Shown: positions 1 through 64,000 of the stretch, in pieces
Layout of the letters: the number at the start of each line of letters is the position of its first letter
How positions within the stretch are numbered: the first letter of the stretch is position 1
Assembly: GCA_951406725.2 (NCBI GenBank)
Contig: OX597838.1
Location: 32,984,001-33,048,000, forward strand
DNA: 64,000 nt
Direction: 5' to 3'
DNA from: Octopus vulgaris
Lineage: Eukaryota
Notes under the pieces: model-generated
Databases searched by the model: none
What the model was told of the DNA's origin: nothing
The model's input: only the letters and a program-made list of their open reading frames with translations
Program-made: the position numbers and the translations under genes

Positions 1-277
1 TCAGCGGAATTTGAACTCAGAACGTAGCGGCAGACGAAATACTTATTTCTTTATTACCCACAAGGGGCTAAACACAGAGAGAAAAGAACAAGAACAGACA
101 AAGGGATTAAGTCGATTATATCGACCCCAGTGCGTAACTGGTACTTATTTAATCGACCCCGAAAGGATAAAAGGCAAAGTCGACCTCGGCGGAATTTGAA
201 CTCATAACGTAGCGGCAGACGAAATACTGCTAAGCATTTCGCCCGGCGTGCTAACGATTCTGCCAGCTCGCCGCCTT
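1..277 (-). mobile_element. tRNA-headed SINE family A (GGCGGCGAGCTGGCAGAATCG head), tandem copy truncated by window edge
   Basis: Reverse complement of the family also seen at 26127, 38500 and 58339; B-box-like GAGTTCAAATTCC and conserved GCCTTTCATCCTTTCGGGGTCGAT core. Confidence 0.85.
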
Positions 278-916
278 AGATGCCGCTCGCCCAAGATGCC
301 GCTCGCCCAAGATGCCGCGTGGCGGGACCGAACCCAATACCATACGGCTGGGGAGCAAGCTTCTTAGCCACATAGCCACGCCTGCTAGCAATATGGAACA
401 GAAGCTCAGGGTGGAGAATTAGCGATAGCAGGCAGGCAGGCAGGCAAGCAGGCAGGCAGGCACTGGTTTGGGAGTGAACTAGTTATTGGGGACACTGTTA
501 TAACAGATTACAGATGCCTGACGAAATTTTAGCGTCAGCTTCCAAGAATTGAGGATAATCTGAATAATTCCTCGCGTCAGAAGAGAGGGGGAAAAAAAAA
601 CCCTCTTAAATTTGTGCTCTCTGTGTCAAGATGCTTCAGTTTCTGTTAGTACCACTAACTACCACTGCCACAGTTACTGCTACTGCTGCTGGTGGTGGTG
701 GTGGTGGTGGTGGTGGTGGTGTTCCTACCATCTTTTGTTTTCTTACAAGACACATTCTTACAATCCAAAATAGGTCATTTGCGCAATTCTTCCCTTATGC
801 AGCTTAAAGAGCGTAAAAACAACAAACAATACAAAATATTAAAAAAAAAAAAAGGAGCAACTTTACAGAACAGAAGTTGTAGGAGGAACATGTGTGTTTC
901 GTTATTAGTATAATTG

Positions 917-947
<31 letters not shown>

Positions 948-989
948 GGGCGGGGCGCGGTGGTGTCATCATCTTCCTCTGAAGTTGTA

Positions 990-1286
990 TTTGTTTATGA
1001 CATTCCTTTCCAGAATCTTTTCTTTCTTTCTTTCTTTCCTTCTCTCTTCTTTCCTCCTCCTCTCCCCTCCCCCTCCACCATTCATTTCATATTTTTCTTC
1101 TTGCTTCTTTCTTTCTTTCTTTTTTTTCTTTCTTTCTTCCTTACATTCTTTCTTTCTTTCCTTCTTTCTTTTTTCTTTCATTTTTCTCTTTCTCTACTTT
1201 TCTCTTTCATCTTTCTTTCCTTCCTTCCTTCCTTCTTTCTTTTTCTTTTTTTCTTTCTTTCTTTTTTCATTCTCTGCTTCTCTCTT

Positions 1287-1325
<39 letters not shown>

Positions 1326-1430
1326 CTCTTTCTTTCTCACTTTCTTTCTTTCTTTCTTTCTCCCCCATACTTTTCATCTTTCTTTCCTTCCTTCATTCTT
1401 TCTTTCTCTCTCTCTCTCTCCCTCTCTTTC
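990..1430. repeat. Pyrimidine-rich low-complexity tract (CTTT/CT)n
   Basis: Direct reading. Confidence 0.9.
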
Positions 1431-1656
1431 TGCTTATGGTAAATAATGATGCCAGTGGTGATGATAGCGATGGCGATCTTCATGATGTAGGAGGATGAAG
1501 ACATTGATGATGATGATGATGATAGCAATTATGATGATGGTGGTTTTGGTGGCACGGCAGCAAGATACGAGAGTAACATTAACTCTTGCGTGCACGCACA
1601 CACGCGTACACATCAACACACATACATATATGCAGACACACATGTACATACATACA

Positions 1657-1743
<87 letters not shown>

Positions 1744-1973
1744 ATATATATGTATGTATATATATATGTATATATATACACACATGTATATACGTATATA
1801 CAACGGGCTTCTTTTCAGTTTCCGTCAACCAAATCCAGTCACAAGGCTTTGGTCGGTCCGAGGTTATAGTAGAAGACACTTGCCCAAGGTGCCGCGCAGT
1901 GGGATTGAAACCAGAGAACACACAAGCTACCTACAACAGCCATTCCTATACATACATACATACATACATACAT

Positions 1974-2022
<49 letters not shown>

Positions 2023-2094
2023 TATGTATGTATATACACACACATACATATATATATGTATGCATGTGTATGTATATATGTATGTATGTTTACG

Positions 2095-2492
2095 AGCCAC
2101 ATTGTTCCGGGTTCAGTGCCACTGCGTGGCACCTTGGGCAAGTGTCTTCTACTATAGCCTCGGGCCGACCAAAGCCTTCTGAGTGGATTTGGTAGACGGA
2201 AACTGAAAGAAGCCCGTCGTATATGTGTATATATATATATATATATGTCTGTGTGTGCATATGTTTGTGTGTCTGTGTTTGTCCCCCCCTCCTCACAAAC
2301 ATCGCTTGACAATCGATGCTGGTGAGTTTGCGTCCCCGTAACTTAGCGGTTCGGCAATGGAGACCGATAGAATAAGTACTAGGCTTACAAAGAATAAACC
2401 CTGGGGGGGGGGGGGGTCGATTTTCTCGATCGACTAAAGGCGGTGCTCCAGCATGGCCGCAGTCAAATGACTGAAACGAGTAAAAGAGTAAA
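2095..2492 (+). mobile_element. SINE family B (GGCGCAGGAGTGGCTGTGTGGTAAG head family) with internal microsatellite
   Basis: GGTTCAGT.CCACTGCGTGGCACCTTGGGCAAG ... GAAAGAAGCCCGTCG-(TA/TG)n ... GACTGAAAC.AGTAAAAGAG, matching copies at 33006 and 58884; an opposite-strand partial copy lies at about 1800-1950. Confidence 0.85.
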
Positions 2493-2571
2493 AGTGTGTG
2501 TGTGTGTCCTTGTGATTTTTGTTCTTTTCGAGGTTGTTTTTGTTTTTACTTGCCTACAAAAAACACACATG

Positions 2572-2639
<68 letters not shown>

Positions 2640-2901
2640 AAAGAATAAAAGAATAACGGAATAACAGAACACATACAAAAAGAAAACACACACACACAAA
2701 CACACATGATATAATACATAAGTCTTCCTCCGCGTATATTTATCTTACATTATCTTCTACAGTCATTAGTAAAAATAAAAAATCACGGTGGCGGTGCCGG
2801 TGGGGGTGCTTGGGAACGAGGCTGGGTGAATGGTGGGGCTAAGGTTATTAAGGGTAAGCGAACATCTTCCATAAAAGTGTCTTAATGCATTCATGGCCCA
2901 C

Positions 2902-2945
<44 letters not shown>

Positions 2946-3033
2946 GTATATATATATCTTGATTGTATATTTGTATGTATAAAAATAGAGATAACTGTTG
3001 GAATTACTCATTCTCCACATATGGGTGCTCGTG

Positions 3034-3085
<52 letters not shown>

Positions 3086-3148
3086 CATATATATATATAT
3101 AAATATATATGTATATATATATATATGTGTGTATGTGTGTATATATAT

Positions 3149-3253
<105 letters not shown>

Positions 3254-3389
3254 ATATGTATATATGTATATTTTTGCTGACTGTTAGCATCCATATCCCA
3301 TAGATGTTTCTGCTCAAAGTGACACACAGACAGAAATAGTCACGCCATTTATTCATTGATTTTGTTTTCTTTACTGTTTTTTTTTAATG

Positions 3390-3422
<33 letters not shown>

Positions 3423-3430
3423 TGTGTTGG

Positions 3431-3469
<39 letters not shown>

Positions 3470-3594
3470 CTTTATAGTGTTTTTTTTTTAATGTGGCATG
3501 GATTTAAGTTTATTTTCGTATTTTGTAATTTTTACAATATAAATATGTACAAAATTATAATTACGCAACATATACACACACATATATTTTCTAA

Positions 3595-3946
3595 CGTGGC
3601 TGTGTGGTAAGTAGCTTGCTTACCAACCACACGGTTCTGGGTTCAGTCCCACTGTGTGGCACCTTGAGCAAGTGTCTTCTACTAAAGCCTCGGGCCGACC
3701 AAAGCCTTGTGAGTGGATTTGGTAGACGGAAAACTGAAAGACCTTTGTCGTGTGATGTGTGCCCCACCCCCCACCACCATCAATCGTCACAAACCGATGT
3801 TGGTGTGTTTACGTCCCCAGGACATAGCGGCTCAGCAAACGACACCGATACAATAAGTACTAGTCATACAAAGAATAAGTCCTGGGGTCGATTTGTTCAA
3901 TGAAGGGCAGTGCTTCAGCATGGCCGCAATCAAGTGACTGAAACAA

Positions 3947-3948
<2 letters not shown>
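3595..3948 (+). mobile_element. SINE family B
   Basis: Same head, body and tail as other family B copies. Confidence 0.85.
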
Positions 3949-4001
<53 letters not shown>

Positions 4002-4006
4002 GTATA

Positions 4007-4098
<92 letters not shown>

Positions 4099-4324
4099 AG
4101 TGTGTGTGTATGTATATATATGTATATATGGTATATTTATTCATATATATACACCATATGTCTATCTGTGTATGTTTGTATGTCTGTGTGTGTGTGTGTG
4201 TGTAGTGTGTGTGTACGAGTAGACATACGCTCATACAAATATAATGTATAATGTATATGCATATATATATATATCTATGAATATATTTGTATATACACAC
4301 GCACACGCACATATATACAGACAA

Positions 4325-4365
<41 letters not shown>

Positions 4366-4515
4366 GTTTGTTTTGCTTTTTCACTATGAATGAACAGAGT
4401 GAACACATCTGTGAAAAATATTGCCAAAAAGAGTGGGTTGTATACATGTAAACACACACACACCTATATACACATAAGCACAAATATAAAAGCAGCTATA
4501 TGTGTGCCTATATAT

Positions 4516-4704
<189 letters not shown>

Positions 4705-4798
4705 ACATATATATATATATACATATATATATATGTATACATACAAATATATATATATATACATATATACATATATACATATATATATATACATACAA

Positions 4799-4860
<62 letters not shown>

Positions 4861-4910
4861 CACATAAGCACAAATACAAAATTAGACATATGTATGTGTG
4901 TTTCTCTCTC

Positions 4911-4978
<68 letters not shown>

Positions 4979-4991
4979 CATATGTTAATGA

Positions 4992-5022
<31 letters not shown>

Positions 5023-5172
5023 CAATTGTAACATGGAAATTTGTGATAAACTTTTATAAACATACAATAACTTTGTCATACGTCCACTATAAGATATGGA
5101 AAACCTCCATCGCACACCTATCCTGATGGTACCACCTAATATTTAGATAAAAACACACACATTCATATATAT

Positions 5173-5221
<49 letters not shown>

Positions 5222-5274
5222 CATATATATATATATTATATATATATATGTATGTATGTATATATGTATGTATA

Positions 5275-5315
<41 letters not shown>

Positions 5316-5462
5316 ATATATATATATGTATATATATATATTTGGAGGAAAAAAGTCAAGATAGAAAATGGTAAAATAATTTTATAAAAAACATTTCATT
5401 AATGGCGGTGCCCCAGCATGGCCACAGCTCATTAGCTGAAACTGGAAAAATCAAAATCAAAA

Positions 5463-5504
5463 TCATTACCGGTTTCAGTCATGAGACTTTTTCAACTGTA
5501 AATA
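5463..5504 (-). ncRNA. Minimal type I hammerhead-like motif, U3-A8 core variant
   Basis: Minus strand: TTGAAAA-AGTC(TCAT)GACT-GAAA-CCGG-TA; stem I 3' strand is interrupted by a SINE-tail insertion at about 5401-5462. Confidence 0.6.
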
Positions 5505-5589
5505 TGGAAAACAATTAAATTTCGGAAAAATTAAAAGAAAATTATTTTTAAAAGAATATTTACATAATGTTCAAATACAAGTGGCATTT

Positions 5590-5912
<323 letters not shown>

Positions 5913-6298
5913 TATTTACGCAAGTACGCACATAAAGAAAAAACGAGATGGTAAAAATAAAAAGGTAGCACTCGAATACCGATGGTAGCGTGATGTGCTC
6001 TTTATTAAAGTCGAAAAGAAATCTTCACAAACTGTTGCTCAGCGTTTCCTGTTATCGCTCTCTGGACGGTTGTGATCAGACTAAAAATGTTTAATATGAT
6101 CACAAGTGTCCGAAGAACGGTAACGTAAAACTTTGAGTCACAGTTTCTGATGTCTATTTCCAGTTTTAATAAAAAAACAAAATACAAAACAATACACACA
6201 TACATACAGCCGCAGGACTGGCTGTATGGTAAGTTGCTTGAGTGTGTGTGTGTGTGTGTGTGTGTGCGTGTATGACCATCCCGAAATACAACAATATA

Positions 6299-6346
<48 letters not shown>

Positions 6347-6442
6347 TAATCCAAACAAGAAAGCACAAAAAAACACAACAACGCGAGGACGTGGAAGAAA
6401 TATAGTATTATTGGACGCTCAGGAAAGAAGGGAAGAAGGAGG

Positions 6443-6477
6443 GTTTAACGTTTCGAGCGGAGCTCTTCGTCGGAAAC
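6443..6477 (-). ncRNA. Minimal hammerhead-like motif, U4C variant (family P2; remnant about 6340-6540)
   Basis: GTTT-CCGACGA-A-GAGC(TCC)GCTC-GAAA-CG-TT-AAAC; stems I and II pair perfectly; palindromic AACGTT at stem III. Confidence 0.7.
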
Positions 6478-6771
6478 ATAGGAGAAGGAAAGATCCAGAG
6501 AAGGGAAGACAGAGGAAAAAAATCGCCAACGGTACACATGCATATGTACATGCATATATGTACAAACTCACATCTATACCTATATACATATATTTGTGCA
6601 TATGTGGACACAAGGTGTCATGAAACGTGTACAACAAAAAAGAACGAAGCACGAATATATGGAACATGAAGTATTGTTTCGAATAACGAAAGACACAAAT
6701 GGAAAAAAGACAAACAACGCGCAGCTGTGAGAGGAAATCATTGAATCACCCTCCATGAGTTATCAGAGTAT

Positions 6772-6845
6772 GTGCAGATTAGTTACGGTTCAGTTCAGTT
6801 CATTATCACTGAAGATTTGAGTGTGAGATGCGTGTCTGCTAAGTT
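6772..6845 (+). pseudogene. mariner transposase fragment (second HTH region)
   Basis: QISYGSVQFIITEDLSVRCVSAKL resembles the mariner ISxGSVxxILxxDLGMRRVSAKFVP segment. Confidence 0.65.
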
Positions 6846-7105
6846 GTGCGTAGGCCCCGCCTTTGAACAGGTATCACCAAGCTTTTCGCAAAATTTGATG
6901 CAGATTCTCTGCTCAACTTTCTCTGTCATGGTCAATGCGACGATCGCACGCTACACACCTTCCTTCCAAGTAGTGCTGTAGACAGCAGAAGTGAGCTAGA
7001 ACGTTAAAACTTAGTGCACATACACAGCAAAGTTCAAGCCCAGGCTGTGCCAAGCGGCTTTACTCTGCATACTTTAGCTTCGTTACAATGGCAACAGTCT
7101 GGATA
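6846..7105 (-). pseudogene. mariner transposase N-terminus and upstream region
   Basis: Minus-strand translation MTEKVEQRICIKFCEKLGDTCS matches the mariner N-terminal EQRxxIKFCxKLG motif. Confidence 0.7.
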
Positions 7106-7181
7106 TACATACATACCCGTATGTATGTATATATATATATATATTAGACATTCTGTGTACAAATAGATGTACGATTGCTAT

Positions 7182-7890
7182 AGGCGCAGGAGTGGCTGTG
7201 TGGTAAGTAGCTTGCTTACAAGTCACATGGTTCCGGGTTCAGTTCCACTGCGTGGCACCTTGGGAAAGTGTCTTCTACTATAGCCTTTGGCCGACCAAAA
7301 CTTTGTGAGAAGATTAGTAGACGGAAACTGAAAGAAGCCCGTCGTATATATATGTATGCGTTGCTAACATACCTTATTTCTTTACTACCCACAAGGGGCT
7401 ACGCACAGAGGGGACAAACAAGGACAGACAAACGGATCAAGTCGATTATATCGACCCCAGTGCGTAACTGGTACTTATTTAATCGACCCCGAAAGGATGA
7501 AAGGCTAAGTCGGCCTCGGCGGAATTTGAACTCAGAACGTAACGGCAGACGAAATACGGCTACGCATTTCGCCCGGCGTGCTTAAGGTTTCTGCCAGCCA
7601 CACCGCTTTCACGTAAACGGAAATATGGAAATACGTGTATATTTTCCAAAATATTCCTTCATCTTTTCTCCTCTTGGTACAAGGCCCGAAATTTTGGGGG
7701 GAGGGGGCCAGTCGATTAAATCGACCTCAGTACGTAACTGTTACTTAATTTATCGACCCCGAAAGGCTGAAAAGTAAAGTCGAACTCGGCAGAAGTTGAA
7801 CTCAGAACATAAAGACAAAAGACATAATGAACTCAGAACATAAAGAAATGTTGCTAAGCATTTCGCCAGGTGGCGTTACTAACAACTCCG
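7182..7890. mobile_element. SINE cluster: family B head (+) then two family A copies (-)
   Basis: Similarity to other copies in the window. Confidence 0.8.
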
Positions 7891-7996
7891 CTTTCACGTA
7901 AACTGAAATATGATAATACGTCTATGATATATTTTCCAAAATATTCCTTGTGACATCTATACAATTTTGAAATGGTTGTACATCTTACATTTAGTA

Positions 7997-8303
7997 CTAG
8001 CAGTATCGCCCGGCGTTGCTCGGGTTTGTAAGGGAAATAACTATATAAGCATTTTTAGAGAGTTACTTCCCTTATATAACCCGAGCAAAAATCATTAAAA
8101 ATGCGGAAAAATGATGGTAAATTTTTTTTTTAATCGTAGACTCCTTGTAGACGCGCACCAATACCCAGAAGGACTCGATATGAATGACGACTATAAGATA
8201 CCCGCTTTTGGTTAAACTGCACTGCAAAATGTGGGAGTAGTTAGGAATCTAAATCGGAGGAGACAGAGTCTCACACACACAACATCAATTTTATATATAA
8301 AGA
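7997..8303 (-). mobile_element. Non-autonomous Helitron
   Basis: Minus strand starts TC(TTTATATATAAAA) and ends with hairpin CCCGAGCAACGCCGGG then CTAG, inserted between A and T; same 3' end at 36701 and 49901. Confidence 0.8.
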
Positions 8304-8597
8304 TTAGTTGAACAACATTATCATAGGATTGCTATTTTGTCTGAACCTACAGTAACTGCTTTGTTGCAATTCGTTTGACATCGTTTTGCTGTGTGCTTCG
8401 ATACCATTTAGCCATAAAAAACAACACAATTTCATAAATGTCGACAAAAGTCATTATGTAACTAAACATAGCCTCTCTCGCTTATTAATCATTAACAGAT
8501 TAAGTTTAAAATTCCAACTGAGGTGGGAGCAGTTTTGTATTCAATTCCATATTTCCCTCGTGATTTGATCGCTTTTCTTCTGTGCCCCAGTGTGTGC

Positions 8598-8689
<92 letters not shown>

Positions 8690-8726
8690 AACAAACACAC
8701 AAACACACATACACACACACACACAC

Positions 8727-8788
<62 letters not shown>

Positions 8789-8909
8789 ACAAACGCACAC
8801 ACACACACACACACACAACACACACACAAACACACACACACGTATATGTATATATGCGTGTGTGTGTGTATGTGTGGCGTGTGTGCACATATATGTACGT
8901 AATATATAC

Positions 8910-9225
8910 ACGCGTGGCTTAGTGGTTAGGGGCATTCGGCTCACGATTGCATGGTTGTGAGTTCGATTCCCAGCGACGCGTTGTGTCCTTGAGCAAGGCA
9001 CTTTATTTTTCACGCTGCTCCTGTCCACTCAGTTGGCAAAAATGAGTAGTACCTGTATGTCAAAGGGCCAGCCTTGTCACACTCTGTGTCACGCTGAATC
9101 TCCCTGAGAACTACATTAAGGGTACACGTGTCTGTGGTATGCTCAGCCACTTGCACATTAATTTCACGAGCAGGCTGTTCCGTTGATCGTTTCAGCTGGG
9201 ATCGTCGTTATCGTAACCGACGGAG
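8910..9225 (+). mobile_element. tRNA-headed SINE, family D-related
   Basis: A-box TGGCTTAGTGG, B-box GTTCGATTCC, then CCTTGAGCAAGGCACTT core. Confidence 0.75.
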
Positions 9226-9286
9226 TGCTCTCTCTCTCTCTGTGTCTCTGTCTCTCTCTCTCTCTCTATCTATATATATATATATT

Positions 9287-9317
<31 letters not shown>

Positions 9318-9332
9318 GAATGCATATATATG

Positions 9333-9391
<59 letters not shown>

Positions 9392-9424
9392 GTCTGTCTG
9401 TCTGTTAATATATGTATGCATGTC

Positions 9425-9486
<62 letters not shown>

Positions 9487-9489
9487 ATG

Positions 9490-9782
9490 TTGTTTCGATC
9501 CACGCCTGGCTCATAGGGCCGGTTTCCCGGTTTCCTTAGCGTACAGGTTCTCCACCTGGACGGGACGCCAGGCCGTCGCAGGTGAGCTGCAAGATGCAGG
9601 AGGAAAGAGTGAGAGAAAGTTGTGGCGAAAGAATCAGCAGAAATTCGCCATTGCCTTCTGCCGGAACCGCGTGGAGCTTAGGTGTTTCGCTCATAAACAC
9701 ACACAACGCCCGGTCTGAGATTCGAACCCGCGATCCCTCGACTGTAAGTCCGCTGCTCTAACCACTAGGCCATGTGGCTCCC
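9490..9782 (-). mobile_element. tRNA-headed SINE family C
   Basis: Closely similar to 59840-60121; A/B boxes on the minus strand. Confidence 0.8.
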
Positions 9783-10019
9783 ACATGTACAATGTAAACA
9801 ATGGCAAGTGAAATCACGAGGGAAATATTAAAGGAGACTTAATAATTAATATTAACACTAATGACCTTTTGTAAGATTGCCGATTAGTATGAATTCTGTT
9901 TCCTAATTATTAACAAGACTAATTAATACATGTCATTCCCGGAGGGATGTCAGTGATTTTTATCTCTCAGAATCGTCATCCCAGGAGTGTGATTTGCGAT
10001 TTACTCTTAGCGACCAGTG

Positions 10020-10240
10020 TGAAGACGCATGGCTCAGTGGTTAGAGCGTAGAGCTTACGATCGTGATGTTGTGAGTTCGAATCCCGGACCGGGCTGTGTG
10101 TTGTGTTCTTGAGCAAGACACTTTATTTCACGTTGATCCAGTTCACTCAGCTGTAGAAATGAGTTGCGACGTCACTGGTGCCAAACTGTTTCGGCCCCTT
10201 TGCCTTTCACTTGGATAACATCAGTGGTGCGGAGAGTGGG
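10020..10240 (+). mobile_element. SINE family D
   Basis: TGGCTCAGTGGTTAGAGC ... GAGTTCGAATCCC ... TTGAGCAAGACACTTTATTTCACG; matches 41572-41910. Confidence 0.8.
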
Positions 10241-10549
10241 GGGGGGGGGCTGTTCTAATAATGCCCAGTATTTGATCGCATTCTGGAATCCATATTTTGA
10301 ATATATATAATATTTCGGAAAAATGTGATAATGCCTTTTGAAATCATTTTATTGTGACTATTTCGTTTCCAATGCAAATTATTGTATTTTGAAATTATTC
10401 AAGAGTCACAGTACACTTTGGAATAAACTCACTGAAATATAAAAGGAAAAACGCATCATCGTCGTGGTCGTTGTCATCATCATCATAATCTTCTTCTTCT
10501 TGCATATCTTTTGACTTGAGTGGCATATCTTAAACATTGATATATATAT

Positions 10550-10755
10550 ATACTCTTACTCTTTACTCTTTTACTTGTTTCAGTCATTTGACTGCTGGAG
10601 CAACGCCTTTAGTCGAGCAAATCGACCCCGGGACTTATTCTTTGTAAACCTAGTACTTATTCTATCGGTCTCTTTTGCCGAACCGCTAAGTTACGGGGAC
10701 ATAAACACACCAGCATCGGTTGTTAAGCAATGCTAGGGGGACAAACACAGACATA

Positions 10756-10833
<78 letters not shown>

Positions 10834-11007
10834 CATACATATATACGACGGGCTTCTTTCAGTTTCCGTCTACCAAATCCAGTCACAAGGCTTTGGTCGA
10901 CCCGAGGCTATAGTAGAAGAAACTTGCCCAAGATGCCACGCAGTGGGACTGAACCCGGAACTATGTGGTTGGTAAGCAAGCTATTCATCACACAGCCACT
11001 CCTGCGC

Positions 11008-11010
<3 letters not shown>
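10550..11010 (-). mobile_element. SINE family B, full length with internal (CA)n
   Basis: Reverse complement of family B. Confidence 0.85.
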
Positions 11011-11054
<44 letters not shown>

Positions 11055-11189
11055 TGTATGTATGTATCTTGATATATATATATGTATGTATATATATCTA
11101 TGTATATACATGTATCTATGTGTATATATGTATGTATATATACACACACACCAACATATGCCTATACATATTCTTTAACATAGGAGGAT

Positions 11190-11375
11190 GTAGTAAGAGT
11201 ATCCCTTCCTCATTGGAGGACAAAGCGGAAATCCTTCTAATGGTGCTGTTATGGGATTATCATAAGCTGTGGGGTTGGAAGTGCGTGATCTCACGTTGGT
11301 ATCAGATTTTCATTGGGTTTTCCAAAGGGTTCAATGCTAGTTATTGGCTGGATTTAGTGTAAAATCAAGGAAGTT
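11190..11375 (-). pseudogene. Decayed PLE reverse transcriptase C-terminal fragment
   Basis: Frameshifted minus-strand peptides [18 protein letters not shown] and [12 protein letters not shown] resemble the FLD..LNL...PFRKPN...RIS.LSSNE segment of PLE RTs. Confidence 0.6.
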
Positions 11376-11514
11376 AGCTTATATATATATATATGTCTAT
11401 AGGAGTGACCGAGTTGGAGGTTGTGTGGGAAGATGAAAGAGAGTAAGATACGATGGACAGGCAGATGGATAGATAGATGGCTAGGTAGATAGATGGCTAG
11501 GTAGATAGATGGCT

Positions 11515-11583
<69 letters not shown>

Positions 11584-11588
11584 CAGAC

Positions 11589-11639
<51 letters not shown>

Positions 11640-11771
11640 GAGACAGATAGATAGATGAATAGATAGATAAATAGATGGATAGACAGACAGATAGATGAAT
11701 AGATAGATAGACCGGTAGATAGATAGATAGGGAGACAGACAGTCAGATAGAGAGATTGATTGATAGATAAT

Positions 11772-11828
<57 letters not shown>

Positions 11829-11969
11829 TGATAGATAGATAGATAGATACAGAGGCATGCGTGTGCGTTTATATGGAAGGAAATTTGTGAGAAGGCGTAA
11901 ATGCTATAAAGGTAGAAGTGAAGCGTGGAGAAGAGAAACAGCTGCGTGGTATGTGCGTGTGTGCGTGTG

Positions 11970-12058
<89 letters not shown>

Positions 12059-12243
12059 ACTTGAAGTAAGAATTATGGGATAACTGAACGAGTTAACATC
12101 TTCAGTAACTCGTGACGGCGAAGGAAAATGTTTTCGGTTGCATAACTAATGGTTGAATGAATATGGGAGTGATGAATAATGAGTGAGTGAGTGGAACGAA
12201 AGGGTGAGTCAGTGAATGAGCGAAAGAGTGGGTGAGAGTGAGA

Positions 12244-12281
<38 letters not shown>

Positions 12282-12429
12282 AGAGTGAGTGAGTGAGAGA
12301 TTGAGGAATTGAAACAGAGGGTAGAAGGGGCGAAAGGAAGAGGAGAAAAGCGTGGAAAAGAAATTTCTATCGTCCCACTTTTTTTTTTAACGTGGGACGC
12401 ATAGCTGTATGTATGCGTACGTGTGTGTA

Positions 12430-12506
<77 letters not shown>

Positions 12507-12670
12507 GTAAAAAGTGAGTAAGAATTGAAAAAGTTGAGAGATAGAGGATAGATAGATAAATAGGTAGATAGATAGATAAATAGATAGGTAGATAAATAGA
12601 TAGATAGATAGATAGATAAGACAGATAGATAGATAGATAGATAGATAAATATATATATATATATATATAT

Positions 12671-12743
<73 letters not shown>

Positions 12744-12756
12744 TAGATAGATAGAT

Positions 12757-12829
<73 letters not shown>

Positions 12830-12897
12830 CAGACAGACAGACAGAATGATAGAAGAATGGTAGAGAGACAACCAAGGAGATAATGGCGTATATATGC

Positions 12898-12985
<88 letters not shown>

Positions 12986-13060
12986 TGTGTGTGTGTATGA
13001 GAGAGAGAGAGAGAGGGAAAGAGGGAGAAAGAAAGAGAGAGAGAGAGAAAGGGAAAGAGG

Positions 13061-13127
<67 letters not shown>

Positions 13128-13293
13128 GCTAAGAAGTTGGCTGTGACACAGGATGTGAACATAATTTTCAGGACACATTAATATTCGGACAGACGACAAG
13201 TAAATGACACAATGTCGTCCAATTATTTCCAATTAGCAGACGATGAAATAAGGGTTACTGGCTCGACCTTTACATCTTGTACGTTAATGTGTG

Positions 13294-13328
<35 letters not shown>

Positions 13329-13434
13329 TGCATACATACATGCATATGTATATATACACACATAGACACATATATACATACATATACATAAACACACAAA
13401 CAGATATATTCGTGCGTGTATGTGTGTATGTGTG

Positions 13435-13506
<72 letters not shown>

Positions 13507-13720
13507 CGTACGTCTATATATACGTACATACATACATATATATATGTACACACATATATATACACACATATATATATATATACATACATTTACATATACA
13601 TATATTTACATATACATACATACATGCATATACATACATACATACATACATATACGTACATACATACATATACATACATACATATACATACATATACATA
13701 CATTTATATATATATATATA

Positions 13721-13760
<40 letters not shown>

Positions 13761-13782
13761 CGTACATACATACATACATACA

Positions 13783-13816
<34 letters not shown>

Positions 13817-14709
13817 CAGACACACGTACACAGATAAACATATATATGCTTACAAACATATATATACACACACATATACATACATTTACGTATACATATA
13901 TTTACATATACATATACATACATACATGCACACGCGCACACACACATATCCATGCAAACATGCGTGTGTGAATAAAAAAAGAAAGAAATGAACAACCACT
14001 GCACAATATATAGATGGTAGATTTATTTATTTAATCATTTATTTATTGGAATCTCTAAACTTCACAAGTCACTACCCCGAGTAGCACGGTTCCGATCTCC
14101 GGACGATAGTGATGAACAGACACACACACATACATATATATGTTTATATTCATACGTGCGTGCGTGCGTGCGTGCCTGCCTGCCTACCTACATACCTACA
14201 TACGTACATACATACATACATACATACATACATACACGCACGCACACATACATATAGAACAAGAAGCTTTCGTAAATGAATGTAATGTAATAGATATGTA
14301 CTATGAGTGCTCAGTTTGGTTTACCACAAAAACTCCAGCTTGAACTACAACTGAAAAGTATGGTGTTGAGACTGCCTGTCAAAAGTGGCTAGAAGTGGCT
14401 TCTCCTTGAGCGGGTTGATATATATTGAATTTTTTAAAAATGAACAAGCAGAACATTTGGCATCACTCGAAAAACATTTAATGTAAATAAAGAATATAAA
14501 CATAGTGCAGAGCAGTTGGGTAATGTCTTTTACAGCTGTTTCTAGAATAGCCAAGCATGTGAAACATGATATTGAGTCAAAGCTCCACATAAGCTAAGTG
14601 TTTCATCATCGGAGAGAAAGAAGTAAGAATATATATATATATAATGTAACCACATGGGAATCGTTGTCAATTTTTTTCCTCCGTCTTCCCTTCTGTTGGA
14701 CTTTCCTCT

Positions 14710-14745
14710 GTTTCCGAAGAAGAGCATCTGCTCGAAACGTTAAAA
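14710..14745 (+). ncRNA. Minimal hammerhead-like motif, U4C variant (family P2; remnant about 14640-14840)
   Basis: GTTT-CCGAAGA-A-GAGC(ATCT)GCTC-GAAA-CG-TT-AAA. Confidence 0.7.
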
Positions 14746-14849
14746 AATCTTTCTTTCCTTCCTTGAGCGTCTGGTCTGCTAATGCATTACATGTATTACG
14801 TCCTCGCGTTGTTGTGTTTGTTCTTTTTGGGATTTACTATATTCTCTCT

Positions 14850-15230
14850 CTTAAGCACTCCGTCAGTTACGACGACGAGGGTTCCGGTTGATCTGATCAA
14901 CAGAACAGCCTGCTCGTGAAATTAACGTGTAAGTGGCTGAGCACTCCACAGACACGTGTACCCTTAACGTAGTTCTCGGGGATATTCAGCGTGACACAGA
15001 GAGTGACAAGGCCGGCCCTTTGAAATACAAGTACAACAGAAACAGGAAGTAAGAGTGAGAGAAAGTTGTGGTGAAAGAGTACAGCAGGGATCACCACCAT
15101 CCCTGCCGGAGCCTCGTGGAGCTTTAGGTGTTTTCGCTCAATAAACACTCACAACGCCCGGTCTGGGAATCGAAACCGCGATCCTACGACCGCGAGTCCG
15201 CTGCCCTAACCACTGGGCCATTGCGCCTCC
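14850..15230 (-). mobile_element. SINE family C
   Basis: Head GGAGGCGCAATGGCCCAGTGGTTAGGGCAGCGGACTCGCGG on the minus strand; matches 48159. Confidence 0.8.
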
Positions 15231-15521
15231 ACTTTACTATATATATATATGTAAAAATATATATTACGGTTGTATATTTTGCTATCTGTATAGAGATAGA
15301 GGTCTGGCGGTACATTTTGCTATTCTGTGTGGAGAATCTGTTTGGATTCTGTTTCAACACACGATTTCACCACAAGAATTTTGCAAACCAAATACAAACC
15401 CGAGACAACAGCAAATTCTCAGAATTAACGAAAAAAAAAGACAAGTTGATAAAAAATGCAAAAACGCACAAGCAGAACTACAAATACATACACACACACA
15501 CACATATACTCATGTATACAA

Positions 15522-15567
<46 letters not shown>

Positions 15568-15609
15568 ATGGTCAACAGTATATATACATACATACATTGC
15601 TGAGACTGA

Positions 15610-15920
15610 CCATGGGATTGCACCTAGAAAGTTACCCTCCAAGGCACAAGTCCAGGCAAGGTTGTTTATGGAAGACCAGCAGTCGCCCATGCATACCAGC
15701 CTCCCCTCTCCACACCACTGATGTTATCCAAGGGAAAGGCAAAAGCGGATACAGCTTGGCACCAGTGATGTCACAACTCATTTCTACAGCCGAGTGAACT
15801 GGAGCAACGTGAAATAAAGTGTCTTGCTCAAGTACACAACACGCAGCCCGGTCCGGGATTCGAACTCACAATCTCCCGATCGCGAGCTCGACGCTCTTAC
15901 CACTGAGCCATGCGCCTTCA
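15610..15920 (-). mobile_element. SINE family D
   Basis: Reverse complement of the 41572-41910 type. Confidence 0.8.
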
Positions 15921-15931
15921 CTATACATACA

Positions 15932-15993
<62 letters not shown>

Positions 15994-16644
15994 GTGAAAT
16001 AGAAAGATGAATAATCTTGTAGTAGATTAATCAAAAGTTAATCTGGCTTTTAAATAGCGTTTATAAATAATACCGGCACCCATAGCCCTTGGTAACAAAT
16101 TCTGAAATAGCCTTTAAGATATCTACGATTAACCACTGCAAGGGGAATTACTCCTGTAAGACAAACGGGGCTTGGTTTTTTCACAGCGGGGGGTTTCCTT
16201 GACAAGGCAGGTTTAGATGAGAACACACACACACATAAAACATGATGTATATTTTTTTTTTCTGCCACCCAACGGTCATCACGGCAGTAGCCACTGACAG
16301 CCGAACGATCAAACGCACACACGTACACAAAAAATGTTTTCTACCCCTACGCCAACACACACGTATATAGAACAGCATACACACACACACGTCTCTAAGT
16401 AGATTTTTTCTCGCCCCTTATAAAACATCCAATATTCCTTAAATAGTCAGAACTTTATTCTCGGTCACAAAGAACATCTACGCCCCCTCACCCACATGAT
16501 TGACCGATGCCTGACCCGTTGAATTCTTCAGCCACCGGTTCTCAACATACACTGATAAACAGTTTCGCCATGGGCTCTTAGGAGCATAGTTCGATTTGTT
16601 TTTGCTCCGCCTCTGTTCTGTTTTTGTTTTTCCAACGGATTTCC

Positions 16645-16738
16645 TATTTTCTTCCTGAAGAGAAAGACACAATATGGTCCCATTATTCCATCGGATTTTG
16701 GTAATTTGTGCCTTTCGAAACACGTGTAGAATGAAATA
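16645..16738 (+). ncRNA. Type I hammerhead ribozyme with canonical core
   Basis: TTC-CTGAAGA-GAAAGACACAA...TTGTGCCTTTC-GAAA-CACGTG-TA-GAA; 10 of 11 pairs in stem II; palindromic stem III typical of PLE HHRs; (TA)n follows at 16795. Confidence 0.8.
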
Positions 16739-16793
16739 AAACGATTTCTGTTCAATCTGCGTTCAGCTCCATTTCTTCAATTCACCAATAATG

Positions 16794-16861
<68 letters not shown>

Positions 16862-16863
<2 letters not shown>

Positions 16864-18378
16864 CAAAATATGAAGTTATATCTTGAGTGACAACAACGCT
16901 CAAGATATGCAACGGACTGGAAATAGTAGTGCTCTAATGAACTGTATACACTTTTTTTTATGCGAGGGGAGGCAATGCGAGCAACAACTAAAGGAACGTT
17001 ACAAAATCCACAGAAAGATCAAACACATACAAATATTCATATATTCATTTATATCTATAAAGCCCGACGTTTAAAAATTTAAAAATTTAGTAATATATAA
17101 ATATATGATATAAAAATATAAATTTTGCATATAATGCCTTGAATTTACGATTAAAACATTTAGTATAAATTTGTTACAATAAAAGAAATAAAAATAATAA
17201 TAAATAAAAAATAAAGCATACAATGACATAACAAAAGACGAATTAAAATTCTAGAGAAATGTTCATAGTAGATAATAATTATACAAGTTTACAAAATACA
17301 AGTTTACAAAGATACATAGAAGTCCGGAAACGCGCCAATTAATATGAGACATATCATATATTTAAAATTGACACTCCCCTCGTCAGGATGTCCTATACGC
17401 ACAACACATAGTATACGGGAACAAATGCACAATTACATAGCGGCTATATTCAGAAACGAGACATTACGTTCTCCCAGAAATTCTCATCGATCCTGAATGC
17501 TACTTTATACGCATATAATTCGATCCAGCAGCAATAGTAAATGGTATGCACACAGCGCCATCTGGACCATTTCACTTCTGCACTTATTTTATTTTATTTC
17601 AATCTTATAAATTCTCACATACATGCAAAGCCACATATTCGAGTTCAAGTCCTTGACACATTGTATACTAATAGCTATTTTTTTCTTTTAATAATTACAT
17701 TACGATACTTTAATTTTATTTCATTTACTACTTACTATATTTACTAAATTTAATTCAATTTTTATTGCTTAGCTCTAACTTTTATTGCTATTTCTATTTC
17801 TAAATTTCTTATGGAACGTCGAGTGGATCTTATGCGTACTCGCTGGTATTGCATCAGTGAACTTATTTAACATTGCGTTGTTTCAATATAGTATATGCTT
17901 CCCTTATGCACAAACCGCATCTAGTGGACCCAATTCTATAAGAGGAGGCATGCGCAAGGATAGCCCATGATATTTTAAATTCAACATTCCTTTCCTTAAG
18001 GTCATTAACATGTAATGCCAATGTTGTAGAGGTCCTATATTTAGGATTGTTGAAAGTGCTCAGATGGGATCTATACCTCTGCTTAAAGTCTACCGTGCTT
18101 CCAATATATATTTTTCTCTGGCCTCCTTGAGCCTCAACACTACATTTATAAATTACATTTTCCTGGCGACAGTTTCCGCTAATCGGATATACTGATGGGT
18201 CCCTACAATTAAATTTCTTCAACCTGTTACGGGGTCTCGTATTACTGATCACTCCGAAACCATGCCCCCTCCAAGTACTATGATCCATCATATTATTTAC
18301 ACCATCGTTCATACCATTTTCCGGTATATTTATTCCGTTGTTATTCTTAGTATTACCATCATTATTATTTTTATTACC

Positions 18379-18380
<2 letters not shown>
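16862..18380 (-). mobile_element. 5'-truncated Penelope-like element (endonuclease region plus about 1 kb 3' non-coding region) between (TA)n tracts
   Basis: Contains the GIY-YIG remnant; both ends abut (TA)n; extent of the 3' region is inferred. Confidence 0.7.
17863..18240 (-). pseudogene. GIY-YIG endonuclease domain of a PLE (Naiad-like cysteine pattern)
   Basis: [25 protein letters not shown]...IYIGSTVDFKQRYRSH...STTLALH...ISWAIL...CGLCIRE; the upstream part of the listed ORF is microsatellite. Confidence 0.85.
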
Positions 18381-18427
<47 letters not shown>

Positions 18428-18447
18428 TTATCTACATACATACAAAC

Positions 18448-18501
<54 letters not shown>

Positions 18502-18607
18502 TTATCTACATACATACAAACATACATACATACATACATATATACATATATACATACATGCATACATACATACCTACATACACACATACACACATACATA
18601 CATACAT

Positions 18608-18665
<58 letters not shown>

Positions 18666-18961
18666 TTTAGAGACAAACCGCTATTTAGTTATTCCATCAA
18701 CAGTGAAAAGATATTATCTATAATGACCACATAGAAATTAATTAAATATCTTATAATTATTATTCTAAAACTACATTGTTACAGACTCTGCTTGTCACAG
18801 ATTTTTTGTTTTTATGGGGTCAGTTTTTAATTTATAGGCTAGTTTATCAAATCCTTGTATATCTAAGGCTGAGAGAACAAAGGGGTAGTATCTGTTAGGG
18901 TTTAGAGTTGAGGGAGCAGACAGAAATCATAGTTGATATATAAATATATATGTTCTCTCAC

Positions 18962-19040
<79 letters not shown>

Positions 19041-19090
19041 TGTATGTATGTATGTATGTATGTTTGTATGTATGTATGTATGTATGTATG

Positions 19091-19172
<82 letters not shown>

Positions 19173-19303
19173 GAGTCACGTAAGGATGATCTGATGTACT
19201 TTGTAGTTCTCTGTCCAGACAGCTGGCCAGAACATCACAAACGACAAACTGATGCGTAAAAGCCATTAACAACTTCCTTGAAGGAAAAAAAATTGTGAAG
19301 AAA

Positions 19304-19373
<70 letters not shown>

Positions 19374-19429
19374 GAAGAAGAAGAAGAAGAAGAAGAACAA
19401 CAACAACAACAATAACAATAATAATTATA

Positions 19430-19645
19430 ATAATCCTTTCTACAATAGGTACAAAGCCTGAAATTTGGTCTGGCTAAGTCGATTACATAGACCCTAGGGC
19501 GTAACTGGTACTTAATTTATCAACCCCAAAAGGATGAAAGGTAAAGTCGACCTCGGTGGAATTTGAACTCAGAACGTAAAGACGGACGAAATGCCGCTAA
19601 GCATTTTCCGGCATGCTAACGATTCTGCCGGCTCAGCGCCTTAAA
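19430..19645 (-). mobile_element. SINE family A
   Basis: Similarity to other copies. Confidence 0.8.
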
Positions 19646-19680
19646 TGATGATGATGATGATGATGATGATGATTATGATA

Positions 19681-19718
<38 letters not shown>

Positions 19719-19744
19719 AATAATAATAATAATAATCATGCACA

Positions 19745-20195
19745 TTGGTTTGTCTTCATATAAAAGATGGGCTACAGCAAATATTCTGCTCAATACCACA
19801 GATTTGCTTGTCCCTTAGTGGCAGACAATATGTGCATCTCTGATCACGAGCAGAAGTAGTGGGGGAGCATCATAGCCATGTGTTGAGAGGGATTCTTTGG
19901 GGTTTGAATAATTCACCTCTGGAAACATGGGTGTTTCGTTCAACATCCTTAAACAACCCGTATTCCGGGACCTTTTGAGCGGGATGGGTTACTCGACCAG
20001 AAGAAAATTCTAACTGGGCCCCACCTGCAAGGTCATGTGCTGTTTATCTTGATATGAGATCACCTTGTGACGCACATATGGTTGTGATGCATGCGCCTGG
20101 TGTACCCTTATCAGACGGGTAGTCATGGTGGGTATACTGGGCTTCATATATTTTACTCCAGTGTCACTTTGATGGCATGCACTGTTCTCTCATTC
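19745..20195 (+). mobile_element. Interspersed repeat ending in (TAA)n; second copy inverted at 39321-39448
   Basis: Shared ...GTGTCACTTTGATGGCATG.ACTG.TCTCTCA.TCAA-(TAA)n terminus in both copies; class not identified. Confidence 0.65.
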
Positions 20196-20252
<57 letters not shown>

Positions 20253-20439
20253 CAAACATAATTTTCGTTTTTTTTCTTTCTTTTTTTTTTGACATTTACT
20301 AGTACAACACAAAATACAAAACCAAATATATGGCACACTAGGCATAACATCATCACGAACTTCCAACCTGTTGTCTCTTGAGGTCTGTGGGTGAGACTTG
20401 GAGCCTACTTGTACAAATATAAAGCAAAAGTCAAACATA

Positions 20440-20579
<140 letters not shown>

Positions 20580-20585
20580 GACAAC

Positions 20586-21330
20586 GGACCAACTGTATGA
20601 AGTGCAGAATAGACAACACTACCGATGGCGACAAATGCAGAATGGTCAAATGGTATTGTGAGAAGGGTCAAACGGTATTGTGAGAAGGGTCAAACGGTAT
20701 TGTGCATCGTTAGCGAATGCCTGAAATTGGCACAACGCAAATACAAAAGACGCCATAACAATGTGGCTAAAACGATCCATTGGGAGTTCTTGGAAATCAC
20801 AGCCTACAAGGAGCAAAGACGTGGTGTGAGAAAACTCCAGAAGGAGTCACCGAAAATGAGAATTGCAAAATCCTGTATGATGCAATGATCCAGTGCGATC
20901 ACCCGACCAGACATAGGAAAACTGGACATTGTTGTGGTGAATGAAAAAGAAGGAAGATGTATGATCATAGACATAACATACCCCGGTGACAACAGGATCA
21001 ATGTGAAAGAAGAAGAAGAAGAAGAAAAAACTATGACGATTTGAAGAGGGAGATACGAATGTTGTGGTCAATGAAGAGAGTAGTAGACGTGATACGAATA
21101 GTAATTGGTGAACTTGGAAGTATCAGCACTCAGCTACCAACATGGCTGGAAAAAGATTGGTGCAAGTGTAAAGGTAGAATACCTACAAAAATCAGCGTTG
21201 CTTGGAACTGCAAGAATTCTTCGCAGGGTTCTTGAAGCATGACCAGTAAACAAGTGACACCTTAGTCTACTGGCTGTGGACAGCTGACACTTTCCATAAT
21301 ACCCAGCAAAATAAGCTGGGAGTTTTCATA
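20586..21330 (+). pseudogene. 3' fragment of an R4/Dong-like non-LTR retrotransposon (zinc knuckle plus restriction-like endonuclease) within (TAA)n
   Basis: Frameshifted peptides RTNCMKCRIDNTTDGDKCRM, IVSECLKLAQRKYKRRHNNVAKTIHWE, LDIVVVNEKEGRCMIIDITYPGD, EIRMLWSMKRVVDVIRIVIGELG; (TAA)n on both sides. Confidence 0.85.
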
Positions 21331-21332
21331 TG

Positions 21333-21408
<76 letters not shown>

Positions 21409-21706
21409 TAATAATAATAATAATAATAACAATAATAATAATAATAACAACAACAACAATAATAATAATAATAATAATAACAATAATAACAATAATAATA
21501 ATAATAACAATAATAATAATAATAATAATAATAATGATAATAATAATAACAATAATAATAATAATAACAACAACAACAATAATAATAATAATAATAATAA
21601 TAACAATAATAATAATAATAATAATAATGATAATAATAATAACAATAATAATAATAATAATAATAATAACATCAACAACAACAACAACAACAACAATAAT
21701 AATAAC

Positions 21707-21741
<35 letters not shown>

Positions 21742-21948
21742 TAATAATAATAACAATAATAATAATAATATAATAATAACAATAATAATAATAATAACAA
21801 CAACAACAATAATAATAATAATAACAATAATAACAATAATAATAATAATAATAACAATAATAATAATAATAATAATAATGATAATAATAATAACAATAAT
21901 AACAATAATAATAATAATAACATCAACAACAACAACAACAACAACAAC

Positions 21949-21995
<47 letters not shown>
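21331..21995. repeat. Long (TAA/CAA)n trinucleotide array
   Basis: Direct reading. Confidence 0.95.
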
Positions 21996-21997
<2 letters not shown>

Positions 21998-22252
21998 TAT
22001 AACAAGACAAATAAACAAATAAAAAGAGCTAGTAAATAAATAGTTGACTTTGCATTTGATGTAGTCAGTGAGAAGGTCACGGAGGGTAATGGTGGTGGTG
22101 GAGGATAGCGAAGGGGAGGAGGAACTTGCAGACAGACGGTCTCGTGTGGCTTTGGAGTCACTTCAGAGAAGCTTTTTAAAAGTCTGGATTTCGTAACACA
22201 CACACACGCACACACACACGAACACACGCACACACGCACACATACACACACA

Positions 22253-22315
<63 letters not shown>

Positions 22316-22500
22316 TCACTCACTCACTCATTGAAAGACATTCTGATTTCTTAAATTTTTCAATCCTCTATCTCTGTCTATCCTTCTGTCTCTCTTTCTC
22401 TCTCTTTCATATTTCTCTCTCATTCCCTCTCTCTCTCATTCTCTTTCTTTCTCTCTCTCATTCTGTCTCTCTCTCTCTCCACACACACACTCACACTCAT

Positions 22501-22589
22501 ATTGAAGCTCTGATGAAACTATAGGGCAACACACAAGCACTCAAGTACGAGTGCATAGCACCCTACAGCGGAAACAGCTGTAAGCTAAT
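22501..22589 (+). ncRNA. Type I hammerhead motif with canonical core and extended stem II
   Basis: AGCT-CTGATGA-aaCTATAGGG...GCACTC(AAGTAC)GAGTGC...CCCTACAGcg-GAAA-CAGCTG-TA-AGCT; core-proximal stem II pairs are decayed. Confidence 0.75.
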
Positions 22590-22727
22590 GAAATTTATTA
22601 CATAATTTCTTGTTCTCATAACATTTATTTAATCTTCTCTCTTTGTCTCTTTCTCTCTGTATATATATATTTCTCTGTGTGTGTGTGTGTATAAATGTAT
22701 ATGTGTGTGTGTGTATTTATATATATA

Positions 22728-22964
22728 TTGGGTTGTTCGGAAAGTTCGTGCCGATTTATAGTAGCTTACCTTTCGACTTATTTTAGAACGTGGTTGAGTC
22801 CATAAAATAAGATTTGACTATACCTCCATTTAAAGTTAAAGGAAAGATAGATATTCATTGTGCAACAAAATGGTTCATGCTTGGTTGATTAAAAATGTAA
22901 TGGCAGGTATTTATTGACCTTTTTCTTTCCTTTAAATATCGGCACGAACTTTCCGCCAGTCTAT
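22728..22964. mobile_element. mariner-type MITE
   Basis: Terminal inverted repeats CGGAAAGTTCGTGCCGAT / ATCGGCACGAACTTTCCG; TA at the left end. Confidence 0.75.
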
Positions 22965-23140
22965 CGCGTGTGGTGGGTGGATCTTGAAGTTGCCACACGC
23001 ATTCTTAGTAGCTTAGAGTAGGCTCGAATTAGAGATTATTCTTTGTGGTTAATGGCGTGAGTCCTGATTGGAAGAAGAAGAAGAAGAAGAAGAAGAAGAA
23101 GAAGAAGAAGAAGAAGAAGAAGAAGAAGAAGAAGAAGAAG

Positions 23141-23169
<29 letters not shown>

Positions 23170-23172
<3 letters not shown>

Positions 23173-23347
23173 ACAAAACGGATTAAGTCGATTATATCGA
23201 CACCAGTATGTAACTGGTACTTATTTAATCGACCCCGAAAGGATGAAAGGCAAAGTCGACCTCGGCGGAATTTGAACTCAGAACGTTGCGGCAGACGAAA
23301 TACCGCTAAGCATTTCGCCCGGGGTGCTAACGATTCTGCCAGCCTTA
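23170..23347 (-). mobile_element. SINE family A between trinucleotide arrays
   Basis: Similarity to other copies. Confidence 0.85.
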
Positions 23348-23352
23348 ATATT

Positions 23353-23475
<123 letters not shown>

Positions 23476-23479
23476 AATA

Positions 23480-23514
<35 letters not shown>

Positions 23515-23536
23515 AATAATAATGATAATAATAATA

Positions 23537-23583
<47 letters not shown>

Positions 23584-23598
23584 AATGATGATAATAAC

Positions 23599-23676
<78 letters not shown>

Positions 23677-23744
23677 AAGAAGAAGAATCATCATCATCAT
23701 CATCATCATCCAAGGTGAGATCTAGCAAACATCGAGAAGAGAAG

Positions 23745-23885
23745 GCTGAATGTAGTAGGATTTCCAGGCTGAAATTTCTGAGCATCCAAGAGTACATTCC
23801 GTTGGCCATATCGACATCGTTGTTGATGCGTGCACTCCAGTTTAGATGGTCGTCTAAAGTTACACCTAAAGTCTCCCATATTATT
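23745..23885 (-). pseudogene. CR1/L2-like LINE RT C-terminal fragment
   Basis: TLGVTLDDHLNWSARINNDVDMANGMYSWMLRNF resembles the LGV.lD..L.W..HI...v.kAn..lgwi.R.F motif. Confidence 0.65.
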
Positions 23886-24371
23886 TCACGCCACGAGAAG
23901 CTCACCAGAGGAAAGAGAATATGGTTGTTTCAATACATATATTCTCTTTCCCAAACTGGACGAGCTCGAATTTTTCTTCTTTGTCAGCATGTTTCAGGTT
24001 TCGTTTTGTTTTGTTTTGTTTTCTTCTTGCTTATCGAATCCCAGCTTAGAGACCGGCCAAATACTTCCTTGATGACTTTCTGGAGCCAAGAACAAACTGC
24101 AAAGACGTTTTTCTTTTTTTTTTTTCAGATTTTATTATGCTATGTTTGATGACATTTGCAATGTTATTTGTATAAACAATAAGCAGAAAGTGGGCTTAAC
24201 ACACTACCCTGGGGGACACCACTAATTAATTTCGCGGGTCCTGAGTAAATTCTGTCGACCAGGCATATTGGGGTCTGCTTGTCAGGAATCATTTAATCCA
24301 CTGCAGTAACTTAGTACGGACTCCAATGTGTGCGCGTACATGTGTATAAGCATGCGCGCACACACACACAC

Positions 24372-24423
<52 letters not shown>

Positions 24424-24552
24424 ACACACATACACACACACACACACCACGCGCGCGCGTTCGTTTCAACTGGTCCCGGAACCCTATTACATTGGAACCT
24501 GTTACTCAGGGGGGTTCGCCAGTTCCCCAAACATTGGAAACTTAGACATACA

Positions 24553-24867
24553 CCTTTTACTTGTTTCAGTCATTTGACTGTGGCCATGCTGGGGCACTGC
24601 CTTTTAGTAAAGCAAATCGACCCCAGGGCTTATTCTTTGTAAGCCTAGTAGTTATTCTATCTGTCTTTTCTTTTGCCGAACCGCTAAGTTACGGGGACGT
24701 AAACACACCAGCATCGGTTGTCAAGCGATGTTGGGGGTCAAACACAGACACACAAACACACACACATACACACATATATATATATACATATATACGACGG
24801 GCTTCTTTCAGTTTCCTTCTACCAAATCCACTCACAAGGGTTTGGTCGGCCCGAGGCTATAGTAGAA

Positions 24868-24939
<72 letters not shown>

Positions 24940-24990
24940 TATGTATATATATGTATATATATATATATACATACATACACACACACACAT

Positions 24991-25022
<32 letters not shown>

Positions 25023-25410
25023 GTATGTATATATATATATATACACACATATACATATATACGACAGGCTTCTTTCAGTTTCCGCCTACCAAATCCACTC
25101 TCAAGGCTTCGGTCGGCCCGAGGCTATAGTAGAAAACATTTGCCCAAGATATCATGCACTGGGACTGAACCCGGAACCATGTGGTTGGTAAGCAAGCTAC
25201 TTCCCACACAGCCACTCCTACGCCTATGTGTAAATACATATTATATACGATGGGCTTCTTTCAGTTTCTTTCTACCAAATCCACTCACGAGGCTTTGGTC
25301 GGCTCGACGCTAAAGCAGAAGACACTTGTACAAAGTGTCATGCAGTGGGACTGACTCCGTAACGATCTGGTTGGGAAGCAGACTTCTTACCACAGGGCCA
25401 CGCCTGCACC
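24553..25410 (-). mobile_element. Three adjacent SINE family B segments
   Basis: Repeated GGCTTCTTTCAGTTTC...CCAAATCCACTC..AAGG blocks. Confidence 0.8.
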
Positions 25411-25499
25411 TTTGATAAAAATCAAAACAATTTATATTAAGATGTCTAACTCATGCAGCTGTAGAATGGCATGTTATAAACAAGAGTTTCCTTTTAGGA

Positions 25500-25870
25500 G
25501 CTTACAAATAAACATACATATACAACGTGCATTTCAGAAGCTTTTTTTTTCGGAAGTACAAAACTCTATTCTCCTTCAAAGTAAGACCGTCCAACTTCAA
25601 TGCACTTGTAGCTCTCCGGTCACTTCGTGAAGGGCACAAGGAATTCCTGCAAACATTGGAGGTGTCCAGAACCATAGTTCAACCTCCTTTATCTATTTAT
25701 TCAGATTGAAAACAACTAAAAATCACAAGGGGCAAGGTTCTGGGCTGTAGGGAGGGTGAGGGACAATTTTGATGCACATCTCTATGAAGTCGTTGGTTAC
25801 CAGGATAGAATTGTGGATTGGTACACTATCCTGGTGCAGCCGCTTTATCCTGTGTGACGAAATCTTTTCG
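25500..25870 (-). pseudogene. mariner transposase catalytic-domain fragment
   Basis: Minus strand LHQDSVPIHNSILVTNDFIEMCIKIVPHPPYSPE matches LHxDNAPxH...HPPYSPDL. Confidence 0.75.
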
Positions 25871-26126
25871 TAAACTCCTTCAAAATCTTCACAAAGTTCT
25901 CTTTATGGCCAGAGGGAACCCAGTGGATGTAGAGGATTCCCTTGCTATTGAAAAAGGCGATTACTATAAGCTTTGTGAATTTATTCTCCTACATACAGAA
26001 ACTAGCTTTACACAGAAACAGGAGTGGATAAACACATATACACTCACTCACACATACATACATACATACATACATACATACATACATACATACATACATA
26101 CATACATACATACATACATACATACA

Positions 26127-26540
26127 GGCGGCGAGCTGGCAGAATCGTTAGCGCGCCGGGCGAAATGCTTAGTGGTATTTCGTCTGCCGTTACGTTCTGA
26201 GTTCAAATTCCGCCGAGGTCGACTTTGCCTTTCATCCTTTCGGAGTCGATTAAATAAGTGCTAGTTACGCACTGGGGTCGATGTTATCGACTTAATCCGT
26301 TTCTCTGTCCTTGTTTGTCCCCTCTGTGTTTAGCCCCTTGTGGGTAGTAAAGAAATAGGTATTTCGTCTGCCGTTACGTTCTGAGTTCAAATTCCGCCGA
26401 TGTCGACTTTACCTTTCATCCTTTTGGAGTCGATAAATAAAGTACCAGTTACGCACTGGGGTCGATGTAATCGACTTCATCCCTTTGTCTGTCCTTGTTT
26501 GTCCCCTCTGTGTTTAGCCCCTTGTGGGCAATAAAGAAAT
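26127..26540 (+). mobile_element. SINE family A tandem dimer
   Basis: Full unit followed by a unit lacking the first about 45 nt. Confidence 0.85.
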
Positions 26541-26594
26541 ATACATACATACATACATACATACATACATACATACATACATACATACATAAGC

Positions 26595-27480
26595 ACATTG
26601 CTTAAATACCAATCTTGAGAAATTAGGCTTCTGAAGACCAGAAAGGGGAAAGCCAATTGAAAGATGGCGGCCTGCATGGAAAGGTAAGCATGCGACACTA
26701 CGTCCGAAGACAATAAAAACTTGTCATGCAAAGCTGATGACCACGGGCTCTGTGAACGATGCAGGAAGAAGTGGCCGTCCAACCACATCCTGATCAGCGG
26801 AGAACGTGGCAACAGTGCAGGAAATGTTTAAACACAGCCCGCAAAAATCAACACGCCAAGCAGTTCGTGAAAGTAGACTAACAAGACACACAATACATCA
26901 TCATCGTTTAACATCCGTTTTCCATGCTAGCATGGGTTGGACGGCTTAACTGGGGTGTGGGAAGCCCAAAGGCTGTACCAGGCCAGTCAGATCTGGCGGT
27001 GTTTCTACAGCTGGATGCCCTTCCTAACGCCAACCACTCCATGAGTGTAGTATGGTTTGAATTTTTGCCCGTGGAAACCCCATAACGTGCAAGAGCTAAA
27101 ACCTGAAGACTGTGACCGCAGAAGTCCAAAAGTCCAGAACTCCAACAAGTCCAGATCTCACTCCATGTGATTTTTATCTGCAGGGTTACACAAAAGGGGA
27201 GGTGTACAAGACAAAACCTCGCACACTAGAGAACTTGGAAACACGGATTCAGAAGGTTCTCAATGATATCCCAGACGACGTCCTTCAGGAGGTCGTTCAT
27301 TCTATCCCTGGCCGTTTGAGGAAATTGGTGACGCCACCGGTGCTTCCGTTGAAATAGGAAGATTGACTTCCCCTTTTCCTATGTAATAAAGAACATGGAT
27401 CATTTGTTTCAATAAATTTGTAAAAGGAATATGGACTTTATTACCAGTTTTTAATGCCTACTTATTTTTCACCCACCCTG
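26595..27480 (+). mobile_element. Internally deleted Tc1/mariner-superfamily transposon with a retroposon-tail insertion (about 26897-27060)
   Basis: TGSVNDAGRSGRPTTS...SPQKSTRQ and PTSPDLTPCDFYLQGYTKGEVYKTKPRTLENLETRI; right end ...TTTTTCACCCACCCTG followed by TA. Confidence 0.85.
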
Positions 27481-27575
27481 TATATATGCATGTGTGTATG
27501 TGTGTACGTATGTATGTATGTATGTATGTATGTATGTATGTATGTATGTATGTGTCTGTGTGTGTGGTGTATATA

Positions 27576-27649
<74 letters not shown>

Positions 27650-27815
27650 AATATATATATACATATATACATATATACATATATACATACATATATATAT
27701 ATATACATATATATACATACATATACATATATATATATATATAAATATATATATATACATATATATATACATATATACACATATACATACATATATATAT
27801 ATATACATATATACA

Positions 27816-27892
<77 letters not shown>

Positions 27893-28161
27893 TCTGCACA
27901 TGCACATACACACATGCACGCACACACAAGCACTCACATTTTGTTATGGAGAAAAACGCATTCACTTTCTCTTTCACACGCTTACACCACACCACGCACA
28001 CACATAAACAGATTCCCCTCACACATACTCACGTACACAAACTCACTCAGACACACATGTACTAAACAACTTAGAAAACAAATAGAAAGTGACACACATA
28101 CATGTAAACATAGATTTCCCCACCACACACACACACACACACACATTCACACACACACACA

Positions 28162-28196
<35 letters not shown>

Positions 28197-28275
28197 TACT
28201 CATTCTTTTAAACATAAAACATATGACATGATGGCTGGGCTTAATAAATAAAAATCTCGGTTCTGTGTACAATGA

Positions 28276-28321
<46 letters not shown>

Positions 28322-28346
28322 CCATATGCGTGTGTATATGCATCCA

Positions 28347-28405
<59 letters not shown>

Positions 28406-28600
28406 ATGTATAGATGTATATATATATATACATATATGTATATATATATATATAATGTATATATACATATATGTATGTATGTATGTATGTGTATGTATAT
28501 ATATGTATATATACATATATGTACATGTATATGTATGCGTATATACATATGTATATATGATATAAATATATATATTCATGTTTATATATTTATATGTATG

Positions 28601-28634
<34 letters not shown>

Positions 28635-29395
28635 TGTATGTATGTATGTATGTATGTATGTGTGTATGTGAGTATGTATGTATGTATGTATGTAAACATA
28701 AACGCCAAATTTGGTTCTGTCCTGCCATCTGTTTCAAGTAAAAATTTGTCTGCTAAGTGGAAGAGGAATCATAAAATGGAGATTCGACATCTTTATGTGT
28801 GTTAATGCGATTTTTAACAAGAATACAAAGTAACAGATTGGCGGGCGGTGTGCGTGTGGGGTATAGTCAACCTCAATACACAACTGGTACTTGAATATGT
28901 GAAACCCAGTCGTATTTCTATTCAAAATATAACCCATGTTAAAGTGAATCGTTAGCATGCCGGACAAAATGCTTTGTGGCATTTCGTTCGTCTTTACGTT
29001 CTGTGTTCAAATTCTGCTGAGGTCGACTTTGCCTTTTAGATGAAAGGTGTCGGTAAAAGTAGTACCAGTTAAGAACTGGGGTCAAAGTAATCGACTTATG
29101 CCCTCCGCCGAAATTGCTGGCCTTGTGCCAAAGTTTGAAATCATTGTACAGAATGTTCGTCTCCAAGAATTTCTTTCAGTCATATTGCTGCTTGCCATTG
29201 CCAATTTCACGCCATTCATTCCCTCCAACTGTGTATATGCACACACACACACACACACACACACACGTATATAGTACATGTGTATGTGTGTATATGACTC
29301 AAGGCTGAAACACATAAAAGAATAAAAGTATATATATACATACATATATATATATATACATACATATATATATATACATACATATATATATATAT

Positions 29396-29450
<55 letters not shown>

Positions 29451-29458
<8 letters not shown>

Positions 29459-29660
29459 AATATGTTACATTACTCGGTAGTCAAGATAATAGCCAGATAA
29501 CCGAAGAGATGGTGTTGTGGATTTCCACTTCGGCATCTGAAACTCAGAGTTTTATCTTGACTACCGAGTAATGTAACATATTATTGTATAGATAAATTTC
29601 CTCTATTTACATAATATTGAGGTCTCTTTCTTTCTTTTGTTATCTTACCGTTTTATCAAT
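29451..29660 (+). mobile_element. Fold-back insert: perfect 39-bp inverted arms around an HHR motif, plus unique tail, in (TA)n
   Basis: Arms at 29451-29489 and 29552-29590; tail to about 29660. Confidence 0.8.
29495..29557 (+). ncRNA. Type I hammerhead-like motif (U4C)
   Basis: AGATAA-CCGAAGA-GATG...GTGGA(TT)TCCAC...CATC-T-GAAA-CTCAGAG-TT-TTATCT; related degenerate copy at 43579-43639. Confidence 0.65.
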
Positions 29661-30485
29661 ATATATATATATATATATAATAACAAATTAATAAATAAAA
29701 CATATGCATATATACATACATATATGTACGTACCTACATCTATATGTATATATACATGCATATATGGGTACAGGACACCAAAAACAAAACGTCGAATACA
29801 ATGAGAAACGAAGACATAAACACAAAACCAAGGAAATGGATATTTTTCTTAAACAACGAAAAAATAGAGTACAGGACATACAACACAAGGAAAATTCCCC
29901 TTCTTCAGTCGCCATGGTTTCATCTACTCTGCGTTTCGAAGGTGAAGGCGATACGCATCTTCGATAGAAACTTTCCTTCCCGTGAAAAGCAAATTAAATA
30001 AAATTTGAGATCTTTTTGCGGAGGGGTAAAAATGGTAACAAAAACAGGACAGTAACGACAGTACAAAATATAAACAGTAAAAGACAGGACAAGGAGAATA
30101 ACAAGACAAGAAGGGCAGTTAAGCCGAACGAGATAAAGTGTTACGAACGCTATTTTTGAGAACGGCGAAGGAGCAACAGAAAATGCCGTCAACACTTCAA
30201 GGAAGCCAGGTCAGAAAGACAGTAGCAGGGCTCTGGTCGCGGGTCAACGACGGGTGGGAGGAGGAGGAGCAAGAGAAAGGGAGAGAAAAAAGGGAATGGT
30301 TGTGAGGAAACCAGAAAGAATGAAGAATGAGAGAGAGGGGGGAGAGACAGTAAGGTAGAAGAAAAGGAAACCAGAAAGAATGAAGGCTGAGAGGGGAGAG
30401 AAAGGTCAAGAGTGCGCATCATTATTAATATCAAGAACAATCTTACTTAGAAATGGATGCGTGCGTTCCGTCATATAATAAATTA

Positions 30486-30605
<120 letters not shown>

Positions 30606-30711
30606 CTTCCACGCTGCAATTGTTTTCGTTTCAGCACACGATCTCAGATCAAGTCACTTGCTATGCAAGTACATCCCCCTTTTTTATTCTCTCTGTTTAT
30701 TTCCTGGTGTT

Positions 30712-30749
30712 CCTTTCTGTTGAAGAGCGTAGGGTCGAAATGTAAAAGA
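30712..30749 (+). ncRNA. Minimal hammerhead-like motif, A6U variant (family P1)
   Basis: CTTT-CTGTTGA-A-GAGC(GTAG)GGTC-GAAA-TG-TA-AAAG. Confidence 0.55.
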
Positions 30750-31509
30750 CTTTCCCACCTTTCCGAGCATCAAACTAATACACCTGATTGTTGTTTACAC
30801 ACCTATCTTCGTCTTTTGTTTATCTGTAAATTTTAACTATATTTTTTGTTTTGTTTTTCCAGTTTCAGCTCTTGAGCTGTGGCCATGCTGGGGCACCGCC
30901 ATTGTGGTGAAAGAGTACAGCAGGGATCACCACCCCCTACCGGAGCCTCGTAGAGCTTTTAGATGTTTTCGCTCAATAAACACACACAACGCCCGGTCTG
31001 AGAATCGAAACCGCGATCCTGCGACCGCGAGTCCGCTGCCCTAACCACTAGGCCATATATATATATATATATCACGTGATCACGTGATGGACCAGCCTAT
31101 AGGATGTTGTTATACATCGCTGGCCACAATGCTCTGGCTAGGCGAACAGGCGAATAGGCGAACAATTCCTCTGGTTGAAAAGCTAGTCTGTCGAAGGGTT
31201 ATACATTTATAGCTGAGCAAATATACCTCACTGTATCGTTCAAACTACAGGGTGTCGTTATACACCACTGGTCACAAGCTAGGCCACCATTCCACCCACC
31301 TTCCAACCGGGAACGGGACACTAGTCCGTGGCAGTGCTACTGTTATAATGTGGATCCTCGTCCACTTGTATGTTTTTTGTCGGCACTATGATATTCTTGT
31401 CGCCACTATTATGTTGTGGCGGTACTCCGTGTCTTATTATCTTTGACTCGTCTATCGTAAGACATTGATTTTGAAACGCCTACCTTGACGATTACCCGAA
31501 ATCCTATAT

Positions 31510-31715
31510 ATCTATTTCTTTATTACCCATAAGGGGCTAAACACAGAGCGGACAAACAAGGACAGACATAGGTATTAAGTCGATTACATCGACCCCAGTG
31601 CGTAACTGGTACTTAATTTATCGACCCCAAAAGGATGAAAGGCAAAGTCGACCTCGGCGGAATTTGAACTCAGAACGTAACGGCAGACGAAATACAGCCA
31701 AGCATTTCGCCCGGC
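31510..31715 (-). mobile_element. SINE family A
   Basis: Similarity to other copies; another partial copy at 32160-32320. Confidence 0.85.
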
Positions 31716-32339
31716 TTATATATAACTCTTATATATCATGTAATTGACACTGACTCCAACTGAGAAACTCGTAGAACGACTGTACTGCTGACCGACTGAC
31801 TTCGACTTTATAGTGACTGGGCCATACCACGTTGTCGCGTGGAAAAGGGTGTACCATTTCACTATAACAGTTGCCAATTTTACCGCACATTGGACTGGAG
31901 CAACGTGAAATGAAGAGTTTTGCTCAAGAGCACAACACACCACTTGTATAGGACTCGAAACTACGATCTTGAGATCGTGAGTGCAACACTCTAACTGCTT
32001 GGCCACGCACCTTCACACACACACACACACACGCAATCTGGCACTAAGTCGGCTACGACGGCGAAGGTTTCAACTGTTCCAATCAACGGAACACTCTGCC
32101 CGTGAAATTAACTCACAGGTGGCGCCAGCAGACCGCCGGATTGTAGAAATTAACGCAATATGTATTTCTTTATTGCCCACAAGGGGCTAAACATAGAGGG
32201 AACAAACGAGGACAGACAAAGGGATTAAGTCGATTACATCGACCCCAGTGCGTAACAGGTACTTAATTTATCGACCCCCCGAAAGGATGAAAGGCAAAGT
32301 TGACCTCGGCGGAATTTGAGCGCCAAGCAGCGTTTAGGC

Positions 32340-32410
<71 letters not shown>

Positions 32411-32456
32411 ATCCACACACACACACACATGTATATAGATAGATAAAGATAGATAA

Positions 32457-32533
32457 GTTCGGCCTATGGGATTACCCTGAGTTTCATGTCCATAAAGAGC
32501 TTCGCTTTCTAGCGTATCATCAGACCCCGAACC
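32457..32533 (-). ncRNA. Type I hammerhead motif with canonical core and irregular stem II
   Basis: GTTCG-GGGT-CTGATGA-...-GAAA-CTCAGGG-TA-ATCCC-ataggc-CGAAC. Confidence 0.65.
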
Positions 32534-32539
32534 TGTTGG

Positions 32540-32610
<71 letters not shown>

Positions 32611-33005
32611 CGGGCGCTCTTTCTGCTTCCGTCTACCAAATCCACTCACAAGGATTTGTTCACTCCGAAGCTATAGTAGAAGACACTTGCCCAAGGTGCC
32701 ACTCAGTGAGACTGAACCCGGAACCATGTGGTTGCGAAGCAAGGTGCTTATCACACAGCCACGCCTTCATCTAAAAAAAATCTCGTGGCAGTCTTCAGAT
32801 CTTGAAATTTAATGTAATAAAAAAAATGGGGAAAAAATATCGGTGGGCGAGCACACATACATACTGACACACATAAAATTTTTCTTTTTCTTTTTCTTGC
32901 TTTTTTTTTTCTCCAAATTTGAAGTTTCATTTTGTAGATATCTGTCTGTGTGTCAGTATGTATATATGCCACACATCAGTTTTCTTTTGTTTTTGCATAC
33001 AATCG

Positions 33006-33178
33006 TAGGCGTAGGAGTGGCTGTGTGGTAAGTAGCTTGTTTACCAACCACATGGTTCTGGGTTCAGTCCCGCTGCGTGGCACCTTGGGCAAGTGTCTTC
33101 TACTATAGCCTCGGGCCGACCAAAGCCTTGTTTGTGGATTTGGTAGACGGAAACTGAAAGAAGCCCATCGTATATATG

Positions 33179-33248
<70 letters not shown>

Positions 33249-33378
33249 CTTGTTTGCCTGTGTTTGTCCCCCCAACATTGTCCCCCCAACATTTGTCCCC
33301 CCCAACTGTGTTTGTCCCCCCAAAATTTGAGTGGATTTGGTAGACGGAAACTGAAAGAAGCCCATCGTATATATGTAC

Positions 33379-33418
<40 letters not shown>

Positions 33419-33583
33419 TTATATGTTTGTGTGTTTACGTCACTGTAACTTAGTAGTTCGGCCAAAGCGACCGATAGAATAAGTACTAGGCTTACAAAAA
33501 GAACAAGTCCTGGGGTCGATTTGCTCGACTAAAGGCGGTGCTCCAGCATGGCCACAGTCAAATGACTGAAACAAGTAAAAGAG
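33006..33583 (+). mobile_element. SINE family B with internal duplication
   Basis: GTGGATTTGGTAGACGGAAACTGAAAGAAGCCCATCG block occurs twice. Confidence 0.85.
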
Positions 33584-33846
33584 TAGTCGTAACCTATACC
33601 ATCTGAAAATGTATTTCGTTGGAAAATACCCGTTTTCTGAAAATTACGAAGAAACAAAATGGGTGGGCGGCACACTTGTAAGATATTGGTGTAAAATTAA
33701 TATTCTGGGTGGTTGTTATTGCTGTTGTTGTGGTTGTTTTGTTGTTCTTGCTTTTGATAAAGAAAAAAAACAAGAAAAGCGACAACGATGTCGATATATC
33801 ATTGCTGTTGGACATCCTGTTATTTCGTATGAAACAAGTAGATGCG

Positions 33847-33907
<61 letters not shown>

Positions 33908-34013
33908 ATTTGTTTGTGTGTGTGTGTGCGTGTTGCGCGCCTGTTTGTGTGAGTGTGTGTGTGTTTGTGTGTGTGTGTGTGCATGTGTCTGTGTGTGTAT
34001 GCGTGTTGCGCGC

Positions 34014-34050
<37 letters not shown>

Positions 34051-34415
34051 GCATGTAGGAAAGCGTGTGCGTGCAGGAGAGTACAAACAAAATAAATACA
34101 TACATGCGTAAATACTCAACGCAGCCTTTCTATCATTCCAACATATATATACACACACACACATATGTACACATATCATACACACACTCACACATACACA
34201 CACTCACACATACACACACGCACGCACAAACAGTTACGATAAACACTAAGCACAAGTCGCAGTTTATATCATACGACATCACGTTATTGGAAGTAGAGAC
34301 TCTGGATGATGACAATCTAAATGGAACCCTAAACATGCCAACAGCAGTCATACATGTAACTGTATACACAGGAAATACCATATATACATGCCTCAAAAGA
34401 CACATATCTATATCT

Positions 34416-34488
<73 letters not shown>

Positions 34489-34491
34489 TGT

Positions 34492-36112
<1,621 letters not shown>

Positions 36113-36267
36113 AATAATGCACACACATACACACACATACACACAAACACACACACAAACACACACACACACACACACAGTTGAGATTTACAGAAAAACG
36201 AAAGACGAAGACAGGTGTATGAACCACAAGCAAATGTATTAGTTTGACGCTCGGGAAAGTGAGAAAA

Positions 36268-36305
36268 TATATTATGTTTCGAGCCTGCGCTCTTCAACAG
36301 AAAGG
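36268..36305 (-). ncRNA. Minimal hammerhead-like motif, A6U variant (family P1), partly decayed
   Basis: CTTT-CTGTTGA-A-GAGC(GCAG)GCTC-GAAA-CA-TA. Confidence 0.5.
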
Positions 36306-36559
36306 AATAAGAGAAAATAAACAGAGAGAGTATAAAAAACAAACTTGTGGATTTAGCGATCAATCATATATATGAGACAACATATATGCAATGGTCATTA
36401 CATATTTTCCCTTTAATTAAAGTAAATACTTTAATTTAATAAAGGAAAAATATGGAATAACCATTATTTATAATTTGTCTTATATATTACACTGTGTAAA
36501 ATCCAGTTTGGCTGGAGACCAACCAAGGATTTACAATATAGAATTGTGCAGCACGGAGT

Positions 36560-36610
36560 TTTGTCAGTGAACAGGTCGCGGTCTCGAAGCGACGAAAATA
36601 TTTTGGCAAA
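36560..36610 (+). ncRNA. Type I hammerhead-like motif with swapped G3-C8 core
   Basis: TTTGTCA-GTGAACA-G-GTCGC(GGTCTCGAA)GCGAC-GAAA-ATAT-TT-TGGCAAA; 7-bp stem I, 5-bp stem II, palindromic stem III. Confidence 0.7.
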
Positions 36611-36700
36611 TTAAGTTTAATGTTGAAGTGAATCTAACGGTTTTTGTGTGTTTCTTAAATGGCTTATAAACACCTTCCACGCTGCAATTATATATATATA

Positions 36701-36877
36701 CTAGCAGTATCGCCCGGCGTTGCTCGGGTTTGTAAGGGAAATAACTATATAAGCATTTTAGAGAGTTACTTCCCTTATATATGCAAAAAATGCATTAAAA
36801 TAGGAAAAATTGATGGTAATTTTTTTAAAAATCGTAGACTTATCGTAGACGCGCGCTAATACCCAGAAGGCACACAA

Positions 36878-36880
<3 letters not shown>
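36701..36880 (-). mobile_element. Non-autonomous Helitron, 3' part
   Basis: Same hairpin + CTAG terminus as 7997-8303. Confidence 0.75.
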
Positions 36881-36908
<28 letters not shown>

Positions 36909-36913
<5 letters not shown>

Positions 36914-37145
36914 AGGGATGACTACTAAGTGAACATCCATTATGCAAGATGGTCTGACTACTAAGAAAAGATTGTTCTCAAGAAAATTCAGTCCATATGG
37001 GGTCCACATCTAGCGTAATGGATGTCCACTTAGTAGTCATCCCTCTTATATGTATGTAATATAATTTTTCCGAGCCTTCAGATTTTTCTATATGCTAGAC
37101 CACTGGCTTTAAATTGGTATTAATCAAATTAATATTCAATTTTTC
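36909..37145 (+). mobile_element. Fold-back insert (about 43-bp arms) with unique tail, in (TA)n
   Basis: ATAAGAGGGATGACTACTAAGTG... / ...CACTTAGTAGTCATCCCTCTTAT; tail homologous to 48856-48960. Confidence 0.8.
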
Positions 37146-37160
37146 ATCTTTATTATTTTA

Positions 37161-37202
<42 letters not shown>

Positions 37203-37662
37203 GCCTGTTGATATGTCCTGTTATTTCCTTTCGTCCTGTTTTGTCCCTTTATGTTTTCCAATCATATTTATCAGCCCTTGTGGCCAATAAAAAGAATTAA
37301 TTATTATTATTATTGTTTTTTTGTATTCATATTCGTGTAACATCGTCCGTTTTTCTGTCCTTGTTTTTGTACACATTCGATCATTTTCCCGAGAAATCTA
37401 ATACTCTTAGCTTAGTTTTTCCTTGGGGCTGGCCAGATTGGAGCAATCTCAAGATTAATCAGCCGAAATTGCGAGGATGATCCGGTTCTTGATTGAAGAT
37501 TAAAGGCTTGGAATGACTCGTCTTGGAATGACTGTTTTTTGTATCGTCTATTTGGATGTTTTGCGTTCTTGTCCCAATTATATATATATATATATGTGTG
37601 TATATATATATATATATACACACATATATATATATATATATATTTATATATTTATATATATA

Positions 37663-37704
<42 letters not shown>

Positions 37705-37932
37705 AAGTTTATGTTAGTTAAAATAGGTTTGTGGCATGTTTCAACTTCTAAAGGCAAAAAGGCAAACTCACTGGAATTACCGTGAAGAAAAATATTCTCT
37801 CTTATGGTAAAAGGGCTGAAAACACCATATCTGCCCAATTTCGCCCCCCCCCATCCGGTCAGATTTTCAGACACAACGCTTCCAGCTCTTTAGGAATCCT
37901 CAATGGGAAAAACTAAAGAGAATGTATGTATG

Positions 37933-38051
<119 letters not shown>

Positions 38052-38217
38052 ATATATATGTATATATATATATACATATTTACAATGTATATATATATAT
38101 ACATATTTACACATGCACATGTAAGTTTATTTGCATACCCACCAATGCAATTAGCCACCTTAGTTTTATTATGCATTCAAAGACTTACACACACTGTCAC
38201 AATCGCGCGCGCGCGTT

Positions 38218-38248
<31 letters not shown>

Positions 38249-38380
38249 ACACACGATATGTGTAACATGGTCAAACTGCTTTACAATCACAGATTTCCTT
38301 TCATTCAAAATATATCAACATATTGGGTGCAGATGAACCAGATACTATTCTTCTTCTTCTTCTTCTTCTTCTTCTTCTTC

Positions 38381-39300
<920 letters not shown>

Positions 39301-39447
39301 ATTATTATTATTATTATTATTGAGTGAGAGAGCAGTTCATGCCATCAAAGTGACACTGGGGTAAAATATACGAAGCCCAATATACCCATCATGACTACCC
39401 GTCTGATAAGGGCACACCAGGCACATGCATCACAACCATATGTGCGC

Positions 39448-39520
<73 letters not shown>

Positions 39521-39726
39521 TTGCGTATGCGGTGGTTGGCAGCAGAACCTTTAAAGCGCAGATAGAATGTCTTGCAGTGTTTATTTGCGGTCCTTCATAT
39601 CCCGCGTTCGAATTTTGCCGGCGCCAAACTCTGCCTTCTTTAGTCCCAGAATCTTTAGAAAATATTGTACCAAATCTTTAAACTGTTGTGTTGGTGACGA
39701 AAAATAACAATGACGATGAAGACAAC

Positions 39727-39778
<52 letters not shown>

Positions 39779-41538
39779 GTTGTGTGATGACAATCATTAT
39801 TATCTTCATCATCATCACCACTTATTGTTGCTGGTCGTATTGTTCTTGTAGTTGTTGTTGTTATTCATGATGGCGATGACAGCTACGATTGTCATGATGA
39901 TGATGATGAGGAGGAGGATGAAGAGGCGGCGGTTGATGATGAAACAGGCGTGATGCTGATGCTGTTGGTGGTGATGATAATGATGATGATGATGATGATG
40001 ATGGTAATGGTAGTGGTGGTGATGATTATGATGATGATGATGATAATGGTGATGATGATGGTGATGATGACATTGTTGATGCAGACGAAAGATGTGCTTA
40101 TTTTTTCATTGCTTTCATCTGGTTGGTTGTCAAAGACTATTCAATCCACCCCACCCACCCTCTCTCGCCCTCTCTCTCTCTCTCCCTCTATCTCTCTCGC
40201 TCTCTCTCTCTCTCTCTCCCTCTTTCTCCCTGTCTCTCCCTGTCTGTTCCTCCGAATTCCTTACCCACGACATCTGCATATGATTTTAAATAAATAAATA
40301 AATAAATAAATGTATAGTACGAAAAACAACAACAACAATTACATCCCCCCAACCCCGTCTCCACCAAAATAACCCCACAACCACCACCACAAAACAGCAA
40401 CAGCGACAGCAATAACAACAACAACAACTCGAAAAGTTGCCACCGAACGAAATCGAGGCTCCTGGACGCCATCATGTCGAAACTATTAAAACGTGGTTTC
40501 AGATATTCAAACACGTTGCTTCTCTCTTTCTATGTCTTACACTTTCTCTCTCCCTCCCCCTCTCTGTCTCTGTCACTTGTTCTCTTCCTGTCTCTCTCTC
40601 TCTTTCTCTCTCCCACCGTCTTTGTCTGTCTATCTGTCTTCCTCTGTAACTGTTACGTTTTCTCTCTCTCTATTTCTGTCGGTGTCTCTCCGTCCTCAGT
40701 AAATCTAGGACAACACATGACTCTAGCTTGATATCATTGTTTTCATATGAATCTCTTTAATATGTATACCCTCTCTCTCTCTCTCTCTCTCATGTGTGTG
40801 TATATATATATATGTGTGTGTGTGTGTGTATACTCTCTCTCTTTCTCTCCTTCTTTCTCTACCCACTCAACAACCACCGTATTCTTCTAAGTCTCTCCTC
40901 CTCCTCCTCCTCCTCCTCCTCCTCCTGTCTCCTTATTTCTCTGTCAACCACCTTCACAGCTTCTCTTTCTCCCCCACCCACTATCAGTCTTCCGTACCCC
41001 CACCCCCACCTCACTCCGTTATGCCAATCTGCCCCCCTCTCTCTCTCTCTCTCTTTCGTTTTTTGTTGTTGTTGTTGTTGTTTTACAGGTCTGCCATATT
41101 TTTTTCTCTAAATAATATTTATCTTATCACTAACGCCATTTTTATTCTTGTCGTCTGGTTTTACGTAGGCTTGTGTATGTGTGGGTGTACGAGAGAACAT
41201 GCTTGTGTGTGTGTGTGTGTGTGGTTATATATTTTTTAATACTAATGCTAGTCGACACTGATGTATGCGCACACACACACTCGCACACACGCACACACAC
41301 GCACACACACACACACACACACAAGAGTAATATAACACGGGGATGGAGAATAGTCTGATATCCTCCATCTTTGTGATATTTCATTCTTGTATTAATCTTA
41401 TGCAAAGTGGAGTTCCACATGTGTATCCAACCTTGGAATGTATCCGATTCTAGGATAACATGTGGTAACCAAATAACAGCATGAGAGCCCTTAAATGCAC
41501 ATTATGAGGTTTTTATCCGAATTATACAATATATACAT

Positions 41539-41571
<33 letters not shown>

Positions 41572-41575
<4 letters not shown>

Positions 41576-41910
41576 GGTGCATGGCTCAGTTTTTAAGGCG
41601 TCAGGCTCACAATCATTATGTAGTGAGTTCGATTCCCGGACCGGGCTGTGTGTTTTGCTCTTGAGCAAGACACTTTATTTCACGTTGCTCCAGTTCACTC
41701 AGCTATACAAATGAGTTGCAATGTCACTGGTGCCAAGCTGTTTCGGCCCCTTTGCCTTTCCCTTGGATAACACCGGTGGCGTGGAGGAGCGAGGCTGGTA
41801 TGCATGGTCGACAACTGGTCTTCCATAAAAAACGTTCCCCGGACTTGTACCTTGGGGCGGGGTAACTTTCTAGATGCAACCCATGGTCATTCATGACTGA
41901 AGGGGATCCT
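41572..41910 (+). mobile_element. SINE family D, full length
   Basis: A/B boxes and shared body with 10020, 15610 and 59400. Confidence 0.85.
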
Positions 41911-41920
41911 TTATATGTAC

Positions 41921-41987
<67 letters not shown>

Positions 41988-42129
41988 ATTATAATTTAGG
42001 GTATCTAAGAGATACTAACACGCTGGAAATAGCAGTTAAAACTTGACTCTAAAACCACATTAAATGTTCATACAGCACCAGGAGAGAAGACAAAAAGACA
42101 AAATAAACTAGCAAAAGAATTCCTGGATA

Positions 42130-42188
42130 ATTCCAGATCCCGGATTTCTGACTTTGCCTAAGAAATGCTTTGCCTTCATCAGTGGAAT
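42130..42188 (-). ncRNA. Type I hammerhead motif with canonical core
   Basis: ATTCCA-CTGATGA-AGGC...GTCA-GAAA-TCCGGGA-TC-TGGAAT; perfect 6-bp stem I, AUC cleavage triplet, weak stem II. Confidence 0.7.
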
Positions 42189-42216
42189 ATACTCAAAATA
42201 GCACATAAATACATAC

Positions 42217-42254
<38 letters not shown>

Positions 42255-42272
42255 GTTAATAAAATATATGCA

Positions 42273-42383
<111 letters not shown>

Positions 42384-42919
42384 GAACCTACACCACTTTG
42401 TTTTTGCGACAAGTGTACTACTATTACACCAACGTACTCCCTCATATATATATATGTGTGTATATATGTGTGTATGTGTGTGTGTGTGTGTGTGTGTTTG
42501 TGCATATATGCACTATGTATGTATGTATGTATGTATGTATGGCTGTGAGCATAAATTACTGTATGCATCAGTCAGTGTATCCCTTTGAGAGTCTTTGTCT
42601 ATGTGTGTGTATGTGTGTGTGTGTGTGTGTGCGTGTTTTTGTGTAGATGTGTATTTGTGTATATTTTGTGGATCTGATCTTTATTTTTCTATCTCCATCG
42701 ACAGAAGACTTTCCTCAGTAAACTATTCCCCACAAATTAAATACAAGGATGCTTATTTATACAAAGGAAAGGAGGCGGGGAGGAGAAGGGAGGGGCTGAA
42801 GGGAGAGTGAAGAGGAAAGGAAGAGATGTAGAGTGGGGGGGGGGGAAGTCTCCTCTACGGATGGAAGGACGAAGACGAAGAGGAAGGAGGAAGGAAGAAC
42901 AATAAAAATGGTAGAGTGG

Positions 42920-43455
42920 AAGAGAGAGACAGATAGAGAGATAGAGAGAGATAGGGAGAGATGGATAGAGCGAATGAGATAGAGATAGAGATAGAGAGAG
43001 TGAGATAAAGAGAGTGAGAGATAGATTGAGAGAGAGATATAGGGAGATAGAGAGAGAGAGAGAGAGAGATAGGGAGAGATGGATACAGAGAATGAGATAG
43101 AGACAGAGATAGAGAGAGTGGGAGAGAGAGTGAGAGAGAGATAGGGAGAGAGAGATAGAGAGATAGGGAGAGATGGATAGAGAGAATGAGATAGAGACAG
43201 AGATAGAGAGTGAGATAAAGAGAGTGAGAGAGAGATAGAGAGAGAGAGATAGGGAGATAAAGATAGAGAGAGTGAGAAGAGATAGAGATGAAGAGAGATA
43301 GGGAGAGAGAGATAGAAAGAGATAGGGAGAGATGGATAGAGAGAATGAGATAGAGATAGAGATAGAGATAGAGAGAGTGAGATAAACAGAGTGAGAGAGA
43401 GATATAGAGAGAGAGATAGGGAGAGAGAGATAGAGAGAGAGATAGGGAGAGAGAG
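42920..43455. repeat. GA-rich compound minisatellite with recurring GATAGGGAGAGATGGATAGAG block
   Basis: Direct reading. Confidence 0.85.
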
Positions 43456-43519
43456 ACGAACAAAAATGCTATGAAAATGTCCGTTATTAAGATAAACAAG
43501 AGAGCTATTAGAATGACCG

Positions 43520-43556
<37 letters not shown>

Positions 43557-43578
43557 CTGACAATTATTCGGTTGGCAT

Positions 43579-43639
43579 AATAAAATTCCGAGTTTCGGAT
43601 GTCGGGGCGGAAATCTGCTCTGGCATCTTGTCAGTTATT
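43579..43639 (-). ncRNA. Degenerate hammerhead-like motif (same family as 29495)
   Basis: AATAA-CTGACAA-GATG...CATC-C-GAAA-CTCGGAA-TT-TTATT; uncompensated G8A suggests a dead copy. Confidence 0.5.
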
Positions 43640-44563
43640 AAGACAAACAAAAGAGCTATTAAAATGACTGTTAAAGAAAAGGAAAAAAAACCTGAAAGGG
43701 GTGAAAGTAAAAAGCGCTCATAGAATTCGCATTTGCGCGCATGTACATAGATACACATGCGCGCACGCACACCCACGTACATGTGCATATATGCATATGC
43801 TCACTCCCACTCGCCTGAAACACATGCATGCACCCCCACACTCCACACACACACCTGTATACTAATACATATAGGTGTGAGCATATACATATATACACGC
43901 ACACCCACGTACATGTGTATATATGTATATGCTCACACCTATATGAATAAATAGTGTAGCGGGTGGACTTTGTTGTGCTTGCGGCCCGCGGTGGAACCCG
44001 GCCGATATAGGATAAATAAGCAATAGAAGAAACTCTGGACACATTTCACCCTCGTTTAGAAGCTCAACAGCGAAGTGTAGCCTGCAATTAGTTTCAACCG
44101 TGCACTTATTGGCGCAAAGAAAGAGAAATACTCTCATGACATTTGGTTGTTTAAGCGACAATCTCGGAATGTATTTCGCCCCTGTTTGAAAGTTCAGCAT
44201 AGAAGTATATAGATAGTGTCACTGTAACTTAAGCCGTGGTCGCAGCAGAGGATTAGTGACAGGTGAAATTATTGTCACTGCTTATTATTCTAATCATTAA
44301 CTACGTTCTCAATTTACATGTCTAATTATCCTTCAATTCGTGTAACATCTGCATACACAGGCACCCACTAAAACATGTATATACGCACAAATATACATTC
44401 GGACAAGCACTCGAGCATATATGCAGTTATACGCTTACCCATACATACATACATACATACATACATACATACATACATACATACATACATACAATCATTC
44501 ATATATACAATCATATATACATACATACAATCATACATACATACATATATATATATATACAAT

Positions 44564-44595
<32 letters not shown>

Positions 44596-45604
44596 CATAC
44601 ATACATATACATACATACATACATAAATCATACATACATACATACAATCATACATACATACATGTATATATACAATCATACATACATACATACATACATA
44701 TACAATCATACATACATACATATACAATCATACATACATACATACATACAATCATACATACATACATACATACATACATACATACATACATACATACATA
44801 CATACATACAATCATACATACAATCATACATACATACATACATAATACATACATACATACATACCTACATACATACATACATACATACATACATACACAT
44901 TTTCACATACAAATCCATACAGACACGCAAAGGATCACAGATATACAGAGACAAAGAGAGAGACAGAGACAGACAGGCAGATAGACAGAGACGCATGCTT
45001 GAGGATGCAGACAAACACATACATATATGTACACAAACGCACTCAGACACACACATATGTATACAAACGCATTCACTTACACGCACGCGCACGCGCATGC
45101 GCACAGATGCACGTATAAACATCTGCAGATGACATTCAAAGCAAACTAAATAAGTTTTGTTCTTCACCAACAAATAATGGATTCACTATCTTTTAACTTT
45201 TATTTTTCACTTCTTTCAGTAATTGGGCTTCGACCATGCTGGAGCACCGCCTAGCAGTGTTTCAGTTGAACAAATAAACACCCGTATTTAGCCTTTCTTT
45301 TTTAAAGTCTTGTAATTATTGTATCGGACGCTTTTTGCCGAATCGCTATGTTAAGGGGACGTAGACAAGCCAACACCGGTTGTCAAGCTGTAGTGGGGGA
45401 GACACCAGCACAGACACAAAGACACAACACACATAGAAACATACATACATACATGTTGTTGTTCAGGCTTCCGCCGTAAGAAGCCACTTGATGCGACCCT
45501 CAGGCATCTGTTTACCGACCGGCGGCGTCGGGTGAAGTCGTACTGCCGTCTTTGTCGTACGTCTTTGCTTTGCAGAGCTTCTTCCCTGTTCTTCGAATTT
45601 TGTG

Positions 45605-45990
45605 ATGGTTGATACGAAGGAACATCGTGCTTCCGCGAATTTCTGTTTTCTGCTGGGGAAAACAGCGGCCGAAACAGTTATGATGCTTCAAACAGCCACC
45701 AAGGACGCTGTCATGAGCTAAAAACACAAGTTTACGAGTGGGTTTCCACGCTTTAGAAACGGTCGCCTGTCTCTTGAAGACCAACCTCATTCAGGGCGAC
45801 CGTCGACTTCCCGAACGAACGAAAATATCACGAAAATTCATGAACTGATCTTGGTGGACCGTCGCCGAACATTTGACAAACTTGTTGATGTAACTGGGAC
45901 TGATATGCCCTGGAGCTCCTGCCTACGAATTTTGTGCGAGGAATTACGAATGAAAAGAGTGGCGGCAAAGTTTGTGTCTCGCTTGCTCGG
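45605..45990 (+). pseudogene. mariner transposase N-terminal half
   Basis: EHRASANFCFLLGKTAAETVMML...SLEDQPHSGRPSTSRTNENI...DRRRT...EELRMKRVAAKFVSRLL, with frameshifts. Confidence 0.85.
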
Positions 45991-46308
45991 AAACATAGTA
46001 GAAGGAAAGGTCCAGAGAAGGGAAGACAGAGGGGAAAAAAATCGCCAACGGTACACACGCGGTCATATATGTATATATATGTATATAAGTATATATGTGT
46101 GTGTGTATATATGTATAAACAAAAAAGAGAGAAAGAGAGAGAGAGAGAGAGAGAGGGAGAGAGGGAGAGAGAGAGAGGAATTGGGTATATACACTGAAAG
46201 CAGTCGCGACTGAACGCGTGTCGAGAACTAACAGCATATGTGCCCCGGAGGGTAACTTTCTAGGTGCAATCCCATGGTCATTCATGACCGAAGGGCGTTA
46301 CAATATAC

Positions 46309-46342
<34 letters not shown>

Positions 46343-46469
46343 GTATATATATGTATATAAACTTAATCCAAACATGAAAGCACAAAAAAACACACACACA
46401 CTCAACAACGCGAGGACGTGGAACAAATATAGTATTATTGGACGCTCAGGGAAGAAGGATAGAAGGAGA

Positions 46470-46504
46470 GTTTAACGTTTCGAGCGGAGCTCTTCGTCGG
46501 AAAC
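46470..46504 (-). ncRNA. Minimal hammerhead-like motif, U4C variant (family P2; remnant about 46360-46575)
   Basis: Identical to 6443-6477. Confidence 0.7.
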
Positions 46505-46804
46505 ATAGGAGAAGGAAAGATCCAGAGAAGGGAAGACAGAGGAAAAAAAAAATCGCCAACGGTACACACGCGGTCATATATGTATATATATGTATATAAG
46601 TATATATGTGTGTGTGTATATATGTATATACAAAAAAGAGAGAAAGAGAGAGGGAGAGAGAGGGAGAGAGGGGGAGAGATGAATTGGGTATATACACTGA
46701 ACATAGATGTGTGTATGTGTGTATCTGTGTGTGTATGCGTATATGTATGCATATATATAAGAATGTATGTAAAAATGCGTGCACACATATTTATTTATGT
46801 GTAT

Positions 46805-46851
<47 letters not shown>

Positions 46852-47242
46852 TCATATATACCCCTTTCAGTTTCCTGTGTATATATACAGGATGTTATCC
46901 GCAATGAATAACAAATATATATCTTTGCCATAATTCTACTCTCCCTCCTCCTCCTCCTCCTCCTCCTCCTCCTCCAAGCATTTATTTCTTTAAATATCTA
47001 TTTATTTATCTCACCCTTTCTGTCTGTCAGTCAGTCTGTTTGTCTGTCTGTTTGTCTGTCTGTCTGTTTCTTTCTGTCTGTCTGTTTCTTTCTGTCTCTC
47101 CTCTCTCTCTCTCCTTATCTCTCTCTCTCTCTCTCCTTATCTATCTCTCTCTCTCTCCCTATCTCTCTCTCTCTCCCTATCTCTCTCCCTATCTCTCTTT
47201 CTCTCCCTATCTCTCTCTCCCTCCCTATCTCTCTCTCTCTCC

Positions 47243-47293
<51 letters not shown>

Positions 47294-47669
47294 CGGTGTC
47301 GGGTGTGTGTATGTGTGCCTTGCGTGGGAAGAAGAAATTATCAGTTTAATCGTCGTGATACCCCTTACTTCCCCTGGAGGTAAACATCAATTAAGGACCA
47401 TATCGTTGACCCCTAGATAAAACCGGACAGACGTGAAGGAGTCAGACAGGAAGTCAGCTCCAGCGCCATCTTTGTCATCCCGGACTGGTAAATCTGAGAT
47501 GTTACACAGACGTGGCTGTGTGGTTAAGAAGCTTGTTTGTCAACAATGTGATCTTCGGTTCAGTCCCAGGTCGCGTCACCCTGGGGGAAGTGTCTTTTAT
47601 TGCATCTCCTACTTTAGCCCTGGGTCAGTTAACACCTTGCAAGTGGATTTGAGAGACGGTAACTCCGTC

Positions 47670-48041
47670 GTATGTACATACATACATACATGCATGCATA
47701 CATACATACATACATGCATGCATACATACATACATACATGCATGCATACATACATACATACATACATGCATGCATGCATGCATACAAGCATGCATGCATG
47801 CATGCATACATACATACATACATACATACATACATACATACATACATACATACATGCATGCATGCATACAAGCATGCATGCATGCATACATACATACATA
47901 CATACATACATACATACATACATACATACATGCATGCATACATACATACATACATACATACATACATGCATGCATACATACATACATACATACATACATA
48001 ATGCATGCATGCATACAAGCATGCATGCATGCTTGCATACA

Positions 48042-48070
<29 letters not shown>
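47670..48070. repeat. (TACA)n/(TGCA)n compound microsatellite
   Basis: Direct reading. Confidence 0.9.
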
Positions 48071-48125
<55 letters not shown>

Positions 48126-48158
48126 TGTGTGTTTGTGTGTGTTTGTGTGTGTGTGTGT

Positions 48159-48470
48159 GGAGGCGTAATGGCCCAGTGGTTAGGGCAGCGGACTCGCGGT
48201 CCAGAGATCGCGGTTTCGATTCCCAGACTGGGCGTTGTGAGTGTTTATTGTGCGAAAACACCTAAAACTCCGCGAGGCTCCGGCAGGGGTTGGGTGGTGA
48301 TCCCTGCTGTACTCTTTCGCCACAACTTTCTCTCACTCTTTCTTCTGTTGGCCTGCTCGCTTAGCCAGCGGGGTGGCGTCATTTGAAGGCTGAAACAATG
48401 CGAAGCGCATTATTGTGACCAGCGATGTGTAGCAACATCTGATAGCCTGGTCAGACACGCGATCACGTGC
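48159..48470 (+). mobile_element. SINE family C
   Basis: tRNA-like head; tail ends GATCACGTG. Confidence 0.85.
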
Positions 48471-48480
48471 TATGCACAAT

Positions 48481-48960
48481 ACAATTAATAAGAGGAATGA
48501 CCACTAAAGTGGATTCCTATATGCTGAAGATAGACGTCAAATCGCCTTGCCACGAAGAGTGTGTTCTCAAGAAAAATATCACAGCAAACGCCAGAACGCA
48601 AAACATAAGAAAGACAAATGAAAATATAAAAAATAAAACGGTTACCTACGTATCATGTTTTCATTTTGTGTTAACAAGGAAATTATGATATGTAATCGTT
48701 TTAATTTGTATATTTTCATTTATCTTGCTTATTTTTTACATTCCGGCGTTTGCTGTGATTTTTTCTTGAGAATTCATTTTTCGTGGTAAGGCGATTTGAC
48801 ATCTATCTTCAGCATATAGGAATCCACTTAAGAAGTCATTCCTCTTATTAATTGTTATATAAATTTTAAAATCTTCGGATTTTTTTTTTTGAATATACTA
48901 GACCGCTGATTTAAATTGATGTTAATTGATTGATATCAATTTCTACCCTCATTATTTAAT
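48481..48960 (+). mobile_element. Large fold-back insert (about 175-bp imperfect arms) with unique tail ending in (TA)n
   Basis: ACAATTAATAAGAGGAATGAC...GGATTCCTATATGCTGAAGATAGA / TCTATCTTCAGCATATAGGAATCC...GTCATTCCTCTTATTAATTGT. Confidence 0.85.
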
Positions 48961-48962
48961 TT

Positions 48963-49089
<127 letters not shown>

Positions 49090-49184
49090 CGGGAAGGTTT
49101 ACGAAAATAAACAAAAGACGAAGGCAGGTGGAGTACAAACAAACAATGTATTAGTATGGCGCTCAGAAATAGTAATAGAAAAAG

Positions 49185-49222
49185 TCTTTTACGTTTGGAG
49201 CCTACGTTCTTCGACAGAAAGA
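49185..49222 (-). ncRNA. Minimal hammerhead-like motif, A6U variant (family P1), with G12 mutated
   Basis: TCTTT-CTGTCGA-A-GAAC(GTAG)GCTC-CAAA-CG-TA-AAAGA. Confidence 0.5.
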
Positions 49223-49900
49223 TACACAGAAAAGAAACAAGGAGAGAAAAAATGTGTGTAGGAGCTAACGATCTATCATGGCGTCCTGACTTCGGATAGT
49301 GGTCAGACGCGAGAAGGACAGTAGGGGAGATAACAGGGTCAAGTGACTTCCAAAACGAAGGTATCCCCAACACAAAGGTGCGTGCGTGTATAAGAGAGTA
49401 TGTATGTGCGTGTGAAAGAGGGCTAGTGGTCTGGACGTGTGTGTGTATGTATGTGTGGGTGTAGAGATGTGGGGATGGGTGTGTGGGTGGTGTGTTGTGA
49501 TGTGATATGTGTATGTATGTGTAGGTGTAAAGATGTGGGGATGGGTGTGTGGGCGGTGTGCTGTGGGTGGTGTGTTGTAATGTGATGTGTAATGTTGTAT
49601 GGTGTGATGTTGTGGGGAGGTGGGGGAGGCGAGAGTGGGGGAAAGCACAGGTGGGGTGTGGGTTCGGCTGGGGTAGAGTAGGGGTTGTGGGTAGGTAGAG
49701 GGTAGGGTTAGAGGTGAGGTATGTGGGGGAGGGGTATGGGATATGGGTGAGGTATGTGGGAGAGAGGTGGGGGATAGGGGTGAGGTGTGTGTGTGTGGGG
49801 GGGGGGGGGTAGAGTGGGGGAAGGGGGGGAAGGATAGGGAAGGTGGAGTAGAGGTGGGTGGGTTAATAGGAGATGAGAAGAGGAGAGAAATATATATATA

Positions 49901-50283
49901 CTAGCAGTATCGCCCGGCGTTGCTCAGGTTTGTAAGGGAAATAACTATAAAGCATTTTTAGAGAGTTATAGCCAAAAAATAGCAAAAAAATGGAAAAAAA
50001 TGATGGTAAATTTGTTTTTTAGTTAAAAAAGGTGGAGTTGCGTCCCCTAGACATTTTGCGGTTTATGTTTCTGATTCTCGACCCCATGTCGAATTTATCG
50101 ATTATTTTCAGAACTGGGGGAACTTTTCAAAATTTTCGCTGCGTTAGTTTTGAATTATGACATTGGGCTATGTGTGTGTCAAGTTTCATCAGAATCGGTT
50201 GAAAGCCGTGGTCAGGGTGAGGGTACAAGCAAACAGACACACAGACACACACACAGACAAACTGCCGTTTATATAGAGAGAGA
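49901..50283 (-). mobile_element. Non-autonomous Helitron
   Basis: 5' TC(TCTCTCTATATAAAC) and 3' hairpin + CTAG shared with 7997-8303; different interior. Confidence 0.8.
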
Positions 50284-50514
50284 TATGAGCAAAACAACCC
50301 TTCGTCCAATGGACGGTGCTGAGTTGTCAAACATTTAAACCAAATTTTCTCAAAACAACTTGTCCGACTGTCCCATAGGCCTCCCCTTTGAGAAACACTG
50401 ATTTGACCTAAATTTGAGACACCAGCAAAAGAAGAAATCTGAGATGTTACACAGACGTGGCTGTGTGGTTAAGAAGCTTATTTGTCAACAATTTGGTCTT
50501 CGGTTCAGTCCCAG

Positions 50515-50640
50515 TACGTGAGGATAAGTATAGGGTCCGTGGAAAAAATTATTCACGACCATTTGCACATGCGGAAGTTGCCTACACCATGGGTTCCTCG
50601 AATGCTCACACCTTTTCAGAAGCAGGAAAGAGTCAATGGA
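50515..50640 (+). pseudogene. mariner transposase fragment
   Basis: ISIGSVEKIIHDHLHMRKLPTPWVPRMLTPFQKQERV contains the WVPxxL motif. Confidence 0.8.
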
Positions 50641-50672
50641 GCGAGACAGACAGAAGAGAGAAGGATGAATAA

Positions 50673-50724
<52 letters not shown>

Positions 50725-51680
50725 TTACGTTGCAACAGGATATTGTCTGAGTTTTTAGACGCAGCAAATGATTTGAGCTCAAATGCTGGCGTTTCATTGG
50801 TTAAAATTCGAAGAATTAAACTACGTTAAACTTACAAATTACAATTTTGTTTACAATAATGTTTTCTTTTGACACATTCTACCAGTATACGAAGTTTCAA
50901 ATTGTTTAGTTAACTAGAAATTCCGTCCATCAAAAGGAAAAGATCCAGAGTCAATTGCTCCCAGGGTCTTTTTGCAATGTGCCAAGAAAACGAATCAGTC
51001 CATCCCCCCGGAAGGATGAAAGGCAAGGTCAGTCTAGGCGGAATTTGAATTCGGAACGTAAAGGCGGACAAAACACGAGATTGGTCGTGGTTCGGCAAAG
51101 AAGTCTTTGATCACAGTTCCGCTTCGATTAGGGTTGACTTTGTGTGGTGGAGGTGGTGGTGGTGGTGGTGGTGGTGGAGGTGGTGGAGGGGAGACAGTAA
51201 ACAACAACAACAACGACGACAACAAAGAACAATATGGCGGCGTTGGTGTCTGACGGATGTTTTTGTGTTATCGTCAAGAGACGCGAGACTATAAACATCA
51301 AAATGGTTGACAGGTTTAAAAACTGCGACATTCTATTTCCAGAGTAAACAGAAATGTTTATCACTGACTTTTTGCTTTTCCCTCCACCCACGCCTCCTTA
51401 ACCACCCGCTCCTGCTGTCACATCTTCCTTCCTTCCTTCCTTCCTTCCTTTCTTCCTTCCTTCCTTCCGCTCTTCCGCCTTTTCTCCTTCTCTTCTTTTC
51501 TTCTTTTCTTTCTTCATTTGTCTTTCCACTTTTCCTATCTCTTGCTTCACCTCTTCCCTCTCCAGCACTACCGTCTGCTCATCAGCGTTGTCTGTCTTTC
51601 AGTCTTTCTTTCTTTCTTTCTTCCTTCCTTTCTTTCTTCCTTTCTTTCTTACTTTCTTTCTTTCCTTCTCTCTTTCTTTT

Positions 51681-51728
<48 letters not shown>

Positions 51729-51860
51729 TCCTTCTTTCTTTCCTTCTCTCTTTCTTTTTCTTTCTTTCCTTTTTCTTTCTTTCTTTCCTTCTTTCTTTTC
51801 CTCTCTCTTTCTTTTTCATTCTTTCTTTTTTCTTTCTTTCTTTTTTCTTTCTTTCTTTTT

Positions 51861-51892
<32 letters not shown>

Positions 51893-52830
51893 ATTTACTT
51901 TCTTTCTTACTTTCTTTCTTTCCTTCTTTCTTCCCTTCTTTCTTTCTTTCTTACTTTCTTTCTCACTTTCTCTCCCTCTTTCTCTCTCTCACCCTCTCTC
52001 TCTTCTTCTTTCTCCTCCTCATCTATCAATTCCATCCCACCATATTTCCAACACATCTGTTCCAACTTCGCCCACCCCGCCAAAAAACAAAATGTATCAA
52101 ACGATCTGATACATTGCTGCCACCACCACCACAACCACCACCACCACTACCATTATTACTACGAACAACATCTCCACAGCCATCCCCAATGCCCACCACC
52201 ACAACCACCACCACCACCACCATCACCATTGCTATCACTGTCGCCGTTAGTGTCGCCATCTGCAGGTGATACTCTTTCCAACACTTCACTTGTTTAGATT
52301 ATCTCGCCTCTCTTAGTTTGGCATATGCAATGGATTTAGGACCACATCCATCCCCATTCTGTTCCTCCTCCTCCTCCTCCTCCTTCTCCTCCTCCTCTTC
52401 TTCATCTTCTTCATCTCCTCCTCTTCTTGTTCCCCTCCTCATCTCCTCCTCCTCTTCTTCTTCCGCAACACTCTCTCCTCCTCTTCCTCCTCCTCTTCTT
52501 CTTCCGCAACACTCTCTCCTCCTCTTCCTCCTCCGCTTCTTTTCGTTCTTCACCCCTCCTACCCTCTTCATTCTCATCAGCATACTCCCTCTTTTCTCTT
52601 CCTTAATTTCCCCCTCTCCTCCTCCCCCACCCATTTCACCCACCTACTCTTCATCCACCTTCTCCTCTTCCGCTTCTTCTCGCTTCCCATCTCCTCCTCC
52701 TCCTCCTCCCACGTTCCTCCTCACCGTCCCATCCCCTCCTCCTGTTTCTTTCCTTTCACATCTTCATCCTTAATATCAATCTCACTCTCCCCTACCCACC
52801 ACCACCAACAACAACGCCAACACCAACACC

Positions 52831-54020
52831 CAGAGCCGTCTCAACCACCCAGAGCCCTCTTAACCACCCAGAGCCGTCTCAACCACCTAGAGTCGTCTCA
52901 ACCACCCGGAGCCGTCTCAACCACCCGGAGCCGTCTCAACCACCCAGAGCCATCACAACTACCCAGAGCCGTCTCAACCACCCGGAGCCGTCTCAACCAC
53001 TCGGAGCCGTCTCAACCACCCAGAGCCGTCTCAACCACCCAGAGCCGTCTCAACCACCCGGAGCCCTCTCAACCACCCAGAGCCCTCTCAACCACCCAGA
53101 GCCGTCTCAACCACCCGGAGCCGTCTCAACCACCCAGAGCCGTCTCAACCTCCCGGAGCCGTCTCAACCACCCAGAGCCGTCTCAACCACCCAGAGCCGT
53201 CTCAACCACCCAGAGCCGTCTCAACCACCCGGAGCCCTCTCAACCACCCGGAGCCGTCTCAACCTCCCGGAGCCGTCTCAACCACCCAAAGCCCTCTCAA
53301 CCACCCAGAGCCGTCACAACTACCCAGAGCCGTCTCACATTACCCAGAGCCGTCTCAACCACCCAGAGCCGTCTCAACCACCCGGAGCCGTCTCAACCAC
53401 CCAGAGCCCTCTCAACCATCCAGAGCCGTCTCAACCACCCGGAGCCGTCTCAACCACCCAGAGCCGTCTCAACCACCCAGAGCCGTCTCAACCACCCGGA
53501 GCCGTCTCAACCACCCAGAGCCGTCTCAACCACCCAGAGCCATCTCAACCACCCGGAACCGTCTCAACCACTCGGAGCCGTCTCAACCACCCAGAGCCCT
53601 CTCAACCACCCAGAGCCATCTCAACCACCCGGAGCCGTCTCAACCACCCAGAGCCGTCTCAACCACCCAGAGCCCTCTCAACCACCCAGAGCCGTCTCAA
53701 CCACCCGGAGCCGTCTCAAGCACCCAGAGCCGTCTCAACTACCCAGAGCCGTCTCAACCACCCAGAGCCGTCTCAATCACCCAGAGCCGTCTCAACTACC
53801 CAGAGCCGTCTCAACCACCCAGAGCCGTCTCAACCACCCGGAGCCGTCTCAACCACCCAGAGCCGTCTCAACCACCCAGAGCCGTCTCAACCACCCGGAG
53901 CCGTCTCAACCACTCAGAGCCGTCTCAACTACCCGGGGCCGTCTCAACCACTCGGAGCCCTCTCAACCACCCGGAGCCGTCTCAACCACCCGGAGCCGTC
54001 TCAACCACCCAGAGCCGTCT
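52831..54020 (+). repeat. 19-bp minisatellite CAGAGCCGTCTCAACCACC, roughly 60 copies
   Basis: Direct head-to-tail repeats with point variants and no spacers. Confidence 0.95.
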
Positions 54021-54597
54021 TAGCAGTCTTACAGTGGTCCCTACCACCGTGTAAATCGATGCCTTGGATCCTGTAGTATTTATTTATTGACAGCAAGCAC
54101 AAAATACGTACATCGGAATTCGGTCCCTGGACCATTGTGACGCCCGGGCAAACTGCTCTGTGTAACCGTGGCTTAAGACGACACAGCCATCACCAACAGT
54201 TGCCTAATCAGATCTCGAAACCGCATCCGACCGGTTTTAAAAGAGGACAAACAGGTTAACATTCGAGGATGATACGTTATTGAACAAAAGAAAAAAAAAT
54301 ACAGACTGGATGGTCACAACTGGAATGTCCTGTAATCTCATAGTTGCTCGATCTCTGGGTCCATTTAGATCAAGACACCACCCCCACCACCACCACCACT
54401 AACGCCACCAACAATAACTGCTCTCACCCTCTGCACACAACAACAACAGCCAATGTGTCGTCTCTCTCTGTTTCTCTTTCCCCCTCTCTCTCGTCTCTCG
54501 TCTCTCGTCTCTCGTCTATCTCTCTCTCTTGAGTCTCTCTTGTCTCTTTCTCGTCTCTCGTCTCACCTCTGTCTGTCTGTATGCCTGTCTGTATGCC

Positions 54598-54647
<50 letters not shown>

Positions 54648-54784
54648 GTCTGTCTCTCTTGTCTCTCTCTCTCTTGTCTCTCTCTCTCTCTTGTCTCTCT
54701 CTCTCTCTCTTGTCTCTCTCTTGTCTCTTTCTCGTCTCCCGTCTCTCCTATGTCTGTCTGTCTGTCTCTCTCTCTCTCGCCTCT

Positions 54785-55290
54785 CTCTCTTGTCTCTCTC
54801 TCGTCTCTTGTCTCTCTCTCGTCTCTTGTCTCTCTCTCGTCTCTTGTCTCTCTCTCGTCTCTTGTCTCTCTCTCGTCTCTTGTCTCTCTCTCGTCTCTTG
54901 TCTCTCTCTCGTCTCTTGTCTCTCTCTCGTCTCTTGTCTCTCTCTCGTCTCTTGTCTCTCTCTCGTCTCTTGTCTCTCTCTCGTCTCTTGTCTCTCTCTC
55001 TCGTCTCTTGTCTCTCTCTCTGTCTCTTGTCTCTCTCTCGTCTCTTGTCTCTCTCTCGTCTCTTGTCTCTCTCTCGTCTCTTGTCTCTCTCTCGTCTCTT
55101 GTCTCTCTCTCGTCTCTTGTCTCTCTCTCGTCTCTTGTCTCTCTCTCGTCTCTTGTCTCTCTCTCTCGTCTCTTGTCTCTCTCTCGTCTCTTGTCTCTCT
55201 CTCGTCTCTTGTCTCTCTCTTGTCTCTCTCTCGTCTCTTGTCTCTCTCTCGTCTCTTGTCTCTCTCTCGTCTCTTGTCTCTCTCTCGTCT
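54785..55290 (+). repeat. 18-bp minisatellite TCTCTTGTCTCTCTCTCG
   Basis: Direct reading; explains the S/L- and E/R-rich ORFs. Confidence 0.9.
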
Positions 55291-55374
55291 CTCGTCTCTC
55301 TCTCTCGTCTCTCTCTCTTGTTTCTCTCTTGTCTCTCTCTCGTCTCTCGTCTCTCCTCTGTCTGTCTGTCTGTC

Positions 55375-55408
<34 letters not shown>

Positions 55409-55545
55409 AAGACAACACGGCTCATAGTCTCTCGTGATGACCTCACACAGACAAAAAATGTTGAGAAAAGGTATCACAAAGAATAATAGGCCTTCCTTCT
55501 TTCTTTCTTCCTTCCTTCCTTCCTTCCTTTATTTCTTTCTTTCTG

Positions 55546-55580
<35 letters not shown>

Positions 55581-55764
55581 GAGCCAAGAAGTAGTTGGCT
55601 CAGTTCGAGGCAACGAAGGAAGACTTCTTCGTTGTTGTTGTTATTGTTGGCAAATGCCCCGGTGTGTTGGATGGTTTCTGTGAAAACAATGGACGGGAAG
55701 CAATATGCTTTCCTGCCGAGATTGGTATTACAGGATTTGTTTGTACGATTAGTTATCATCGCAG

Positions 55765-56240
55765 GCAGCGAGAGAGCAGAATCGTTGCCGCGTCGGAGAA
55801 AAACGGTTGGCGTCACTGCTTCCAGCTCTAAACGCTCTTGGTTCAAATTCCGCCGAGGTCGACTTTGCCTTTCATCCTTTCGGGGTCGATTGAATAAGTA
55901 CCAGTTACGCACTGGGGTCGATATATAATCGACTTAATCCTTTTGTCTTTCCTTGTTTGTCCTCTCTGTGTCTAGCCTCTTGTGGGTAGTAAACAAATAG
56001 GTATTTCGTCTGCCGCTACGTTCTGAGTTCAAATTCCGCCGAGGTCGACTTTGCCTTTCATCCATTCGGGGTCGATTAAATAAGTACCAGTTACGGTTGG
56101 CGGCGCTGCTTCCAGCTCTTTACGCTCTTAGTTCAAAATTAAGCCGTGGTTGACTTTGCCTTTCATTCATTCGGGGTCGATAAAATGAGTGCCAATTGAG
56201 CACTCGGGTCGATGTAATCGAGAAGCTCCCTCCGCCAGCT
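55765..56240 (+). mobile_element. SINE family A multimer
   Basis: Three tandem core blocks. Confidence 0.8.
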
Positions 56241-56549
56241 TTCTGGCCTCGTACGAGGAATCAAGACTTTGGTTTTGGTTCATAGATCAGGTGATGAGTT
56301 GTGGTTTTGAGCAGACCTCTTCATTTCACGTTTTCACACCAGTCCACTCAGCTGGTAAAAATGAGAAATTCTTCTACTGACCGGTGTCCCGTGTAATGTG
56401 AAGCTGGCGGAATATGTAGGCGGAAAATCCGGGAAATCCGAAAAACCAGCTTCATGAGCTAAGAACCTATGAAAGGCTTTTGATTCTGTTTTGCAAAGGT
56501 TGCGTGGTGCCAGAATCGTTAGCACATTCTTTTATTCTTTACTTGTTTC

Positions 56550-56616
<67 letters not shown>

Positions 56617-56767
56617 GTGTGTGCGTGTGTGTGTCTATGTTTTTGCGGCCACGTGACTTAGTGGTTCACACACACACAGACACACACGGGGCATCATAAT
56701 TATTTCTATGTATGAATACATAGACGCGCGCGTGCAAACACACACATTTATATATATCAATATATAT

Positions 56768-56849
<82 letters not shown>

Positions 56850-57036
56850 CGTACATGTATATATTAGGCTGTTCACCTAGCCAGCGTGGTGGCGTCATTC
56901 AAATGCTAAACGATGCAAAGCGCATTGTGATCAGTGATGTGCGACAACATATGATAACCCGGTCGGTTACGTGATCACGTGATATAAATATATATATGTA
57001 TGTATATATATACATACAAACATACACATGTTAGTG

Positions 57037-57068
<32 letters not shown>

Positions 57069-57221
57069 TGCATTCATAAGTATGTGAGTATATATATATA
57101 TATATAGAAAATAGTAAAAAGTGAAAAAACTACAGAAGGCTTGTTTTAAAAGGTTAAAAAATATATATTTGAGTCATTATGTCAGAAGAATGTTATAATT
57201 TTTTTTTCATACAGTGACATA

Positions 57222-57273
57222 GTTTTTGAAGAAAGTACCGGTTTCGTGTATAACTTTTCAAATTTCTCAAAAC
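57222..57273 (-). ncRNA. Minimal hammerhead-like motif, U3-A8 core variant
   Basis: GTTTTGAGAAAT-TTGAAAA-GT(TATAC)AC-GAAA-CCGG-TA-CTTTCTTCAAAAAC. Confidence 0.55.
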
Positions 57274-57298
57274 ATCGTTATGATTTCGTTAAGAAGTG

Positions 57299-57367
<69 letters not shown>

Positions 57368-57554
57368 GTACATATAAACATATATATATATATATACATA
57401 TACATATACATACATATGTATGTATTTGCACGCACGCGTGTGCGTGCGCGGATGTCTTTGTGCGTGTGTTTCCATATCGAATTATACATGGCATGAATTG
57501 TTTGTATTGCAAGTTACATAAAAACGTAAACAGAAATTAATCTTTAATTGTATG

Positions 57555-57597
<43 letters not shown>

Positions 57598-58338
57598 TTC
57601 TCTCGCACACACACACACAAACACACACATACACACACTCAACCACAAGCACAAGAAAAATCACGCCACGTACCATCACAATCCATTGCAGCGAAATCCG
57701 ACCCCCACCCCACCCCACCCCACCCCAAACCCAGCTTCTACCTCAGTCTCTAAACTGCAAGCAAGGATCTCGAAGGCGCCTAATTACAGAAAAAAAAAAC
57801 GAAAGAGATTCTTTTTTTTACCAAAACCTAAGAAGTGCAGTTTATTGAAGAAGAAGCAGGAATTGTGACGATATGAAATTAAGTTTAAATACTTATTTAG
57901 TCTCGACCGGAAGTTCGTTGATATGAAAACCATAGTTGCCCTTGACTTGTTCTTGTTGAGTTTTACTAATTTTGTGTTTAAAGAATTACATAATTTATTC
58001 GGTGTATTAATTGAAGCTTAGAGCAGCCATTCATAAACACGTGATTATTAAAGTTTCTCAATGAAAATAATTATATTTATAATTGTAATTATGCATTTAC
58101 ATAATTACTTTACATATAAATGTAATTATATGTATTTCGTGAAGGAAAAAAGAAAGAGAAAGAAATAACAGAAAATAAAGAATGAAAACCAGAGAAATGA
58201 AAAATTTTGAGATTTTCGTTTCTCCTGCATAAATAAATAATCCTTTTTACTATAGGAAATTTTAATACGTTGTTTACAATCGTTTCATCAATTTATATCC
58301 CTATGTACCTATTTATGTGTCAATGTATTTCTCTATGG

Positions 58339-58805
58339 ACGGCGAGCTGGCAGAATCGTTAGTACGCCGGGCGAAATGCTTAGCGGTATTTCGTCTGCCG
58401 TCACGTTCTGAGTTCAAATTCCGCCGAGGTCGACTTTGCCTTTCAACCTTTTGGGGCCGATTAAATAAGTACCAGTTACGCACTGGGGTCGATATAATCG
58501 ACTTAATCCGTTTGTCTGTCCTTGTTTGACCTCTCTGTGTTTAGCCCCTTGTGGATAGTAAAGAAATAGGTAATTCGTCTACCGTTACGGTCTGAGTTCA
58601 AATTCCGCCGAGGTCGACTTTGCCTTTTAACCTTTTGGGGTCAATGAAATAAGTACCAGTTACGCACGGGTGTTGATGTAATCGGCTAGCTCCCTTCCCC
58701 CAAAAGTATCAGTTACGCATTGGGGTCGATGTAATCGACTTAATCCCTTTGTCTGTCCTTGTTTGTTCCCTCTATGTTTAGCGACCCGTGGGCAATAAAG
58801 AAATA
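58339..58805 (+). mobile_element. SINE family A dimer
   Basis: Same junction as 26127-26540. Confidence 0.85.
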
Positions 58806-58883
58806 AATATATTTCTCTGTACTTATGTGTGTACCAATACATTCCTCCACAAATCTATGTATGTGTGAATATATTTTCCTATA

Positions 58884-59054
58884 TAGGCGCAGGAGTGGCT
58901 GTGTTGTAAGTAGCTTGCTTACCAAGCACATAGTTCCAGGTTCAGTCCCACTGCGTGGTACTTGGGCAAGTGTCTTCTACTATAGCCTCGAGCCGACCAA
59001 AGCCTTGTGAATGGATTTGGTAGACGGAAACTGAAAGAAGCCCGTCGCATATAA

Positions 59055-59136
<82 letters not shown>

Positions 59137-59345
59137 TTGTGTGTCTGTGTTTGTCCCCCTAACATCACTTGACAACCGATGCTGGTGTGTTTTCGTCCTC
59201 GTAACTTAGCGGTTCGGCAAAAAAGACCGATAGAATAAATACTAGGCTTACAAAGAATAAGTCCTGGGGTCGAGTTGCTCGACTAAAGGCGGTGCTCCAG
59301 CATGGCCTCAGTCAAATGACTGAAACAAGTAAAAGAATAAAAGAG
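58884..59345 (+). mobile_element. SINE family B, full length
   Basis: Head to tail match with other copies. Confidence 0.9.
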
Positions 59346-59399
59346 ATATGTCTATATACGCGATAATATATTTCCTTATGAATCTATATATGTGTGCTA

Positions 59400-59695
59400 A
59401 AAGAACCCCTTCGGTCATGAATGAGCATGGGATTGCACCTTAGGAAGACCCCTCCGAGACACAAGTCCAGACAAGGTTGTTTCTGGAAGACCAGCAGTCG
59501 CCCATGCATACCAGCCTTCCCTCTCCATGCTATCAATGTTATCCAAGTGAGAGGCAAAGGCTGATACAGCTTGGTACCAGTGACGTCGCAACTCATTTCT
59601 ACAGGGAAGGGAACTGGAGCAACGGGAATCGAACTCATTATCTCATGATTGTGAGACCGACACTCTAACCACTGAGCCATGCACCTTCACATTTG

Positions 59696-59727
<32 letters not shown>

Positions 59728-59749
59728 TGTATGTCTATCTCTCTCTCTT

Positions 59750-59840
<91 letters not shown>

Positions 59841-60121
59841 TGTTCCTTCTCGAGCCATGCCTGGCTTATTAGGGCCGGTTTCCCGGTTTCCTTGGCGTAT
59901 ACGTTCCCCACCTGGACGGGACGCCGGTCCGTCGCAGGTGAGCTGCAAGATGCAGGAGGAAAGAGTGAGAGAAAGTTGTGGCGAAAGAGTCAGCAGAAGC
60001 TCGCCATTACCTTCTGGCGGAGCCGTTTGGAGCTTAGGTGTTTCGCTCATAAACACACACATTGCCCGGTCTGAGATTCGACCGCGAATCCACTGCTCTA
60101 ACCACTAGGGCATGTGCCTCC
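59400..60121 (-). mobile_element. SINE family D (59400-59690) and family C (59840-60121)
   Basis: Similarity to other copies. Confidence 0.8.
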
Positions 60122-60137
60122 ATTTATATATATATAT

Positions 60138-60410
60138 ATATAAGAAATTAAAAAAGGAAAATACGCACATTTACATAGTTTTAATATAATTTTTAATATA
60201 TCGACCGGTTTCGCTATTTTTTCTTAAGAAAAAATATATATTCAAAGAAGTAAAACGTAATATCATAAATAGCGATAGCGAAACCGGTCGATACATTAAA
60301 AATTATATTAAAACTACGTAAATGTGCGTATTTTCCTTTTTTAATTTCTTATGTACATTATGATCCTCCACATGGGGATAATCGAAATTCCTCTTTTCTG
60401 TTACTACTAC
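60138..60410 (+). mobile_element. Fold-back insert (about 78-bp arms) containing an HHR-like motif, plus unique tail, in (TA)n
   Basis: TAAGAAATTAAAAAAGGAAAATACGCACATTTAC...GACCGGTTTCGCTAT / ATAGCGAAACCGGTC...GTAAATGTGCGTATTTTCCTTTTTTAATTTCTTA. Confidence 0.8.
60260..60294 (+). ncRNA. Minimal hammerhead-like motif with A3-U8 core (plus G5A)
   Basis: ATATC-ATAAATA-GC(GATA)GC-GAAA-CCGG-TC-GATAC; the inverted arm preserves GATAT. Confidence 0.45.
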
Positions 60411-60413
60411 TAC

Positions 60414-60445
<32 letters not shown>

Positions 60446-61039
60446 TATGCTAATGTATTTCCCTATCTTTCCATATGCATGCCTATGTATTTCCGTATCT
60501 ATCCATATATCTGCCAATACACTATTTCTCCATGTTTCTCGTCTATATTTGAATATATTAATCTCTACAACTGCCTCCTACGGCATCCATCAGACATCTG
60601 GAAAGCATTGTGTTTCAATATAACTGTGTTTGGTAATATTTATCTAGATATGTGGACATATCAAAAGTATTGTATATCAACCCCCCCCCCACTACCACCA
60701 CTACATCCACCACCACCACCACCACCACTAAAACTACCACAACTACCACCACAGCCACCATCACCACTACAAATACCAACTCCACCGCCACCACCACCAC
60801 CACCACCACCACCACCACCACTACCACCACCACTAAACCACCACTACCACCACCACCACCACCACCACCACCATATGGACTTGCGGTGCCTATAAGCACT
60901 CGTGTTTATATCGCCAGCGGGAATGACGTCGTATCCATACGGGAGGTTCTCTCGTGGTAAATAACACAGCATTTTGTGGTCTAATACAACATTCATTGTT
61001 AAGTGGGGACAAATATGAATATACACACACACACACATA

Positions 61040-61089
<50 letters not shown>

Positions 61090-61218
61090 TAAAAAGAATT
61101 CCAACCTTGTCTGATTTTCACGTTTTATTTACAATCTTATAATGATATATTATAAGATAATATATTATAATTGAATAAAATAATATGAAATAGTAGAATG
61201 TTAAATATTCATTCTGAT

Positions 61219-61263
61219 TGAACTAGTACTTTCATGCATTGAATTCTGCAATCTTCGGGTTCA
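61219..61263 (-). ncRNA. Type I hammerhead ribozyme in the PLE pseudo-LTR
   Basis: TGAAC-CCGAAGA-T-TGCA(GAATTCAA)TGCA-T-GAAA-GTAC-TA-GTTCA, in the sense orientation of the ORF. Confidence 0.8.
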
Positions 61264-61326
61264 TGTAGTAGTGTTGACAGTCATGCTTCACAATTTTTGA
61301 CTGTAGCAAGATGAGTGATTCTGTGC

Positions 61327-61440
61327 TATAAATACAGCTGGGTAGGCTCCAGAGTGCTAGGTTTTGCAAACTGTATTCTGACCAATCAGTGTGTAGTATC
61401 ACTCAATTACTTAAGCTGATTGGTTGGTTGAGCTGATTGG
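61327..61440 (-). promoter_or_regulatory. Putative pseudo-LTR promoter: three CCAAT boxes and a TATA-like box
   Basis: CCAATCAGCT twice on the minus strand (61431-61440, 61414-61423), ACCAATCAG on plus (61381-61389), TATTTATA/TATAAATA at 61327-61334, about 65 nt before the HHR. Confidence 0.6.
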
Positions 61441-61757
61441 TTTAGGCATCACGCTTTGTTGGACAGGTCAAGAGTCCTGTATCTTGACCCTGGCCGAAGC
61501 AGCAATTGTTGGGTTATTTTTAGAAATGTTGTAAATATCCTTTGTCAGAGATTTTTATATTTTTATATTTCAATTGTCATCATCATCATTGTCAGCACCT
61601 TAATTATTGTTGCTAGTGGTGATGGTGGTGGCAATAGAACTTTTAACCCTAAATAAGATAATTTTCCTGCTATCTTCGTCTTGATCACCTTTAGTATTGT
61701 TGTTGTTGTTAGTGGTCATGGTCGTAGCAGTGGAAGTAATACCTCTAAGTATTATTA

Positions 61758-63998
61758 TTATTGCTTATTTAGCTTGGGTTCGAATTTATCAATAAAATTC
61801 TTTTCTCTGATTTTCCTCTCGATTTCACTTGGGCTGTGTAATTTGTAGAATGGAAATATTATATATATTTTCCGACCACATGTTGCTAGGTGGTTACTCA
61901 AAGGTATCTGACGGACCTCTGGGTCTCTAATCTGTTGCCGGTGTACACGTGAGCGTTCTAATAGTGCGTTTCCCGTCTGACCTACATATATTTCTTCACA
62001 ATTTGGGCATTTGATGCAGTAAATTAAATTTCTGCTTTTGCAGTTCATATTCGCGTTTGTGAATATTTTCCCGGTTTTTGTGTTTATATATTGACCGGTA
62101 TGTATGAATTGGCATGTGCCACATCGGCTATCATTGCATTTAGATACCGTGAATGTTTGGTCTTTGTTGCTGAGGTCAAATTTTGCCTTTGTTAGTAATG
62201 TTTTCAAGTTTTTAGGCTGTCTTTTACTAAGCACCATAGCTCGATCCTTGATTATGTCTTTTAATTCATTACTTTGGGCAATGATTGGTAGGTTTGCTTT
62301 GGCAATGTTGAAGATATTCTGGTGACATGGGTTGTGTGTCACTATGAATGGTATGACTTGTTCTTGTTTTCCTCTTCCTTGGGTTGTCCTAAGTTGTTGT
62401 ATAGGTATTTTTATAGCCCGCTGTATGCCATTTTCTATAAGTAGAGATGGGTATTTTTGTTTGAGCAAAAATTCTCTTAGTTCTATTAGGCGTTTGTTCC
62501 TGATATTTGCATCTTCTACAATAGTACAAATTCTTCTGGCTAGGCAGTATGGGATGTTACGTTTTGTATGTGGTGGATGGCACGACTTAAAATTTAGGTA
62601 TTGATGTGTGTCTGTGTGTTTATAGTATATATCTGTGGTGATGGTGGTGTCTTTTTTAATTACCATTATATCCAGGAATGGTAATTTGGTACTACTCATC
62701 TCCTTTGTAAATTTGAGAGATGGGTGTAGGTTGTTCAGGAGGATATTGAACTCTTCCAGAGTATTTAGAGATTCTGTCCAGATTATGAAACAGTCGTCTA
62801 GGTATCTCTTCCATGCCTTTTCAATATACTTTCTAAATCCAGTGCCATAGTTTACCTCCACCTCTTGGTAGAGTTGTTCTTCTAAGTATCCCATTACAGA
62901 GTTGGCGTAAACGGGAGCAAACCTCGTTCCCATCGCCGTGCCTCTAATTTGGATGTAATTCTTTCCATTGAAGAAGAATGTGTTATTTTCTAGAATAAGT
63001 TTGACTGTGTCTAATATAAATGGCACTGTGAATCTGCTGGGAATCACTTCTCTATGTTTTTCTAACCAGTATTTAATCGCCTTTATTCCTAAATCGTGTG
63101 GAATATTGGTGTAGAGGCTTACCACATCAAAACTTAGTAAAACTGAATTTGTTTCTGTTGTTTTGGGAAGATGGGACAGGAAGTCGATGTCATCCCTGAT
63201 GAAACTTGGTATGTAAGTACATAGTGGTTTCAAAACAATGTCAATAAAATTGCTTAGACGGTGTGTAGGGCATGCTGGACCAGCTATAATAGGTCTAAGT
63301 TTTAGGTCTTTTGGATGTAATAATTTTATGTACTCACTTTCTTGTTCTTTTACTGCCTGTTGAATGTTTTTTGATTTGTGTATTTTTGGTAAGCCGTAGA
63401 AGTTGCTGGGTTTTGGTTCAAAATTGGTGATGTAGTCTTTTTCATTATCCGTAAGTGAGTTGTGGTGTGTTGAAATCAGGTTGTTGATCTTTTTCATGAT
63501 GTGGTGGTCTATATTTGCGGGTATTTCACAATAGAAGGTTGTATCCTTCAGTTGGTCTTCAACCAAATCCTTATAGTATTCGGTATCCATAATAACAATT
63601 GCACCACCTTTATCTGCTTGTTTAATTATTATTGTTTGATCGTTTTGTATACGTTTACATGCAGACATCTCTGATTTGCTAATGTTTGGCCTAACATTGG
63701 TATTGCGTCTAAGGGGAAATTTAGACAGGATATCAATGTATTGGTCAAGGTAGTTATTTCTTCCTTTTGGTGGGGTGAAATTTGATTTATTCCTTACTAG
63801 GGATTCATCAATCTCATTACTTTTGTTAGCGAAGAATTCTACAAGTCGTAATTTTCGACAGAATTTTTGGATATCCTCCTTTAATTCTTGGTGGTTGGCT
63901 GTTGGTGTAGGTGTGAATTTCAGTCCTTTTGACAGAAGTTGGATTTCATCATTGTCAAGATCTCTTTTTGATAAATTAATTATTTTAGGATTTATACG
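61758..63998 (-). CDS. PLE polyprotein: reverse transcriptase plus C-terminal GIY-YIG endonuclease (5'-partial, at least 746 aa)
   Basis: Frame is open past the listed Met to the window edge (IINLSKRDL...LLSKGLKFTPTP); motifs ADKGG, FYGLPKIHK, LRPII, FDVVSLYTNIP, GTAMG, RYLDD, PFLD, CNDSRCGTC, NLIYCIKCPNC..IYVGQT. Confidence 0.96.
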   Translation of the reverse strand, partial: RINPKIINLSKRDLDNDEIQLLSKGLKFTPTPTANHQELKEDIQKFCRKLRLVEFFANKSNEIDESLVRNKSNFTPPKGRNNYLDQYIDILSKFPLRRNTNVRPNISKSEMSACKRIQNDQTIIIKQADKGGAIVIMDTEYYKDLVEDQLKDTTFYCEIPANIDHHIMKKINNLISTHHNSLTDNEKDYITNFEPKPSNFYGLPKIHKSKNIQQAVKEQESEYIKLLHPKDLKLRPIIAGPACPTHRLSNFIDIVLKPLCTYIPSFIRDDIDFLSHLPKTTETNSVLLSFDVVSLYTNIPHDLGIKAIKYWLEKHREVIPSRFTVPFILDTVKLILENNTFFFNGKNYIQIRGTAMGTRFAPVYANSVMGYLEEQLYQEVEVNYGTGFRKYIEKAWKRYLDDCFIIWTESLNTLEEFNILLNNLHPSLKFTKEMSSTKLPFLDIMVIKKDTTITTDIYYKHTDTHQYLNFKSCHPPHTKRNIPYCLARRICTIVEDANIRNKRLIELREFLLKQKYPSLLIENGIQRAIKIPIQQLRTTQGRGKQEQVIPFIVTHNPCHQNIFNIAKANLPIIAQSNELKDIIKDRAMVLSKRQPKNLKTLLTKAKFDLSNKDQTFTVSKCNDSRCGTCQFIHTGQYINTKTGKIFTNANMNCKSRNLIYCIKCPNCEEIYVGQTGNALLERSRVHRQQIRDPEVRQIPLSNHLATCGRKIYIIFPFYKLHSPSEIERKIREKNFIDKFEPKLNKQ

Positions 63999-64000
63999 TT

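Follow-up and report, generated by a model that had tools for sequence, protein, structure and literature searches.

A family-wide G3-C8 pair in the hammerhead motif of an octopus Penelope-like element

The window analysed here, 64,000 nucleotides of Octopus vulgaris contig OX597838.1, contains at 36560-36610 a hammerhead-like motif whose core reads GUGAACA. An earlier note on this DNA had proposed that two simultaneous changes, which keep the tertiary pair between positions 3 and 8 as G3-C8, point to selection for catalysis rather than decay. The locus raises the question of whether the exchange belongs to one copy or to a family, and what the fold is kept for.

Anatomy of the motif and its parent element

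Features of the window are as follows, with motif positions numbered by the established hammerhead convention.

36547..36689, plus strand: stub of the pseudo-LTR (pLTR) of a Penelope-like element (PLE), 90% identity over 144 nt to both pLTRs of L097
36560..36566, plus strand: stem I, 5' strand, from the sequence and the fold of 36545-36625
36567..36573, plus strand: core G3 U4 G5 A6 A7 C8 A9 (GUGAACA), with G3 at 36567 and C8 at 36572
36574, plus strand: unpaired G between positions 9 and 10.1, a G in 6/6 related elements
36575..36593, plus strand: stem II (36575-36579 with 36589-36593) and loop II, which varies among subfamilies
36594..36597, plus strand: G12 A13 A14 A15.1 (GAAA), from the sequence
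36597..36602, plus strand: self-complementary AAUAUU in place of a stable stem III, from the sequence; U16.1 is 36602
36603, plus strand: U17, with the cut predicted at 36603/36604
36604..36610, plus strand: stem I, 3' strand; G at 36606 is a subfamily variant that turns U-A into U.G
36659..36689, plus strand: first codons of the element ORF; ATG at 36659, and the frame MAYKHLPRC... opens a long ORF in L098
36690..36700, plus strand: (AT)n run adjoining the stub's 3' end, as is usual for insertions of this element
30606..30678, plus strand: another stub of this element, shorter and consisting of the tail without the hammerhead, 93% identity over 73 nt

The GUGAACA core, a stem I of 7 bp, a stem II of 5 bp and the GAAA stretch are all present as the earlier note had described them; stem I includes one U.G wobble, and stem II has G10.1-C11.1. 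The palindrome of the note is self-complementary as claimed but comprises the six letters AAUAUU instead of AUAU, and the unpaired G between A9 and stem II is a feature that the note lacked. Folding recovered stems I and II and added an eighth pair to stem I; the G at 36606 occurs in 16/88 copies. Watson-Crick pairing of positions 3 and 8 is possible (G-C), and the unpaired base between 9 and 10.1, G10.1-C11.1, GAAA and NUH are all features of PLE hammerheads. The literal CUGANGA box is replaced by GUGAACA, and the motif is therefore filed as a variant, not as a plain PLE minimal type I hammerhead.

Could the resemblance be accidental? An Rfam scan of 36400-36700 with E values up to 10 matched no hammerhead family, Rfam scans yielded simple-repeat noise alone, and the fold was no more stable than shuffled sequences (z 0.23 to 0.30). 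Even so, we give chance almost no weight: a descriptor unconstrained at positions 3 and 8 found a single site in the window, this motif, and none in 60 resampled windows; each element carries one motif, at the pLTR position known for PLE hammerheads; and canonical homologous motifs in two related elements (L214 and L219) in effect refute the idea. The motif is real and above chance.

The parent is represented by L097, a full-length copy in which identical motifs at 1242 and 5503, 4,261 bp apart, flank an RT/GIY-YIG frame; five further long copies terminate in the same motif. In L102, a 1,025-residue open frame carries DKSG and YVDD motifs. The GIY-YIG domain scored above the Pfam cut-off (25.4 vs 22.6 bits), and the element gave no Pfam RT match, so that the RT call is based on these motifs and on homologs annotated as RT-domain proteins. 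Among named homologs of the element protein, the closest is from Octopus vulgaris. The single ORF, RT followed by GIY-YIG, has the layout of a PLE with a C-terminal endonuclease. Copies show pLTRs, inverted partners truncated at the 5' end, a tail on one side and flanks of (TA)n, all in line with the PLE layout described in the available part of PMC8557442. The motif lies upstream of the ORF start (ATG at 36659 in the window), and the ORF thus places no constraint on it.

The window stub contains the 5' leader, the hammerhead and the first ORF codons, with boundaries set from copies: its 5' end is 3 nt short of the usual one, and its 3' end is the first of two common 3' ends. Having no promoter, ORF or partner, it is likely inert. 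Its leader start (36547-36558) is nearly complementary to 36676-36687, just before the first common 3' end; in longer copies the leader start is likewise nearly complementary to the tail end, and predicted folds pair the two. This complementarity may position the two RT start sites considered below.

Other features of these loci are recorded here. Another repeat begins directly after the (AT)n run (36700-36880), and similar sequence flanks several other loci; its short G+C hairpin beside CTAG, on the minus strand, resembles a Helitron 3' end. Two-copy tandem arrays of SINE-like units of 184-186 bp occupy 26174-26541, 38551-38915 and 25056-25405, and composition shifts strongly at 52001-56000 (GC up to 0.58, GC skew -0.58). 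Elsewhere, an element copy on the minus strand of L101 (4559-7418) is interrupted by an LTR-retrotransposon-like pol with protease, RT and integrase-like frames recognised by eye. A tandem pair 3,455 bp apart in L061 was considered as a full element and rejected as a local duplication of a stub.

The 3-8 pair in the family and its relatives

Exact matches to a 19-letter motif pattern with positions 3 and 8 free were counted across the genome, giving 7,054 matches against 0 for the reversed control. G3-C8 accounted for 6,459 of them (92%), 386 had G3 with another base at position 8, and 209 lacked G3. No C3-G8 copy was found among the 7,054, and the non-G3 matches with G8 numbered ten (six U3, four A3). 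A pattern anchored outside the motif gave 8,064 genomic matches; from its first 100 places 98 copies were sampled, and G3-C8 was present in 63/70 of those spanning the core. G3-C8 is therefore the family consensus, and the window copy is no outlier. The same core occurs in contigs from sequencing runs labelled as four organisms; on 36553-36622, among the rows listed, three organism labels differ solely in loop II and one CpG.

Variants common to at least 8 of the 98 copies were then assigned to columns. They affected 0/11 catalytic columns, 0/7 columns of the other core and stem III, 1/24 stem columns (a change that keeps a wobble and is carried by the window copy), 4/9 of loop II and 9/61 of the flank. 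Loop II and flank together account for 13/70. The Fisher p was 0.009, which overstates the contrast, since columns are linked and two of those in the flank are gap artefacts in homopolymers.

Departures from the consensus were not symmetrical. Among the first 100 of the 386 copies changed at C8, T, G and A occurred 44, 40 and 16 times; among the first 100 of the 209 changed at G3, A, T and C occurred 62, 31 and 7 times. C8 to G is about ten times as frequent as the strand-equivalent G3 to C, an excess for which a hotspot, templating by a nearby repeat or many source copies are candidate causes. Copies with G3.G8 or U3.G8 were considered as fossil intermediates, an idea left unsupported by their mixed subfamily backgrounds and absence of clustering in a tree with 118/186 branches unresolved.

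An RT search found a sister PLE family in the same genome (L106-L109, for example L107:1637 and 6225), 61% identical and with many intact frames of 1,310-1,312 residues. Its hammerhead lies at the same place and has C3-G8 together with A9C and an imperfect stem III palindrome; its pattern has 3,770 genomic matches. That this family thrives with A9C suggests that core damage may be tolerated. Further relatives are encoded on nine metagenome contigs. Eight loci (L097, L107 and L214-L219) were tested with a descriptor leaving positions 3, 8, 9 and 9a free. Six yielded one motif each, all Watson-Crick at 3-8 and of three pair types: G-C in L097, C-G in L107, L214 and L219, and U-A in L216 and L217. 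L216 combines U3-A8 with C9, and base 9a is G in all six. The covariation rests on these six elements, of which L217 also carries G5U. L215 and L218 gave no motif with this descriptor, and L220-L222 none in the first motif search of relatives, made apart from the eight-locus test. No relative was found in the viral contigs searched. A PLE-like RT/endonuclease contig in a bacterial metagenome bin (L283), where host contamination is probable, was inspected by eye over its final 484 bases, and no motif was seen.

In a midpoint-rooted tree, the G3-C8 family was sister to the C3-G8 family with support of 99/99, and the outgroups had C3-G8 or U3-A8, so that G-C is most simply derived from C-G. We infer that the change from C3-G8 to G3-C8 postdates the separation of the two families and followed a path that requires a mismatched intermediate. 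Homologous elements have C3-G8 or U3-A8 at the corresponding position, which makes the swap a compensatory and inherited one.

These data bear on the proposal that the core of one source element decayed, acquired a lucky second change and was amplified regardless, leaving the motif a dead relic. The mismatched intermediate must have existed, about 150 copies are estimated to carry G3.G8 (40 in the first 100 of the 386), and cleavage is dispensable for insertion in vitro in a lizard element (PMC11167929, as far as available). We nevertheless hold a relic to be very improbable. Across subfamilies with RT divergence of up to 28%, loop II changed but core and stems did not; copies with G3.G8 do not group together on a low-resolution tree (18 changes vs 17.9 in shuffled data); and fixation of G3-C8 in the family, together with Watson-Crick pairing at 3-8 in 6/6 elements, argues for a compensatory swap and not for decay. 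We hold it very likely that the fold is under constraint, and selection would have acted on source elements, not on the window stub.

Copy ends and the question of cleavage

If the motif cut its RNA before insertion, copies might be expected to end at the cut site. Of the 98 sampled copies, 54 have their 5' end at the leader start, within a zone of 13 nt that lies about 20 nt upstream of stem I, and 3 begin further upstream. Within 3 nt of the cut site there was 1/98, with about 2 expected from background, and 3' ends at the cut site numbered 0/30 and 1/61; neither set was enriched. The 3' ends instead form two clusters, about 150 and 208-210 nt from the start. With 54/98 ends at the leader start and 1/98 at the cut site, the inserted RNAs were mostly uncut.

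Reverse transcriptases can copy a cap as an extra G, as known from LINE-1 work. Among 56 distinct copies reaching the start, 17 running into upstream element sequence were set aside; of the other 39, 25 carry an additional G at a position that is C or T in the element (12% in the flank background), and some of these G's could derive from the inverted partner. Judging from these ends, the leader-start zone is likely a capped transcription start. Upstream of the leader, long copies (L031-L060) show branch-point-like and polypyrimidine-AG motifs after about 900 nt of microsatellite-rich sequence, which may mark the end of an intron, a promoter or the two together. The intron end is the less favoured reading: no copy with a shared upstream exon was seen, and the 5'-end pile-up takes in the AG itself plus the extra G, which fits a transcription start better.

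The following course of events would account for the copies. Transcripts would be capped and begin some 20 nt before stem I; reverse transcription would initiate within the first ORF codons, at two internal sites, and proceed to the cap, giving cDNAs that end up as stubs of about 150 and 210 nt, the window stub included, from uncut RNA. Any cutting would depend on pairing, via AAUAUU, between the 5' and 3' pLTR motifs of a single transcript, and the unit released would measure about 4.3 kb. AAUAUU is present, and pairing in a double hammerhead was computed at -25.8 kcal/mol vs -27.8 for two monomers and -31.5 for an alternative dimer. Self-cleavage is predicted after U17.

Which function keeps the fold is a separate matter. 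It might serve as a structural element, in protein binding, leader folding or translation control, without a meaningful rate of cutting, position 3-8 being conserved for structure. Inserted copies stem from uncut RNA, and both large families of this genome have non-canonical cores (G3-C8; A9C). In the available part of PMC11167929, catalytic mutations left in vitro insertion of the lizard element unaffected, and none of the RNA-seq reads ended at its cut site; roles other than cleavage are also allowed by Cervera and de la Peña (PMC4209133, in part). A purely structural role is harder to reconcile with the 3-8 pair, which in the accessible text of PMC3884650 is reported solely in the active fold and not in the ground-state minimal fold, and with the retention of U4, G5, A6, G12-A15.1, U16.1 and a non-G17 in 5/6 elements. 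We consider it unlikely, though less so than a relic.

The favoured reading, which we regard as probable, is that the PLE pLTR holds a minimal type I hammerhead fold in which G3-C8 has replaced C3-G8 family-wide, and that this compensatory swap has likely persisted owing to a need of source elements for the active-site fold; the motif is predicted to cut weakly and solely when paired with a second copy or aided by the element protein. Catalysis under some condition is in itself likely. As for the claim of the earlier note, its two pair-preserving changes proved compensatory and inherited, while selection for catalysis remains inferential because the copy ends bear no cleavage footprint and insertion of the lizard element in vitro is independent of cleavage. 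A bolder version is tentative, and we put it slightly below an even chance: that this is the first natural hammerhead with G3-C8 fixed genome-wide, and that it cuts; that one PLE clade passed through C-G, U-A and G-C at 3-8 across a mismatch valley; and that a different attenuating core change in each of the two sister octopus families, which jointly exceed 10,000 copies, keeps the capped RNA uncut until two motifs, or motif and element protein, meet.

The role of PLE hammerheads is open, as they are near universal in PLEs, poor cutters and seemingly dispensable for insertion in vitro. The G3-C8 family, its C3-G8/A9C sister and the U3-A8 relatives offer a ready panel for asking whether catalysis or the fold alone is under selection, and they add natural covariation to what crystallography and mutagenesis have shown of this tertiary pair. 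Searches based on CUGANGA, and Rfam, miss this family of >7,000 copies.

Comparison with known hammerheads and PLEs

A literature search, with figures and some supplements beyond its reach, returned no natural G3-C8 and no paper on an octopus PLE hammerhead; in the available parts of PMC3884650 and PMC8495972, G3-C8 appears as a lab variant only. It is thus likely, not certain, that G3-C8 is new as a natural hammerhead state. Natural covariation at 3-8 was already known: U3-A8 is described for the Schistosoma PLE Cercyon (PMC4209133) and by Perreault et al. 2011 (PMC3088659), one of these natural cases, in the accessible portions, being a PLE represented by about 1,300 hits, and the supplement alignment of PMC4209133 includes a U3.G8 motif. 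Those hammerheads share with the octopus family a natural compensatory change of the tertiary pair. They differ in path, U-A being reached by two transitions through a U.G wobble and G-C by two transversions through a mismatch.

The closest counterparts are the metazoan PLE minimal type I hammerheads of Cervera and de la Peña 2014 (PMC4209133), of which the available part reports inactivity as monomers and weak activity as dimers. Shared are the pLTR location, the unpaired base between 9 and 10.1 (given there as a trait of PLE minimal hammerheads), G10.1-C11.1, GAAA, a self-complementary stem III region, NUH and thousands of dispersed single copies. The octopus family differs by G3-C8, which is absent from the motifs seen in the Fig. 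S3 alignment, and by its unpaired G where the consensus is H (one listed motif, Nasonia, has G); the list as available is without a cephalopod.

By its element, the family resembles the Neptune and Nematis clades, for which the available part of PMC8557442 describes a CX3CX2C motif in the RT-EN linker. The octopus linker carries this motif (P0001), and TA flanks at its insertions parallel their (TA)n targets. With Poseidon of Anolis carolinensis (Frangieh et al. 2024, PMC11167929, as far as available) it shares a pLTR hammerhead, AT-rich targets, two internal RT start sites that define the tail and uncut RNA as insertion template. Cleavage of that hammerhead needs the element protein, and its mutants still insert; C3G or G8C alone abolishes cleavage, which the double mutant partly restores. 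The octopus element is set apart from Poseidon by a motif wholly upstream of the ORF start and by the linker CX3CX2C. In Poseidon, moreover, C3G/G8C is an engineered laboratory mutant, whereas in the octopus family G3-C8 is the natural state.
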